A DNA stretch of 48,051 nucleotides, taken from the NCBI GenBank assembly GCA_964496905.1, contig CAZCAQ010000002.1:70147-118197 (forward strand), given 5' to 3'. The stretch's first letter is position 1; each line of letters starts with the position of its first letter. Below are positions 1 through 48,051 of this stretch, in pieces. This stretch comes from an uncultured Candidatus Saccharibacteria bacterium. GTDB lineage: Bacteria; Patescibacteriota; WWE3; UBA101185; UBA10185. The notes beneath the pieces are model-generated. The model had not been told where the DNA came from. It was given only the letters and a program-made list of their open reading frames with translations, and did no database searches. Position numbers and translations under genes: made by a program.

Positions 1-569
1 TGACTCTTTAAAAATTCGCGATGAGCTTCCCAAAATTTTGCTCGCCTAACAAAACGCTCAAAAACATCCTCATTGATTGTTGTATCTAAGTAACGACGAC
101 GGGCTTTTTGTTCACGGTCTTTAAGTCCTTCCCATTTGTCGGGTAAAGGTCGTAAAGATTTGGTTAAAAGCCTAATAGAGCCTACCTCTACAGAAATTTG
201 GCCAGACTGTGTTTTTACAACTTTGCCCGTTCCCTCAACAAAATCTCCAACATCAAGCAAATGCAAATCCGCAAAGCCTAGCTCGCTGTATTTGTAATTT
301 GGTTTTCCAAAATTTTCTTCTTTTATATATAACTGGACTTTTCCACTTGAATCTTTAATGTCGGCAAATATTAGTTTTCCGTGTCCACGCAAAGACATTA
401 TGCGCCCACCAACTGTTACTTCTTTGTTTTCGAGCGTTGCAAAATCGCTTGTTACCTTTGCACAAACCGTATCTTTTTTGGAAATTGCCGGATAAGGATC
501 AATACCTTTATTTCTAAGATCTTTTAGCTTTTCAAGTCTTACATTTCGAAGTTCTTTAAGTGTGGCCAT
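1..569 (-). CDS. lysS: Lysine--tRNA ligase (class II), N-terminal part; gene runs off the left window edge
   Basis: Hand translation from ATG 569-567 gives MATLKELRNVRLEKLKDLRNKGIDPYP...GRIMSLRGHGKLIFADIKDSSGKVQLY...PLPDKWEGLKDREQKARRRYLD. This is the N-terminal helix plus OB-fold anticodon-binding pattern of bacterial LysRS. It is absent from the ORF track because the window truncates it. Confidence 0.85.
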   Translation of the reverse strand, partial: MATLKELRNVRLEKLKDLRNKGIDPYPAISKKDTVCAKVTSDFATLENKEVTVGGRIMSLRGHGKLIFADIKDSSGKVQLYIKEENFGKPNYKYSELGFADLHLLDVGDFVEGTGKVVKTQSGQISVEVGSIRLLTKSLRPLPDKWEGLKDREQKARRRYLDTTINEDVFERFVRRAKFWEAHREFLKS

Positions 570-703
570 AACCCCTATTGTACACAAAAAGACCTTAATT
601 AAAAGACTAAAAATTAATCAATCGGACAAATTCTTTGACATGTTTGGAATTTTCCATGTAAGCTATTACTATATAGATTTTTAATTTAGTAAAGGAAACA
701 AAC

Positions 704-3100
704 ATGCCCAAAGTTTTTAAACTTAATAAGTCGCAAACCGGTTTTGCGCACCCCGTTTTAGTAGTTGGTCTTGGAATTGCATTTGTTCTAATTGCATTCC
801 TTTTATACAAAGGATTTAAAGAAAGACCTATTGAATCCACTTCATATCAAAATGAGGAGGTTGCAGGACTAAGCACTCCAAATAGCCAAATAGCCTCAAT
901 ACCAAAAGCCGAGTGCGATATTTTTGTGGCAACAAACGGTAACGATGACAACAATGGAAGTACTGAAAACACACCAGTTAGAAAAATACAGACTGCCGCA
1001 AACAGAGTACAAGCAGGGCAAGCAATTTGTATTAAAGGCGGAGAATACAGAGAAGTAGTTCTAATAGCCAATAAAAATGGAACAGCTGGAAATCCAATAA
1101 AAATTGGAGGCTACACAGGAGGTGGTTTACCAATAATTTCGGGAGGCATTACAAATAATGACGAATACACGTTACCAAATTCCAATTGTAAGGTCCTAGA
1201 TGTTTGTCAAGGTAATCCAAACAGTGCCGGCGGTTGTAATCAGCGTAACAGTTGTGTAAGACAAACACTCTTTAATATTATGGATTCGTCAAATTTACAA
1301 GTTTATGGTATCGATGTTAGAGGTTCCTCAGGAAGAGGCTTTGGTGTAGGTAATTCAAATGATATTTCTGTAAAAGGAGTTAGAAGCTATCACAACTGGT
1401 CACAAGGATTCCAAATTTGGTCTGAAACTGCAAACAGCGGAAACAACATTAATATGGATTACACAGCCACATACGACAACATAAGAGCTATGGCTGAAAA
1501 AGGTATTGCAGGCGGAGGGGCTATTCACGTTAACAAAATAAAGAGTGGTTCTATTAAAAATTCTTTAGTATTTGAAAACTTTGGCGAAGGCCTTGATGTA
1601 CACAAAGATTCAGCAGATTTTGAAGTCTCAAAAAGCATGTTCTGGGACAACTATCATGCGTTTTTGTACGCAAATGGCTCAACCGATGCAACACTCGATA
1701 GTAATTTGTTATTCTGCACAAAGAATAGAGTTTCTTGGCTTGAAGAAAATGGTGTAAATCCAGGAAAAACTACGGGATATGGATCAGCAATAACGCTAAG
1801 AAACGAAGAGGCTGTTACTAGGAAACACGGCGAGAATGGTGGCACAATCGCTTCTAACAACTTAATACTTGGATGCACTAATAGCATATTAATTGCAGGA
1901 CAAGGCGTAGCTACTCTGTCAGATGTTAAAGTTCTAAACAACACAATTGTTAGCCCAAGAGACTTTCCTGAAGGTGGGAAATTTGATGGCAAGCAGGGTG
2001 AAGGCATTTCGCTAGCGGGTAAATTAATAAATATACTTATTGAAAACAACGTAATACTTGCTGATTCAACAGGAGAATCTATTAATGGAGCCTCTATGGC
2101 ATCGGATCAAGTAAAGTATGTTAATAACATTGTGTCCACTGCTCCAGCTAGAACAAGAACTGGCGTTAGAGTTGCTGATCCTAAACTAGGCAGAAATGTT
2201 GAAGTTAACGAAGTTCTAAATCCATCCGATATTAGAGTTAATGATTATATGATAACTGCAGGATCTCCTGCAATTGGAGCAGGTGTTAAAACAGCAGGAT
2301 CAAGAGGCACACTAGATACAGACTTTTATGGAAATAGCAGAGGAAATAATCCAATTGACTTAGGCGCGTATGAATTTGGATCTTCCAAAAACTGGAATAA
2401 TTTATATGCAACAGTTATGACTGGGACGGGTAATACTGGAGGCGGTGGCGGCAATGGCGAACCTCCGGTACCTCCTACACCTGCCGACACAGACGGAGAC
2501 GGTATTCCAAACAAACAAGATGAGTGTCCAAGAACACCACAAGGCAATACTCCAGATCCTCAAAAACCAGGATGCCCACTAGACGAGGTTGTAACCGAGC
2601 CAGGAGTAAATAAAGTTAAAAACTCTGCCTTTAAAGATCCTGCAACACCTGGAACAGATGAAGTTGCACAATACTGGACAGTTAATACCGGAAGACTTGG
2701 AAGTGTAACAGCCAGCATTGAACGTGCTAGAAACACAGATTTAGCAAAAGGAGAAACATTATTAATTAATGTAGTCAAAAACCCTATCCAAGGAGCTGTA
2801 TATGTAGGGCAAAGTCCTGTCGACTTAGCACCATCGTCAAAATACGAAGTTAGTTTTGCAGCAAAGTCTTCTGCACTTGATAGCACGTTAATCGTAGATA
2901 TTAGAGAGCTAGGAGCGATTAAAGAGCCATTAGCTCCACGTAAAATAGTCAACTTGGAACAAGGTTGGAAACAGTACACATACACAATTGTGACCAGAAG
3001 ATACAATCCAAATAAAGCTGCAAAGCTTTTTATTAGAGTGGTTACACCAAACGCAAGTAATGTCACGCTAGATAATGTCGTAATTAAAGCTGTTAATTAA
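704..3100 (+). CDS. Membrane-anchored surface protein: right-handed beta-helix (pectate-lyase-fold-like) + TSP3-like Ca-binding linker + C-terminal CBM-like beta-sandwich (paralog A)
   Basis: 798-aa ORF with an N-terminal TM helix (GFAHPVLVVGLGIAFVLIAFLLY). N/G-rich turn repeats (ASNNLILGC, IENNVILADSTG, NNTIVSP) are typical of parallel beta-helices. It also has a DTDGDGIPNKQDECP motif and a C-terminal ~190-aa module starting KNSAFKD..W. Confidence 0.6.
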   Translation: MPKVFKLNKSQTGFAHPVLVVGLGIAFVLIAFLLYKGFKERPIESTSYQNEEVAGLSTPNSQIASIPKAECDIFVATNGNDDNNGSTENTPVRKIQTAANRVQAGQAICIKGGEYREVVLIANKNGTAGNPIKIGGYTGGGLPIISGGITNNDEYTLPNSNCKVLDVCQGNPNSAGGCNQRNSCVRQTLFNIMDSSNLQVYGIDVRGSSGRGFGVGNSNDISVKGVRSYHNWSQGFQIWSETANSGNNINMDYTATYDNIRAMAEKGIAGGGAIHVNKIKSGSIKNSLVFENFGEGLDVHKDSADFEVSKSMFWDNYHAFLYANGSTDATLDSNLLFCTKNRVSWLEENGVNPGKTTGYGSAITLRNEEAVTRKHGENGGTIASNNLILGCTNSILIAGQGVATLSDVKVLNNTIVSPRDFPEGGKFDGKQGEGISLAGKLINILIENNVILADSTGESINGASMASDQVKYVNNIVSTAPARTRTGVRVADPKLGRNVEVNEVLNPSDIRVNDYMITAGSPAIGAGVKTAGSRGTLDTDFYGNSRGNNPIDLGAYEFGSSKNWNNLYATVMTGTGNTGGGGGNGEPPVPPTPADTDGDGIPNKQDECPRTPQGNTPDPQKPGCPLDEVVTEPGVNKVKNSAFKDPATPGTDEVAQYWTVNTGRLGSVTASIERARNTDLAKGETLLINVVKNPIQGAVYVGQSPVDLAPSSKYEVSFAAKSSALDSTLIVDIRELGAIKEPLAPRKIVNLEQGWKQYTYTIVTRRYNPNKAAKLFIRVVTPNASNVTLDNVVIKAVN

Positions 3101-3111
3101 ATAAACAAAAA

Positions 3112-5508
3112 ATGAAAGTCTATGCAAAAGCTAATAAATCAACATCAGTAGGCTTTGCCCATCCAATACTGATGTTGGTGTTAGCTTGCATAGCATTAGT
3201 GGTAACATTTTTTGTCTATAAAGCATATAAGGAACGCCCATATGAATACAGTGAAATTCAAAGTGAAGCTGTAGCTGGGATAAGCACACCAAACAGTCAA
3301 ATTGCTTACATACCAAAGGCCGAGTGTGATTTATATGTTGCGACTAACGGAAACGATTCAAACTCAGGTGATTCTGAAAACTCCCCACTTAAAAAAATTC
3401 AAACTGGTGCAAATAAAGCTCAAGCTGGCCAGGCTGTATGTATAAAAGGCGGAGAGTATAGAGAAGTCGTTGAAATTTACAATAAGCACGGTACACCTCA
3501 AAATCCAATTGTAATAGGTGGGTATGCTGGTGGAGGATTACCAATTGTTTCAGGTGGAATTACAAACGGCGATGAATACATGCTCCCCGACGCTCAATGC
3601 AGAATAAAGGATGTTTGTAATTCTGATGTGCTAGATTCAGGAAAATGCACAAATAGAGATAATTGTATTAGAAGATTCTTATTTAACGTTTTGGAGTCTT
3701 CAAACATTCACATTTATGGCATTGATGTAAGAGGCTCGTCTGGTAGAGGTTTTGGCGTTTCAGAATCCAATGATGTTTATGTTAGAGGGGTAAGAACGTA
3801 CCACAACTGGTCCCAAGGGTTTCAATTTAATGCAGATATGCCTGGTAAGGGAAATAACATGTTTGCCGAATATATTGCCGTTTATGACAACATTAGAGCA
3901 ATGGCAGAGAAAAACTTAATTGGAGGTGGCGCAATCCATGTTAACAAAATTAAAGGTGGCTACATTAGAAATTCCTTAGTTTTTGAAAATTTTGGTGAAG
4001 GCTTAGATGTACATAAAGGAACTACCAATTTTGTAGTTGCAAAAAACATGCTCTGGGACAATTTTCACGCCTCTTTATATGCAAATGGTTCAACCAACGC
4101 TACTCTTGACTCTAATTTATTATTCTGTACTAAAAATAGGGTTAATTGGCTTGAGGAAAACGGGGTTAAGCCGGGTAAAGACACTGGTTACGGATCTGCA
4201 TTAACTTTACGAAATGAGGAAATAGTAACAAGTCAACATGGAGAAGGTGGCGGAACTATTGCATCTAACAATTTACTAGTGGGATGCACTGGAAATATTC
4301 TTATTGCAGCTCAAGGTGACGCCAAACTGGATGATGTGGCAGTTTTTAATAATACAATAGTTAGTCCAAGAGACTTCCCTGCTGTCAAAAATAAATATGA
4401 CGGAAAATCAGGTGAAGGTATCTCAATATCAGGTAAGGCTGGGGCTTTGCAAAACATACATATTGAGAATAATGTAATTCTCGCCGATTCAACAGGTGAT
4501 TCTATTATTGGCGGTGCAATGGGCTCCGATCAAATTACTTATATTAATAATTTAGTTTCAAAACCACCTTTAATTTCAAAAGCAGGCATAAGGGTTGCTG
4601 ATCCAAAAATAAAGAAAAATGTAGGAGAAGATGAGGTTTTGAACCCAGCTCATATAAATGCAGCGGATTATATGATTACAAATGCATCACCTGCTGTTAA
4701 CGCAGGAGCAAAGCCAGCAGTTTCTCGTAACTTGTTGGATCGCGACTTTTTTGGAAACATTAGAGGAAACAATCCAATAGACTTAGGTGCGTATGAAACT
4801 GGCATGACGGCCAACTGGTCCAACTTATATAATGTGATTATGCAAGGTGCCAGCAGTGGCTTAGAAGGCGCTGGCGATGATGAGGATCCTCCAGAACCTG
4901 CCAAAGACCCAGATAAAGATGGTGTACCTAATGATGGTACTGATAAGTGTCCAGAAGTAAATCAAGGAAGTAACCCAGATCCTAGCAAGCCAGGATGTCC
5001 CTTGGAATACGGCGTTAAAGTTAGCAACAAACTTAAAAACTCTTCGTTTGAAGAAGAAGCTTCGCCAGCTACCGATGAACTTGCAAAATATTGGATGTCA
5101 GAAAAAACATTTGCAGGACAGGTACGATACTCCTTAAGAAATGCTAATATTACTGACTTTTCAAGTGGGAACGCAGTACTAATAGAGGTTGTGAAAATAC
5201 CAATTAATCAGCCAAAAATAAGTCAAAGCGATATAATACTTATGCCAAATACTGCTTACAAAGTTAGTTTTTCAGCAAAATCGTCAGGAACAAATAGCAG
5301 AGTGACAATTGAACTTATAGAAATGGGAACTATGCAAAAACTGGTTGCACCTAGGAGATCAGTAAGACTAACTCCCGCTTGGACCAGTTACGACTTTGAT
5401 CTGAGGACAAAGAATTTCGATCCAACCAAAAAAGTTAAGTTGAACGTTAAATTTGCTGCTCCAAAAAACAGCAACATTGTAATAGATAACGTAGAACTTA
5501 AAAAGTAG
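3112..5508 (+). CDS. Membrane-anchored beta-helix surface protein, tandem paralog B
   Basis: 798-aa ORF located 11 nt after paralog A, with the same length and architecture. The first ~600 aa are about two-thirds identical by eye and the C-terminal module is much more divergent. The DPDKDGVPNDGTDKCP motif is present. Confidence 0.6.
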   Translation: MKVYAKANKSTSVGFAHPILMLVLACIALVVTFFVYKAYKERPYEYSEIQSEAVAGISTPNSQIAYIPKAECDLYVATNGNDSNSGDSENSPLKKIQTGANKAQAGQAVCIKGGEYREVVEIYNKHGTPQNPIVIGGYAGGGLPIVSGGITNGDEYMLPDAQCRIKDVCNSDVLDSGKCTNRDNCIRRFLFNVLESSNIHIYGIDVRGSSGRGFGVSESNDVYVRGVRTYHNWSQGFQFNADMPGKGNNMFAEYIAVYDNIRAMAEKNLIGGGAIHVNKIKGGYIRNSLVFENFGEGLDVHKGTTNFVVAKNMLWDNFHASLYANGSTNATLDSNLLFCTKNRVNWLEENGVKPGKDTGYGSALTLRNEEIVTSQHGEGGGTIASNNLLVGCTGNILIAAQGDAKLDDVAVFNNTIVSPRDFPAVKNKYDGKSGEGISISGKAGALQNIHIENNVILADSTGDSIIGGAMGSDQITYINNLVSKPPLISKAGIRVADPKIKKNVGEDEVLNPAHINAADYMITNASPAVNAGAKPAVSRNLLDRDFFGNIRGNNPIDLGAYETGMTANWSNLYNVIMQGASSGLEGAGDDEDPPEPAKDPDKDGVPNDGTDKCPEVNQGSNPDPSKPGCPLEYGVKVSNKLKNSSFEEEASPATDELAKYWMSEKTFAGQVRYSLRNANITDFSSGNAVLIEVVKIPINQPKISQSDIILMPNTAYKVSFSAKSSGTNSRVTIELIEMGTMQKLVAPRRSVRLTPAWTSYDFDLRTKNFDPTKKVKLNVKFAAPKNSNIVIDNVELKK

Positions 5509-5970
5509 TTAAGCTACCTTTATAATTTTGTAGGTCAGCTTACCAACTGGTGCTTCAATAGTAACCTCGTCTCCTACTTTTTTGCCGCTTAAGGCAATAC
5601 CTAATGGAGATTCAATAGATATTTTTTTGTCTAGTGGACTGGCTTCGGGTGCGCCTACTAAGTGAAATTCCTCCTCATCGCCTTCAATATGAACAGTGAC
5701 TTTGCAACCTACACCTACAAGTCCGTTTGAACTTCCTTCTTTTAAAACTACGGCTTTTTTTAAGATGTCGTTTAGTTCGCTTATTCTACCTTCAACGAAA
5801 GCCTGCTCTTGTTTTGCTGTATCGTACATTGCATTTTCGGAGATATCGCCAAGTTCCCTTGCCGTCTTAATTTTTTGAGCAACTTCAGGTCGCTTAACAT
5901 CTGTAAGCTCCTTAAGTTCATCTTTAAGTTTTACTAATCCATCATTTGTTAGATAAACGACATCACTCAT
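5509..5970 (-). CDS. greA: Transcription elongation factor GreA
   Basis: MSDVVYLTNDGLVKLKDELKEL...ARELGDISENAMYDTAKQEQAFVEGRISEL matches the GreA coiled-coil plus C-terminal domain. I prefer the ATG at 5970, which has GGAG 8 nt upstream, over the ORF-track start at 5982. Confidence 0.9.
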   Translation of the reverse strand: MSDVVYLTNDGLVKLKDELKELTDVKRPEVAQKIKTARELGDISENAMYDTAKQEQAFVEGRISELNDILKKAVVLKEGSSNGLVGVGCKVTVHIEGDEEEFHLVGAPEASPLDKKISIESPLGIALSGKKVGDEVTIEAPVGKLTYKIIKVA

Positions 5971-6306
5971 TTTGATCTCCATCTATAAATTAATTATACT
6001 TTTCGCTACAACGAATATTGAAGATTCTACGTGCTTTTACGTGAAATCTTACAAAAAAAATAAACTCAACAATTCCTAAAAAAATTAGGGGTGAGTTCCT
6101 TTATGCATTACTGCTTAATTTGTGAAAAACACATGTTACTCATATGTTCACCTTTTCCAACATCTAGAAAAAGAAAGAGTCTTAGCACTTGGATAATGTA
6201 TCATGTTGGGCCTTTATAGTCAAATGGTTAAGCACACCGCATTTGTTGTAAGTAAAGCGAAAGATCAAGGTTACTTTATGCCACTTTATCTGCTATATTT
6301 AGTGTA

Positions 6307-7581
6307 ATGGAGGAAAATACTAGCCCAATTCAAAAAGAGTCTAGCGAACCAACACAACAGACTCCACCACAAGCTCTTGAGCAAGAACCCAAAAAGGGTC
6401 ACAGCAAGTCTATTAAAATTAGCCTTGCAATACTGGTGCTCTCATCATGTTTAATAGCTATTTATCTTACAAATGCTGAAAACAAAAAACAAGTAGTTGT
6501 CCCTCAAAAACCAATTCAAGTAGAAAAACCTATAGAGGACCCATACCCTGTTGACGATAATGATGTTAATTGGAAAGAGTATACAAATCAAAAGTACGAG
6601 TTTTATATAAAATACCCAGTAAAAGGGGTATTAACTCAATACGACATATCTCCAGAAGAACCATCTGTTTTTAAAGTCTATTTTACACCTGACACATCCA
6701 AAATTAAAAACATAGATGCAGTTGAAGAAACCGATATTAATGAAGGTATGCTATTTAAAATTACAGTAGTTAAAGATATAGAACTAAAAACTCCAGAAAC
6801 CGCAGCACAAGAAAAGATAAGCTTTTTTAAGACCGTTTGCCCTGCAACTGCAAAAATTTCCGGTTTACAAAAAGGTGAATTTTCAGGATTTGAATCGCAA
6901 ACATTTACTGTTAGGGACTGCAGAGGTAATTACAAAGTAACATTTGTTAAAAGAAAAACCAATATGTACGAAATGTCCCAATTTTCAACAGGAGATGTTG
7001 GGTTTGAACAAAGATACAAAGCCACTACTGACAAAATGCTTAGTAACATGCGTTTAACCAATACAATCTCACCAGTCCCTCTTGAAAAATGGATCGAGTT
7101 TACAAATCAAGGCGTGGCTTTTAAACACCCTCAAATGGATGATAAGTGTTGTAGCATAAGCGGACCAGTACAAATTGATGGATATCGCGGTGCTAACACA
7201 ATTGTTGTTCTTGCTATGCCAGGAGGAATTAGCAATGCAGGTGCCTCATTTAACGGATTCGGTGTATTTAGCGTTGACAGAATAAACACTGAAGAAGAAA
7301 TGACAGCCTACATTGATAAACAAAAAAGCGCCTTAATTGAAGAATACAAAATCGTCGTTGGAAAAACCCCCGATGTGCAAGAATCCTCAACCTCTGTAAG
7401 CGGCTTACCTGCTATCTACTTAAAAAACATAGCATGGTGGGGAGATATGGTGTTTGTACCATTTAAAGACGCAAACGGAAAATCAACAGTATTTATGTTT
7501 GCTAAAACGGAAGTACTAAAGGGAGAATTTGAAAACTTGTTCACTGAAATATTATCAACTGTTTCTATTGGCAAAAACTAA
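6307..7581 (+). CDS. Hypothetical membrane-anchored extracytoplasmic protein
   Basis: 424-aa ORF with a P/Q-rich N-terminus, one TM helix (ISLAILVLSSCLIAIYL) and no recognised family. TATATT at 6294-6299 lies 7 nt upstream of the ATG. Confidence 0.6.
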   Translation: MEENTSPIQKESSEPTQQTPPQALEQEPKKGHSKSIKISLAILVLSSCLIAIYLTNAENKKQVVVPQKPIQVEKPIEDPYPVDDNDVNWKEYTNQKYEFYIKYPVKGVLTQYDISPEEPSVFKVYFTPDTSKIKNIDAVEETDINEGMLFKITVVKDIELKTPETAAQEKISFFKTVCPATAKISGLQKGEFSGFESQTFTVRDCRGNYKVTFVKRKTNMYEMSQFSTGDVGFEQRYKATTDKMLSNMRLTNTISPVPLEKWIEFTNQGVAFKHPQMDDKCCSISGPVQIDGYRGANTIVVLAMPGGISNAGASFNGFGVFSVDRINTEEEMTAYIDKQKSALIEEYKIVVGKTPDVQESSTSVSGLPAIYLKNIAWWGDMVFVPFKDANGKSTVFMFAKTEVLKGEFENLFTEILSTVSIGKN

Positions 7582-7590
7582 GTCCAGTCA

Positions 7591-8073
7591 TTAAACTATA
7601 TCTGCTACCACTGGGTCTTCGATTAACTTATATTCTGCAGATAACAGGCCTACAGAAACTTGCCTATCGGCACAGTTAAAGATGATTTTCTCGTTTAATA
7701 AGACTGTCTTGTCTACATAAGTTTTTAGTCCAAAAACACTACCAAAAGGTGGAACGCCGCCTACTAAAACTCCTGAAGTTATTTTAAAAACTTCCTCTTC
7801 AGTTGCAAAACTTATGTCTTTAATGCCTAACAGCGCCTTAAGCTTTAATTTGTCGAATTTTTGATCACCGGGTATGACAACCATTAAAAAGTTCTTATCG
7901 GCCTTTAAAATCAAAGCTTTTGCTCCGTTTTTTATAGAATAACCATGACGCAGTTTACTAGCTTCTTCGCTTGTACGAACAGGTTCATGTACAAAAACTT
8001 CAAACCAAGTACCCTTTTTTATAAAAAGAGCAATTAATTCTAATGTCTTATTATTAGTACCTTCTTGCAGCAT
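7591..8073 (-). CDS. YbaK/ProX-type aminoacyl-tRNA deacylase (editing domain protein)
   Basis: 160 aa. The segment KALILKADKNFLMVVIPGDQKFDKLKLKALLG...GGVPPFG matches the YbaK/prolyl-tRNA-synthetase-associated domain pattern. Confidence 0.75.
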   Translation of the reverse strand: MLQEGTNNKTLELIALFIKKGTWFEVFVHEPVRTSEEASKLRHGYSIKNGAKALILKADKNFLMVVIPGDQKFDKLKLKALLGIKDISFATEEEVFKITSGVLVGGVPPFGSVFGLKTYVDKTVLLNEKIIFNCADRQVSVGLLSAEYKLIEDPVVADIV

Positions 8074-8151
8074 AAAGACAGTTTCTCAAAAAACTATGAA
8101 AACTACAAATTTTGCCCGTTAAAAGCAATAAATACAAATATAGTAAAAGTG

Positions 8152-8180
8152 TTGACAAATGATAAGTTTACTTGTAATAT
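8152..8180 (+). promoter_or_regulatory. Near-consensus sigma70-type promoter (TTGACA-17 nt-TAATAT) not followed by an ATG
   Basis: TTGACA at 8152-8157, a 17-nt spacer, then TAATAT at 8175-8180. Confidence 0.6.
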
Positions 8181-8185
8181 ATCCC

Positions 8186-8371
8186 TACCTTGATAAGAGC
8201 AATCTTAACAAGGTACCAGAAAAGACCTCGCAAGAGGTCTTTTCTATTTTAAAGATGCGCAAGGCATCTACTTTCTGTTGTACGACAGGTAAACTATCGG
8301 ACTTCTTTCATCTATGGGACAGATATCTATTTGTACAAAGAGCCTTGATATCAACAAAATAATCACCTAAT
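8186..8371 (+). promoter_or_regulatory. Structured leader / possible short sRNA upstream of mscL (three hairpins, the middle one an intrinsic terminator)
   Basis: Hairpins are TACCTTG (8186-8192)/CAAGGTA (8209-8215), a 12-bp GCAA-capped stem at 8218-8245, and AGATGC (8253-8258)/GCATCT (8264-8269). Confidence 0.45.
8218..8250 (+). terminator. Intrinsic terminator inside the mscL leader
   Basis: AGAAAAGACCTC-GCAA-GAGGTCTTTTCT forms a 12-bp perfect stem, followed by ATTTT. Confidence 0.6.
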
Positions 8372-8698
8372 ATGAAAAAGATGGCAAAACAACATGTAAA
8401 TGGATTTATGGATTTTATAAGAGAACAAGGCGTTGTAGGCCTTGCTGTGGGATTTTTAGTAGGAGGAGCTGTAGCAAAACTTGTCTCTGCATTCATATCC
8501 GACATAGTAAACCCTCTTTTGGGAATACTATTAGGCATGGCGGGTGACTTTGGCACTGCAAAAATCATTGTGGGAGACACTGAAATACTTATTGGACACT
8601 TTATAGCTACACTAATAGACTTTCTTATTGTTGCAGCTGTGGTTTACGTAGGAGTAAAAATTCTCAAACTGGACAAAATAGATAAAAAGAAGGCTTAG
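8372..8698 (+). CDS. mscL: Large-conductance mechanosensitive channel MscL
   Basis: 108 aa. GFMDFIREQGVVGLAVGFLVGGAVAKLVSAFISDIVNPLLG is the canonical MscL N-terminus/TM1. Confidence 0.9.
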   Translation: MKKMAKQHVNGFMDFIREQGVVGLAVGFLVGGAVAKLVSAFISDIVNPLLGILLGMAGDFGTAKIIVGDTEILIGHFIATLIDFLIVAAVVYVGVKILKLDKIDKKKA

Positions 8699-8724
8699 CC
8701 GTACTTTAACCATATTATTAATTA

Positions 8725-8753
8725 CTGACAAATTTAGTGCCTCTTGGTAAAAT
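8725..8753 (+). promoter_or_regulatory. Promoter CTGACA-17 nt-(TGg)TAAAAT, 8 nt upstream of ATG 8762
   Basis: CTGACA at 8725-8730 and an extended -10 TGgTAAAAT at 8745-8753. Confidence 0.55.
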
Positions 8754-8761
8754 TCACCAAC

Positions 8762-9835
8762 ATGGAAAAACTGCTCACACTAATTCAAAGCGTGATTTTT
8801 GCGGTTTTTAACAAGGAGCCTGCAAATTTAAACCAAGTCGTTTCTCAACCTTTTACAGATTCAGTTGTTGAGCAAAATGTGCAATTTCAATCACCTATTG
8901 ATATAAATTATCTGAGGACAAAAACTTACGAATCCCCCGCTCCTATTATTGAGCAAGAGCTTGGAGATGGTTCAAATTACAAACAATACATAGTTAGTTA
9001 CCAAAGCGATGGTAACAAAATTTTCGGATTATTGACTGTTCCAAAAGAAGAAATGCCACAAGGAGGCTACCCTGCAATCGTTTTCAATCACGGATATATT
9101 CCTCCAACTCTGTATAACACCACAAGTAACTACGTAGCATATGTTGATTCCTTAGCTCGAAACGGGTTCGTGGTTTTTAAAATAGACATGAGAGGGCATG
9201 GCAAGTCCGAGGGCCGTGCTGGTGGATCATATTTTTCATCTGGCTACATGACTGATGCTTTAAATGCACTTAGCTCTCTGCAAAAGCTGGACTATGTAAA
9301 CCCACAAAAAATAGGAATGTGGGGGCATAGCATGGCCGGCAACCTAGTTTTACGGGCAATGTTAGTTAGTGATCAAGTTAAGGCAGGTGTAATTTGGGCA
9401 GGCGCTGTTTACTCGTATGAGGATTTTGGAAAATACCGAATTAGCGATAACAGCTATAGACCTCCAACAGCAACACAACCGCCAGTTAATCAAACGGATA
9501 GACCCAACGTGCCCGACGATCCAAACAGAGAAAGTTCCGAAATGGTTCAAAAGTTAAGAGCAAACCCACAAGAGCTAAATTTTAACGATCCCTTTTGGAA
9601 AGCTATTTCGTTAACTCAAAACCTGAATTATTTAAATGCTCCTTTGCAAATTCATCACGCGGTAAACGATTCAACGGTAAATGTGGGGTATTCTCGTGAT
9701 TTGGCTCAAGTACTGGCTGCAGAAGGCAAACAGCACGACTATTTTGAATATGAAGGCGGAGAACACAATATTGATTCACCTTACTTTGATACTGCAATGC
9801 AAAGAACTGTTGAATTCTTTAAGCAAAATCTTTAG
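8762..9835 (+). CDS. Alpha/beta hydrolase, S9 / dienelactone-hydrolase-like serine peptidase/esterase
   Basis: It has a GHSMAGN nucleophile elbow with later Asp (HHAVNDS) and His (GGEHN). The ORF track starts at TTG 8744; I prefer ATG 8762 because of the promoter geometry. Confidence 0.7.
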   Translation: MEKLLTLIQSVIFAVFNKEPANLNQVVSQPFTDSVVEQNVQFQSPIDINYLRTKTYESPAPIIEQELGDGSNYKQYIVSYQSDGNKIFGLLTVPKEEMPQGGYPAIVFNHGYIPPTLYNTTSNYVAYVDSLARNGFVVFKIDMRGHGKSEGRAGGSYFSSGYMTDALNALSSLQKLDYVNPQKIGMWGHSMAGNLVLRAMLVSDQVKAGVIWAGAVYSYEDFGKYRISDNSYRPPTATQPPVNQTDRPNVPDDPNRESSEMVQKLRANPQELNFNDPFWKAISLTQNLNYLNAPLQIHHAVNDSTVNVGYSRDLAQVLAAEGKQHDYFEYEGGEHNIDSPYFDTAMQRTVEFFKQNL

Positions 9836-10950
9836 AGCGACTCTAAAGCGTCCTTAGCAGACTGTAACTGGGAATTATAAAATACCGCTTTTTCAAATTC
9901 AGCGCGGGCTAAGTCAATATTTCCCTGCTCTTTATAAATTTCACCTCTAAGTATGTAAAGTTCGGAAAAAGCTCGATTGTGGTTGTTTAATATTCTATCC
10001 GTAATTTCAAACACACGATCGTTGCGACCAAGTTGTTTGTACGCGAGTATCGGCTCAATTTGGTACCACAAAGCACGTGAGGGCAATGCGTTTTCTACTT
10101 TTTCAAACTCTTTGATGGATTCCTCATACATACCATTCATGTAATATGCAATGGATAAACTAAAAATGGCTTTAGTGTCTAAAGGATTTTCAGCTACAAT
10201 ACTTTGCCAATAATTCAATGATTTTGCCCAAGCTTTTTTTGCATCCACATCCTCACCTAAAATCTGTTTAGCAATTTGTTGTTTCTCAGTTGGAATCAAG
10301 ACTAAGTACTCATACCCAAATTTATCCCACATAGAATTAAACTCCTCCATGGAATAAGTTAAGTTGGCTCCTTGCAATGAATCATCCTGTAAAAGTGTCT
10401 GAGCAACAGTGTCGTAGCCTTTTACAACGCGATAATGCCCTATGTCATCGTCTGGTTTAAGCCAAGTTCTAGTAATAACGGGCATATCATTAGCCACTAA
10501 TGCACTTAAAACCTCAAAACTCCCGTTTGGGCGATGATATGCTGTAAAACCAAGTTCTTCAGCCTTTTTTGCCATTTCTTCCAAAGTTGTAGATTTGTCG
10601 TCATTATCTCCGACTGGATTTTGATAGGGCCTTAACTGCGCGCCTAGTTCTTGTTGAGAAATGTTTACACTATAATACGAAAGAGCCATCGAAAGCGCCG
10701 CGGGTCCACAATTGTTAAATGTTTGAATTACGTGATAATTATTCGAAAGCGTTTTTTGAGCAGGAATTTCAGGTTGGTTTGGGGTAATAACTCCTTCTGG
10801 TGCTAGTTCTTCAGTTGAGATGTTTGGCAATTCTTCAACAGTTATAGGTGCTTGTTCTAAAGTACTAGAAGTATTTTTTGGAATGAGCCTCAATGCTATA
10901 AAAACAGCTGACCCAGCAAGTATTAAAATGAGGGCGATAATTCGTGGCAT
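9832..10950 (-). CDS. Membrane-anchored C39-like (papain-fold) peptidase domain fused to TPR repeats
   Basis: N-terminal TM helix; NNCGPAALSMALSYY supplies the Cys and GHYRVVKGYD the His; the C-terminus is TPR-like (AYYMNGMYEESIKEFEK...). Confidence 0.6.
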   Translation of the reverse strand: MPRIIALILILAGSAVFIALRLIPKNTSSTLEQAPITVEELPNISTEELAPEGVITPNQPEIPAQKTLSNNYHVIQTFNNCGPAALSMALSYYSVNISQQELGAQLRPYQNPVGDNDDKSTTLEEMAKKAEELGFTAYHRPNGSFEVLSALVANDMPVITRTWLKPDDDIGHYRVVKGYDTVAQTLLQDDSLQGANLTYSMEEFNSMWDKFGYEYLVLIPTEKQQIAKQILGEDVDAKKAWAKSLNYWQSIVAENPLDTKAIFSLSIAYYMNGMYEESIKEFEKVENALPSRALWYQIEPILAYKQLGRNDRVFEITDRILNNHNRAFSELYILRGEIYKEQGNIDLARAEFEKAVFYNSQLQSAKDALESL

Positions 10951-10959
10951 AAAGTTTCT

Positions 10960-11634
10960 TCAGCTAATGGCGCTAAGCAAGTGGCCGTTCTCCTTTAACC
11001 ATTTTTCACTCATTCTATAGTTTTTGTCAAACATATAGACATGATTCCAAAATGATTTGGAATGGTTTTTGTGTTTTACATGCGCAAGTTCGTGATAAAT
11101 TACGTAATCCAAAACTGATGGTGGTGCCATAATTAATCTCCAAGAAATGCTTATACTGTTTTTTCCGCTGCAGGAGCCCCAGCGAGTATTAGCATTGGAA
11201 ATTCTGACCTTTTCAATATTTATGTTGTGTTCGGCACAAATTACTTTAATTCTTTTTTCTATAGTATTTTTTGCTATGCGCTTGTACCAAGCTAAAATTA
11301 TTTTTTTAGCACTTTTTGCATATTTTTCGTTAATAACAATTTTGTCTTCAACTTCAATAGCCTTACCATTTAGGGGCAAAAACACAATTTCAATTTTTTT
11401 TCCTAAATAATACAAATAACTGCCATGTTCAAATGTTGCGTACGTAATTTGGCTTTGGCGTAATTTTGCCTTGTTAACGTTTTTTTGAACCCATGCTTCA
11501 TTTTGCACTATATACTTATCTATTTTATCCTGAGAAAGCTTTAAGGGAGCACGCACCACAACTTCAGCGTTTTCGTTTACACTTATAGAAATTGTCTTGC
11601 GCGCGGAACGAACTAAAGTATAAGAAACTGGCAT
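10960..11634 (-). CDS. YgjP/DUF45-type (SprT/WLM-like) zinc metallohydrolase
   Basis: 224 aa with HELAHVKHKNHSKSFW near the C-terminus and a layout typical of YgjP-like proteins. Confidence 0.7.
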   Translation of the reverse strand: MPVSYTLVRSARKTISISVNENAEVVVRAPLKLSQDKIDKYIVQNEAWVQKNVNKAKLRQSQITYATFEHGSYLYYLGKKIEIVFLPLNGKAIEVEDKIVINEKYAKSAKKIILAWYKRIAKNTIEKRIKVICAEHNINIEKVRISNANTRWGSCSGKNSISISWRLIMAPPSVLDYVIYHELAHVKHKNHSKSFWNHVYMFDKNYRMSEKWLKENGHLLSAIS

Positions 11635-11685
11635 ACAAAACAGTATACAAGACTAGTAGCATACCCTATAACATTTATGGCTTTC

Positions 11686-11713
11686 TTGACTCTAGCGCCA
11701 GTAGTTGTATTAT
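11686..11713 (+). promoter_or_regulatory. Promoter TTGACT-16 nt-TATTAT upstream of the DUF308 gene pair
   Basis: TTGACT at 11686-11691 and TATTAT at 11708-11713. It would give a ~100-nt leader containing a small SD-led ORF. Confidence 0.45.
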
Positions 11714-11747
11714 TTTAATTGAAAGGCTACAGTATAGGAGCTACCAC

Positions 11748-11807
11748 ATGAAAAAGCATGCGGCATCTCCTGTTTTCGCAAAGTGCGAATATAGTATTTT
11801 TCTGTAG
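11748..11807 (+). CDS. Candidate 19-aa upstream ORF / leader peptide (MKKHAASPVFAKCEYSIFL)
   Basis: AGGAG at 11736-11740 lies 7 nt before the ATG at 11748. The stop is 9 nt before the ATG of the downstream gene. Confidence 0.25.
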   Translation: MKKHAASPVFAKCEYSIFL

Positions 11808-11816
11808 TGTAAAAAA

Positions 11817-12407
11817 ATGGAAACAACCGCTTCAACACCAGTTGCTAACCTAAAAAAAGACTGGTGGATTTATTTACTTAGTGGAATTGCCGCATTTGTC
11901 ATTGGATGGATGCTTCTTTCACAACCTGCACTCACAACTGCTAATTTAGTTATTTTCCTGGGTTTTTACTGGCTAGTATCAGGAATTATCGATATGATTT
12001 TCGCTGTTGCGAATCGTAAAGAAAAAGAGCACACTGGTCTTAAGATTGCTGGAGGTTTTTTGAGCCTTTTTGCAGGTCTTATAATTATTAACAACCCAAT
12101 TTTTTCTGTAGTTTTTACTCCTGTAATGTTTATGTATTTGGTGGCATTTACCTTTATAGTCAACGGTATCATCAAGATCTTTACAGGAAACGAACACATG
12201 AACGAAAATGGTGAGTTCTACAAAAAAGTAAGCATAGGAAGTGTTTTACTAGGTCTATTGCTTGCCTTTACTGGACTTTGGTTGTTATTGTCACCTACGA
12301 TTGTATCGGTAGCAACACTAGTAATGGCGACGGGGCTCTACCTAACAGCCTATGGTATTGCTATGGTCATACTTGGTTTCTACATTAGATTTTCAAAGGA
12401 GTCATAA
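11817..12407 (+). CDS. HdeD/DUF308-family multi-pass membrane protein
   Basis: 196 aa with six hydrophobic segments and the G/I/L-rich repeat pattern typical of DUF308. Confidence 0.6.
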   Translation: METTASTPVANLKKDWWIYLLSGIAAFVIGWMLLSQPALTTANLVIFLGFYWLVSGIIDMIFAVANRKEKEHTGLKIAGGFLSLFAGLIIINNPIFSVVFTPVMFMYLVAFTFIVNGIIKIFTGNEHMNENGEFYKKVSIGSVLLGLLLAFTGLWLLLSPTIVSVATLVMATGLYLTAYGIAMVILGFYIRFSKES

Positions 12408-12410
12408 CAA

Positions 12411-12980
12411 ATGCTTAGAGAAACTCTTAATTATTGGTGGGTCTATCTTGTAAAAGGGATACTTGCCATATGTTTTGCGGTATTAGCTCTAACTATGCCA
12501 GATAAAACGGTAGTTTTGCTTTCTGTTTTGTTTGGACTTTACTTAGTAATAGACGGAATAATCTCCGCAGTTTTTGCATTGTTTTCAATTGGAAAAGGCA
12601 AAAATTGGGGAATGCCTTTATTGCAAGGTATTGTTGAGTTACTAATTGGTATTTTAGTACTAAACTATCCACAAGCCACGGTTGGTTTTGTACTATTTTT
12701 AGTGGCACTTTGGTTAATAATGAGCGGAATCATAATGCTTATTATGGGAATAAAAGTCAGAGACGAGTCAGAAGAAGAATGGCTACTAATGGCCTACGGA
12801 ATTATTGCATTATTTTTAGGAATAATTCTTATGGCAAATCCTCAGGCAAGCGTGCTTTTCCTAACAGTAATGTTTGGAATTTCAGCACTTGTTAGTGGAA
12901 TTGTTAGCGTATCGTTTGCCTTTAAGGTTCGCGAACTAAAACACAGGGTCGAAGCTGAACAGCTAGAACTTCCTCTATAA
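12411..12980 (+). CDS. HdeD/DUF308-family multi-pass membrane protein (tandem paralog)
   Basis: 189 aa with the same topology as the upstream gene; the gap between them is 3 nt. Confidence 0.6.
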   Translation: MLRETLNYWWVYLVKGILAICFAVLALTMPDKTVVLLSVLFGLYLVIDGIISAVFALFSIGKGKNWGMPLLQGIVELLIGILVLNYPQATVGFVLFLVALWLIMSGIIMLIMGIKVRDESEEEWLLMAYGIIALFLGIILMANPQASVLFLTVMFGISALVSGIVSVSFAFKVRELKHRVEAEQLELPL

Positions 12981-12992
12981 AATGAAGACTTA

Positions 12993-13027
12993 AAAAAGGC
13001 TACGGGCAACTTGCTCGTGGCTTTTTG
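12993..13027. terminator. Bidirectional intrinsic terminator between convergent genes
   Basis: AAAAAAGGCTACGGGC-AACTT-GCTCGTGGCTTTTT forms a ~10-bp stem (two or three G-U pairs) flanked by A and T runs. Confidence 0.6.
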
Positions 13028-13048
13028 TGTTTTTATTTCTATTTAAAG

Positions 13049-13375
13049 TTACTGATTCTCTGCGCCGTCTGTAGATACAGGGGCATCACCATCTATTTGA
13101 CTTGGTAAATCTACATTGCAGGCCATGTCTGTGCAGGCCACTTGCCCATTTTCAGCACAACTACAAGAGTTACAACCATCGTCTGATGTAAAACTTTCTC
13201 CATACATGTATGTTCTACCGCTATATTCACAAACACCATTTTTATCAAAGGGTACAGGAAGTTCAACCCTTGGTTGACTGCCTACAAGCATAAATACTAT
13301 TAGTACTAAAAGGGCAATGATAACACTAAGCATTATGTAAATAGCCGTGTTGCCTATTTGGTTTGAATTTTTCAT
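13049..13375 (-). CDS. Small membrane-anchored Cys-rich protein with a VWC (von Willebrand type C)-like cysteine pattern
   Basis: 108 aa with a TM helix, then CEYSGRTYMYGESFTSDDGCNSCSCAENGQVACTDMAC. TATAAT at 13387-13382 lies 6 nt upstream of the ATG. Confidence 0.6.
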   Translation of the reverse strand: MKNSNQIGNTAIYIMLSVIIALLVLIVFMLVGSQPRVELPVPFDKNGVCEYSGRTYMYGESFTSDDGCNSCSCAENGQVACTDMACNVDLPSQIDGDAPVSTDGAENQ

Positions 13376-13442
13376 GAGTTAATTATAGTGTTTTTTAAAG
13401 AGTCAGCAAATGATCAGGATAAGGTGGTTCCTCTCCACCTAG

Positions 13443-13745
13443 TTAAAAGCCCTTTACTGGAATCGCTTCGTAACCAATATCCCATCCTACTAGGTCATTA
13501 CCATACTTTCGCTTTAACACATCAGATGTTTTTGCAAAGTATTCTTTGTAAGCTTCCTTAGTTGCAACTTTGTACGCAAAACCTAATCCATTTTGGTCTT
13601 TGCTTGCCCCACGAACATAAAGACTTACATAATTTTCATCTGTTGCCCATTCTGTGGCTAGTTCAACAAGTTCTTCCATTGGGATCTTGTCGCTAAACTT
13701 CCAAAGACCCATGGCAAAGTTATTTTGGTTTTCCATCATAATCAC
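13443..13745 (-). CDS. Hypothetical small cytoplasmic protein
   Basis: 100-aa ORF preceded by a strong SD (AAAGGAGGTGATT-ATG). No family recognised. Confidence 0.55.
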   Translation of the reverse strand: MIMMENQNNFAMGLWKFSDKIPMEELVELATEWATDENYVSLYVRGASKDQNGLGFAYKVATKEAYKEYFAKTSDVLKRKYGNDLVGWDIGYEAIPVKGF

Positions 13746-13790
13746 CTCCTTTGCATGATGCTACGCCTCTTTTCGCGCTTTCGCTCGAAA

Positions 13791-13816
13791 AGAAAAATAG
13801 CCGCTTTCCGCGGCTT
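13791..13816 (-). terminator. Intrinsic terminator after the helicase gene
   Basis: On the minus strand, AGCCGC-GGAAA-GCGGCT is followed by ATTTTTCTTTT. Confidence 0.6.
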
Positions 13817-13948
13817 TTCTTAAGAACAATATTATTTAATTAATACAGTGTTACCTGCATTTGACGCATTTCTGCGTACGGAAAGAAAAGGAATGGAAAG
13901 GAACCGTTTTTATAGTAATACTAAGGTAGAAAGCTGTCAAATTAGCAC

Positions 13949-15184
13949 TTAAACAGTAACAAAAGTTAAAGCTATACCAGTTTTGTCAGCACGACCAGTT
14001 CGGCCAATTCGGTGAATGTAGTCTTCGTAAGTCATTGGCATTTCGTAGTTTATAACGTGAGATACATCTTTTATATCTAAGCCACGGGCTGCAACGTCAG
14101 TTGCTAGTAAAATGTCGATTTGATCTTTTTTAAACTTTTCCAAAATGCTACGTCTTTTGCTTTGACGAACATTTCCGTGAATTGCGTCGGCTTTAAGTCC
14201 TCTGCTTACTAATTCGTCAGAAAGTTTTTGAACTCCCCATTTTGAATTACCAAAAACTATAACTTTGTTAAAGCTTTCAGTTTCCAAAAGATTAACCAAA
14301 GTATCGACCTTTTTTTCGTTATTTCCAGAAACTCTAACTAAGCCCTGCGTAATGTTTACAGCTGTATCACTGCGCTTTACGTCAATTTGAATAGGATCTT
14401 TAACAAATGCCGTTAATATTTCTTGAACTTTTTTAGCAACGGTTGCAGAAAAGAATAAGGATTGTCTTTGTGCTGGAAGCAGAGAAATAAAGAACTTGAT
14501 TTCAGTTACAAATCCAATATCAACCATTCGATCTGTTTCATCTAAAACAACGTTATTAAATTCGTTAAGATGAATATAGTGCTTTTGAACTAAATCTTTT
14601 AATCTACCGGGAGTTCCAACAATAAAGCTTGGATTTCTTCGTAATTCAGAAATTTGAACGCGCATGCTGCTTCCACCTGTTACTAAAGCTCCGTATAAAT
14701 TAAGGCCACTAGCAAGCTGTTTAAATTCACTAAAAATTTGATCGGCAAGTTCGCGTGTAGGTGCAACAATAAATACTTTTTGATTTTTGTCTTTATGAGC
14801 TTTGTTTATTAATGGAATTAAAAATGCGGCTGTTTTACCAGTTCCCGTGTTTGCAATACCTATTAAATCACGCCCTTCCAAAATGTATGGAATTGCTTGA
14901 TCTTGAATTGGTGAAGGCACAGTGTAACCTTTTCGAGCAATATTTTGCTTTAGGCCTGCGTTTATATCAAAGTCGTCAAAGGAATACTGAGCAATATATT
15001 CAACCTCGGTTTGCTTTTCAAGCGTTTGAGACTTTTTGGAGTATTCTACCGTTTTAATCAAATCTGACTCAGTCCATTGGTAGTTACGTTTATTATTCGG
15101 TTTTTGTTTTTGAAAGGAAGAATTTCTTGGACGAAAATTTCTCGAACCTCTCCTGTTGTTGTTTCTATACATTTTTAATGACAT
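13949..15184 (-). CDS. DEAD-box ATP-dependent RNA helicase (motif II reads DETD) with Arg/Asn-rich N-terminal extension
   Basis: Motifs present: NTGTGKTAAF, PTRELA, LDETDRMVDIGF, FSAT, HGNVRQSKR, ARGLDI, HRIGRTGRA. Confidence 0.85.
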   Translation of the reverse strand: MSLKMYRNNNRRGSRNFRPRNSSFQKQKPNNKRNYQWTESDLIKTVEYSKKSQTLEKQTEVEYIAQYSFDDFDINAGLKQNIARKGYTVPSPIQDQAIPYILEGRDLIGIANTGTGKTAAFLIPLINKAHKDKNQKVFIVAPTRELADQIFSEFKQLASGLNLYGALVTGGSSMRVQISELRRNPSFIVGTPGRLKDLVQKHYIHLNEFNNVVLDETDRMVDIGFVTEIKFFISLLPAQRQSLFFSATVAKKVQEILTAFVKDPIQIDVKRSDTAVNITQGLVRVSGNNEKKVDTLVNLLETESFNKVIVFGNSKWGVQKLSDELVSRGLKADAIHGNVRQSKRRSILEKFKKDQIDILLATDVAARGLDIKDVSHVINYEMPMTYEDYIHRIGRTGRADKTGIALTFVTV

Positions 15185-15213
15185 TCGCTTGTAGCAATGT
15201 CCTCAACAAAAGA

Positions 15214-15337
15214 GCTATGAAACTGCCTGAATCTACGTAATATAGGATAAGATACTGAATAAAATTGAATCTTGATTATCTTTATCGTTCTATAAATACT
15301 TAAGAAATGTCTTCATCAATTGAAGCAGTTTCATAGC
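15214..15337. repeat. 13-bp perfect inverted repeat (GCTATGAAACTGC / GCAGTTTCATAGC) enclosing ~98 nt in the helicase upstream region
   Basis: The arms are at 15214-15226 and 15325-15337, both flanked by T-rich runs. Confidence 0.5.
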
Positions 15338-15398
15338 CTTTTTGATGACAAGGCAGTGTAGCATATACTAGACAGCGATGCAAACTAAGCTGTATGCA

Positions 15399-16295
15399 TC
15401 AGTTTCTCTGTGCGTATAAATCATCAGTGGTATAAGCTTGGTTTAAACAGCTGATTTGATTCTTAACTACACTTATTGTATCCATGCCGCCGTCAGTTTT
15501 ACTCCAACCAACACTTAGGTACTGTTCTACTTCCGCACCTCCATCTGCCTTTACAACAAATAACTTACTAGAAGAATCATCGTAGCAAATTGGCAGGTAG
15601 TGCAAACCCCAATCATCACCACCACCTTCTCTTCCAATAAAATAAAATTGGGTAACTATATTGTGATCTTTCAAGATTGTTACCTCTGTAACTGGCATTT
15701 TTGCAATAAAACTTGGTAAGTAAGTAGTATCGGAAAGGTTTGTATCTATATAAAATCTGTTAACTTTATCCTCATTGATAGATACCAGCTGATACCCATT
15801 CTTTTGGATAGCGAAAGATTCACCAACAAATCCAAACTTTTGTTTAGGAGAGGTATAGTCTGATTTATATAGAGCATAGTTAACTATACTTGGATGTAAC
15901 TGAAATTTGAATTCTTCATTTTGCTCAAGCACGTTATCCTTGTCCTCGTCATAATCTATTGTCATAGACACACTGTTTACTCCTACTGTAGGAGAAACAT
16001 ATATTATTCTGTCCGTTTTGACATCATAAAAGAAATTAGTGTCTCCAGCATGCGTTTTTGTGGGGATAAGATATGTTTCTAAAGTTGTCTTTCTATCTTC
16101 TAAAACACTATGAGGTATGGCACCTCCATCATAATCCAATGCAAGACTTTCGGATTGTGTAGACTGCATTATTTCAGTTGAAGGTGTTGAAAGTAGTTTA
16201 TTTGTCCTAACACCGCCTTTTTGTAGTAAATAGACATTTAAGGCTAAAGAGCTTAAAAATAGTAAAGTAATGAGAATCTTAAAAACTACGTACAT
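15399..16295 (-). CDS. Hypothetical membrane-anchored extracytoplasmic protein
   Basis: 298-aa ORF with an N-terminal TM helix. TAATTT at 16306-16301 lies 5 nt upstream of the ATG. Confidence 0.55.
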   Translation of the reverse strand: MYVVFKILITLLFLSSLALNVYLLQKGGVRTNKLLSTPSTEIMQSTQSESLALDYDGGAIPHSVLEDRKTTLETYLIPTKTHAGDTNFFYDVKTDRIIYVSPTVGVNSVSMTIDYDEDKDNVLEQNEEFKFQLHPSIVNYALYKSDYTSPKQKFGFVGESFAIQKNGYQLVSINEDKVNRFYIDTNLSDTTYLPSFIAKMPVTEVTILKDHNIVTQFYFIGREGGGDDWGLHYLPICYDDSSSKLFVVKADGGAEVEQYLSVGWSKTDGGMDTISVVKNQISCLNQAYTTDDLYAQRN

Positions 16296-16420
16296 CTATT
16301 AAATTAGATCACTTTGCCCGTGTTATGGCAACACCAATAGGCAAAACGCTAAAATACCTATATAATAAGCTACTGCTGACAGAAAACCTCTCGTAGACTT
16401 CTTTATCAGCCCAAAATACT

Positions 16421-18232
16421 ATGAAACTAAGAAATATAGCTATAATTGCACACGTTGACCATGGCAAAACCACTATTGTAGATGGACTATTAAAGCAATC
16501 CAAAACCTTTAGGGAAAACGAATCCTTTATGTCCCAAGAGCTTATTATGGATTCAAACGACCAAGAAAGAGAACGTGGAATCACCATTTTAGCCAAAAAC
16601 ACGGCTGTAAGCTACCTAGACACTAAAATTAATATAATAGACACCCCTGGACACGCAGATTTTGGCGGTGAAGTTGAAAGAACCCTAAACATGGCAGACG
16701 GCGTTTTGTTAGTTGTAGATGCGCAAGAAGGCCCCATGCCTCAAACCAAGTTTGTTTTAAAAAAAGCGCTTGACCTTAATTTAAAGGTAATTGTAATTGT
16801 TAACAAAATAGATAAACCCAACGCTCGAATTACTTCGGTAGTATCACACATTTATGATTTATTTTTAGAACTAGCAACACATGAAGATCAACTTGAATTC
16901 CCTATTATCTATGCTTCTGGAAAAAATGGAAAGGCGTGGAATGCTGTGCCCGACTCTTTTGAAGACAATGCAGACTTTTCACCTATTTTTGAAGCAATTT
17001 TAAAATATGTGCCTGAACCACAAGTTCAAAGCGATGCAAACTTTCAAATGCTAATTTCTGCACTAGATTGGGATAATTACAAAGGAAAATACGCAATTGG
17101 CAGAATAAACAAGGGGTCGCTTAAAATTGGCGATAAGCTTGCTTTAGTTAAATCCGAAACAGACATTCAAGAATTTGTAGTTGAAAAGGTTTTTGTAAAC
17201 CAAGGACTTCACCGAGTGGAAACCGAAGTTGGTGAAGCTGGCGACATAATAGGCATTACCGGAATAAAAAATGCCGAAATTGGCGACTCGCTTTGCGATC
17301 CAGCTCATATAGAAGCCTTACCAAAAATTAAATTAGAAGAGCCAACACTTGCAATTACAATTGGCCCAAACACTTCTCCATTAATGGGCCAAGAAGGAAA
17401 GTTTGTAACAGGACGACAAATCTTAGAAAGAATCGAAAAGGAACTTCAAGTAAACATTGCAATGAAATTTAGAATTAACGAAGAAGGAAAATATGTGCTG
17501 TCAGGTCGCGGCGAACTTCATTTATCAGTGTTTTTAGAAACATTGCGCCGAGAAGGCTTTGAAATAGAAGTCAGCAAGCCAACGGTCATTACAACAGTCA
17601 TAGATGGCGTAGTAACGGAGCCGGTTGAAGAACTAACAGTTGATGTAGACAACCAATATGTAGGTGCGGTAAAAAGCGAAATAGGCAAAAGACGTGGAAT
17701 GCTAATAAATCAAGAAGAAATTTCTAGCAACACTACAAGACTGGTTTTTGAAATCACTACACGAGGTATTTTGGGACTGCGCGGAACGCTGTTAACACTT
17801 TCTAAGGGTACCGCAGTTGCAAGCTCACTCTTTATCAAAAACGAAAAAGCAGGCGCACAAATGCAAAAATTACGAAAAGGCGTAATTGTTGCTACACACA
17901 GCGGAAAAGCAGTTCCTTACGGTTTACAGTCAGCGCACGAAAAAGGTCCAGTTTTTATTTGGCCTCAAACTCCAGTTTATGAAGGAATGATAGTGGGAAT
18001 TAACGGACGCGATGAAGATTTAGAACTAAATGTTTGCCGAGCAAAACAGTTAACAAATAACCGTTCATCCGGTGAAGACGGAATCGTGCTACCTCCACCA
18101 GTCGACCTTAGCTTGGAACAAATGCTTGGCTTTTTGGAAGACGATGAGCTTTTGGAAATAACTCCTACTTCTTTACGACTGCGTAAAAAAGTTTTAAACG
18201 CAGATAATCGTAGAAAAATGAACAGAAATTAG
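16421..18232 (+). CDS. typA: Translational GTPase TypA/BipA
   Basis: 603 aa with G-motifs [17 protein letters not shown] and NKID, in a BipA-type domain order. Confidence 0.9.
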
Positions 18233-18315
18233 TTTTTGTTTTTACAAAGCCTTACGTAAGTTTTTCATATATGAGCATATTGCAACGTATATTGTAGTAT
18301 GTTAAGTTCCAAGTA

Positions 18316-18624
18316 ATGACCTCCTCTGATTCTAACAAATTAGATGTAATACTGAATCACCTCGTAGCTCATAATACCAAGTTGGACATAGTAATAACTA
18401 GACTTGATAGACTAGAGGTTCGTGTTGCCGCGCTCGAATTAAAGGTTCAGTCTATAGACAAAAGGTTTGATTCCATGGATCTTAGACTAGATTCTATTGA
18501 ACTAACTTTGGCGCATCACACAACGCTCTTTGCGCAAATAGATCAAAAACTTGAACTTCACAATGACGTACTTATTTCTCATAACGAAAGACTGGATAAA
18601 CTAGAGGAAAATACTAAGCACTAA
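18316..18624 (+). CDS. Hypothetical coiled-coil protein with LDxRL/LE repeats
   Basis: 102 aa with repetitive heptad-like text (RLDRLEVRVAALELKVQSIDKRFDSMDLRLDSIELTL). Confidence 0.45.
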   Translation: MTSSDSNKLDVILNHLVAHNTKLDIVITRLDRLEVRVAALELKVQSIDKRFDSMDLRLDSIELTLAHHTTLFAQIDQKLELHNDVLISHNERLDKLEENTKH

Positions 18625-18925
18625 ATTCGCGCATCAACTCGTTAATAGCTGGCAAACATAAAGGTTCATCCTTTGCCTCATTTAATCCAGCAAGCAATTT
18701 GTAAACCTGCGCCCATTTGTAAGCATTTTTATCAGCTTCATCCATCGAATATACCGCATTAAATTCTTCTAAAAACTTTGCGGCAAGATCCTTTCTGTCA
18801 GCATTTACAAAAAGGCGATAATGTTGACTGATTGTTTCAACTTCATAGCCTGAGGATTGTATAAAAGCTTCTATTTTAAGAAGGTCGGAGTTTACTTTAA
18901 CTAAAAAATCTAGTGGGTCTGACAT
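18614..18925 (-). CDS. Hypothetical protein
   Basis: I prefer the ATG at 18925 (MSDPLDF...), 1 nt after the upstream stop (TGAAATG), rather than the ORF-track start at 18964, which overlaps the upstream gene. Confidence 0.5.
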   Translation of the reverse strand: MSDPLDFLVKVNSDLLKIEAFIQSSGYEVETISQHYRLFVNADRKDLAAKFLEEFNAVYSMDEADKNAYKWAQVYKLLAGLNEAKDEPLCLPAINELMREFSA

Positions 18926-18926
18926 T

Positions 18927-19433
18927 TCAATTATTACCCGCTTTTTCTTGTCTAACAGTCTCAAGCACGGGTGTATTTAAAAATTTTACTTCCAAGCCAC
19001 TGGGCAATATTAATTTAATTCTCGAAAAATGGGTTTGGTTCATATACTTGGTTGACCAGTTTAGAGAAGGATATTGCGAAAGTAATGCTGCATAATCGTT
19101 CACCAAAAACTCTACATGCTCCCAGCCAGTTTTTACAGGTTCATTTTCTGCAGGTTCTAGAACTTCTATTACATTAAAAGTGTATGATTTGTAGTTTATA
19201 GGTGTATTGATTTTTATTATTCCAATTCTTCTATTTTTAATAATAGCTTCTTTAAGAAGCTCTCCATTTTGTAACAAATCATCTCGGACTTGAACATACA
19301 CTTCAGAAGAATTAACTGCATATCCCACATGATCTATTTGTAGATCTTTTAAATTTATTCCTACTGAATTTATTTCAGCTAAAATTTTATCTAAAAAAAC
19401 TCCAAGTGACGGGTTATCTATTGGATTCAACAT
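18927..19433 (-). CDS. VOC-superfamily (YecM-like) metal-binding protein
   Basis: 168 aa with QIDHVGYAV...GWEHVEF pairs typical of the glyoxalase/VOC fold. TGaTATAAT at 19448-19440 lies 6 nt upstream of the ATG. Confidence 0.5.
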   Translation of the reverse strand: MLNPIDNPSLGVFLDKILAEINSVGINLKDLQIDHVGYAVNSSEVYVQVRDDLLQNGELLKEAIIKNRRIGIIKINTPINYKSYTFNVIEVLEPAENEPVKTGWEHVEFLVNDYAALLSQYPSLNWSTKYMNQTHFSRIKLILPSGLEVKFLNTPVLETVRQEKAGNN

Positions 19434-19439
19434 GGGGGT

Positions 19440-19461
19440 ATTATATCATTTCATGTATAAT
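19440..19461. promoter_or_regulatory. Back-to-back -10 boxes of a divergent leaderless gene pair
   Basis: Minus-strand TATAAT at 19445-19440 serves ATG 19433. Plus-strand TATAAT at 19456-19461 serves ATG 19468. Each has a 6-nt spacer. Confidence 0.5.
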
Positions 19462-19467
19462 CACTAC

Positions 19468-20019
19468 ATGGAAATACTAAAAGCTAAAGTTGAAAAACTC
19501 CTTATTACACAACCATTTGATGCACTTCCGGTTAAAACAGAAAAACTAAGCCTGTATCTTGATGGCATTAAATACGACCGTCATTACGGCAGAAACAATC
19601 TATCGGATGTACGGTTTAAAAAGCTTCTTGAAAAGGGACACGAAGTAGCAAACATAAGACAAGTAACAATTGTTTCAACAGAGGAACTAGCCGAAGTTTC
19701 CAGCGAACTAGGCTTTACAGTCCAACCAGAAGACTTGGAAGCTAACATCACGCTAAGTGGAATTGAAAACCTTACTAATCTCCCCGCCGGCACATTTATA
19801 AAATTCCCACGAAAAGCTATTTTATATGTTACGGCCGAAAATCTTCCGTGCGTTATTCCCGCTCAACACATGATTGCGCGCGGAGAAGAAAAACAAAAGG
19901 CCGTTATGTTTTCAAAAGCCGCTATGGGCAAACGTGGTGTTACTGCGTTTGTATATTGCGCGGGATTTATAAAAACTGGTGATGAGGCAGAGATCTATAA
20001 GCCTCAAAGTTTTGAATAA
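19468..20019 (+). CDS. MOSC domain-containing protein (YiiM-like)
   Basis: RQVTIVSTEELAEVS...LEANITLSGIENLTNLPAGTFIKF...LYVTAENLPC. I prefer the start at 19468 (MEILKAK); the ORF-track ATG at 19432 overlaps the divergent gene's ATG. Confidence 0.65.
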   Translation: MEILKAKVEKLLITQPFDALPVKTEKLSLYLDGIKYDRHYGRNNLSDVRFKKLLEKGHEVANIRQVTIVSTEELAEVSSELGFTVQPEDLEANITLSGIENLTNLPAGTFIKFPRKAILYVTAENLPCVIPAQHMIARGEEKQKAVMFSKAAMGKRGVTAFVYCAGFIKTGDEAEIYKPQSFE

Positions 20020-20393
20020 TGCCTAAGAAGATCCTTTCCATCCTCATAGCCATATTATTTGCAGCCGCGTCAGTAACGGCATTTGTTAATTTAAAAAGAA
20101 CATCACCCATCAATGACACAGTCACAAATAATAAGCAGTTTAATTCAGTTATCGTCGTGCTAAATATACCTGGGTTAAGCACAGATTACTCGGATTCTAA
20201 TAAAAAGCTTATTAGTGATGCTCAAAATAAGTTGATAAACAGTATGGAAGGCAATTTTGAAGTATATTACCAGTATACACTTAACCCTATTATCGCCATG
20301 CATGTAGATAAAGACGCGCTCAGCTTTTTAAAGAGAAGTGAACTTGTGAATGAAGTTCGTTTAGATGAGGCGGTACCTAACTTGAAGTTTTGA
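20019..20393 (+). CDS. Small secreted protein, possibly subtilase-propeptide (inhibitor I9)-like
   Basis: 124 aa with a signal/TM segment. The C-terminal ALSFLKRSELVNEVRLDEAV resembles I9 propeptides. It overlaps the upstream stop (TAATG). Confidence 0.35.
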   Translation: MPKKILSILIAILFAAASVTAFVNLKRTSPINDTVTNNKQFNSVIVVLNIPGLSTDYSDSNKKLISDAQNKLINSMEGNFEVYYQYTLNPIIAMHVDKDALSFLKRSELVNEVRLDEAVPNLKF

Positions 20394-20396
20394 TAA

Positions 20397-21035
20397 CTAG
20401 CATAGCCGTAAAACTTCTCTAACTAAAGTTTCACCGAGAAGCCTATTATTTTCTTCATCAAGGTGAACACCATCAAGCTTGGAAGGAACAACAACTTTAG
20501 AGGAATCAAAGAAATGCCAATTTAAGCTTTTAGCTATATTCTCATAAACCTGAGGTAATTGTTTGGATTTAATTTGGGCACCAGTAAAAATCTCACCAAA
20601 TGCTTTTTTGGATTCTTCTTCGTAAACTATAGGAGGAGCAATTAATAAAACTTTTGGAACTTCAAAGCCCAAATGTTCACACCACCAAATAATCTTAGAA
20701 TTGTACTCGTTAAATGATTCTCCTATTTGCTCTACCGTATGCGCGGATCCGCTGTTTATATCATTAGTTCCTAAAAATAGTATGAGCAAGTGCAAGGGTA
20801 AATGGCTACCAAAAATAGGACCAAATTGTTCTAAACCATTTCGAAATGGAAAAAAAGCGTTTTCATTGCTAACTGTTCGTCCGCGTAAGCCCTCTTCAAT
20901 AATCTCATAATCATCACCTAATACATCCTGTAAAACTCCTGTAAACCGCAATTCACGTGAGTGTCTTAGCCCCCCAGGAATCTTGCCAAAGGTTAAAGAA
21001 TCTCCGTAAACTAAAATGTCTTTCGTTTTAGGCAT
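20397..21035 (-). CDS. SGNH/GDSL-family hydrolase
   Basis: VYGDSLTFG (block I), GTNDIN (block III) and DGVHLD (block V). Confidence 0.8.
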   Translation of the reverse strand: MPKTKDILVYGDSLTFGKIPGGLRHSRELRFTGVLQDVLGDDYEIIEEGLRGRTVSNENAFFPFRNGLEQFGPIFGSHLPLHLLILFLGTNDINSGSAHTVEQIGESFNEYNSKIIWWCEHLGFEVPKVLLIAPPIVYEEESKKAFGEIFTGAQIKSKQLPQVYENIAKSLNWHFFDSSKVVVPSKLDGVHLDEENNRLLGETLVREVLRLC

Positions 21036-22028
21036 TATGTTAAATTTAGTTTTTCTAAAACAAATGCTAATGCGTCTTCAATAGACTTTTGATTATAAAC
21101 ATTACCACCGGCTGCCATAACATTACCACCTCCACCAAAGATTTGCGCAATTTTAGCAACATCGACACCGGGTGTTGCAGTTCTAAAACTTAAATTATAT
21201 GTATTTGGTTCGTTTTCTGCTTCGGAAACAGCAAACACAAAATCTAAACCAATAATGTACCTAATTAGATCCACATGCTTAACAAATACGTTTTCCATGT
21301 TAATGCCTGCATCGTCCAGTTCTTGAAAAGTTATAGTTACATAGCCGTATTTCTTGTCAAAATTGACCACAAGTTTGTCATATACAAATTTTTTATATTT
21401 GATCTGATCAAAATACTCGCTGCCTGCAAGTTTTGAATTAATTTCCCAAACACTTACACCCTTGTCTATAAAATCGGCGATCGTTCTATAATCCTGAGAT
21501 CTGGCTGTATCGAATTTCAAAAAACCAGTATCAGTTAAAATCCCAATTGTTAAAATGCTCATATCTTCAACTGATAAAGTATACCCAACTTGATTAAAAA
21601 GTTGACTCAAAACTGTACAGCACGAACCTAGTTGAAAAACATAATTCAAGTCTCCAAACATATCATTTGTTGCATGGTGATCAATGTTAATTGTTGTAAC
21701 ATTCTTAGGAAATTCAAAACTCATATTTAAACTTACGTGATCTTTTGAACCTGAATCCAAAAAGATTATCAAATCGTATGGATCCAAATCAGTAAGGCTT
21801 ATGTCTTTTTCTGTCTGAATTTTGTCAAACTCAAAGTAACCGTTAAAAGTGTTTTTTATTTTTTTTTGCGTGAATTATTTTGTAAGTCTTACCTATTGAG
21901 TCTAAGAAATTTCCAAAAACGATAGAGCTAGCCAAAGCATCAAAATCGGTGCGTGTATCCATATTCACAAGAATATTTTTGGAAGACCTTACTTTATCTA
22001 GTATTTGTTGTGGAGTAGCATTTTCCAT
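21035..22028 (-). pseudogene. DHH-family phosphoesterase (NrnA-like) split into two ORFs by a 1-nt frameshift at an A9 run
   Basis: The N-terminal ORF (MENATPQQILDK...NMDTRTDFDALASS...IIHAKKNKKHF*) stops at 21843. The downstream frame is open from 21874 (FTQKKIKNTFNGYFEFDKIQ...DPYDLIIFLDSG...IDHHATN...GGGGNVMAAGG). Removing one A from A9 (21867-21859) fuses them. Confidence 0.7.
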
Positions 22029-22100
22029 CCTGCCTATTATAGCAGAGTCCATAGCGCACTTTGTGTTTACAAACAGCACAAACTCTATCAAAATTAACAT

Positions 22101-23405
22101 GTGAAGCTCGTTTTCCACGCTGCCCTAGTCATTTTTGTAGTTTTCGCAATTTTTGCGATAAAAAGCCCTCCAAAAATAGGCTTTTATTTTAACGCTGGCC
22201 TAAAACTAGGACAGTTAAACCTTAGTAATCTGTCTCAAAATGAAGGTACCGCCTTAGCTACAGCCGCATACAACCAACCTGTTTACATAAATATTAACAA
22301 CAAATCGTTTAGAACAGATCTAAATGAGCTTGGGTATACGCTAAATCAGGATTACCTAAGCAAACTCACTAAAAAATGCCTAAAATTTGGAGTTTTAATA
22401 TGTGTGCCATCAAAAACTGCTAAGTTTGATCAAACACGTGTATTTGGCTTTAATCCTAAAAAAAGCCAAAAACTTACTCAAAAAATAAATAACCAACTTT
22501 TAGTTCAAAAAAACGAACCAAATGTAGATTTTATCACGGGCGAATTTTGGATTTTAACGGAAAAAGCTAGCATTCAGGCAAAAAGTGACTTTGCACACGA
22601 TTTAAATCTTCAACGCGATTTTGGCAAAAAACTTTTTATAAAGGTAAAACCTATTGAAAAAGATAATTTTGCCGACCAACAGCAACTTATGTACGAACAC
22701 GTTGCAAAAGTAAATAGCCCTCTTTTAATAAAATATGGCCGAAATCCACTTTACATAAGTACCGAAGAAATTAACACTTTTATTACAAAAAACCAAACTG
22801 AAGATATTACACACGCAAAAGTATCAATAAATAAAATCGCGCACTATTTGGATACGCTTGATGAAAAATATGCAACTGAAGATATACAAGTAGTGCGTCC
22901 AGAAGCAGAGGAGGCAATTGCACGCTCAATTTTATATCGAGCAGCAGACACAAAGGAAAACACTGCCGTTGTATTACCATTGCAAGGTCTACCTAAGTCA
23001 CGTGGTGAAAAAGCTACTAAATATCTGGAAGTAATAAAATCTCAACAAAGATTGTACCGATTTGAAGACGGCGAACTTGTTAAAACGTACATTGTCTCTA
23101 CAGGCATTGTTGCCGAAACCCCAACAGGCGAATTTAAGGTGCTAGGCAAACAAAAAAAGACTATTTCTTACTTTGGAAACTGGTGGATGGAAAATTACTT
23201 ACCTATTGGATATATGCCAAACGGCAATAGATTTGGGTTTCATGCAATTCCATATCATCAAGATTCTAGCGGAGCTGTTTGGTCGCGCGATCCAAATACA
23301 ATGGGAAGCCCAGCAACTAGCGGGTGTATTCAACTAACTCAAGTTGAATCTTTGGAATTGTATGAATGGGCAAAGGTTGGTATGCCTGTTTTTATTTACG
23401 AATAA
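22101..23405 (+). CDS. L,D-transpeptidase (YkuD domain) with long N-terminal region
   Basis: The C-terminus reads FHAIPYH...GSPATSGCIQL (catalytic His/Cys of YkuD). It has an N-terminal TM helix and a GTG start. Confidence 0.75.
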   Translation: MKLVFHAALVIFVVFAIFAIKSPPKIGFYFNAGLKLGQLNLSNLSQNEGTALATAAYNQPVYININNKSFRTDLNELGYTLNQDYLSKLTKKCLKFGVLICVPSKTAKFDQTRVFGFNPKKSQKLTQKINNQLLVQKNEPNVDFITGEFWILTEKASIQAKSDFAHDLNLQRDFGKKLFIKVKPIEKDNFADQQQLMYEHVAKVNSPLLIKYGRNPLYISTEEINTFITKNQTEDITHAKVSINKIAHYLDTLDEKYATEDIQVVRPEAEEAIARSILYRAADTKENTAVVLPLQGLPKSRGEKATKYLEVIKSQQRLYRFEDGELVKTYIVSTGIVAETPTGEFKVLGKQKKTISYFGNWWMENYLPIGYMPNGNRFGFHAIPYHQDSSGAVWSRDPNTMGSPATSGCIQLTQVESLELYEWAKVGMPVFIYE

Positions 23406-24936
23406 GCTGGCGCTTTGTAAAACCACTTTTTAAAGTTGCGTCTGAGTATTCTAAAACAAAAACAGTCTCTGAGCATTTGTGAACGCTTATTGGAGGACCT
23501 AACCACTTTTCTATCTTTGTTTTAGTAATATAGAAATTTGTCACAAAATAGTCAAAACGCATTTGGTCTATACTTACTTTAGGCCCAAATATGTTGTACA
23601 AATAATATTTTCCATCTTTATGTTGATAGACAGGAACTATATTTAGCGTATCATTCTCAAAAACTTTTATATTATAAGCTATCCAAAACTCACCAAGACC
23701 GTGTTGAAGTTTTTTATTGTGCACATGTGTAGAAACGCACTTTGCCAGCTGAGTGTCACTTATACCAATCTTAGTAAAGATAGAAGAATAGTGTGTGATT
23801 CTAAGTAAACCTCCACATACTACCATAAACACCAAAACGACCTCCAACTTATAGCTATGTACAAGAGTACTTAAATAATAAAAGGGTAAGTAAAACATAA
23901 TAATAAGAAGAGGATAAAAAAGTCTATAATCTAGGATAATTTTGTAACTATGAGAAATGTACACATAAACGCAAGAGAAAAGTAAAAAAAGTAAATACCA
24001 TGCAAAAAAGGTAACTTGTCCCTTTTGTGGGGTTTTTTTGTACAACTTAGCAAAGGACAAAAAACCAAGAATTAATACGCAAGATATGATGAATAGTGGG
24101 TTTAGCACTTTAACGTATTCTTTTATCCAACCTAATGACACATATAAATCAAAAAAAGTAGAAGGAAGTCTAAAAATGGTGTTTTTAGCTTCGATACCTG
24201 TAAACGGGAGGTTTAAGTACATTACAAAAGCTAAAAACACAGCTCCCCACATGCATATGAGTATTTTAGTATGAGCGCGAAGTGCCTTATGTCTAAGTAA
24301 AACAGCAGAAACTGGTATAACAAAGAAAAATACAAACAACGGATCAGAAAGTGAAAAGATGAAGATAAGTAGCGTAAACAAGAATAGACCCAAAGGCCGC
24401 GTAGTATTTTTTAGCTTTAAAAAAAGTACGTACGATACACAGACGTTAAAGACTGTTCCAACGTGAAAATGCGGGGCCATAGACATGTAATAAAAAAGCA
24501 GGAGAGGTTTTGTTGATAGCAGTAAATTTGCCGCAGCCAAAGCTACAAAATAGAGAGAAAATCTTTTAGGCTTTACTAAAAACACCTTTTGTAATAGTAG
24601 TAGTACACCAAGCTGTACTGCGACGAAAGTTAACAAACTTGTTACATAGTTTACTAAACCCAGATTTTCGCCAAATATAGCTTTTATTATTAAGAGTAAT
24701 GAAAACTCAGGAAAGAGTAAAAATGAATGTTGTAACTTCCAGTCGTAAAAAGCTACATTGTTTTTAAACATGTCATTAAAAAAAAGTGTAGGACCAACAG
24801 TGTCAGAATTTAAAAACAGTGCGTCAAAAAACTTTTGGGTATAACTATTATAACCTAAGGCAAAAAGTGAGAGGATGTAAACAATTAAGGAGACAGCAAG
24901 TAATACAGCAGATTTTTTGTCGTGAATTCTTTTCAT
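23392..24936 (-). CDS. Polytopic membrane protein (possible GT-C-type glycosyltransferase; family not recognised)
   Basis: 514 aa with at least 10 hydrophobic segments followed by a soluble C-terminal domain. Confidence 0.45.
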   Translation of the reverse strand: MKRIHDKKSAVLLAVSLIVYILSLFALGYNSYTQKFFDALFLNSDTVGPTLFFNDMFKNNVAFYDWKLQHSFLLFPEFSLLLIIKAIFGENLGLVNYVTSLLTFVAVQLGVLLLLQKVFLVKPKRFSLYFVALAAANLLLSTKPLLLFYYMSMAPHFHVGTVFNVCVSYVLFLKLKNTTRPLGLFLFTLLIFIFSLSDPLFVFFFVIPVSAVLLRHKALRAHTKILICMWGAVFLAFVMYLNLPFTGIEAKNTIFRLPSTFFDLYVSLGWIKEYVKVLNPLFIISCVLILGFLSFAKLYKKTPQKGQVTFFAWYLLFLLFSCVYVYISHSYKIILDYRLFYPLLIIMFYLPFYYLSTLVHSYKLEVVLVFMVVCGGLLRITHYSSIFTKIGISDTQLAKCVSTHVHNKKLQHGLGEFWIAYNIKVFENDTLNIVPVYQHKDGKYYLYNIFGPKVSIDQMRFDYFVTNFYITKTKIEKWLGPPISVHKCSETVFVLEYSDATLKSGFTKRQLIRK

Positions 24937-25310
24937 TTACCCTTACTAAAAAACTGGATGACATTTCCGTCAGGATCTAGCGCAGTTGCGGCATAATAAT
25001 CTTTAGTTGGCGATAAACTAGGTTTTCTTATAAATTCCACGCCTTTTTTGCTTATGTGCTCGTACAGTTCTGTAACTGAATCAACGTTAAAACCAGGCAT
25101 AATTCTGTATGGATCGTGTGACTTACCTTTAACTTGATCGTGTTCGCCAATCCAAAAAAACACTTCACCAAGCATAAAACCAATTCCCGTATCGTCAGAA
25201 AGATCAAGCTGTGTGTCAATTTCGAGGTCAAATGTTTCTTTATACCAATTAGCTAATTTTTTGTAATTTTGAGACCATATGCAAACTGATTCAAATGATT
25301 TTAATAGCAT
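24933..25310 (-). CDS. VOC/glyoxalase-family protein
   Basis: 125 aa of small beta-alpha-beta-beta-beta module text ending DPDGNVIQF. An SD (AAAGGAGAAC) precedes the ATG. Confidence 0.6.
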   Translation of the reverse strand: MLLKSFESVCIWSQNYKKLANWYKETFDLEIDTQLDLSDDTGIGFMLGEVFFWIGEHDQVKGKSHDPYRIMPGFNVDSVTELYEHISKKGVEFIRKPSLSPTKDYYAATALDPDGNVIQFFSKGK

Positions 25311-25438
25311 GTTCTCCTTTAAATTTAGTTCAAAAATAAGTGCACTACGCTTTGATATTATAGCAAATCAGCTTTTGATAATATTTAGCTTAATAGCATT
25401 TTAGTTGAATCTGCCTTTTAAAGTGATATCCTCAGGAT

Positions 25439-25891
25439 ATGGACCATATTGCAATACTTAGGAAATCAAAGGTAACTAAAGGAGATGATTTGCTTGGTGC
25501 AATTATAGCTGGGCAAAAAACTATCGAATCTAGATGGTATGTAAATAAAATAGCTCCTTGGAATAAAGTTCACGCAGGAGACACTATTTACTTTAAGGAA
25601 TCTGGTTGTCCTGTTACTGCCAAGGCGAATGTTTCTGAGGTTCTTCAGTTTGAAAATTTGTCGGAGAAAATAGTTGCAGAAATAATTAGCAAATATGGAA
25701 AGCAAATAGCTCCTCAAAGTTCAAAAAAAGACTTTAGTGAGTGGGGGAAAACACAAAGTACCAAACGATATTGCATTTTAGTTTTTTTATCGAATGTTGC
25801 AAAGGTTGAACCATTTACTATAAATAAACAAGGTTTTGGTATAGCGTGTGCGTGGATGATTGTGAAGGATGTTAGTAGTGTAAGGCTATAG
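25439..25891 (+). CDS. ASCH domain-containing protein
   Basis: AIIAGQKTIESRWY...GDTIYFKESG is the ASCH/PUA-like pattern. Confidence 0.55.
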   Translation: MDHIAILRKSKVTKGDDLLGAIIAGQKTIESRWYVNKIAPWNKVHAGDTIYFKESGCPVTAKANVSEVLQFENLSEKIVAEIISKYGKQIAPQSSKKDFSEWGKTQSTKRYCILVFLSNVAKVEPFTINKQGFGIACAWMIVKDVSSVRL

Positions 25892-25928
25892 TGAGGAAAC
25901 AGTGGCATACTAACGAACTGCAGAAGAT

Positions 25929-25967
25929 AAAAAGGTGTGCCACCTACAAACAAGGTAAATGGCACAC
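25929..25967 (-). terminator. Intrinsic terminator after the 88-aa GC-rich gene
   Basis: On the minus strand, GTGTGCCA-17 nt-TGGCACAC is followed by CTTTTT. Confidence 0.5.
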
Positions 25968-25981
25968 ATACGAAACCGCGA

Positions 25982-26248
25982 TCAATGGTACTGCACTCTT
26001 GGGGGAAGTTTGCCCAAGCTATGCTTTTCCAATTTGAGCCCAGGCTGGCTTTCAGCACTGAGTACTGCAAGTACCTCCGGAGTTTCAGGTAGTAAACCTG
26101 GGTCAAGGACAATCTCGATAACTTTCACTATCACGTGCTCAACGTCATTATTTCTTGTTAAACGCTCTACCTCGTGAACGCTACCCACATGCCAGTTTAA
26201 GGCTGCGGCAATTGCGTTAGCTTCCTCTTGCCTGGGGTGATCTGCCAT
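25982..26248 (-). CDS. Hypothetical 88-aa protein in a ~50% GC island
   Basis: The ORF has a canonical SD (AGGAGATAAA-ATG), its own promoter and its own terminator. No family recognised. Confidence 0.5.
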   Translation of the reverse strand: MADHPRQEEANAIAAALNWHVGSVHEVERLTRNNDVEHVIVKVIEIVLDPGLLPETPEVLAVLSAESQPGLKLEKHSLGKLPPRVQYH

Positions 26249-26286
26249 TTTATCTCCTTTTCAAATATGCCGCGTTTGATAACCCG

Positions 26287-26314
26287 ATTATAGTGAAAAA
26301 CTATACAAAGTCTA
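26287..26314 (-). promoter_or_regulatory. Promoter TAGACT-16 nt-TATAAT for the 88-aa gene
   Basis: On the minus strand, TAGACT at 26314-26309 and TATAAT at 26292-26287. Confidence 0.5.
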
Positions 26315-26399
26315 GTTTTCGTTGGAGCAGATCTTTTCTTAGAAATTCGCTTAAATGTTGGTCTTCGATTGTCTTAACTACTATTCAAGAAACTCAATT

Positions 26400-26433
26400 A
26401 AAAAAGATCAGTTATGCATAACACAACTGATCT
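26400..26433 (-). terminator. Intrinsic terminator after the zinc-ribbon gene
   Basis: On the minus strand, AGATCAGTT-11 nt-AACTGATCT (9 bp) is followed by TTTTT. Confidence 0.65.
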
Positions 26434-26466
26434 TCTATGTGAGAAGATTCTAAGTCGAAGAAAGTG

Positions 26467-26703
26467 TTACTTTAAACCCAAAAGGCGCTTCCACCAAGGC
26501 GTTGTCTCTTTTGGTAGTTCCTTAATTATTGGAAGCTCCCTCATAAAAGCAAAGTAAGGTTGCTTGAGTTCATTTTCTTGCTCCGGTGTAAGAATCGCCA
26601 CACCTCCGCATTTCGGGTAAGGACAACCAGTGCCCAAAATACCCCCATCCCACAATCGTTTACATTTAGGACATTTAAGCACAGGACCAATCATCTCGTT
26701 CAC
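26467..26703 (-). CDS. Small zinc-ribbon protein
   Basis: CPKCKRLW...CPYPKCGG provides two CxxC-type knuckles. The start is ambiguous (GTG 26703 or ATG 26694). Confidence 0.5.
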   Translation of the reverse strand: MNEMIGPVLKCPKCKRLWDGGILGTGCPYPKCGGVAILTPEQENELKQPYFAFMRELPIIKELPKETTPWWKRLLGLK

Positions 26704-26786
26704 ATCCTTTTACCACAGATTTTGGTTGCAATATGCACCTAAATGGCTTAAGGTTCAAGTAAAGAGGCCTTCGGCAACATAGAACT

Positions 26787-27470
26787 ATGCACCAAATACA
26801 AGCAAATATACTCAAAAAGCTGCTCAAACATAAAAAACTTAGGTTCTCTGAGCTTAATACTGATGGACTTACAACAGATCACTTTAACTACCACATTCAA
26901 CAATTGGTGAGTAATGCATATGTGCTTAAACAAGACACCACGTATGAACTTACTCAAAAAGGCAAAATACATGCGAATAGATTAACTGTAGAAAATAAAG
27001 ATTTGGTTGGAAGCCACTTGATTGTACTTTTGATCGTGTGTGTCAGAGAAAACAAAAATGGCGAAGACGAATACCTGTTTTGTAAACGACTCAAAGATCC
27101 TTTTTATGGCTTTTACGATTTTGTATCTGGGAAAGTTCACGTTGGACAAGACTTAATGCCAACTGCGCACAAAATGCTCCAAGAAAAAACAGGCATAACG
27201 GCAAAGTTACGCATTGTAGGAATGCAACACAAAAGTGACTTTGATAACATGGATAAGCTGCTTGAAGATAAATTTATGTTTATACTACGCGGAGACGAAT
27301 GTACTGGGGAATTAATTGGCCAAAGTAGTTATTCTCAAAACGAGTGGCTCACTGAGAGTGACTTATTACAAAAGGCTCCAACTTTTAAAAATATTTCTCT
27401 TTTTATAAAAATGGCAAAAAACAAAGAATTTATGTTTGATGAGTCTAAATATTTAAATGAGGTTTTTTAA
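26787..27470 (+). CDS. Winged-helix (MarR/ArsR-like) domain fused to a degenerate Nudix-fold domain
   Basis: The N-terminus reads ILKKLLKHKKLRFSELN...HFNYHIQQLVSNAYVLK. The Nudix-box position reads GKVHVGQDLMPTAHKMLQEKTGI, so the catalytic Glu residues are largely lost. Confidence 0.5.
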   Translation: MHQIQANILKKLLKHKKLRFSELNTDGLTTDHFNYHIQQLVSNAYVLKQDTTYELTQKGKIHANRLTVENKDLVGSHLIVLLIVCVRENKNGEDEYLFCKRLKDPFYGFYDFVSGKVHVGQDLMPTAHKMLQEKTGITAKLRIVGMQHKSDFDNMDKLLEDKFMFILRGDECTGELIGQSSYSQNEWLTESDLLQKAPTFKNISLFIKMAKNKEFMFDESKYLNEVF

Positions 27471-27472
27471 AC

Positions 27473-27955
27473 ATGGATGGTAGTTTTGGAATAATCTTTA
27501 ATGAAAATAAAACAGAGATACTTTTAGTAAAAAGACGCGATATGCCTGTTTGGGTTTTGCCAGGAGGCGGGATCGAACACGGGGAAACTCCCGAACAAGC
27601 CTGCCTTAGGGAAGTTTTGGAAGAAACGGGATTTAATGTCGAGATCTTGCGCAAAGTCGGGATTTACACTTACAAACCTGGTCGTCGCAATCACGGTTTT
27701 GAATGCAAAATTATAGCAGGTACTAAAACTCTCTCAAAAGAAAATAAGGAAATAGAATACTTTAGTTTTAACGAGCTTCCAGAATTAAGGCTTCCACACC
27801 TGCCAGTTTTTATAGATGACACTTTGAAATGCACTGAGGTCGTTGAAAGAGTTATGCCTGGCTATCCGTTTTCAATATGGAAAAAGGGTCTTCGCCACCC
27901 TTGGGCATTATTTAAATTTTTATTAACACGGATTGGTATTCATTGGAATATTTAA
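27473..27955 (+). CDS. Nudix hydrolase
   Basis: Canonical Nudix box GGGIEHGETPEQACLREVLEETGF. Confidence 0.8.
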   Translation: MDGSFGIIFNENKTEILLVKRRDMPVWVLPGGGIEHGETPEQACLREVLEETGFNVEILRKVGIYTYKPGRRNHGFECKIIAGTKTLSKENKEIEYFSFNELPELRLPHLPVFIDDTLKCTEVVERVMPGYPFSIWKKGLRHPWALFKFLLTRIGIHWNI

Positions 27956-27989
27956 CTCATACTTCATTGAAGTGTTATATACTAAATAT

Positions 27990-29111
27990 ATGGCAATAAA
28001 ATCTGCTGAACAAACGTTTGGAGATGACAGTGAAAAAATAGCCTCTATAATAAGTGCCAAGACAGGCCTAGAGGCAAAACCCGTGGGCGATGATTTATGG
28101 TATCACGATTCTGATGAAAACGGACGAATTTTAATATTAGTTCGATCTGATGAGGCATTGGAAGATGACTTGTCTCAATTTGAGCACGGTGAAACACTGC
28201 TACCTAGAGAACGCCAAACACAAATAATTCACGAAGGGTATGCAGCTACGCTAAATTTAATTGGCAAGTATGTACCGCAGGCAAAAATCCAAGCACTATT
28301 TCCCAAACTAGATCTTGAAGATTTGAATTCTTATGATTTTACACTTTCTAAAATACGACTTTTCATTTTTTCAGAAGCTGATTTTGACTATCTCTACAGA
28401 AATATGTTCCCACTTTATAACAAAAGTCCCGCTGAATACAAAGAATATGAGGATGACATCAAAAGTACAGGTGGTATCACGGTTCTAAATGTTGATGAGG
28501 GTCCAAGCAGTCTAGTCAAAAATGAAATGCACGTAGATATTTCTGAAAGAAAAGTAATAGTACTTAGAGAAACTAATATACGACTAAGAGAATATATTGA
28601 GGAGCAGGGAAAATTACCCAGAGAACTCACACAATATGAGCAAGAGATAGTTGCCAAACACGTTAAAGGTAAAGTTGCACATGAGTTAATTCATAACTTA
28701 GATGTAGCACGAGGACTCCCTATGGAACTTATGGAAGGCGTGACCGAGTGGTATGCTCAACAAGTTTTGGGTGAAAATGTTCTTGAAAATGCTATCACAA
28801 ACAGAAAGGATGTAATGACTGGATACGGAAAAGCCACCGCAACTGTGGCGATTTTAATAGAAGCACTTTTAGAGAGTAATGTGGGAATGAATACTATAAA
28901 TAGTGCCCTTATTTCTAATGATATACAGGCGCGAGAAAACGTAGCAAAAGCATTAGCAAAAAGATACGGTGCAGGACAAGCCGAAGTAATATTCGAATGG
29001 AGATTTATAGATGCAGAAATGGCACTGAGATACGTTGCGGATTTAGAATGTAGGCATGATTCGAAAGTTGGGGCTTTTTTGAGAAATGCAGGTACACAGA
29101 GCGAAAGCTAG
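27990..29111 (+). CDS. Hypothetical protein with HExxH...EG zincin-like motif
   Basis: VAHELIHNLD...MEGVTEWYA. I prefer ATG 27990 (TATACT at 27978-27983, 6 nt upstream) over the ORF-track start at 27933, which overlaps the Nudix gene. Confidence 0.5.
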   Translation: MAIKSAEQTFGDDSEKIASIISAKTGLEAKPVGDDLWYHDSDENGRILILVRSDEALEDDLSQFEHGETLLPRERQTQIIHEGYAATLNLIGKYVPQAKIQALFPKLDLEDLNSYDFTLSKIRLFIFSEADFDYLYRNMFPLYNKSPAEYKEYEDDIKSTGGITVLNVDEGPSSLVKNEMHVDISERKVIVLRETNIRLREYIEEQGKLPRELTQYEQEIVAKHVKGKVAHELIHNLDVARGLPMELMEGVTEWYAQQVLGENVLENAITNRKDVMTGYGKATATVAILIEALLESNVGMNTINSALISNDIQARENVAKALAKRYGAGQAEVIFEWRFIDAEMALRYVADLECRHDSKVGAFLRNAGTQSES

Positions 29112-29812
29112 CTCTTTTTTTGATCACTGGTAAAAATTGCAACCACTGTATTTGCATTCAAAGACTCTACTGTACAACTAGGTAGATGTTTTTCATAAAA
29201 CGCCACAAACTCTATATATTTAAAGCGCCTACTCCGATGAATACCCGTAAGCTCTGCCATGTCACTTGATTTTGCATATCTCTTGCCTGCTCGGAATTTA
29301 GTTAAGCCAAAATTTTTAATTAAGAGTATATCTCTTTGAGCTTGATTGACTTTTATAATAGCTTTCTGCATCTGACTTAAGTTTGCTTTGCTAGATAATA
29401 TTTCAGTTATCATTAGCACACCATTTGGTTTTAAAACTCTTTTAGCCTCCGCAAGCGCCTTTTCCCTATCTACATGTTGAAACACTATATGACTCATTAC
29501 AAAATCAAAGTAAGCATCTTCGTAAGGAAGTTTTTCAGCATCTCCTTCTACAATTGTTGCTTGTGGTAATTTACTTTTAGCACGTGTGACAAATTGCGAT
29601 GTCGGATCTATACCAAATAGTGCGAGTTGGGGAAACTTTTTGTTAATTTCACGTAACATATCACCTGTGCCACAACCAATATCTAGCATGCGTGAAGCCT
29701 TTTTAGGTATATGTCGAGTATAAAAGGGCGCATAACTAGCGTTTATTTTAGAAATATAATCGTCATAATCCTGACTTATTTGCTGATATTTTAGTTTGAG
29801 TTTTTCGTCCAT
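29108..29812 (-). CDS. Class I SAM-dependent methyltransferase
   Basis: Motif I MLDIGCGTGD, with post-I and motif II spacing typical of the Methyltransf_11/25 type. Confidence 0.75.
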   Translation of the reverse strand: MDEKLKLKYQQISQDYDDYISKINASYAPFYTRHIPKKASRMLDIGCGTGDMLREINKKFPQLALFGIDPTSQFVTRAKSKLPQATIVEGDAEKLPYEDAYFDFVMSHIVFQHVDREKALAEAKRVLKPNGVLMITEILSSKANLSQMQKAIIKVNQAQRDILLIKNFGLTKFRAGKRYAKSSDMAELTGIHRSRRFKYIEFVAFYEKHLPSCTVESLNANTVVAIFTSDQKKS

Positions 29813-30109
29813 TGTGTGGTGTAAATTATTTTCATAATGATACTAATTGAATTTTATCACCTTCAACCCAAACTGCTTGATTATCACGTAAACAAATATG
29901 AGGGTATGGGTAGTTTGCAAGTTCGGAATACATTTGTGCGTATTCCTTGAAGTGCGCCTCATTAAACTCACCCCCAATATGCGGAATAATTGCAAAATCT
30001 ACAAGCTTATACGCATCATAACTTGTTAAATCCGATTTATAGAAAGCGTCAAGTATCATTTTGGAAGCAGCTTCTAATAAATAGGTCCTGCGAAAAGCAA
30101 AAGCACTTG
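29813..30109. repeat. Copy A of a ~290-bp dispersed direct duplication (3' third of the S51 peptidase gene plus the first 7 codons of cutA)
   Basis: It aligns by eye at roughly 80-85% identity with 31026-31315, including ATGAAAATAATTTACACCACA versus ATGAAAATTATCTATACCACA. Confidence 0.75.
29832..30059 (-). pseudogene. Truncated relic of an S51 (peptidase E-like) gene, C-terminal 75 codons only
   Basis: MILDAFYKSDLTSYDAYKLVDFAIIPHIGGEFNE...YSELANYPYPHICLRDNQAVWVEGDKIQLVSL parallels residues ~135-209 of the intact gene at 31044-31673. The catalytic Ser region is missing. Confidence 0.7.
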
Positions 30110-30141
30110 AAATGAAGAGAAATTAGCAGTAATATGATTTT

Positions 30142-30609
30142 ATGGTGAATGACATACATGAAAATGATTTAGATGATGTGAACCCATATGAGCAGTATAC
30201 AGATGACGATTGGGCAGCCTTAGAGACTGAACAATATGAAGCTTTAGATTTTTATTATAAGCAAATGGCTCGAAGGGAAGATGTTTTTAGTAAAAGATTA
30301 ACTGCGGGGCAAGTGAACACCTCATTTTTAGACGAAAATAATGTATGGAGCTTGGAGGATCTACCAGAAGTTGCTATCGCATTTGCAGAAGAGTCTGCTA
30401 AAAACTCAACTGATGGCCAAGGTTTCTCTGCATTTGTAGAAGCCGAAGCAGATGCACTTATTGATTTTTACTCTCACGTATTTCCTGAACTAGAAAGTTT
30501 TTTACAAAATAAACTAGCAGAAAAACCAAATGCCGACAGTTTTGATAAAAAAAGAGTTCTAGAAGCTTTTTTTGACGGAGCTGATTTACCTGATTACGAA
30601 CCACTATAA
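30142..30609 (+). CDS. Highly acidic hypothetical protein
   Basis: 155 aa, D/E-rich throughout. TAATAT at 30130-30135 lies 6 nt upstream of the ATG. Confidence 0.5.
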   Translation: MVNDIHENDLDDVNPYEQYTDDDWAALETEQYEALDFYYKQMARREDVFSKRLTAGQVNTSFLDENNVWSLEDLPEVAIAFAEESAKNSTDGQGFSAFVEAEADALIDFYSHVFPELESFLQNKLAEKPNADSFDKKRVLEAFFDGADLPDYEPL

Positions 30610-30744
30610 TTGAGTCAGTTAGCTTTCTCTTCATAAAGTTTAAAGAACACCGTCCTTTTGTTGGATTACTCCTGTTCCTAAATTAAGATCTAACAACGAA
30701 TTTTTATCAATAAGGTATTGTTATATTAGAGTATACCCGTTTTA

Positions 30745-31047
30745 TTATTTAACAATCCCGCACAACCAACCCTCAAAATTAGAATTCACTTGATCAACAT
30801 TAAGTTCGCCAATAAAATTGTCGTAGGTAATATGTTCTTTGATAATGGCTTCGATTTCGCTGTATTTACCTTCAAGAGTTTTTATTATTAAGACAATTTC
30901 AGGCTCTTCGGTAATTTCACCTTCGTAATTATAAATACATGTTATCGGAAAAAAATTTACGCAGTTTGCTAGGTTTTTTTGGAGCAACGCACGACCTACT
31001 GTTTGAGCTTCTTGCGTGTTATTTAATGTGGTATAGATAATTTTCAT
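30745..31047 (-). CDS. cutA: Divalent-cation tolerance protein CutA
   Basis: 100 aa. IIYTTLNNTQEAQTVGRALLQKNLANCVNFFPITCIYNYEGEI matches the CutA1 pattern. Confidence 0.8.
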   Translation of the reverse strand: MKIIYTTLNNTQEAQTVGRALLQKNLANCVNFFPITCIYNYEGEITEEPEIVLIIKTLEGKYSEIEAIIKEHITYDNFIGELNVDQVNSNFEGWLCGIVK

Positions 31048-31315
31048 AAGGATACTATTTGAATTTTATCATCTTCAACCCAGACTGCCTGATTATCACG
31101 CAAGCAAATATGTGGATATGGGTAGTTTGCAAGTTCGGAATACATTTGTAAATATTCTTTGGGTTTGGACAAATTAAATTCGCCTCCTACATGTGGGATT
31201 ACTGCAAATTCTACCAGTCCAAGCGCGTCATAACTTGTTAAATCTGTTTTATATGGATCATCCAGAATCATAGTAGATTCAACACTAGGTCCTGCCAAAA
31301 TTGAACCAGCGCTTG
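31026..31315. repeat. Copy B (parental, intact context) of the ~290-bp duplication
   Basis: See 29813-30109. Confidence 0.75.
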
Positions 31316-31673
31316 TTCCCATATACAACTTGTCGTGATTTAAAACTAGATCTCGCGCAATCCCAGTAAAACCGCTTTTGTTTGAAATCTCCAACAGGTA
31401 AACGTTGTGACCACCTTCAACATAAACTGCATCCAATTGAGACAGAGCTTGCAGTAGCTCTTCGTATTGAATTTGTCGTAGATCAATTGGAACTATCTCA
31501 AAATTCAGCTCTTTAAGCTTGTCTTGAGTAGCTTGTGTCCATGAAATATCTTTTTCCAGGTCGGCAGCATTTGCAATGTAGGCAACTGAGTGTTTTTTCG
31601 TTGAAAGCGGAAGGACTTGCTTTAAAAAGTCTGCACTTCCCTCAAGTGAAGAAGTTAAAAAAAGCCTTTTCAT
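31044..31673 (-). CDS. S51-family peptidase (dipeptidase E-like)
   Basis: 209 aa with the GTSAGS nucleophile motif. Its stop overlaps the cutA start (ATGA). Confidence 0.75.
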   Translation of the reverse strand: MKRLFLTSSLEGSADFLKQVLPLSTKKHSVAYIANAADLEKDISWTQATQDKLKELNFEIVPIDLRQIQYEELLQALSQLDAVYVEGGHNVYLLEISNKSGFTGIARDLVLNHDKLYMGTSAGSILAGPSVESTMILDDPYKTDLTSYDALGLVEFAVIPHVGGEFNLSKPKEYLQMYSELANYPYPHICLRDNQAVWVEDDKIQIVSL

Positions 31674-32275
31674 GCGTTTACGCCTAAGCCTTCCAAATGT
31701 TGAATGAATGCATCAAAGTCAGTATAAACAAAAGTATTAATCCCTAACTCCTTAGCGCCATCCATTTTGGTCGCGTCGTCATCCGAATAAACAATTTCAT
31801 CAGCATTTACACCACTTTTATCTACTAAAGCTTGAAAAATCGCTATATCAGGCTTGTGTGAACCAACTTCGTAAGAAAGCACGACCGTGTCAAAATCATC
31901 TAAAAAACCAAATCTTTCTTGCAAGCCGTTAATTCGCGCAGAAAAATTGTTTGAGCAAATTACAGTTTTGTAACCTGCTTGGCACACTTTTTTAACATAC
32001 TGTGCAGCGGGTTCATTAACTTCGTAGCCTTTAATTAATAGGTCTATTATTTCTTTAACTGTTAGGTTGATTTTCCATTCAGCTAGCGCCCAAGACCAAT
32101 ATTCTTCAGCAGTCATTTCCCCAAGCTTGTACTGCTTGTTCATCTGATCAGATTTTAAAAACACCCTTTTAGCTTCGTCCTGAGTAATCCCAAGATCACC
32201 AAGTGCGGTTATAAAATTTGATTTTCCGTTTAAAAAATAAACTCCGTCTAAGTCGAAACAAATTGCTTTTATCAT
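31670..32275 (-). CDS. HAD-superfamily hydrolase
   Basis: Motif I is CFDLDGV. A later SNN and the DD motif are present. Confidence 0.75.
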   Translation of the reverse strand: MIKAICFDLDGVYFLNGKSNFITALGDLGITQDEAKRVFLKSDQMNKQYKLGEMTAEEYWSWALAEWKINLTVKEIIDLLIKGYEVNEPAAQYVKKVCQAGYKTVICSNNFSARINGLQERFGFLDDFDTVVLSYEVGSHKPDIAIFQALVDKSGVNADEIVYSDDDATKMDGAKELGINTFVYTDFDAFIQHLEGLGVNA

Positions 32276-32286
32276 TTTTCCCTTTC

Positions 32287-33237
32287 CTAATTAACTATAT
32301 TTTGCGGTGTGCCATTTATAAATGTGTCAACATTCTTAACTATAATGTCAGGCATGTTTTGGTAAAAAGCTTCCTCTGTAAATGAACCTAAATGTGGTGT
32401 TAATACTACGTTATCTAGTTGTAGAAGAGGATGATCAAGCTTAATTTTGCCACCAATATCTATGGCAAATCCGCTTAGTCTATTTGTAGCTAAAGCATCA
32501 TATATGTCATCAATGTTTGTGATCTCTGGTCTAGCAGTACTTACAAGCAAACTTCCCTCTTTCATAAGTGCAAGTTTGTCCGTATTAATAAAATCTTTGG
32601 TATCTTCATTTAGGGAGAGATGCACAGTGACAATATCAGAATTGCGCAAAACTTCATTTAGTGTAAGTTGAGTGATTCCATTGTTTTTTGGAGTCCGGTT
32701 GTATGCAATAACGTTCATACCAAAAGCATCTGCAATTTTTGCCACTTCTGTGCCAATTGTTCCTAAACCTAGTATGCCTAATGTTTTACCTAAAAGTTCA
32801 TAACCTAAAAATTGTTGTCTTTGCTCATTGTTCTCTGGATCTAGCTCAATTGGCGAATTTTTCATAACTTTATCGCCGTAAGCAATTTTACGTGCTACAG
32901 CAAAAATTAACCCAAAAGTTAGTTCAGCAACAGATCTTTTTGAAAAACCCGGAACATTTGCAACAGAAATTCCCAAATTTTGTGCGGACTTTATATCAAC
33001 GTCTGAATAAGTAGTGGTATTTAGCGCAAGTAATTTTAAATTAGTCGCTGAGTTTAGTACTTTGGAATTGTATTGACTTGAAAATTGGTCAGCAATGGCG
33101 ATTTCGGCATTTTTCAATCGTTCTATGGCTAATTCTTCTGAATTTGTGTTTTCGAACACTGTTAACTCACCAAGCGATTTGAGTTTTTCTAGGTGTGTTT
33201 CGTTAAAAAAGCAGTTGTTTAAAATTACTATTTTCAT
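32287..33237 (-). CDS. D-isomer-specific 2-hydroxyacid dehydrogenase (PGDH/GHPR-like)
   Basis: GILGLGTIGTEVA is the NAD-binding motif and TPHLGSFTEEA holds the catalytic His. I prefer ATG 33237 (MKIVILNN), with TATAAT at 33249-33244 6 nt upstream. Confidence 0.75.
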   Translation of the reverse strand: MKIVILNNCFFNETHLEKLKSLGELTVFENTNSEELAIERLKNAEIAIADQFSSQYNSKVLNSATNLKLLALNTTTYSDVDIKSAQNLGISVANVPGFSKRSVAELTFGLIFAVARKIAYGDKVMKNSPIELDPENNEQRQQFLGYELLGKTLGILGLGTIGTEVAKIADAFGMNVIAYNRTPKNNGITQLTLNEVLRNSDIVTVHLSLNEDTKDFINTDKLALMKEGSLLVSTARPEITNIDDIYDALATNRLSGFAIDIGGKIKLDHPLLQLDNVVLTPHLGSFTEEAFYQNMPDIIVKNVDTFINGTPQNIVN

Positions 33238-33255
33238 GTGGTTATTATACAGCAC

Positions 33256-33807
33256 TCACAAATTTGTAAGCTCCGACTGTTTAATTCTTACCGCTTCCGT
33301 CATAGTTTCAGTGCTAACATAACCAAGCACATCCGAATCATAGTCGTATAGTTCAATCATATCAAGATCTGGGCGGTCGAATACGCGAGCACCTTTAACC
33401 TGTTTGCCCGCAAGCATTTCGTTTTTGAGTTTTAAATATTCTTGTGGAGAAACATAAAAATCCACGTCTCCTACATGAAACCTGTATGGGTCGGGTTTAC
33501 GAATGTAAAGATACTCGTATTTTGTATCGGGTATATCGTCTTTTGCTGGAATAATTATAGGCTCGTGAAGTTTAAAAAACTTTTGATCAAAGTTGTCCGA
33601 TTCTTGGGTAAGTTCTTTTCTAAGTTTTGTAAGTGTTTCGTGTTCATAATCGTAATGACAAAAATAGCTAAAATTGCCCGAATTTGGTAAATAATATCCA
33701 AATGATTGTTTGCATAATTTGTAGCATTCAAAATGAACGTATTCTAGAGCATGTAACAATTGTTCGTGTGTTGAAATTGGGCTGAATCTGTAAAGTTTGA
33801 AATCCAT
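33256..33807 (-). CDS. Hypothetical protein
   Basis: I prefer ATG 33807 (MDFKLYRF), with TATAAT at 33819-33814 6 nt upstream. The ORF-track start at 33855 overlaps the divergent gene. Confidence 0.5.
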   Translation of the reverse strand: MDFKLYRFSPISTHEQLLHALEYVHFECYKLCKQSFGYYLPNSGNFSYFCHYDYEHETLTKLRKELTQESDNFDQKFFKLHEPIIIPAKDDIPDTKYEYLYIRKPDPYRFHVGDVDFYVSPQEYLKLKNEMLAGKQVKGARVFDRPDLDMIELYDYDSDVLGYVSTETMTEAVRIKQSELTNL

Positions 33808-33813
33808 GAATTC

Positions 33814-33842
33814 ATTATACAACACGAAAAAAGTGATAATAT
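33814..33842. promoter_or_regulatory. Back-to-back -10 boxes of a second divergent leaderless pair
   Basis: Minus-strand TATAAT at 33819-33814 serves ATG 33807. Plus-strand TGaTAATAT at 33834-33842 serves ATG 33849. Confidence 0.5.
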
Positions 33843-33848
33843 AAAAAT

Positions 33849-34559
33849 ATGGCATACAATCCCTTTGAAGGCGACTCTTTGGAGCTTACCGAGGAACGCA
33901 TAGCAAAATTAAATGATCTATCATTAAACATGCAAGAATCAACCGGACTTGCCTTCCCTCCTGACTTTACTTGTCACTTTATAATGGGAGCTAAGGAGGC
34001 TGCTGTAAAAGATCTTCGACCTCTTGCTAATACCGCCTCAATTGAATTACCTCCTGAGCCAAGCTTGTTTGAGGTAGCGCATGAAGTAGCACATGTACTT
34101 TTTGAACCCCATTTTAACCATGTAAGCGATGCGCGAGTTAAATCAGCATTACTAGAGGGTGTTAGTGATTTAGTCGGTGCCGAAGCAGCAGGGATTCCCA
34201 GAAGTGAAATCAAAAGTTTATACTACGCACTAAATCAAAATTCTTTATCAGACTTTGACACCGAAGCACAGGCATTAATTTCAGAAACATTTTTAACTAG
34301 CAGCGCTACGGATAAACAGGTCTGGGTGTTAGGGCGTGACGTAGACCACGTAGTGGGAAGAGATTTTATACTAAGAGTTTTAGTTGCTAATCCGCAAATA
34401 CCTACTAAGGAGCTTGTAGCCAGTTTAAGTAAATTTTCTCCCACACGAGCACAAATTCTGGATATAAGCGGATACAAGTTTCAAACTGCACAAAGAACGG
34501 TAACTGAGACAACACCGGTTTTGCCTACATTTACAACTAAGCGGGGTAGACTGATATAG
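33849..34559 (+). CDS. Hypothetical protein with HExxH...EG zincin-like motif
   Basis: VAHEVAHVLFEPH...LLEGVSDLVG. Confidence 0.5.
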   Translation: MAYNPFEGDSLELTEERIAKLNDLSLNMQESTGLAFPPDFTCHFIMGAKEAAVKDLRPLANTASIELPPEPSLFEVAHEVAHVLFEPHFNHVSDARVKSALLEGVSDLVGAEAAGIPRSEIKSLYYALNQNSLSDFDTEAQALISETFLTSSATDKQVWVLGRDVDHVVGRDFILRVLVANPQIPTKELVASLSKFSPTRAQILDISGYKFQTAQRTVTETTPVLPTFTTKRGRLI

Positions 34560-34567
34560 GTTGGCCA

Positions 34568-35494
34568 TTATCTCTTTAAAACGCTAACCATGTACCTTGC
34601 AATACCATTTTCAACCAACGTAGGCATTAAATAACCAGCAACAGAATTCAAAACAAATTCTTTAGGCAATAGCAAATTCAACAATTTTGCAGTAATAGGC
34701 AAAGCAAAGTAAATCGAGGCCAGCTTCTCAAACCTTTTCATTGTGGGGAGTACATATTTAGACAAATCTTCTTCAAACTCTATACCAAATCCCGTTTCTT
34801 TAGCTTTTTGTACAAAACTTTCATAACTTTCAAAAGCTTGCAAAGCCATAGTTTTCTCGGTTAACTTACATGCCAACTCCTCGTCAGAAGATAAGACTTT
34901 TGAACCTCGGTAGCCATCAAAAACAATAAACAAGCCGACATTATTCAAAACCAAACTAACTTGCTCGAGCACCTTTTCTTTTTCAGTAGAATAACAAAGC
35001 GCCTCTACCACATACACTACATCAAACTTTATATCGTTAAATGTACTTAAGTCATGGTAATCCCCTAGCTCAACTTTTAAATTTCCAAGCTTTTCAGCTT
35101 TTTTTCTAGCGTATTTAATTTGCCCCTCCGACAGTTCCAACCCATAAAACTTTACATCTGGGTTATTTTTTGCCAAGTAGGCAGTGTTCGCACTGCGACC
35201 AGAAGCCAGTTCTAATACATTCTTTGCGCCAATCTTTTTAATATATGCATCAATAAAATGCGCCTGCGCTTTTAAATCCTCGTGCTTGTAAACTCCATCT
35301 CGGCTTATGCCCATATACATAAAATCGTCGTTAGTATGAAAAAGTGAATACGCAATGCTATTTACTTTGTAATAAGTTTGAATATCGGTAAGCTCAATAT
35401 TTTGATTCACTATAGTTTGAGCATCGTAAACAGCTGAAATCTTTTGAAGTTTATTTTTAAGTGAAATGGAGCCACGATTTATTTTAACACGCAA
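34568..35494 (-). CDS. Class I SAM-dependent methyltransferase
   Basis: Motif I is VLELASGRSANTAYLA, followed by an acidic post-I residue (YGLELSE). It lies 2 nt downstream of the 35497-36408 gene, so the two likely form an operon. Confidence 0.7.
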   Translation of the reverse strand: MRVKINRGSISLKNKLQKISAVYDAQTIVNQNIELTDIQTYYKVNSIAYSLFHTNDDFMYMGISRDGVYKHEDLKAQAHFIDAYIKKIGAKNVLELASGRSANTAYLAKNNPDVKFYGLELSEGQIKYARKKAEKLGNLKVELGDYHDLSTFNDIKFDVVYVVEALCYSTEKEKVLEQVSLVLNNVGLFIVFDGYRGSKVLSSDEELACKLTEKTMALQAFESYESFVQKAKETGFGIEFEEDLSKYVLPTMKRFEKLASIYFALPITAKLLNLLLPKEFVLNSVAGYLMPTLVENGIARYMVSVLKR

Positions 35495-35496
35495 AA

Positions 35497-36408
35497 CTAT
35501 TTATACAGGCGCTTTCTACCGTTACCATTTTTTAAATTAGAATACTTTCTAAACTCACAGCCAATGCCTTCCCAATTTTCTGCCGATAACCAAACCTTTT
35601 TGCCGTTAAAAATTAAATAAGGAAAATCTGTTATTTTTGTGCCCACTAAAGCTAAACAAACATTTTCAGGAATTTCCTCAGAATTTAGCTTTTTCATTGT
35701 TGGAATAGATCCCGGCCCAATAGGAAACTCTTTATACAAATCAATGTGATCTGGAAATTGGTAAGCCAAATCAATAAGAACCTCTGTCCAATGAAATTTA
35801 AAGTTTAATCCAAAAACTGGCAAAATTTGGTTTAGGGCATTTACAACACTTAACTTATCAAAACTCTCAATTACTTCTGTAACCTGCTTTATAACCGTGG
35901 GCAAGTAAAAACAAAAAAACTCCTCTCGCGTATGAAAACCTACTTTACTAACCAATGAGATTGGAAAAATATACGCACTGCCATACTTTGGCAATGACAG
36001 ATTCATCAGCTTATCAAACACTTTTTTGTTTTCAGCTTCGTTAAATGTCAAAAGTCCAACTTTTTTATTTGTTGACGGCTTGCATACCATTCTATAAAAC
36101 AATGCGTTTAGTAACCATAAAGCTAGTGACCCTTCAAGCTCTTTTAGCTGTGTGTGAATTTGGATTGTTTGAGCATCCAGCTCTCTATAAACATTGCAAA
36201 ACCTATATCTGGAAAGAATTGGATCTGTTGTGTATGGTGTTGTTGCATTAGTGCTCTTTTTCTCCCAAATGCGCATGCGTTCGATTGTAAAGGATTTCAT
36301 TTGCAAGACTATACTTGCATCGAGACTAAGCGTATTTTCATTATCAAAAACATATGTATGATGATGCCAATGTTTATAGAGCTGTTTTAAGTTTTGTGGT
36401 ATTTCCAT
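35497..36408 (-). CDS. Protein resembling the family linked to phage thymidine hypermodification (aGPT-pyrophosphorylase / 5-hmdU-DNA-kinase-associated helical domain); tentative
   Basis: ERMRIWEKKSTNATTPYTTDPILSRYRFCNVYRELDAQT matches my recollection of the family signature (W/Y-T-x-D-P-I-L-x-x-Y-[RK]-F-x-N-V-[YF]-R-E-x-D). The C-terminus has GCEFRKY. No search was run. Confidence 0.4.
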   Translation of the reverse strand: MEIPQNLKQLYKHWHHHTYVFDNENTLSLDASIVLQMKSFTIERMRIWEKKSTNATTPYTTDPILSRYRFCNVYRELDAQTIQIHTQLKELEGSLALWLLNALFYRMVCKPSTNKKVGLLTFNEAENKKVFDKLMNLSLPKYGSAYIFPISLVSKVGFHTREEFFCFYLPTVIKQVTEVIESFDKLSVVNALNQILPVFGLNFKFHWTEVLIDLAYQFPDHIDLYKEFPIGPGSIPTMKKLNSEEIPENVCLALVGTKITDFPYLIFNGKKVWLSAENWEGIGCEFRKYSNLKNGNGRKRLYK

Positions 36409-36440
36409 AAAATATCTTGAAGCAATTATATAGTTTAAAC

Positions 36441-36482
36441 AAAAAAAATCCCCGAGAAAGTTTTTATTTTTCTCGGGGTTTT
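36441..36482. terminator. Bidirectional intrinsic terminator after the GNAT gene
   Basis: A8-T-CCCCGAGAAA-9 nt-TTTCTCGGGG-TTTT. Confidence 0.7.
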
Positions 36483-36487
36483 ATGGT

Positions 36488-37132
36488 CTACAACATGGTT
36501 ACAACTTGCCTGGCAAGTTTTAGGGCAGCTCTCGCCTTTTCGAGCGACTCAGCAAGATATTCAGGTGTTCCGTCAGGAAACATGATACCCACATACGCGG
36601 GATTGATCCAAGACATTTGCAACGTGTTGACCCACCTGCCATCTACAAACACATCACAATCGTACTGTCCCGAAACACGATAGCCCATCCGTTCCAGTGC
36701 CTTACGCGAAGCTATGTTTGGTTCACGCACTTGGCTCTGAATTGTGCAAAGATTCAGCTTTACCACATACAGAGTACGTGCCAAATGTGCTAAAGTGCCA
36801 ACACGTCTTCCTCGCCACTCAGGATTGAGAATAAGGATACCCGATGTACATTTGCGACTGATCAAATCAATCTTATGAAGACCAGTTCTGCCAACAGGCC
36901 TATCACAACCATCGGGTACTATAGCCCAGTGAATACCAGTGCTATCTTTTCGGGTTTTTTCCCACCATTCTTCCTCGTCAGCTGTTGTTGGAGCATGCCA
37001 CATGTTCGTGTAACGAACTCCTTCGCCGTTAGCAAGATATTCCGCGAATTCGCCCACTTCCTCTTTTGTGGGAGGACGAAGCGTAATGCCCATACCTTCC
37101 CACTCAACGCGCATACTAAATCCAAATGCCAT
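36488..37132 (-). CDS. GNAT-family N-acetyltransferase (RimJ/RimL-like) in a ~50% GC island
   Basis: ITLRPPTKEEV...NPEWRGRRVGTLAHLARTLYVV..REPNIASRKALERMGY. I prefer ATG 37132, preceded by AAAGGAGAAATATC. The upstream part of the ORF-track frame up to 37303 is leader. Confidence 0.75.
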   Translation of the reverse strand: MAFGFSMRVEWEGMGITLRPPTKEEVGEFAEYLANGEGVRYTNMWHAPTTADEEEWWEKTRKDSTGIHWAIVPDGCDRPVGRTGLHKIDLISRKCTSGILILNPEWRGRRVGTLAHLARTLYVVKLNLCTIQSQVREPNIASRKALERMGYRVSGQYDCDVFVDGRWVNTLQMSWINPAYVGIMFPDGTPEYLAESLEKARAALKLARQVVTML

Positions 37133-37165
37133 GATATTTCTCCTTTCAATGTGCAAACCTTTTTT

Positions 37166-37214
37166 AACCAACAGACACCTTGCCAAACAGCCAGGTGCTT
37201 TGAATTTGTTGGTT
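37166..37214 (-). promoter_or_regulatory. 49-nt stem-loop in the GNAT 5' leader
   Basis: AACCAACA (37214-37207)/TGTTGGTT (37173-37166) with an inner CACCT/AGGTG pairing; it ends ~33 nt before the ATG. Confidence 0.4.
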
Positions 37215-37265
37215 TTAAGAAGACTCCAAGGAGAAAATTGTGCAAATTTGGGTGGAATTATAGAT

Positions 37266-37289
37266 AAAAAAACCTCCGATTGGAGGCTT
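37266..37289 (-). terminator. Intrinsic terminator (AAGCCUCC-AAUC-GGAGGUUU + U-run)
   Basis: The minus-strand hairpin is followed by T7 (plus-strand A-run at 37266-37272). Confidence 0.7.
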
Positions 37290-37316
37290 ATCAAAACTAG
37301 CAAAATAATTGAGGAT

Positions 37317-37427
37317 TTAGACCAGTAGATAAGCCAAATATTTAACTGAACCGACCATGACGGGGTTCTGTATAGCGCAAATAGAGGCGCTAGATGTTAA
37401 ATTGTGGCTTAAACACTGCTTATGCAT
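37317..37427 (-). CDS. Candidate leaderless 36-aa ORF (MHKQCLSHNLTSSASICAIQNPVMVGSVKYLAYLLV) overlapping the structured RNA
   Basis: The ATG lies exactly 6 nt downstream of TATAAT, the same geometry as bona fide genes in this window. Confidence 0.25.
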   Translation of the reverse strand: MHKQCLSHNLTSSASICAIQNPVMVGSVKYLAYLLV

Positions 37428-37433
37428 GAAATT

Positions 37434-37461
37434 ATTATACTATGGGTTTTTGGGTTGTAAA
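37434..37461 (-). promoter_or_regulatory. Promoter TTTACA-16 nt-TATAAT
   Basis: On the minus strand, TTTACA at 37461-37456 and TATAAT at 37439-37434, starting 2 nt after the upstream stop codon. Confidence 0.6.
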
Positions 37462-37463
37462 GA

Positions 37464-38102
37464 CTAATCTATTTGTTCGATAGAAGATAGGATTTTATCT
37501 AGTTCTTGCTCATATCCTTGACCACGCTCGTCAGCAAAACTTTTTAGAATAAATATGCTTTTTTTTGGAAAATCAGGATGTTTCAAGTAAATGCAAGTTT
37601 GCGACACAAGAAACGGGCATTTAAAAGAGTATCCAGACAAATTGCCAAATTTAACTTGTACAATGGCATTTGTGTCTGGTGAAATCTTCTCTGAAATCTC
37701 GGGTCTGTTAAAATCTGCGACAACATCATTATATAGACTTCCCTGTAGATCTAATAAAGATATACGCAATTGCGAAAAATCTCTAGGACCAGGGCCTTCT
37801 TCACTGTGTATACCATGAAATGAAACTGTATAGTTGTAGGCGTCTCCGCTTATGTTATAGGTCTCAGGGACTACAAAGCTAATTCTATTGAGGGTGTCTG
37901 TTATTTGCACAGAACCATCTGAAAGTGTTTGCGTAAAAAGTTTTTTGTCCATATCGGCTTTTATTCGGCTATGCTGCGTCTTAGATACGGGCAACTTTTT
38001 GACCAATTGTGCAGAGCGTACGTAAGTGCCAATTAGTAACAAAATTACAATACAAAGTAAAATTAACAATAGTACAGTAGAAAATCCTAAATTGTTTTTC
38101 AC
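37464..38102 (-). CDS. Hypothetical membrane-anchored extracytoplasmic protein
   Basis: 212-aa ORF with an N-terminal TM helix and a GTG start preceded by a TAATATTAATAT tandem -10-like box. Confidence 0.5.
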   Translation of the reverse strand: MKNNLGFSTVLLLILLCIVILLLIGTYVRSAQLVKKLPVSKTQHSRIKADMDKKLFTQTLSDGSVQITDTLNRISFVVPETYNISGDAYNYTVSFHGIHSEEGPGPRDFSQLRISLLDLQGSLYNDVVADFNRPEISEKISPDTNAIVQVKFGNLSGYSFKCPFLVSQTCIYLKHPDFPKKSIFILKSFADERGQGYEQELDKILSSIEQID

Positions 38103-38169
38103 ATATTAATATTAGCACTATTCAACAAGGGCAAGTTTGAAATAATACGAAAGTTCGCAGAAGAAAGTG

Positions 38170-38197
38170 TTGACATTAGTTTTAAATATTGTATATT
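38170..38197 (+). promoter_or_regulatory. Near-consensus promoter TTGACA-16 nt-TATATT with no ATG downstream
   Basis: TTGACA at 38170-38175 and TATATT at 38192-38197. Confidence 0.6.
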
Positions 38198-38203
38198 TAT
38201 CCA

Positions 38204-38810
38204 TACGCCTCTTGAAAACAGAATAAGCAACCGACAAGCAAAACCCCACAGGTAGCGCGAAATCGTCGAGAACACTAATGCTTCGGCAAAAGAGTGTCTT
38301 GTACTTTAAGTTAAGACAAAGCCCACAAGCCAAAATCTTACACTTCTAGTGTTGCATCTAAAGGAGAATTCAAAGATACGAGAACTTCACGAGTCACATT
38401 GTGAATTATCGCAGGATATACAAGAATCGAAAGACCAAATGTTAATCCTGAAGGAAACGCCCTCAAAAGCTTTCCCGCGTCTGTGAAAAAAAACCTTAAG
38501 CGCCTAGACGAAAGTCAAAGCTTTTCAGCTTTAAAAACTGATCATAAGGATCCCGAAGAATAATGAGCAAGAGAAACGAGTTTGGCCAGAAACGAGAACA
38601 ATATGGACCCAGTCTGAATGCCTTCAAAAGCAATCATTCTCCGTATTTTACTTCCGTTTCTGGCCTTTCCTCTTTTTTACACATAAAGGGACGCGGGAAA
38701 GCAAGCTGTATATACACTAAGTACATAAAACCTACTTCCCCGCTTAAAAAAGGACCCAGTCCTGGTAAATCACTTACGATCCAACCTAAAAATTCCAACT
38801 ATTTGAATGC
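38204..38810 (+). ncRNA. Candidate large (~0.5-0.6 kb) structured ncRNA of unrecognised class; 3' end uncertain
   Basis: The locus is ORF-poor and GC-enriched. It contains 13-bp and 11-bp perfect nested long-range helices, several local hairpins, and UUCG and GAAA tetraloops that only read correctly on the + strand. Confidence 0.5.
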
Positions 38811-38812
38811 AT

Positions 38813-38836
38813 AAAAAATACCGCTAAGGTAGCGGC
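38813..38836 (-). terminator. Intrinsic terminator of the 38943-39593 gene
   Basis: On the minus strand, CCGCTA-CCT-TAGCGG is followed by TATTTTTT. Confidence 0.5.
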
Positions 38837-38942
38837 ATTAATTAACTGCGATTCATGCATGCATCAAGCATACTATAATAGTTGGGCACGATTACTTTAA
38901 GTATTCACTCACAAACGACGTACGTCAAGGGCTTTGTCAAAT

Positions 38943-39593
38943 TTATGGCGAAAACCTTTTAGAAGCAACACCACCATAAGCCTGAAGTGAATTAAAAAAG
39001 GCATAATTTAGGACGCTTCCATATACTTCTTTAAACACATCACTTACTTCACCAAAATTCGTAGTACTTTGCTGCTTTCGTAAAAATTCAAACAACTTTT
39101 CTTTGCCAAAATGATCAACTAGTAATTTAATAGAACTTCCTCCCTCTTGATAAACTTTTTGTCCATCTAAAAATCCATTAAATTCAAGTGTTTCGTTATC
39201 TTCTACTTGTCCTGCCACATAAACAGCTACACCTTCACTGATCCAAGACACACTGCATTCTCCAAATATTTTTTCAAAGAAAATATGACAAAGCTCGTGT
39301 TTAATTAGTTTTTCAATATTTAGAGTTTTTTCTGTGTGAGAGCTCTGCGTTGTAATATTCTTTGGATTTAAAATAAAAATTATATAACTCCCCCAATTCC
39401 AACCCACTGCCCAACTTTCTGTTTCATATCCACTTAGCTGATTGATAGTTTCGCGATCATCCACCACAAATAGCTTTGGAGTTTTTTGATTCCAATTAGT
39501 TTCAAAAAATGTGTTGAGTTCTTTAAGTGCATTTTCAAGATAAGTTTGTAGCTCTGGATTGTTGTATGTGTTTACTTTAAATACTTGGTGCAT
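38943..39593 (-). CDS. Hypothetical protein with HExxH...EG zincin-like motif (peptidase MA-like)
   Basis: IKHELCHIFFEKIFGECSVSWISEGVAVYVAG. Confidence 0.5.
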   Translation of the reverse strand: MHQVFKVNTYNNPELQTYLENALKELNTFFETNWNQKTPKLFVVDDRETINQLSGYETESWAVGWNWGSYIIFILNPKNITTQSSHTEKTLNIEKLIKHELCHIFFEKIFGECSVSWISEGVAVYVAGQVEDNETLEFNGFLDGQKVYQEGGSSIKLLVDHFGKEKLFEFLRKQQSTTNFGEVSDVFKEVYGSVLNYAFFNSLQAYGGVASKRFSP

Positions 39594-39614
39594 TCTTAGT
39601 TGATTATAACAAAC

Positions 39615-41309
39615 TCAACCAAACGTAAATGCAAAAACTTCGGTATTGGAATCTTCGAACTCTAGACGCAAATTATGTTTACCAGGACTTGGCAGGTTTA
39701 TTAATTTATACAATGTATCTTTGGTCACTGTAATTGTTCCGTTATCATTATCTTCGCCAAAATATTGTAAGTTATCGTCAACATAAACTTTAACTTTTGA
39801 AGGCTCACCTTTTGTCCGCATTACTAAAAACACTTCTTTTGCTTCAAAATTCAAGTGCAACTTAGAACCTGCTTGCGGATTTGCAAACTCCTCGCTTATT
39901 AACCACTCTCCTTCGTACGCAAGTTCATTCTCGAGCTGCTGTGGAACTGAATACGTACTTACGCTGGTTCTTTTAATATTTTCAGGTGAACCAAAGTGAT
40001 CGATCCTTGCGTAGCCTAAATATAATTCAGGAGTTCGAGAGTTTATCTGATAAGTGGGGTTGTTTATAGTGTTTGAGACATCTTGGGCTCCAGTTTCCTT
40101 AAGTAGTTCCTGAATCAATCTTTCACTCTCGTCATAAGCACCCTCACCAAAGTGATAAGTTCGAATCACACCTTCTTTATCAATGAAATATTTTGCTGGC
40201 CAATAACGATTACTGTAAGCGCGCCATGTTGCAAAATCGTTGTCTTGCATAACTGGATACTCTATTTTAAAATCCTCAATTGCCTGTGCTACATTTTTTT
40301 CATTCTTTTCAAATTCAAATTCTGGGGAGTGTACGCCAATTATGACAAGCCCCTTATCTTTATACTTTGAATGCCAGTCGCGCAAATAAGGTAGAGTGCG
40401 CTGACAATTTATACATGAGTAAGTCCAAAAATCTATTATGACGACTTTTCCTTTTAGTTCTGCTAAGGTTAGCGGCTCGCTGTTAAACCATTGGCCACCT
40501 GCAATAATTTCAGGAGCTGCATTTTTCTTTTTCTTAAGCTTTTCTGGTTTATCGTCAGCTTTTTTATCAAGCTCGGCACGTATTAAATTATTATCTTCTA
40601 ACTTAGTTAGTCCAGTACCGTATTGAGGAAAAGCCTGCAACACAGCAGTTTGAAATTTACGATCAAAATTAAAAAATATTGCCATAGCCGTTAAAATCAT
40701 CAGCACGCCAAAAACTTTTTGAATTGCTGCTAAATTTTTTGTTAACCATGGAACTCTCTTTAATGCCGTTTGACCTCCAAGCATTATTAAAAACATTGGG
40801 ATTGCTGTTCCAATTGAATACGCAAGTGTAATTAAAAATGCATCAAGCGTAACAGTGCCTGTAATAGCGAGCGAAATGACCGATGCCAAAATTGGTCCAA
40901 CACATGGCGTCCATAACAGTCCAACCGAAAAGCCAATAATTAAGCCGCCACTAAGTCCTGTTCGACCTTGATTATTTGGCATGTGCTGTGCTGCCCGCGA
41001 AAATATTTTTTCAATAAAGACTTGAAATTGAGGAATAAGCAGCGAAAACCCAAAACCAGCAATTATTATTACAGACATGAGCCTAAGCGTATCTGCTGGA
41101 ATGCCTAACAAACGTACAATAGTCGACAAAAACAGAGTAAAAAAAGTAAAACTTAGAATAAAACCAATAACAACGCCAATCGGACGAGATTTACCAGTGT
41201 CAACTCCACCAACACTCGAACTTAGAATTATGGGCAAAATTGGCAAAATGCATGGAGAAAGAACTGTTATTATACCCGCCAAAAATGCAAAAATTAAAAG
41301 TAGTATCAT
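39615..41309 (-). CDS. DipZ-like fusion: CcdA/DsbD-type thiol-disulfide transporter + TlpA/ResA-like thioredoxin domain + C-terminal beta domain
   Basis: LSPCILPILP and TPCVGP are the CcdA motifs. WTYSCINCQRT is a CxxC thioredoxin fold. Length 564 aa. Confidence 0.7.
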   Translation of the reverse strand: MILLLIFAFLAGIITVLSPCILPILPIILSSSVGGVDTGKSRPIGVVIGFILSFTFFTLFLSTIVRLLGIPADTLRLMSVIIIAGFGFSLLIPQFQVFIEKIFSRAAQHMPNNQGRTGLSGGLIIGFSVGLLWTPCVGPILASVISLAITGTVTLDAFLITLAYSIGTAIPMFLIMLGGQTALKRVPWLTKNLAAIQKVFGVLMILTAMAIFFNFDRKFQTAVLQAFPQYGTGLTKLEDNNLIRAELDKKADDKPEKLKKKKNAAPEIIAGGQWFNSEPLTLAELKGKVVIIDFWTYSCINCQRTLPYLRDWHSKYKDKGLVIIGVHSPEFEFEKNEKNVAQAIEDFKIEYPVMQDNDFATWRAYSNRYWPAKYFIDKEGVIRTYHFGEGAYDESERLIQELLKETGAQDVSNTINNPTYQINSRTPELYLGYARIDHFGSPENIKRTSVSTYSVPQQLENELAYEGEWLISEEFANPQAGSKLHLNFEAKEVFLVMRTKGEPSKVKVYVDDNLQYFGEDNDNGTITVTKDTLYKLINLPSPGKHNLRLEFEDSNTEVFAFTFG

Positions 41310-41315
41310 ATTTAG

Positions 41316-41828
41316 TTATTTAATGTTTTTAAGTAGTTCTTCGGTTTGCCCGCCGTTCCACTTGGTTACTTCGTTGCCTTGTTCATCAATTTGAACAAAA
41401 GTATGTTGATACGTAATACCGTATTTTTCTGCTAAAGCCTTTTCTTCTTGGTCAGTCTCGGGATCGTTGTAGTTTACGCGTATAACTGTAACGTCTGAAG
41501 GTATTTTGCTGGAATTTGTTTTAAAATCAGCATCTGCAGGTATACAGGTTGGGCACCAGGATGCGTAAAAGAACAAAACTCTTCTTGGTGTTGTGGCTGA
41601 GTCTAGCGCTACTTTTGTGTATTCAACATAGCGTGATTCTTCCATATTTGTGTCCGTGGGAGTTGTTGATTCGGTTATATCGTCACTTTGCAGTGGTTGT
41701 TTGGTCTGCTCATTGTTGGCCGGTTCCATAGTTTTCTGCTGTGAAGTATTTTGAGAATAAACATACCCTCCAACACCTAAGAAAGCTATCGATAAAGAGA
41801 CTATTAAGGCTAAGTTTGTATTTGTCAT
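41316..41828 (-). CDS. Membrane-anchored thioredoxin-family protein
   Basis: FFYASWCPTCIP is the WCxxC motif; an N-terminal TM helix is present. Confidence 0.75.
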   Translation of the reverse strand: MTNTNLALIVSLSIAFLGVGGYVYSQNTSQQKTMEPANNEQTKQPLQSDDITESTTPTDTNMEESRYVEYTKVALDSATTPRRVLFFYASWCPTCIPADADFKTNSSKIPSDVTVIRVNYNDPETDQEEKALAEKYGITYQHTFVQIDEQGNEVTKWNGGQTEELLKNIK

Positions 41829-41876
41829 AAAGTCATTATATAGGTACTGACCGATTTGTGTAAGTCTGAGGTTTAA

Positions 41877-42704
41877 CTAGGATATATTTAATGTGTTACA
41901 AAAAACAAAAAAATCCAATTTCGGTTGTAATGGCAATGTTGGAAATGATAAAAGTAATTGTTCTAGCGTGTGCGCGTTCTTAATGTTTTTTTCAAACTCC
42001 GTGCAAGCTTCAAGCCTGCCCCATCCGTATCTATCTACAAACTGTCCCCAAAGGGAATCCCCATTAAATGATAGGTGGGGTACAGAATTCGGCAAATACT
42101 CAAACTCCTTTGGCACTATAATCCTCATATTTTTTGTAAACTGCGGTGGAAAAGTATCTCTGTACTGTGGAAGTGCATAAAGCCAAGATCCTCCAAGTAT
42201 TTCTTCCGCTTCAGGGTATGTAGTTTTAATGTATTGAATCATTTTTTTTAAATCCTGCTTACGTTTAGGCATAAAATCTGGGTGCAACCCACTTTTAGCA
42301 CCTCTATAAAGGTTTGAAAAATGTATTTTAATAGTATTTTTACCATTATTAAGTTTACTTTTAGGATAATAATCGTAACCAAAAAAACCAAAATGCTTAC
42401 CGTCGTTTTCAGGATAGAAAGGAGCTTTGTATAATGCGTGATTTTGCTGCGAATATGCTGTAAAAAAATTACTTGAAAAATCTTGCAAAGGCATGCTTGG
42501 ATCTAAATTTGGCACAATCGATGACCAAGTTGAATTTAAATCCGGCTCGGTCGGTTTTTTATCAGTTAGTTTTAAATAGAGAGCAGTTTTTTCAAGCAAA
42601 ATCTCTGCTACTGGAGTTTGCGAAAGCTGCGCCCATTTGTAGGCAAATTGAACTTGGACATCAAAATATTCAATTGGGTACTTAAGTGGATTGCTCGGTT
42701 TCAT
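41877..42704 (-). CDS. Hypothetical protein
   Basis: 275-aa ORF with no family recognised by eye. Confidence 0.5.
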   Translation of the reverse strand: MKPSNPLKYPIEYFDVQVQFAYKWAQLSQTPVAEILLEKTALYLKLTDKKPTEPDLNSTWSSIVPNLDPSMPLQDFSSNFFTAYSQQNHALYKAPFYPENDGKHFGFFGYDYYPKSKLNNGKNTIKIHFSNLYRGAKSGLHPDFMPKRKQDLKKMIQYIKTTYPEAEEILGGSWLYALPQYRDTFPPQFTKNMRIIVPKEFEYLPNSVPHLSFNGDSLWGQFVDRYGWGRLEACTEFEKNIKNAHTLEQLLLSFPTLPLQPKLDFFVFCNTLNIS

Positions 42705-42750
42705 ACTTTAATTAAATATCATTACCATAAGTTTATACTGAGTTAACAGA

Positions 42751-43464
42751 TCACTTTTTTGTCCAGACACCAAAGCCATGTTCAGAAGGATACAAAACTA
42801 CTTCAGTAGGCCTATTTTCATCCTTAATGATTTTTACTAATTCCCTGGCAACATACTCAACAGGAAAAACCGCATTGCCATTTTTAGCAGCAGCTTGTTG
42901 AGCTTCAATCGATTTCCCTCCAAACGTTGTAATAGTACTTCCAAGTGTAATTAAACAAAAGGTTGGCTTTTTACCTTCAAATTCTTCTGAAAGAGATAAA
43001 GACAAGCCTCTTAATCCATACTTTGAAGAACAATAAGCAGCACGGTTTTTAAAAGGCATAGTTCCTGCACCGGAACCAATATTTAAAACAAGTCCAATTT
43101 CTGATACTTTAAGATCATTTAGCATCATTTTAATGAGCAAAAAGGGAACCATTAAGTTTAATTGTTGAGAGTAATAAAAATCTTCAAGAGTTAGGTCTTC
43201 TAGTGGTTTATAAATGCCAACACCCGCCATGTTAATTAAAATATCAATTTTATGATTTGCTGACTCACTCCGCAGTTTTGCCAAATCCTCCATCTTTGTT
43301 AAATCTGTTTGAATATATGTACTATTGGGCAAATTTTGTTCAGCAAAAGTGCGACCAACTAAAATAAGTTTGGCTTGTTCATTTGCAAGTTGCTTGGACA
43401 ACTCAAGCCCTATGCCTTTACTTGCACCGGTTAAAAGTATTGTTTTGTTTTTGAGCTTTAACAT
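42751..43464 (-). CDS. Short-chain dehydrogenase/reductase (SDR)
   Basis: TGASKGIG (cofactor binding), NMAG, and the YCSSK catalytic YxxxK. Confidence 0.85.
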   Translation of the reverse strand: MLKLKNKTILLTGASKGIGLELSKQLANEQAKLILVGRTFAEQNLPNSTYIQTDLTKMEDLAKLRSESANHKIDILINMAGVGIYKPLEDLTLEDFYYSQQLNLMVPFLLIKMMLNDLKVSEIGLVLNIGSGAGTMPFKNRAAYCSSKYGLRGLSLSLSEEFEGKKPTFCLITLGSTITTFGGKSIEAQQAAAKNGNAVFPVEYVARELVKIIKDENRPTEVVLYPSEHGFGVWTKK

Positions 43465-43466
43465 AG

Positions 43467-44315
43467 TTAATAACTATACTCCTGTTTTAATCTTTCACGA
43501 ATAATTTGCGCCATTTCAACAACCTCATCAGCTGAAAAAACTGTGGGTATAAGTCGAATATGCTCTTTCTTAAGCCATTGAATTTTTTCATCGCGTGCCT
43601 TGGGAGAAAGCACTCTTCTTTCATCTCCATCTGTTCTGACAAATAAGTTATCAAGTTTGGAACCTCTTGGTACAACAAAAAACCGTCTAGGACTTGGTAC
43701 AACTACAAGTTCTGATACCGCATCACTAATACCAGACACCTCTGCAAAAGTTTTCTTTTCAAACCCGGGTATATGGTTTCGTTTTTGAGCTTTAACGGCA
43801 TCTAGTATATACCGCATATTGTCCTCAAATGTTTGTATTTGACTAAAGGCACGTTCATCAAGCTTTCCAAGCTTTGCATCTAGAACACCGATAATCTCAC
43901 GCGTTCGTACATTAATCACTGTAAGATCTGGATTACGTAAGCGAGGGCTAAGTCCGTAGCGGTCAGGATATTGAAAAAGCTCCAGTGCTTGTTCAGCAAG
44001 TTCTTGTTGTTCAGGTGTTTTGTTTAACATCATATACACATCAAGTTTCGCCAGATCCTCAAAAAGGATGCCTCGGATATGTTTTTCTTTTTCTTCTTCA
44101 CTAAAGTGTGTAGACCGACCAAAACGTCTATTTTCTTTTATTTTCTCTTGAAAAACTTCATAAATACCGGCAACATACGCATCATCTAGCTTAGAAATTA
44201 CCTCAAGCTGCCTCTCACGAACTTCATCAGCTACTTCAGTCGAACGTGCTAAAACTTCAACAAACTCATCTTTAATTGACTTTACTGTTTCTACTGAAGG
44301 AGCGCCACCATTCAT
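43467..44315 (-). CDS. Hypothetical protein with a possible PD-(D/E)xK nuclease-like motif
   Basis: NPDLTVINVRTREIIGVLDAKLGK, i.e. PD...16 aa...DAK. Its stop lies 2 nt before the SDR start. Confidence 0.35.
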   Translation of the reverse strand: MNGGAPSVETVKSIKDEFVEVLARSTEVADEVRERQLEVISKLDDAYVAGIYEVFQEKIKENRRFGRSTHFSEEEKEKHIRGILFEDLAKLDVYMMLNKTPEQQELAEQALELFQYPDRYGLSPRLRNPDLTVINVRTREIIGVLDAKLGKLDERAFSQIQTFEDNMRYILDAVKAQKRNHIPGFEKKTFAEVSGISDAVSELVVVPSPRRFFVVPRGSKLDNLFVRTDGDERRVLSPKARDEKIQWLKKEHIRLIPTVFSADEVVEMAQIIRERLKQEYSY

Positions 44316-44350
44316 ATACCTTATATTGTATACCGAATTTTAGAGGAATT

Positions 44351-44521
44351 TTAATGCTCTGGATAAACGTCAAGCAATTTTTGCCAAGCTTTATATAAAG
44401 GTTCAATTTCTTGCTGAATTTCTGGAAACATACCAATATCCTTGTAATCGCCCTCCAATTTCTTTTTTGTGACTTCCGTACCTTTTTTGATAGAAATATC
44501 AATATAGTCTATTCCTGTCAT
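44351..44521 (-). CDS. Candidate 56-aa ORF (MTGIDYIDISIKKGTEVTKKKLEGDYKDIGMFPEIQQEIEPLYKAWQKLLDVYPEH)
   Basis: Hand-translated because it falls below the ORF-track length cutoff. It fills the gap upstream of the 282-aa gene on the same strand. Confidence 0.3.
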   Translation of the reverse strand: MTGIDYIDISIKKGTEVTKKKLEGDYKDIGMFPEIQQEIEPLYKAWQKLLDVYPEH

Positions 44522-44558
44522 GTGACTTGCCGAATCTCAGTAGGTTTTTTTAGAATTT

Positions 44559-44654
44559 TTAATGCCAATTTTTCAACTTGGGGTATCTATAGTTTGAATC
44601 CGCTGCTTCGACCGCAGATAAAAGATGTTGATTTGCTACTTCTACTATGTCCAT
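44559..44654 (-). CDS. Candidate leaderless 31-aa ORF (MDIVEVANQHLLSAVEAADSNYRYPKLKNWH)
   Basis: The extended -10 TGtTATAAT at 44669-44661 lies 6 nt upstream of the ATG at 44654. Confidence 0.25.
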   Translation of the reverse strand: MDIVEVANQHLLSAVEAADSNYRYPKLKNWH

Positions 44655-44679
44655 AGGGCAATTATAACAAAGTTATGAA

Positions 44680-44708
44680 TTGACTAAAATGCATGCTTAA
44701 ACTAAAAT
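44680..44708 (+). promoter_or_regulatory. Promoter TTGACT-17 nt-TAAAAT
   Basis: TTGACT at 44680-44685 and TAAAAT at 44703-44708. Confidence 0.5.
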
Positions 44709-44714
44709 ACCAGT

Positions 44715-44778
44715 ATTCTGATGAGAGGACTACCAAAGGGTAAACTTTCGTGTTTCCCGCGGGAATGCCTCTCTTTTA
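44715..44778 (+). ncRNA. Candidate ~60-nt sRNA convergent with the NYN-domain gene
   Basis: The promoter is followed by GAGAGG (44723-44728)...CCTCTC (44768-44773)+TTTT. This stem encloses alternative inner hairpins and a 12-nt GC-rich palindrome, TTCCCGCGGGAA (44754-44765). Confidence 0.35.
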
Positions 44779-44785
44779 TAACCTA

Positions 44786-45262
44786 TCACTTCTCAATTTT
44801 AGCCTTAATCGTAACTAGCGGAACTATGCGAGCAGAAAATCTTTTTAGTAAAGAAGAATATCTAGGATGAGGTGTTAACACTTTTTCCAGCTTACCTCTA
44901 TCCTCCAGGTATTCAATTAGACAATAAAAGTCACCATCTCCTGAAACTATTATTGCTTTATCATAGAATTTGTAGTTTATCATTGCATGTAGAACAAGCT
45001 CTGCGTCAACATTGCCTTTGTATTCAACTTCTCCCTGTTTTTTTATTTCTAAAACTGGTTTATAAATTAATAAATAACCAAACGATTGTAATTGTCTGTA
45101 CAACTTTGTTTTTGAGGGAATATATCCTATAAACAAAAGAGCTTTAGTAACACTGTATTTAGTACGAAGATAATTTCTGAATTTAAGATAATCAATATTT
45201 ATATTGGATTGCTGTGTTCCTTTATGGAGATTTTGACTGTCAATAAATGCGTAATTATTCAT
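44786..45262 (-). CDS. NYN-domain (LabA/DUF88-like, PIN-fold) protein
   Basis: AFIDSQNL near the N-terminus and IIVSGDGDF acidic motifs. Confidence 0.7.
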   Translation of the reverse strand: MNNYAFIDSQNLHKGTQQSNINIDYLKFRNYLRTKYSVTKALLFIGYIPSKTKLYRQLQSFGYLLIYKPVLEIKKQGEVEYKGNVDAELVLHAMINYKFYDKAIIVSGDGDFYCLIEYLEDRGKLEKVLTPHPRYSSLLKRFSARIVPLVTIKAKIEK

Positions 45263-45357
45263 GTTATGTACTAAAATTAATGTGCAGATGTTAACATACT
45301 ACAACGTACATTGCTATATTATATGTACTAGAGTTTCAACTTGTTAAATAACACAAA

Positions 45358-45385
45358 TTGACAAAAACCCTAACAAGAATACAAT
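45358..45385 (+). promoter_or_regulatory. Promoter TTGACA-16 nt-TACAAT of the arsR-type operon
   Basis: TTGACA at 45358-45363 and TACAAT at 45380-45385. The second ATG (45392) is 6 nt downstream. Confidence 0.55.
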
Positions 45386-45391
45386 ATGAAT

Positions 45392-45697
45392 ATGGATTCA
45401 TATAATTGTTGCTCCCCAAATACATCAGATATAAAAAAAGTCGACCAAATAAGTGGTTTATTAAAGCTTTTAGGAGATAAATCACGCCTGCAAATTCTCT
45501 GCATGCTCAGGCAAAACGAGCACTGCGTTTGCGAACTAATGGAACACACAAAGCTTTCGCAAAGTTTAATTTCTCACCACCTTAAAGACCTTAAAGATCA
45601 AAAAATCGTTACTTCCGCCAAAACAGGCTTAAAGGTGTATTACTCGCTCACGCAAAAAGGTGCCAAATACACCGATAGTATATTTAGTTTAGTTTAA
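45392..45697 (+). CDS. arsR: ArsR/SmtB-family metalloregulator (CVC motif retained)
   Basis: LLGDKSRLQILCMLRQNEHCVCELMEHTKLSQSLISHHLKDLKDQKIV. The start is either 45386 or, as favoured by the promoter geometry, 45392. Confidence 0.8.
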   Translation: MDSYNCCSPNTSDIKKVDQISGLLKLLGDKSRLQILCMLRQNEHCVCELMEHTKLSQSLISHHLKDLKDQKIVTSAKTGLKVYYSLTQKGAKYTDSIFSLV

Positions 45698-45705
45698 GGA
45701 GAAAC

Positions 45706-45969
45706 ATGCAAATTCAAGTATTAGGTTCAGGATGTCCAACATGTAAAAGTTTATACGAAAGTGTACAAAAGATTGCGCCACAAATTGATCCATCGGCAAA
45801 AGTTGAGTATATAACTGGCCAAGAAGGTATGAAAAAGATTATCGCGCTTGGTGCCATGCACAGTCCGGTTTTAGTTGTTGATAACAAAGTTGCGATGGTA
45901 GGTTACATTCCCGATCTTGAAAAGATTAAAAACAAAATTCTAGCCGTAGTGTCAGCAGAGCAAAAATAA
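45706..45969 (+). CDS. Small thioredoxin-fold protein (redox-active disulfide protein 2 type)
   Basis: MQIQVLGSGCPTCKSLYE is an N-terminal CxxC in an 87-aa protein, typical of the partner of ArsP-type permeases. Confidence 0.75.
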   Translation: MQIQVLGSGCPTCKSLYESVQKIAPQIDPSAKVEYITGQEGMKKIIALGAMHSPVLVVDNKVAMVGYIPDLEKIKNKILAVVSAEQK

Positions 45970-46943
45970 TGGATATCTTTGGGCCAATTCAGTATTTTGC
46001 CGACTACGTCACTTACACCCTACTTGGGTTAAGTGCAGATTCATATTTAGGCAAAGCCCTTAGCTTTTTTATTTACGACGTTATAAAAATTGGCCTCCTC
46101 ATGCTCGTGATTAATTTTTTTATGGCAATGGTTAGGTACTATTTTCCAGTTGAGCGAACACGCGATTTATTAACAAAACGCAGATGGTTCGGGCTAGATT
46201 ATTTATTTGCAGCACTTTTGGGAGTAATTACGCCTTTTTGTTCCTGCTCATCAATTCCTTTATTTATTGGTTTTGTTAGTGCTGGAATCCCACTTGGAAT
46301 TACTTTTGCCTTTTTAATAAGTTCCCCACTGGTTAACGAAGCTTCGCTTTATTTGTTCCCTGCAATGTTTGGAATTAAATTTACTCTTTTATATAATTTT
46401 TTAGGAATTACGGTTGCAATACTTGGCGGAATGTTAATTCAAAAATTAAAGATGGAAAAGTACATTTTGCCAGAACTTCTTAATTTTAATTCTGCAGCAA
46501 CTTTTGAGCTTGAAACCGAAAAACTGTCTAAAAAGGAACTTGTGCGGTTTTTTTGGGTTGACGGCTTTGCAATAACAAAAAAGATTTTTCCTTACATGGT
46601 GCTAGGAGTTGCAATTGGCGCACTAATTCATGGATTTGTTCCAACAAGCTTTGTTGAGCAAAGACTATCTAGTACCGCATGGTGGTCAGTACCTGTGGCA
46701 GTGCTACTTGGAGCTCCTTTGTATGCAAATTCAATAAGTGTTATTCCAATTATGGAAGCGCTGGTTTATAAAGGCTTACCTGTAGGAACGGTGCTTGCTT
46801 TTATGACGGCAATTGTAACGGTATCAATTCCAGAAGCCCTCATTTTAAAAAATGTTATGCATTGGAAATTACTCGCATTGTTTTTTGGAATTACTTTAAC
46901 TGGGATTGTGATAATGGGGTATGTGTTTAATTTTGTTTATTGA
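45969..46943 (+). CDS. Permease of the PF03773/ArsP-like family
   Basis: 324 aa, multi-pass, with the TPFCSCSSIPLF cysteine motif. Confidence 0.65.
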   Translation: MDIFGPIQYFADYVTYTLLGLSADSYLGKALSFFIYDVIKIGLLMLVINFFMAMVRYYFPVERTRDLLTKRRWFGLDYLFAALLGVITPFCSCSSIPLFIGFVSAGIPLGITFAFLISSPLVNEASLYLFPAMFGIKFTLLYNFLGITVAILGGMLIQKLKMEKYILPELLNFNSAATFELETEKLSKKELVRFFWVDGFAITKKIFPYMVLGVAIGALIHGFVPTSFVEQRLSSTAWWSVPVAVLLGAPLYANSISVIPIMEALVYKGLPVGTVLAFMTAIVTVSIPEALILKNVMHWKLLALFFGITLTGIVIMGYVFNFVY

Positions 46944-47437
46944 GAGTTAGTATCGAAATTCCAGTATACAACCATTGTCGGGGGATCAAAGCTATTATTC
47001 GTGGCTGACTTGTTTGGCACGTACATTTCAGCCAATTTTTTTAGAATCGCACACGATGCGGTATTTGTAGTTTCAGCCTCTCCCTTAATATTTATGCTAT
47101 TAGCTTGAGCATAAGCCATAATATGTTCGGCCAACGCAAAACCAAGACCTTGACCTGTATATTGAGGAAAAATCAAATAGCCTATTTGTTTTGTGTCATC
47201 AGATTTGGAATTAGTTATGTCTCCATAACCGACAATTTTATTTTCAAACTCCAGCACAACACCATACACGGCACTAGTTAGTATTTCAATAATAGTTGAA
47301 GGCGATTGAAGTGCACCATAACGTTCTGTAATTGACGTACGGCCTAGCTCTGTTGAATATAAAATCGTAAGTTCGTTAAAAAGTTTTTCTTTTATTTCAG
47401 GATTATCTTTAATTGATGTAAAAGTTTTTTGAGACAT
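46937..47437 (-). CDS. GNAT-family N-acetyltransferase
   Basis: IFPQYTGQGLGFALAEHIMAYA is motif A, Q/RxxGxG/A. Confidence 0.7.
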   Translation of the reverse strand: MSQKTFTSIKDNPEIKEKLFNELTILYSTELGRTSITERYGALQSPSTIIEILTSAVYGVVLEFENKIVGYGDITNSKSDDTKQIGYLIFPQYTGQGLGFALAEHIMAYAQANSINIKGEAETTNTASCAILKKLAEMYVPNKSATNNSFDPPTMVVYWNFDTNSQ

Positions 47438-47451
47438 TTGATCAAGAGCAA

Positions 47452-48048
47452 TTAAAACGAACCGGTTTTTACATCCCCTGCTCTTTTATAGTTAGCAAAA
47501 ATCACGCCCAAGGGGGATGCTTGACAGTCAGTTAATTCAAATGCTGCAGGAATAGTTCCTTCGCCAAAAAGCCTTTTTCCACTACCAAGCGTGACTGGAA
47601 AGATTTTTAGCCAAAATTCATCAACAAGATCATACTTCATTAAAGTTTGAACCAGAACACCACTTCCGTGGACTTGTAAATCCGTTCCGTTGTGCGTTTT
47701 GAGTTCTCTTATTTTTTCAGCTACTTCGCCACCAATAAAAGTGGAATTTTCCCATTCGTGCTTAGTTAGCGTATTTGAAGCTACATGTTTTGTCATTTTA
47801 TTAATAGTTGGCCATTCTTCTGTGTGAGCTGGCCAATAAGAAGCGAAAATATCAAAGGTTTTGCGTCCAAGTAGCAGGTCGTAGTCACCGCTCATTTGCT
47901 TTTCCATAATTTTACCTGCAAATTCGTCAAAATATGGAACGGTCCAGCCGCCAAGTTTAAAGTTTCCAGAGGTGTCTTCGTCGGGTCCGCCTGGTGCTTG
48001 CATTACGCCGTCTAGCGAGATGAATGTGAGTACGATTATTTTGCGCAT
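47452..48048 (-). CDS. Dihydrofolate-reductase-like (RibD C-terminal domain) family protein
   Basis: MRKIIVLTFISLDGVMQAPGGPDED...LLLGRKTFDIF...LQVHGSGVLVQTL. Confidence 0.75.
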   Translation of the reverse strand: MRKIIVLTFISLDGVMQAPGGPDEDTSGNFKLGGWTVPYFDEFAGKIMEKQMSGDYDLLLGRKTFDIFASYWPAHTEEWPTINKMTKHVASNTLTKHEWENSTFIGGEVAEKIRELKTHNGTDLQVHGSGVLVQTLMKYDLVDEFWLKIFPVTLGSGKRLFGEGTIPAAFELTDCQASPLGVIFANYKRAGDVKTGSF

Positions 48049-48051
48049 GGT

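Follow-up and report, generated by a model that had tools for sequence, protein, structure and literature searches.

The window (the whole stretch of DNA analysed, 48,051 nucleotides) carries on its minus strand a promoter, a structured RNA and an intrinsic terminator ahead of a GNAT acetyltransferase gene, an order in which an earlier note saw either a riboswitch-like attenuator or a stand-alone small RNA. We think it fairly likely, judging from sequence, that the region upstream of the GNAT gene attenuates transcription in a ribosome-dependent way, through a leader peptide, much as trp or antibiotic-uORF leaders do, and thereby senses slowed translation. It looks like a switch that raises acetyltransferase expression when translation slows, and like neither a metabolite riboswitch nor a free-standing small RNA. 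Support at the sequence level comes from the conserved cassette, the alternative helices, an ORF that stays open, and the retained positions of the start and stop of that ORF. All elements described in the earlier note are present, and their coordinates were verified on the minus strand. The note missed the ATG at 37427, the ORF that starts there, and the antiterminator pairing.

The regulated gene (36488..37132, minus strand) encodes a 214-aa GNAT protein (Acetyltransf_3, RimJ/RimL/SpeG-like). Its proposed start, with the SD AAGGAG and the ATG at 37132, was verified, and the product matches PF13302 (Acetyltransf_3) with an E value of 1e-15. The GC content of the gene, earlier given as about 50%, is 47.8%, which is still above the 36.7% of the window. 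The best PDB relatives are SpeG and 3tcv (E 1e-5 to 1e-7), and by these relatives the GNAT is no known resistance enzyme. An exact-protein lookup found the 214-aa form not on record because gene callers use a 271-aa form; the 57 codons that they add carry the GNAT back across the terminator, a recurrent annotation error that is corrected here.

A cassette of promoter, folded leader, terminator and structured 5'UTR precedes one GNAT family in 31 loci, which represent 23 sequence clusters (<75% identity) from WWE3, Saccharibacteria, Dojkabacteria and other Patescibacteria. A GNAT homologue lies downstream of the leader wherever the ORF is readable (L172 left out). Flanking genes differ among the carrier lineages, and the element is found only ahead of this GNAT family, travelling with the GNAT and not with the upstream gene. 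Homology with L005/L006, whose GNAT shares 85% amino-acid identity with that of the window, extends back no further than the -35 box, beyond which those relatives have an unrelated gene; identity is 86% in the leader, 81% in the GNAT coding sequence and 78.5% in the next gene. The order of promoter, structured RNA, intrinsic terminator and GNAT is a genuine cis-regulatory unit under selection. The earlier note had suggested looking for the element and for covariation near GNAT genes in relatives, and covariation was seen in the basal rod in a Saccharibacteria subgroup and in the switch helices among 14 sequences.

A tightened version of a pattern built on a conserved box was effective in finding members; a loose box pattern gave mostly chance matches among those listed, and box matches in Pseudoalteromonas, Flavobacterium, Paenibacillus and Acetobacter, which have no promoter, ORF or GNAT, were rejected as chance. 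A helix-only DNA pattern (GCCANNATTTAAC...GTTAAATNNNTGGC) had 0 matches in 185,579 genomes and is unusable as a search key because the helices covary. A metagenome protein scan yielded three loci only. The Rfam comparison proposed earlier was run on Rfam 15 and gave no family at or above the gathering threshold in the whole window; the region 36900-37700 at E<10 gave chance-level matches only (ceN82, rimP leader, and RNAI on the terminator), and 15 related loci gave no leader match at gathering score. No tRNA or tmRNA was found in the window. In a full-text literature search, neither this leader nor any attenuator came up for Patescibacteria.

The promoter consists of TTTACA (-35 box, 37456..37461) and, after a 16-nt spacer, TATAAT (-10 box, 37434..37439), all on the minus strand. 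With 11 of 12 consensus bases it is the best sigma70-like site in the 35-40 kb interval, where the number of promoter-like sites is not above shuffle expectation. A 6-nt discriminator follows the -10 box, and transcription would thus start at the A of the ATG at 37427. A TTGACA-like -35 equivalent is present in the 31 members. In about 27 of the 31 loci an ATG lies 6-9 nt downstream of the best -10 box, in a search that was blind to ATG positions, and with a discriminator of 6 nt the promoter geometry puts the predicted +1 on the A of the ATG in most members. The transcript is therefore predicted from sequence to be leaderless, without an SD for the leader ORF; leaderless translation in Patescibacteria did not come up in the literature search. 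A second TATAAT (37262-37257), listed in the earlier note just past the terminator, does not hold up as a promoter: it has no -35 box, is deleted in the closest relative and is not conserved. No conserved promoter was found between terminator and GNAT among the cassette members, so transcription of the GNAT would depend on read-through.

The three-way-junction fold drawn by hand in the earlier note is identical to both the minimum-energy and the centroid structure from ViennaRNA. Its basal rod is made of three helices (37418-14/37327-23, 37411-05/37336-30 and 37402-396/37346-40). The 5' strand of the rod (CAGUG, UAAGCCA, AUUUAAC; 37396..37418) is region 1, and the 3' strand (37323..37346), which includes a near-invariant box GGCUUAUC(U) at 37335-37327, is region 2. 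Between them lies a lineage-specific distal domain (37348..37392) of two hairpins (37392-37373 and 37368-37348) that make the three-way junction. The 103-nt fold has an energy of -33.1 kcal/mol (z = -5.0), matched by 0 of 200 shuffles; with the terminator included the energy is -46.1 kcal/mol (z = -4.7). The plus strand folds worse (-30.1 kcal/mol, z = -3.5). The argument that a G-U pair makes the fold strand-specific is correct and is weak; the transcribed strand is set by the orientation of promoter, terminator and ORF. The intrinsic terminator, AAGCCUCC-AAUC-GGAGGUUU plus a U-run (37266..37289, regions 3 and 4), was recovered by a scan as a stem-loop at 37289-37270 with 8 pairs, 4 of them G-C, and a U-run to 37266. 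It forms in all 31 unmasked leader folds, with poor U-tracts in members L105, L106 and L043, and transcription is predicted to terminate there in the window. The element is single-copy within the window.

By comparison among the members, the conserved part of the leader is a four-segment attenuator and not the junction. The 5' strand of the rod pairs with the near-invariant box GGCUUAUCU. The same box can alternatively pair with (A)GAUAAGCC, which doubles as the 5' half of the terminator. Region 3 (37285..37302) thus holds GAUAAGCC at 37292-37285, complementary to the box, as antiterminator, and GCUAGU (37302-37297) can extend this helix by pairing with ACUGGU (37326-37321). The attenuator layout claimed in the earlier note is borne out in that the terminator and antiterminator helices are mutually exclusive; the ligand-sensing part of that claim is a separate matter, taken up with the junction below. 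The box is identical across the 31 members save for a G>A change in L008/L009. Across 14 lineages the energy of the duplex between regions 2 and 3 ranges from -12 to -17 kcal/mol (-13.1 kcal/mol for that of the window), compared with -5.5 to -13 kcal/mol for the terminator.

Covariation was read from box-anchored ungapped alignments, which replaced a MAFFT whole-leader alignment. The helix between box and region 3 is paired in 98% of cells (14 sequences). A G-C to A-U change in the antiterminator of L008/L009 is matched by a C-G to U-A change at the same terminator column, and one column therefore covaries in both alternative helices. Covariation events in the antiterminator are few because both strands are nearly invariant. 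Within a Saccharibacteria subgroup the rod shows C-G to U-A five times and A-U to G-C once, with no pair broken. When region 1 was masked in silico, the box moved onto region 3 at equilibrium in 21 of 31 members, the window included. The terminator was still favoured at equilibrium in the other 10, and kinetic control must be assumed on that account.

What would occupy region 1 is suggested by the ORF that begins at the predicted +1. On frame and stop statistics, a predicted leaderless leader ORF of 36 codons plus TAA (MHKQCLSHNLTSSASICAIQNPVMVGSVKYLAYLLV before the stop) occupies 37317..37427 on the minus strand. The ORF is 25-42 codons long across the members and spans the fold. Over the 23 clusters not one stop occurs in frame 0, whereas the two remaining frames have 38 and 57; the joint chance of such openness in frame 0 is about 1e-16. 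Between ATG and box, 14 different spacings occur, each a multiple of three within the range of 66 to 111 nt, alongside four out-of-frame values that each have a stop at or just past the box. In all 31 members the stop codon falls no more than 5 nt ahead of the start of the box and no more than 20 nt beyond it (7 nt past the box in the window), placed such that a terminating ribosome would mask segment 2. On this reading the ORF at 37427-37317 would be translated. The earlier idea of a ligand sensor gives way here: an ORF starting at the predicted +1 is kept open across the fold of every lineage, and this argues for the ribosome as the sensor.

The peptide itself is poorly conserved and diverges fast outside the RNA-constrained parts. 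The conserved codons, Arg-Tyr near the N-terminus and Ala-Tyr-Leu at the box, are mostly explained by RNA pairing alone. Five clusters read the box in another frame or have it past the stop, so the Ala-Tyr-Leu motif read from the box in the window is not essential. The leader ORFs hold no tandem or run regulatory codons, with mild enrichment of Cys, Tyr and Asn only, and amino-acid-specific attenuation is rejected on this absence of codon runs. A general translation stress or inhibitor is a more likely signal than starvation for a single amino acid for the same reason. Regulatory codons are a defining feature of the attenuators of amino-acid operons, and not of those that sense antibiotics or stress. 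Of the known arrest motifs none is conserved; an MRFR start occurs in L007 and L015 only. A RiPP precursor or type I toxin was also considered and seems unlikely: the peptide lacks both conservation and hydrophobicity, and no genes for processing or export are linked to it.

In the mechanism that we propose, the transcript would begin at the A of the ATG at 37427, and a ribosome would load on the 5' AUG and translate the 36-codon ORF through the entire folded region. Of the four segments, regions 1 and 2 would be the two strands of the rod (5' and 3', the latter with the box GGCUUAUCU), region 3 would be GAUAAGCC, and region 4 would be GGAGGUUU plus the U-run. In a leader without a ribosome, the 1:2 rod and the 3:4 terminator would form and transcription would stop at about 37266. 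A fast ribosome would reach the stop codon and cover region 2, and with 3:4 formed transcription would likewise stop. A ribosome slowed or stalled early in the ORF would mask region 1 and leave region 2 free to pair with region 3 once the latter is made; no terminator would then form, and polymerase would read through into the GNAT. The direction of the switch, with slow ribosomes giving read-through, is thus the one that the arrangement of the segments suggests.

A further layer of control may lie downstream. The 5'UTR proper (37133..37265) is structured and 90% identical to that of L005, above the identity of the coding sequence, and it carries a conserved UGGAG motif. In its minimum-energy fold an anti-SD, UUUCUCCUU (37236-37228), pairs with the SD, AAGGAGAAA (37145-37137); the 5'UTR also holds a long hairpin (37214-37166). 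The second, SD-sequestering hairpin probably adds translational control. We speculate that the freed 3' half of the terminator (GGAGG) titrates the anti-SD of the 5'UTR, a pairing of only 4-5 bp in the window.

A metabolite riboswitch is the first alternative to be weighed, and we regard it as unlikely. A ligand bound to an aptamer formed by the rod and junction would stabilise the 1:2 helix, the terminator would form, and the ORF would be incidental; with the ligand absent, the box would pair with region 3 and the GNAT would be transcribed, so that the switch would be an OFF switch. In its favour are a strong, significant fold, a leader that exceeds classical attenuators in length and in structure, and a terminator/antiterminator platform that includes part of the 3' strand of the closing helix, an overlap also seen in real riboswitches. 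The basal rod is predicted in every lineage folded (12 of 12 fold with the box paired to the 5' end, z -1.0 to -5.4), and it alone is general; the distal architecture is not conserved among lineages. A junction with two hairpins, fully supported by covariation, is shared by the window and L005, L011/L014 and L018, and hairpin 1 has one compensatory A-U to G-C change relative to L005. The distal domain is instead a single hairpin in L007 and L015, one long irregular hairpin in L008 and L009, and multibranched in L043, L105, L106 and L021. RNAalifold found no consensus structure on the MAFFT alignment of 14 whole leaders because helix registers vary among lineages.

Nor is any junction or loop nucleotide conserved, even at 85% relatedness: the junction strands of the window and its 85%-identical relative differ as AUC>ACU, UACA>CAAA and A>C. 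The first helix as drawn in the earlier note is broken in this relative, where another pairing replaces it. With a distal shape that varies and junction and loop bases that are unconserved, a ligand pocket is not evident, and the three-way junction, present in some lineages only, finds no support as an aptamer. The absence of any Rfam match above chance level in the leader points the same way. A riboswitch would also leave unexplained the ATG at +1, the 0/38/57 distribution of stops, the frame-preserving indels and the fixed position of the stop. The distal domain nonetheless has a stronger and more consistent structure than would be needed for simple attenuation, and retention of the two-hairpin junction in three lineages through complete sequence turnover hints at a further role for structure.

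A trans-acting factor, protein or RNA, that binds the box or its complement and so chooses between terminator and antiterminator is quite unlikely. If a protein, the factor might be the GNAT or one of the ribosomal proteins, by analogy with L10(L12)4/rplJL or PyrR/TRAP-type control. As a family, RimJ/RimL-like GNATs act on ribosomal proteins, and a third copy of GGAGG(C/U) lies downstream of the terminator. Conservation of the box and of its complement extends beyond pairing to the sequence itself, which would fit sequence-specific recognition, and protein-mediated attenuation of an r-protein operon has been described (PMC4538822). The conservation of the box is, however, already explained by a triple constraint (pairing with region 1, pairing with region 3, and coding). 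No candidate factor is encoded nearby, the neighbours vary in every lineage, and the signals of the ORF are left unexplained.

We consider it improbable to much the same degree that the locus holds an independent small gene, whose transcript of about 160 nt would be an sRNA or encode a 36-aa protein, with the GNAT expressed separately; in a variant of this proposal, the peptide would be a substrate or partner of the N-acetyltransferase. The transcript does have its own strong promoter and terminator and an ORF that is kept open. The rapid divergence of the peptide and the dispensable Ala-Tyr-Leu motif speak against it, as does the lack of a conserved promoter ahead of the GNAT, and the conserved complementarity of box and region 3 would be purposeless in a simple terminated gene. 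The stand-alone sRNA proposed in the earlier note fails on the constant linkage to one gene family, which it leaves unexplained. Released attenuator RNAs and leader peptides are described as acting in trans in the case of rnTrpL and peTrpL (PMC6614838, PMC7298713), and by analogy a trans role of the released leader RNA or peptide may be additional rather than exclusive.

Last, an ordinary 3'UTR or terminator of the upstream 212-aa gene, a chance palindrome or a mobile-element remnant is hardly credible: the element does start 2 nt past the upstream stop codon and the plus strand does fold, but promoter, ORF and terminator all point toward the GNAT, the upstream ORF is an orphan without homologues (and of no use as a synteny anchor) that unrelated genes replace in relatives while the element is retained from the -35 box onward, which refutes an ordinary 3'UTR, and the single-copy element is absent from the phage collection, where BLAST gave one 26-nt chance match only.

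Ribosome-dependent attenuation thus remains our preferred reading. A bolder extension, which we hold to be possible and rather doubtful, is a phylum-wide, self-contained translation-stress sensor of Patescibacteria in which a leaderless uORF attenuator, together with an SD lock, would switch on a dedicated GNAT solely when ribosomes slow, and the GNAT would acetylate an inhibitor or a component of translation. Its target could be an antibiotic, a host or competitor toxin of the aminoacyl-adenylate type, or a component of the translation apparatus. If true, neither a cis-regulatory RNA family nor an inducible resistance or stress circuit specific to these ultrasmall episymbionts would have been described before. 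Very little is known of gene regulation in Patescibacteria (Candidate Phyla Radiation). The cassette is compact, portable and conserved from WWE3 to Saccharibacteria, and it offers a way to test transcription-translation coupling and leaderless initiation in these organisms. It would also mark the GNAT as a gene that stays silent except when translation is perturbed, which would say much about its function. The locus is cautionary too, in that a convincing hand-folded "aptamer" would be a lineage-specific decoration on a ribosome-sensing switch.

Among known systems, three-way-junction riboswitches (purine, TPP) share with the GNAT leader the order of promoter, structured domain, terminator and gene, and the entry of the 3' strand of the closing helix into the antiterminator. 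Unlike them, the GNAT leader has no conserved core, architecture or Rfam match, and a translated-looking ORF overlaps the whole "aptamer". Classical attenuators (trp, his, leu, thr and ilv of Proteobacteria; trpE, leuA and ilvB of Corynebacterium, PMC3890552) also have a short leader ORF, the same exclusive 1:2, 2:3 and 3:4 helices, and a stop codon that lets the terminating ribosome cover segment 2; their untranslated leader likewise terminates. The GNAT leader differs from them in having no tandem cognate codons, in controlling a GNAT and not a biosynthetic operon, in the length of its ORF (25-42 codons), which spans a large, structured and variable distal domain, and in being predicted leaderless, with the start codon at +1 and no SD, in Patescibacteria.

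Leaderless sensory short ORFs are known from the mycobacterial polycysteine "Cys ribulon" (Canestrari et al., 10.1101/834739), where, as proposed here, a first cistron begins with a 5'-AUG and a pausing ribosome remodels downstream RNA to control the operon. The mycobacterial ORFs are cysteine sensors by virtue of their poly-Cys tracts, and what they control is RBS sequestration; the GNAT leader has no codon tract, and its switch would be an intrinsic terminator against an antiterminator, with an SD-sequestering hairpin also downstream. In antibiotic and stress uORFs (toiL; ermK, vmlR, msrD, lmo0919/hflXr; PMC6310831, 10.1101/2021.11.29.470318), ribosome occupancy sets termination versus read-through and the uORF likewise has no amino-acid-specific codons, which makes a logic of general translation stress plausible for the GNAT leader. 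The toiL uORF of Escherichia coli topAI-yjhQ, which has no such codons, senses many ribosome inhibitors (PMC12121999). It uses RBS occlusion and Rho, whereas the GNAT leader would use an intrinsic terminator; the GNAT leader further differs from this group in that no known arrest motif is conserved and the GNAT is not a known resistance enzyme.

The GNAT gene (36488-37132, minus strand; Acetyltransf_3, 214 aa) has a good Shine-Dalgarno sequence (SD) and an ATG at 37132, as the earlier note on this DNA had described, and is preceded by a minus-strand promoter and a folded leader that the note read as a riboswitch, an attenuator or a stand-alone sRNA. After the stop codon of a 212-aa ORF (37466-37464) lie TTTACA (37461-37456), a 16-nt spacer and TATAAT (37439-37434), which together were the top sigma70-like match within 35-40 kb in a promoter scan (11/12 bases). 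The hand-drawn fold is identical to the minimum-energy and centroid structures from ViennaRNA. Positions 37422-37320 fold at -33.1 kcal/mol (z = -5.0), equaled by 0 of 200 dinucleotide shuffles, and 37427-37266, which includes the terminator, at -46.1 kcal/mol (z = -4.7); the plus strand folds more weakly (z = -3.5). The intrinsic terminator (37289-37266) was detected by a terminator scan. No tRNA or tmRNA was found in the window, and the covariance search proposed in the note matched no Rfam family to the window or to the leader of 15 related loci. On the basis of comparative sequence and predicted folds, we read the element as a conserved attenuator of GNAT transcription; that part of the earlier reading stands, and the aptamer, sRNA and second promoter do not.

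Loci of more distant GNAT homologues were combined with the matches of two DNA-pattern searches across 185,579 species genomes, giving at least 31 loci. At <75% identity over the ORF part they fall into 23 clusters, drawn from WWE3, many Saccharibacteria, two Dojkabacteria and other Patescibacteria. The element occupies the ~230-320-nt gap before a GNAT homologue in every locus (the downstream ORF was unreadable only in L172), the homologues begin MFG... or MAFGPIMRF..., and the flanking genes differ in each lineage. Pattern matches outside Patescibacteria were treated as chance, being without promoter, ORF and GNAT. One contig labelled as a Dongiaceae MAG (L159) carries a typical Saccharibacteria-type leader and GNAT (MNRLVSYQY..., MAFGPIMRF...) and is probably mis-binned. 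A Saccharibacteria locus (L105) also contains an MDR-NUDIX RNA (RF02918, 62.8 bits; 3989-4053, minus strand) unrelated to the leader.

The three-way junction was suggested to be an aptamer, to be sought upstream of GNAT genes in relatives. Its two-hairpin shape does survive complete sequence turnover, recurring in minimum-energy folds of the window and L005, of L011/L014 and of L018. Elsewhere the distal part is a single hairpin (L007, L015), one long irregular hairpin (L008, L009) or multibranched (L021, L043, L105, L106), junction and loop bases have nothing in common between lineages, and RNAalifold found no common structure in 14 whole leaders. Even in the closest relative (L005/L006), where helices 2 and 3 and the two hairpins survive with a single compensatory change of A-U to G-C, nearly all junction bases are altered (AUC to ACU, UACA to CAAA, A to C), and the outermost helix of the original drawing is broken (CAGUG/UACUG to CACUG/UUCUG), with UUUAGAC/GUCUAAA further out taking over. 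With neither distal shape nor junction bases conserved, the aptamer was rejected.

What is conserved is the base of the fold and its relation to the terminator. At its base the fold is closed by pairing between its initial and final ~30 nt in 12/12 lineages folded (z-scores -1.0 to -5.4, 10/12 below -2.8), and in a register-aligned Saccharibacteria subgroup six consecutive rod pairs are 100% paired, with C-G to U-A changes five times and A-U to G-C once. The 3' strand of the rod carries a near-invariant box, GGCUUAUCU (37335-37327, minus strand), whose complement, (A)GAUAAGCC (37292-37285, minus strand), lies 37-53 nt downstream of the box across the family and is also the 5' half of a terminator stem laid out as GAUAAGCCUCC-loop-GGAGG-U(n). 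The helix between box and complement is 98% paired across 14 sequences. The only change in the box, G to A in L008/L009, is matched by C to U in the complement and G to A in the terminator 3' half, so that one column covaries in both alternative helices; covariation events in the putative antiterminator are few because both strands are almost invariant. The antiterminator, lengthened in the window by ACUGGU/GCUAGU, is predicted at -12 to -17 kcal/mol and the terminator at -5.5 to -13 kcal/mol. Judged from these alignments and predicted energies, the layout is that of a four-segment transcription attenuator, in which the 5' strand of the rod (region 1) pairs with the 3' strand bearing the box (region 2), region 2 with the box complement (region 3), or region 3 with the terminator 3' half (region 4). 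Several Saccharibacteria members have weak U-tracts.

A leader ORF of 36 codons (37427-37317, minus strand) runs through the whole fold, and the A of its ATG is the seventh base past TATAAT, the predicted canonical +1 position. When the best -35/-10 pair was sought blind to ATG positions, an ATG lay 6-9 nt past the -10 box in ~27/31 loci, opening ORFs of 25-42 codons across the family. Stop codons between ATG and box in the 23 clusters number 0, 38 and 57 in frames 0, 1 and 2, respectively; in shuffled sequences the chance of an open frame is 0.08-0.35 per cluster, and the joint chance is ~1e-16 if clusters are independent, an upper bound on significance since they are phylogenetically related. 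Fourteen ATG-to-box distances (66-111 nt) are all multiples of three, which keeps the box in frame as Ala-Tyr-Leu through many indels. The four out-of-frame length classes are 80, 83, 85 and 88 nt; in these, UAA/UAG starts 5 or 2 nt before the box, or the ORF crosses the box and ends 14-20 nt later. The stop thus falls from 5 nt before to 20 nt after the box start in 31/31 members, where a terminating ribosome would occupy region 2. These counts support translation of the leader ORF. A riboswitch or a protein-binding leader would need none of these ORF signals (open frame, in-frame distances, stop placement). The same holds for the stand-alone sRNA, a reading we reject; the terminated ~160-nt RNA or the leader peptide may nonetheless have roles in trans.

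Ribosome-mediated attenuation through the leaderless ORF is the best-supported mechanism and, in our judgment, a fairly probable one; all mechanistic inference here comes from comparative sequence analysis and thermodynamic prediction. A ribosome would load at the AUG with which the nascent leaderless RNA begins. If none loaded, the rod and terminator would form, and in silico the terminator is predicted in 31/31 unmasked leaders. A ribosome keeping pace to the stop would cover the box, and the terminator would again form. A ribosome delayed in the first ~25 codons would occupy region 1 and leave the box free to pair with the emerging region 3, giving read-through; when region 1 is masked in silico, 21/31 leaders, including the window, pair the box with region 3 at equilibrium. 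The leader peptides have no single-codon runs, with Cys, Tyr and Asn just mildly enriched, and conservation of the Arg-Tyr and Ala-Tyr-Leu codons is accounted for by RNA pairing with the box. A general slowing of elongation (inhibitor or stress) is thus a likelier signal than starvation for a single amino acid, and this is the least certain step. The leader peptides of L007/L015 (WWE3) start with MRFR, a motif not conserved in other lineages that resembles MRLR, the macrolide-arrest motif at the N-terminus of ErmDL; the likeness may be coincidental. The simple attenuation model gives no account of the consistently structured distal domain.

Since no conserved promoter was found between terminator and GNAT in the leaders compared, GNAT would depend on read-through. 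The second TATAAT listed in the note (37262-37257) is deleted in L005/L006 and was rejected as a second promoter. The post-terminator 5'UTR is conserved and structured. Following the terminator (37133-37265, minus strand, and 20 related loci), nearly all members have a UGGAG(G/U)(C/U) motif, an extra copy of the terminator 3' half, then a long hairpin, often with a second AAGGAGG at its apex; a pyrimidine tract further upstream tends to be the pairing partner of the true SD. In the window that partner is UUUCUCCUU (37236-37228), which together with the SD (37145-37137) encloses the 49-nt hairpin previously noted (37214-37166). The SD is paired in ~14/21 lineages in predicted folds, with lineage-specific partner sequences, which suggests a second, translational lock.

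The GNAT belongs to a small family by homologue search, and the L005/L006 protein is 85% identical to it. Alignment of this relative with the window starts abruptly at the -35 box, after unrelated sequence, and extends to the GNAT ATG, which rules out a 3'UTR of the upstream 212-aa gene (37464-38102, minus strand; N-terminal hydrophobic segment), itself matched by identical copies only among 5.8 billion clustered proteins. Identity is 86% in the non-coding leader and 90% in the post-terminator part, higher than in the GNAT coding sequence (81%) or the next gene (78.5%), indicating that the element is tied to GNAT and under purifying selection. GC content is 47.8% for the GNAT coding sequence, 36.7% for the window, 36.5% for the leader and 34-36% for neighbouring genes; this excess and the different neighbours in each lineage suggest that leader and GNAT are a laterally mobile cassette within Patescibacteria.

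Public automatic gene calls start GNAT at TTG 37303 (36488-37303, minus strand; 271 aa), which would translate the terminator and 5'UTR hairpin; we favor 214 aa because of the SD with ATG 37132 and because all homologues share the conserved MFG/MAFG N-terminus. The exact 214-aa product is absent from the gene-position index owing to the annotated form. Among solved structures the protein is closest to 3tcv, an uncharacterised Brucella GNAT, and to SpeG spermidine acetyltransferases (E 1e-7 to 1e-5), and NCBIfam gave sub-threshold PseH, SpeG and ArsN1 matches only. Directly downstream of the GNAT, at 35497-36408 and 34568-35494 (both minus strand), are a 303-aa protein with PF18723 HMUDK_hel (E = 5e-19) and a SAM-dependent methyltransferase; the GNAT-HMUDK synteny is kept in L005 only. 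5-hmdU DNA kinase, of which HMUDK_hel is the helical domain, is known from phages that hypermodify thymidine. The protein is unexpected for a WWE3 chromosome, which the window represents judging by its BipA (best named matches 71-78% identity, candidate division WWE3), and could reflect DNA hypermodification or a phage-derived island. Two tandem ORFs at 704-3100 and 3112-5508 (plus strand), each exactly 798 aa with no Pfam match, could represent the duplication of a large protein, either a surface protein or one of unknown type.

The leaders of six GNATs of 38-44% identity (L010, L013, L024, L028, L029, L031) are different and lack the GCUUAUCU box, yet in each an ATG 6-9 nt past the -10 box opens an uninterrupted ORF of 18-33 codons. 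Region 2 of L029 and L013 mimics the terminator 3' half, reading GGAGGUUUA or GGAGGCUU. No obvious intrinsic terminator is present in L010, L028 and L031; their leaders show three overlapping segments containing CUAG in its place, possibly a translational form of the switch.

Judged by Rfam 15 and the searchable literature, the element is undescribed; neither this leader, nor attenuators in Patescibacteria, nor leaderless translation in Saccharibacteria turned up in full-text searches. Its logic is the same as that of classical leader-peptide attenuators, and leader peptides have been reported for the Corynebacterium trpE, leuA and ilvB leaders (PMC3890552). Its leaderless start recalls mycobacterial leaderless sensory short ORFs (10.1101/834739), and its lack of cognate codons is reminiscent of multipurpose stress-sensing uORFs such as toiL (PMC12121999) and of the leaders that precede antibiotic-induced resistance genes (e.g., PMC6310831). 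None of these systems matches it in sequence, phylum, regulated gene or its large, variable structured insert.

What the first reader, a model, noticed from the sequence alone, without database searches (positions are those of the whole stretch)
38103..38942. ~0.6-kb ORF-poor, GC-enriched, tetraloop-rich locus with its own consensus promoter: candidate large structured ncRNA of unknown class
About 840 bp separate the start of the 37464-38102 gene from the stop of the 38943-39593 gene. No frame here holds an ORF longer than 83 aa, in a window that is otherwise ~90% coding. Sampled 60-mers are ~43-48% GC against ~35% in the flanks, the classic signature of structured RNA in AT-rich genomes. A near-consensus promoter (TTGACA 38170-38175, 16 nt, TATATT 38192-38197) fires rightwards. 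Unlike ~20 other -10 boxes in this window, it has no ATG 5-9 nt downstream. Downstream I can pair the following by hand. A 13-bp perfect long-range helix: GCTTTCCCGCGTC (38469-38481) / GACGCGGGAAAGC (38690-38702). Nested inside it, an 11-bp perfect helix: GGCCAGAAACG (38584-38594) / CGTTTCTGGCC (38655-38665), followed by TTTCCTCTTTTTT. Local pairings: CAGGAT (38412-38417) / ATCCTG (38445-38450); ACACT (38272-38276) .. TGC-UUCG-GCA (38279-38288) .. AGTGT (38293-38297); GAC-GAAA-GTC (38507-38516); TTCAC (38386-38390) / GTGAA (38401-38405); AGGAC-CCA-GTCCT (38751-38763). There is also a 10-nt direct repeat, GGACCCAGTC (38605-38614 and 38752-38761). The UUCG and GAAA loops are stable tetraloops only on the + strand, which agrees with the promoter orientation. 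The next genes converge on this locus, so it is not a 5' leader. By eye I found no RNase P, tmRNA, SRP, 6S or group II domain V signature.
Basis: partly seen in the sequence, partly recalled or inferred. Interest (0 to 1): 0.85.

Follow-up and report, generated by a model that had tools for sequence, protein, structure and literature searches.

The report
Orphan non-coding locus with nested hairpin
An 840-base gene-free stretch in a candidate-phylum (WWE3) bacterium has a strong promoter and a real 234-base nested hairpin, but no relative was found in any collection, so it remains an unproven lineage-specific RNA gene rather than a demonstrated new class of large structured RNA.

Summary
The statistics support only part of the picture. 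The nested perfect helices (13 bp around 11 bp) occur in 1 of 3000 shuffles. Positions 38465-38704 are the strongest folding outlier of the whole 48-kb window. The 265 nt between the promoter and that element fold no better than shuffles (z = -0.99). The tetraloop count is at chance level (p about 0.1). GC is only 39-41% against 36.7% for the window. Both flanking genes lie on the minus strand, so they do not converge.

The real feature is a near-consensus plus-strand promoter, an A/C-rich weakly folded stretch, and a 234-nt closed element (38469-38702). The inner 95-nt rod of that element is followed directly by U6, like an intrinsic terminator.

Rfam 15, tRNA/tmRNA scans, a six-frame protein search, an HMMER search and phage/plasmid BLAST all gave nothing. 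Translated-seed scans of the genome, metagenome and viral collections also found nothing. Only clonal copies with an identical region exist, so covariation cannot be tested.

Best reading (about 0.4): a lineage-specific stand-alone non-coding RNA gene. The main rival is a relic of decayed or mobile DNA. Interest is modest.

The parts
38109..38117 (-). Extended -10-like box TGcTAATAT, 6 nt upstream of the GTG start (38102) of the orphan 212-aa gene. This looks like the gene's own proximal promoter and makes it leaderless, so the gap is unlikely to be that gene's 5' leader.
   Evidence: Read from the sequence. TAATAT lies 6 nt before the start, as at other gene starts in the window.
38170..38197 (+). 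Sigma-70-type promoter-like site, TTGACA-16 nt-TATATT (11 of 12). It is divergent from the 212-aa gene's promoter. The inferred start is about 38203-38205, with no start codon 5-9 nt downstream.
   Evidence: one of six 11/12-or-better sites in the window, four of them intergenic.
38204..38468 (+). 5' segment of the putative transcript. It is A/C-rich and G-poor and is not significantly structured. It contains the small UUCG, TTCAC/GTGAA and CAGGAT/ATCCTG hairpins, and an SD-like AAAGGAG (38360-38366) with no start codon after it.
   Evidence: z = -0.99, 33/200 shuffles as good; 38225-38464: z = -0.7 and -0.9.
38469..38702 (.). 234-nt closed nested-hairpin element, the only strongly non-random structure in the region. 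The closing helix P1 is 38469-38482/38689-38702 (13 perfect bp plus one U-G). P1b is 38483-38490/38673-38680. A weakly defined branch of about 90 nt lies between them and holds GAC-GAAA-GUC. The inner rod is listed separately.
38578..38672 (+). 95-nt rod hairpin containing the perfect 11-bp helix 38584-38594/38655-38665. Predicted free energy is -34.8 kcal/mol and z = -5.67.
38673..38680 (+). UUUUUUAC run directly after the rod. Rod plus U-run gives the geometry of an intrinsic terminator on the plus strand, and the inferred 3' end of a transcript of about 475 nt. In read-through RNA the same U-run pairs with the A-run to form P1b.
   Evidence: Read from the sequence and the fold. The built-in scan did not list it because it only accepts loops of 3-8 nt.
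38745..38763 (-). Weak 5-bp hairpin AGGAC-UGG-GUCCU followed by T6 on the minus strand. It is terminator-like but thermodynamically unremarkable.
   Evidence: (z = -0.27).
38817..38839 (-). Intrinsic terminator of the 216-aa gene: a 10-bp stem followed by a T-run on the minus strand. The same hairpin is weaker on the plus strand, where it is a possible fallback stop for the plus-strand RNA.
   Evidence: (-13.2 kcal/mol, z = -4.6 on the minus strand; -7.9 kcal/mol on the plus strand). The Trp_leader near-hit is this terminator.

Best explanation
This is a lineage-specific, stand-alone non-coding RNA gene on the plus strand.

Shown:
- A near-consensus sigma-70 promoter (38170-38197) sits back to back with the proximal, leaderless-type promoter of the orphan 212-aa gene.
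- The sequence downstream has no credible ORF and no protein relative.
- A 234-nt element (38469-38702) has far more base-pairing than chance gives.
- Its inner 95-nt rod (-34.8 kcal/mol) is followed at once by U6.

Inferred:
- Transcription starts near 38204.
- Most transcripts end at the rod plus U-run (about 38680), giving an RNA of about 475 nt.
- The G-poor, A/C-rich, weakly folded 5' 265 nt are free to pair with other RNAs or to bind a protein, as in a regulatory or sponge RNA.
- The rod serves as terminator and as protection for the 3' end.
- Read-through transcripts would close the 14+8-bp P1/P1b helix. This produces a compact 234-nt domain whose roughly 22-bp closing duplex could be an RNase III processing site.

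The target or partner is unknown.
For: - Promoter: an 11/12 match, one of six in 96 kb of both strands, four of them intergenic. The chance of one falling in this gap is roughly 0.04.
- The promoter lacks the start codon that leaderless genes here place 5-9 nt after the -10 box.
- The 212-aa gene has its own TGcTAATAT box 6 nt before its start, so the gap is not its leader.
- Two minus-strand terminators (38839-38817 and 38763-38751) lie between the 216-aa gene and the element, and no minus-strand promoter of 9/12 or better lies downstream of them.
- Not coding: no protein hit in six frames and none for the 88-codon frame. No long ORF appears under alternative codes. The 83-aa ORF has a codon score of 0.01, against 0.34 +/- 0.12 for real genes.
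- Structure: top folding outlier of the window. z = -6.13 on the plus strand against -3.23 on the minus strand. Nested perfect helices occur in 0.03% of shuffles. The rod has z = -5.67 and is followed by U6.
- This is the largest truly gene-free gap in a window that is about 86% coding.
Against: - No homologue was found anywhere, so there is no covariation and no evidence of conservation.
- The only other copies are clonal Logan contigs whose sequence is identical across the region.
- No expression data are available.
- The helices are perfect Watson-Crick with few G-U pairs. They fold on both strands and could equally be a young DNA-level inverted duplication.
- The 3' strand of P1 lies beyond the proposed terminator, which is awkward for a single simple transcript.
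- The 5' half has no significant structure.
- An SD-like AAAGGAG without a start codon, and one frame (38405-38560) with a gene-like codon score of 0.33, hint at a decayed gene.
Confidence: 0.4

Rival explanations
1. Non-functional relic. The gap is what remains of a decayed lineage-specific plus-strand gene or of acquired DNA. The promoter has not yet eroded, and the nested inverted repeats are leftovers of a DNA-level inverted duplication or palindrome rather than a selected RNA fold.
For: - The adjacent 212-aa gene is itself an orphan with no homologue among 5.8 billion proteins, so this is a fast-turnover, lineage-specific patch.
- Synteny around homologues of the 216-aa gene is not conserved.
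- AAAGGAG at 38360-38366 has no start codon after it. The frame 38405-38560 has a codon score of 0.33, above the 95th percentile (0.18) of off-frame segments.
- Stop-free pieces tile 38227-38811 with frame shifts.
- The helices are perfect Watson-Crick, as expected for a young inverted repeat.
- The plus strand has the A>T bias of a coding strand.
Against: - No protein similarity in any frame, even at E <= 10.
- C>G on the plus strand is unlike coding strands in this window.
- The intact 11/12 promoter and the rod-plus-U6 arrangement look maintained.
- Small CPR genomes are thought to carry little junk DNA (general knowledge).
- Decay does not by itself explain two nested perfect helices.
Confidence: 0.28
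2. A DNA-level palindromic element: a MITE-like or other mobile or recombination-related insertion of about 234 bp bounded by the 13-bp terminal inverted repeat GCTTTCCCGCGTC. It would be unrelated to the upstream promoter.
For: - A perfect 13-bp terminal inverted repeat 208 bp apart, with a size typical of MITEs.
- Folding is equally strong on both strands in the window scan.
- In sample SRR22401994 the assembly breaks inside the element, at 38449 and 38655.
Against: - No second copy in the 48-kb window and none in the viral, genome or metagenome scans.
- No target-site duplication beyond 'AA' (read from the sequence).
- No transposase, integrase or reverse transcriptase in the window.
- The two arms are very unequal: 101 nt against 24 nt between P1 and the rod.
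- The assembly breaks do not coincide with the element's ends, and three other samples assemble straight through it.
Confidence: 0.12
3. Minus-strand function. The element would be part of a terminator or insulator stack, or a long regulatory leader, acting on read-through from the 216-aa gene towards the 212-aa gene.
For: - Both flanking genes are on the minus strand.
- Two minus-strand terminator-like hairpins precede the element.
- On the minus strand the GC-rich P1 stem is followed by UUUU.
- The minus-strand minimum free energy is lower in absolute terms, -79.2 kcal/mol.
Against: - The minus-strand z-score is much weaker once composition is taken into account: -3.23 against -6.13.
- The strong terminator at 38839-38817 should already stop transcription.
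- The 212-aa gene has its own promoter box 6 nt before its start.
- A 234-nt hairpin followed by only four U is not a canonical terminator.
Confidence: 0.08
4. The promoter drives a leadered mRNA for a small orphan protein, for example the 83-aa ORF 38563-38814 or the 23-aa ORF 38278-38349.
For: An ATG-initiated 83-codon ORF exists downstream of the promoter. Small orphan proteins are common, and homology searches miss them.
Against: - Codon score of 0.01, like off-frame sequence.
- No SD sequence before the ATG.
- The ORF runs through the most stable hairpin of the window and across the U-run.
- No match among 1.84 billion representative proteins or 5.8 billion proteins.
- The predicted peptide is basic and rich in S, P and K, with low complexity.
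Confidence: 0.06

Closest known systems
Stand-alone bacterial regulatory or sponge RNAs of several hundred nt with their own sigma-70 promoter and an intrinsic terminator (for example CrcZ or CsrB-type RNAs; from general knowledge)
   Same: An independent promoter, no ORF, a length of about 0.5 kb, an A-rich weakly structured body, and a stable 3' hairpin followed by a U-run.
   Different: GGA motifs are not enriched by rough count and no regular repeated binding motif was found. No partner protein is known, and the presence of Hfq or CsrA in this organism was not tested. There is no homologue and no expression evidence. The terminator hairpin, at 95 nt, is far longer than usual.
Retron msr-msd non-coding RNA
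   Same: The topology of the 234-nt element on the plus strand matches. A terminal inverted repeat of 13-14 bp (like a1/a2) encloses a stretch with short hairpins (like msr), followed by one long hairpin (like msd). The size falls in the 170-250 nt range, and a G follows directly after the closing helix.
   Different: No reverse transcriptase gene lies downstream or anywhere within about 14 kb (and Pfam tables). No retron or defence profile hits the neighbours. The resemblance is in shape only.
6S RNA (Rfam RF00013 and relatives)
   Same: A closed architecture in which the 5' and 3' ends pair in a long helix, an overall rod shape, and a size of about 200 nt.
   Different: No Rfam match, even at E <= 10 with lax filters. 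Instead of a symmetric central bubble there is a one-sided branch of about 90 nt. The promoter lies 270 nt upstream of the element.
MITEs and other palindromic repeat elements
   Same: A perfect 13-bp terminal inverted repeat, a length of about 234 bp, and folding on either strand.
   Different: It appears as a single copy in everything searched. It has no target-site duplication, no cognate transposase, and strongly asymmetric arms.
Large structured bacterial RNAs (OLE, ROOL, GOLLD, HEARO/omega RNA, raiA) and RNase P, tmRNA, SRP and group I/II introns
   Different: None reaches the Rfam gathering score in the window and none appears at E <= 10 in 38000-39000. ARAGORN finds no tmRNA. Only 234 nt are significantly structured.
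TIGR arrays (tandem interspaced guide RNA arrays of CPR bacteria and phages; PMC12045711)
   Same: A non-coding RNA locus type reported from Patescibacteria.
   Different: TIGR loci are tandem repeat or stem-loop arrays next to a Nop-domain Tas protein (PMC12045711). Here there is no tandem repeat at any period and no such protein among the neighbours.

Membership tests
Any Rfam 15 family (including RNase P, tmRNA, SRP, 6S, OLE, ROOL, GOLLD, HEARO, raiA, group I/II introns, riboswitches) | A covariance-model score at or above the family's gathering threshold. | tested here: not met
   No match at gathering score in the whole window. At E <= 10 in 38000-39000 there are only sub-threshold chance hits. 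The best is Trp_leader, 23.5 bits against a threshold of 41, and it is simply the terminator at 38817-38839.
tmRNA / tRNA | A tRNA-like domain, and for tmRNA a tag-peptide reading frame. | tested here: not met
   ARAGORN finds no gene in the window.
Retron ncRNA (msr-msd) | Terminal inverted repeats enclosing a part with short hairpins followed by one long hairpin. | tested here: met
   The order is P1 (14 bp), a branch of about 90 nt with short hairpins, the 95-nt rod, then the 3' strand of P1. This is a match in topology only.
Retron ncRNA (msr-msd) | A reverse transcriptase gene adjacent, normally directly downstream on the same strand. | tested here: not met
   No RVT-type Pfam hit in any scanned ORF of the window or in the precomputed Pfam tables of the locus. 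The nearest plus-strand gene downstream is more than 6 kb away.
MITE / mobile palindromic element | Multiple dispersed copies. | tested here: inconclusive
   No second copy in the 48-kb window or in the collections. However, the rest of this genome is not available, and those collections do not contain this organism.
MITE / mobile palindromic element | Terminal inverted repeats flanked by a target-site duplication. | tested here: not met
   The inverted repeat is present. The flanks ...TCAAAA| and |AAGCTG share only 'AA'.
Conserved structured ncRNA (in the generic sense used for new-class claims) | Homologues in other genomes with compensatory base changes in the helices. | not testable with these tools
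   No homologue was retrievable. All other copies are identical across the region. The protein clusters of both flanking genes have a single member each.
Stand-alone sRNA/ncRNA gene | Its own promoter, no translated ORF, and an intrinsic terminator on the same strand. | tested here: inconclusive
   A promoter-like site at 11/12, no credible ORF, and a rod followed by U6. All of these are sequence predictions, and transcription has not been shown.
Decayed protein gene | Translated similarity to a known protein family. | tested here: not met
   The concatenated six-frame translation has no hit at E <= 10 among 5.8 billion proteins, though a word prefilter limits sensitivity. The 88-codon frame has no hit among 1.84 billion representatives. 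A decayed orphan gene cannot be excluded.
TIGR array | A tandem array of repeat/spacer or stem-loop units next to a Nop-domain Tas gene. | tested here: not met
   No tandem repeats and no Nop-domain neighbour. Defining features are taken from PMC12045711.

The most novel reading that the evidence does not exclude
The 234-nt closed element (38469-38702) is the core of a new structured RNA restricted to a sparsely sampled WWE3 (Patescibacteria) lineage. It would be made from its own promoter and trimmed at the roughly 22-bp P1/P1b duplex, and it would act in an unknown ribonucleoprotein. Its retron-like layout, without a reverse transcriptase, would make it a type of RNA not yet described.
Probability: 0.12. 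Interest if true: 0.6.

Novelty: new member of a known kind. Interest (0 to 1): 0.3.

Why it matters
CPR/Patescibacteria have tiny, densely packed genomes and very few described non-coding RNAs beyond the universal ones. A dedicated promoter driving a 0.5-kb non-coding transcript with an unusually stable domain would point to lineage-specific RNA-based regulation in organisms that cannot yet be grown alone. As the evidence stands, the locus occurs in one clonal lineage and cannot be tested by comparison. Its present value is as a flagged candidate for transcriptome data, not as a discovery.

Tried and rejected
1. Rfam at gathering score on the whole window, and at E <= 10 on 38000-39000: nothing usable.
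2. tRNA/tmRNA scan: none.
3. Synteny route. Homologues of the 216-aa gene (at most 59% identity, WWE3/Patescibacteria) were fetched from ten loci. Their neighbourhoods differ, nhmmer finds no match, and the gaps next to them are not unusually folded.
4. The 212-aa neighbour has no homologue at all, so it gave no route to related loci.
5. Exact-protein look-ups of four window genes returned only clonal Logan contigs. These have 1-3 SNPs in 12-14 kb, none in the region.
6. Translated-frame seeds of the element were scanned against genome contigs (twice), metagenome contigs (twice) and viral contigs (twice). An exact P1...P1' DNA pattern was also scanned against viral contigs. There were no relatives and not even a self hit, so the source organism is not in those collections. 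These seeds need eight matching residues and so detect only close relatives.
7. blastn against the phage and plasmid collections: no match.
8. 'blastx' substitutes: a six-frame concatenate and HMMER on the 88-codon frame were both empty.
9. Alternative genetic codes: no hidden ORF.
10. Replication origin: one DnaA-box-like site, below chance expectation for the window, and no skew switch. Rejected.
11. Retron: no reverse transcriptase. TIGR array: no tandem repeats. Defence island: no PADLOC system.
12. The AAAGCTTT palindrome pair and the GGACCCAGTC repeat are not significant.
13. The first sliding-window z-score run timed out. It was repeated with smaller settings.

Full report
**Setting**

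The window is a piece of ordinary chromosome from a candidate division WWE3 (Patescibacteria/CPR) bacterium. The best named relatives of the neighbouring 216-aa protein are WWE3 and Patescibacteria proteins at no more than 59% identity. Genes in the window include GreA, BipA, a DEAD-box helicase, MscL, YkuD, NUDIX enzymes and thioredoxin/DsbD proteins. I found no transposase, integrase or reverse transcriptase. Many genes look leaderless: 16 of 52 starts have a TANNNT box 5-9 nt upstream.

The gap 38103-38942 lies between two minus-strand genes. One is a Peptidase_MA-like 216-aa gene (38943-39593). The other is a 212-aa membrane-anchored orphan (37464-38102) with no homologue among 5.8 billion proteins. 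The only other large gap in the window (25892-26786) contains small minus-strand genes. That makes this the largest truly gene-free stretch in a window that is about 86% coding.

**Checking the observation**

Three features are more than chance.

- **Promoter.** TTGACA-16-TATATT at 38170-38197 is an 11/12 match. Only six such sites exist on both strands of the window, and four of them are intergenic. It stands back to back with a TGcTAATAT box 6 nt before the GTG of the 212-aa gene. This is a normal divergent-promoter arrangement. It also means the gap is not that gene's leader.
- **Nested helices.** A perfect inverted repeat of 13 bp or more appears in 0.5% of 3000 dinucleotide shuffles of the region. 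A nested pair of 11-bp repeats appears in 0.03%.
- **Folding energy.** Among 398 sliding 240-nt windows, 38465-38704 is the most extreme on both strands (z about -6.7 and -7.0 with 12 shuffles). With 200 shuffles, z = -6.13 on the plus strand and -3.23 on the minus strand.

Other parts of the description do not hold.

- The 265 nt between the promoter and the element fold like random sequence: z = -0.99, with 33 of 200 shuffles as good.
- The UUCG and GAAA tetraloop hairpins number two against 0.54 expected (p = 0.10). The minus strand has its own GAAA loop on a 6-bp stem.
- GC is 38.6-41% against 36.7% for the window, and the neighbouring GNAT gene is richer, at 45-48%.
- A 10-nt direct repeat is about what chance gives.

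**Anatomy of the real feature**

- P1 is 38469-38482/38689-38702: 13 perfect pairs plus one U-G.
- P1b is 38483-38490/38673-38680. It pairs an A-run with a U-run across an 8-nt bulge.
- A poorly defined 5'-side branch of about 90 nt follows. It includes GAC-GAAA-GUC.
- A 95-nt rod spans 38578-38672 (-34.8 kcal/mol, z = -5.67) and contains the perfect 11-bp helix.
- On the plus strand the rod is followed at once by UUUUUU, which is the geometry of an intrinsic terminator with an unusually long hairpin.
- Further downstream, both on the minus strand, lie a weak hairpin plus T6 (38763-38751) and the good terminator of the 216-aa gene (38839-38817).
- The helices contain few G-U pairs (5 of 74), so base pairing itself does not identify the functional strand.

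**Is it a known RNA, or a dead gene?**

- Rfam 15 gives no hit at gathering score in the window, and only chance-level hits at E <= 10 in the region.
- ARAGORN finds nothing.
- There are no tandem repeats, which excludes the TIGR arrays described from CPR bacteria (PMC12045711).
- A concatenate of all six-frame stop-free pieces has no match at E <= 10 among 5.8 billion proteins.
- The longest frame has no HMMER match among 1.84 billion representatives.
- Reassigning any single stop codon opens no long ORF.
- The 83-aa ORF has a codon score of 0.01, against 0.34 +/- 0.12 for real genes.
- Two weak hints of an old plus-strand gene remain. One is an SD-like AAAGGAG at 38360-38366 with no start codon after it. 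The other is a frame (38405-38560) with a gene-like codon score of 0.33.

**Search for relatives**

This was the decisive test, and it could not be completed.

- Exact-protein look-ups recover only clonal contigs from at least four sequencing runs. They carry 1-3 SNPs per 12-14 kb, none in the region.
- The 90%-identity clusters of both flanking proteins have a single member each.
- Ten loci that carry homologues of the 216-aa gene show no synteny, no nhmmer match, and no unusually folded neighbouring gap.
- Translated-seed scans covering 38405-38811 found nothing in the genome, metagenome or viral collections, not even the source itself.
- blastn against the phage and plasmid collections was empty.
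- These seeds detect only fairly close relatives. The result therefore means 'none detectable here', not 'none exists'.

**Interpretation**

I think the most likely reading (about 0.4) is a lineage-specific stand-alone non-coding RNA gene. In this reading the promoter fires at about 38204. Most transcripts end at the rod plus U-run at about 38680. The G-poor, A/C-rich 5' part is left accessible for pairing or protein binding. Read-through RNA would close P1/P1b into a compact 234-nt domain.

Shown: the promoter-like site, the lack of coding signal, the non-random fold, and the rod-U6 geometry. Inferred: transcription, the transcript ends, and any function.

The rivals are:

- a relic of a decayed orphan gene or acquired DNA, with a young inverted duplication (0.28);
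- a MITE-like or other DNA-level palindromic element (0.12);
- a minus-strand insulator or leader role (0.08);
- a small orphan protein (0.06).

On the plus strand, the element has the same layout as a retron msr-msd RNA: terminal repeats, short hairpins, then one long hairpin. No reverse transcriptase lies within about 14 kb, so it is not a retron.

**Verdict**

The interpretation as a roughly 0.6-kb tetraloop-rich structured RNA of a new class is only partly supported. What exists is a probable promoter plus a real 234-nt nested hairpin in an orphan locus. Without relatives or expression data it cannot be raised above 'candidate'. Interest is modest (0.3). If conserved homologues with covariation or a discrete transcript were found, it would deserve about 0.6.

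Noticed in passing
window 37265-37461 (minus strand): A second compact unit. The promoter-like site TTTACA-16-TATAAT (37461-37434) has an ATG 6 nt after the -10 box, giving a leaderless 36-aa ORF (37317-37427). About 130 nt of well-folded sequence follow, then a clean terminator CCUCC-AAUC-GGAGG+U7 (about 37290-37265). The 240-nt z-score is -5.6 and the 351-nt z-score is -3.9. There is no Rfam hit at E <= 1. It could be a small protein gene or a small RNA.
   Followed up: partly
window 36488-37303: The GNAT acetyltransferase gene is 45-48% GC, against 36.7% for the window, which may indicate horizontal acquisition. Its 271-aa TTG-start ORF is probably over-extended. An AAGGAG-led ATG at 37132 fits the 214-aa gene call made on Logan contig L001.
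   Followed up: partly
whole window: Leaderless gene starts are common. 16 of 52 starts have a TANNNT box 5-9 nt upstream, often TATAAT at 6 nt. Only four or five starts have a clear Shine-Dalgarno motif.
   Followed up: partly
window 34568-36408: A protein with the 5-hmdU DNA kinase helical domain (PF18723, E = 4.6e-19) sits next to a SAM-dependent methyltransferase in a CPR chromosome. This kinase family is otherwise linked to phage DNA hypermodification (from general knowledge).
   Followed up: no
window 25892-26786: This apparent 895-nt gap holds two plausible small minus-strand genes: 25982-26248 (88 aa) and 26467-26703 (78 aa, with two CxxC pairs, zinc-ribbon-like).
   Followed up: partly
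window 38449 / 38655 and 33548: In sample SRR22401994 the contigs stop at 38449 and resume at 38655, inside the hairpin element, while three other samples assemble through it. All longer Logan contigs of this clone end at the same base, 33548. The cause is unknown; low coverage or a graph branch are possibilities.
   Followed up: partly
window 15185-15398: This intergenic gap has a 30-nt, 83%-complementary inverted repeat (15203-15232/15319-15348). Its folding z-scores are -4.6 and -3.8, the next strongest intergenic fold after the finding and the 37265-37461 unit.
   Followed up: no
window 704-5508: Two adjacent ORFs of exactly 798 aa each (704-3100 and 3112-5508). They have only weak matches to a thrombospondin-type repeat, a beta-helix and a carbohydrate-binding domain. 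They are probably tandem surface proteins. Whether they are paralogues was not tested.
   Followed up: no
window 38360-38366 and 38405-38560 (plus strand): An SD-like AAAGGAG has no start codon within 12 nt. A start-less 52-codon frame has a gene-like codon score of 0.33. Together these are a weak hint that part of the gap is a decayed plus-strand gene.
   Followed up: partly
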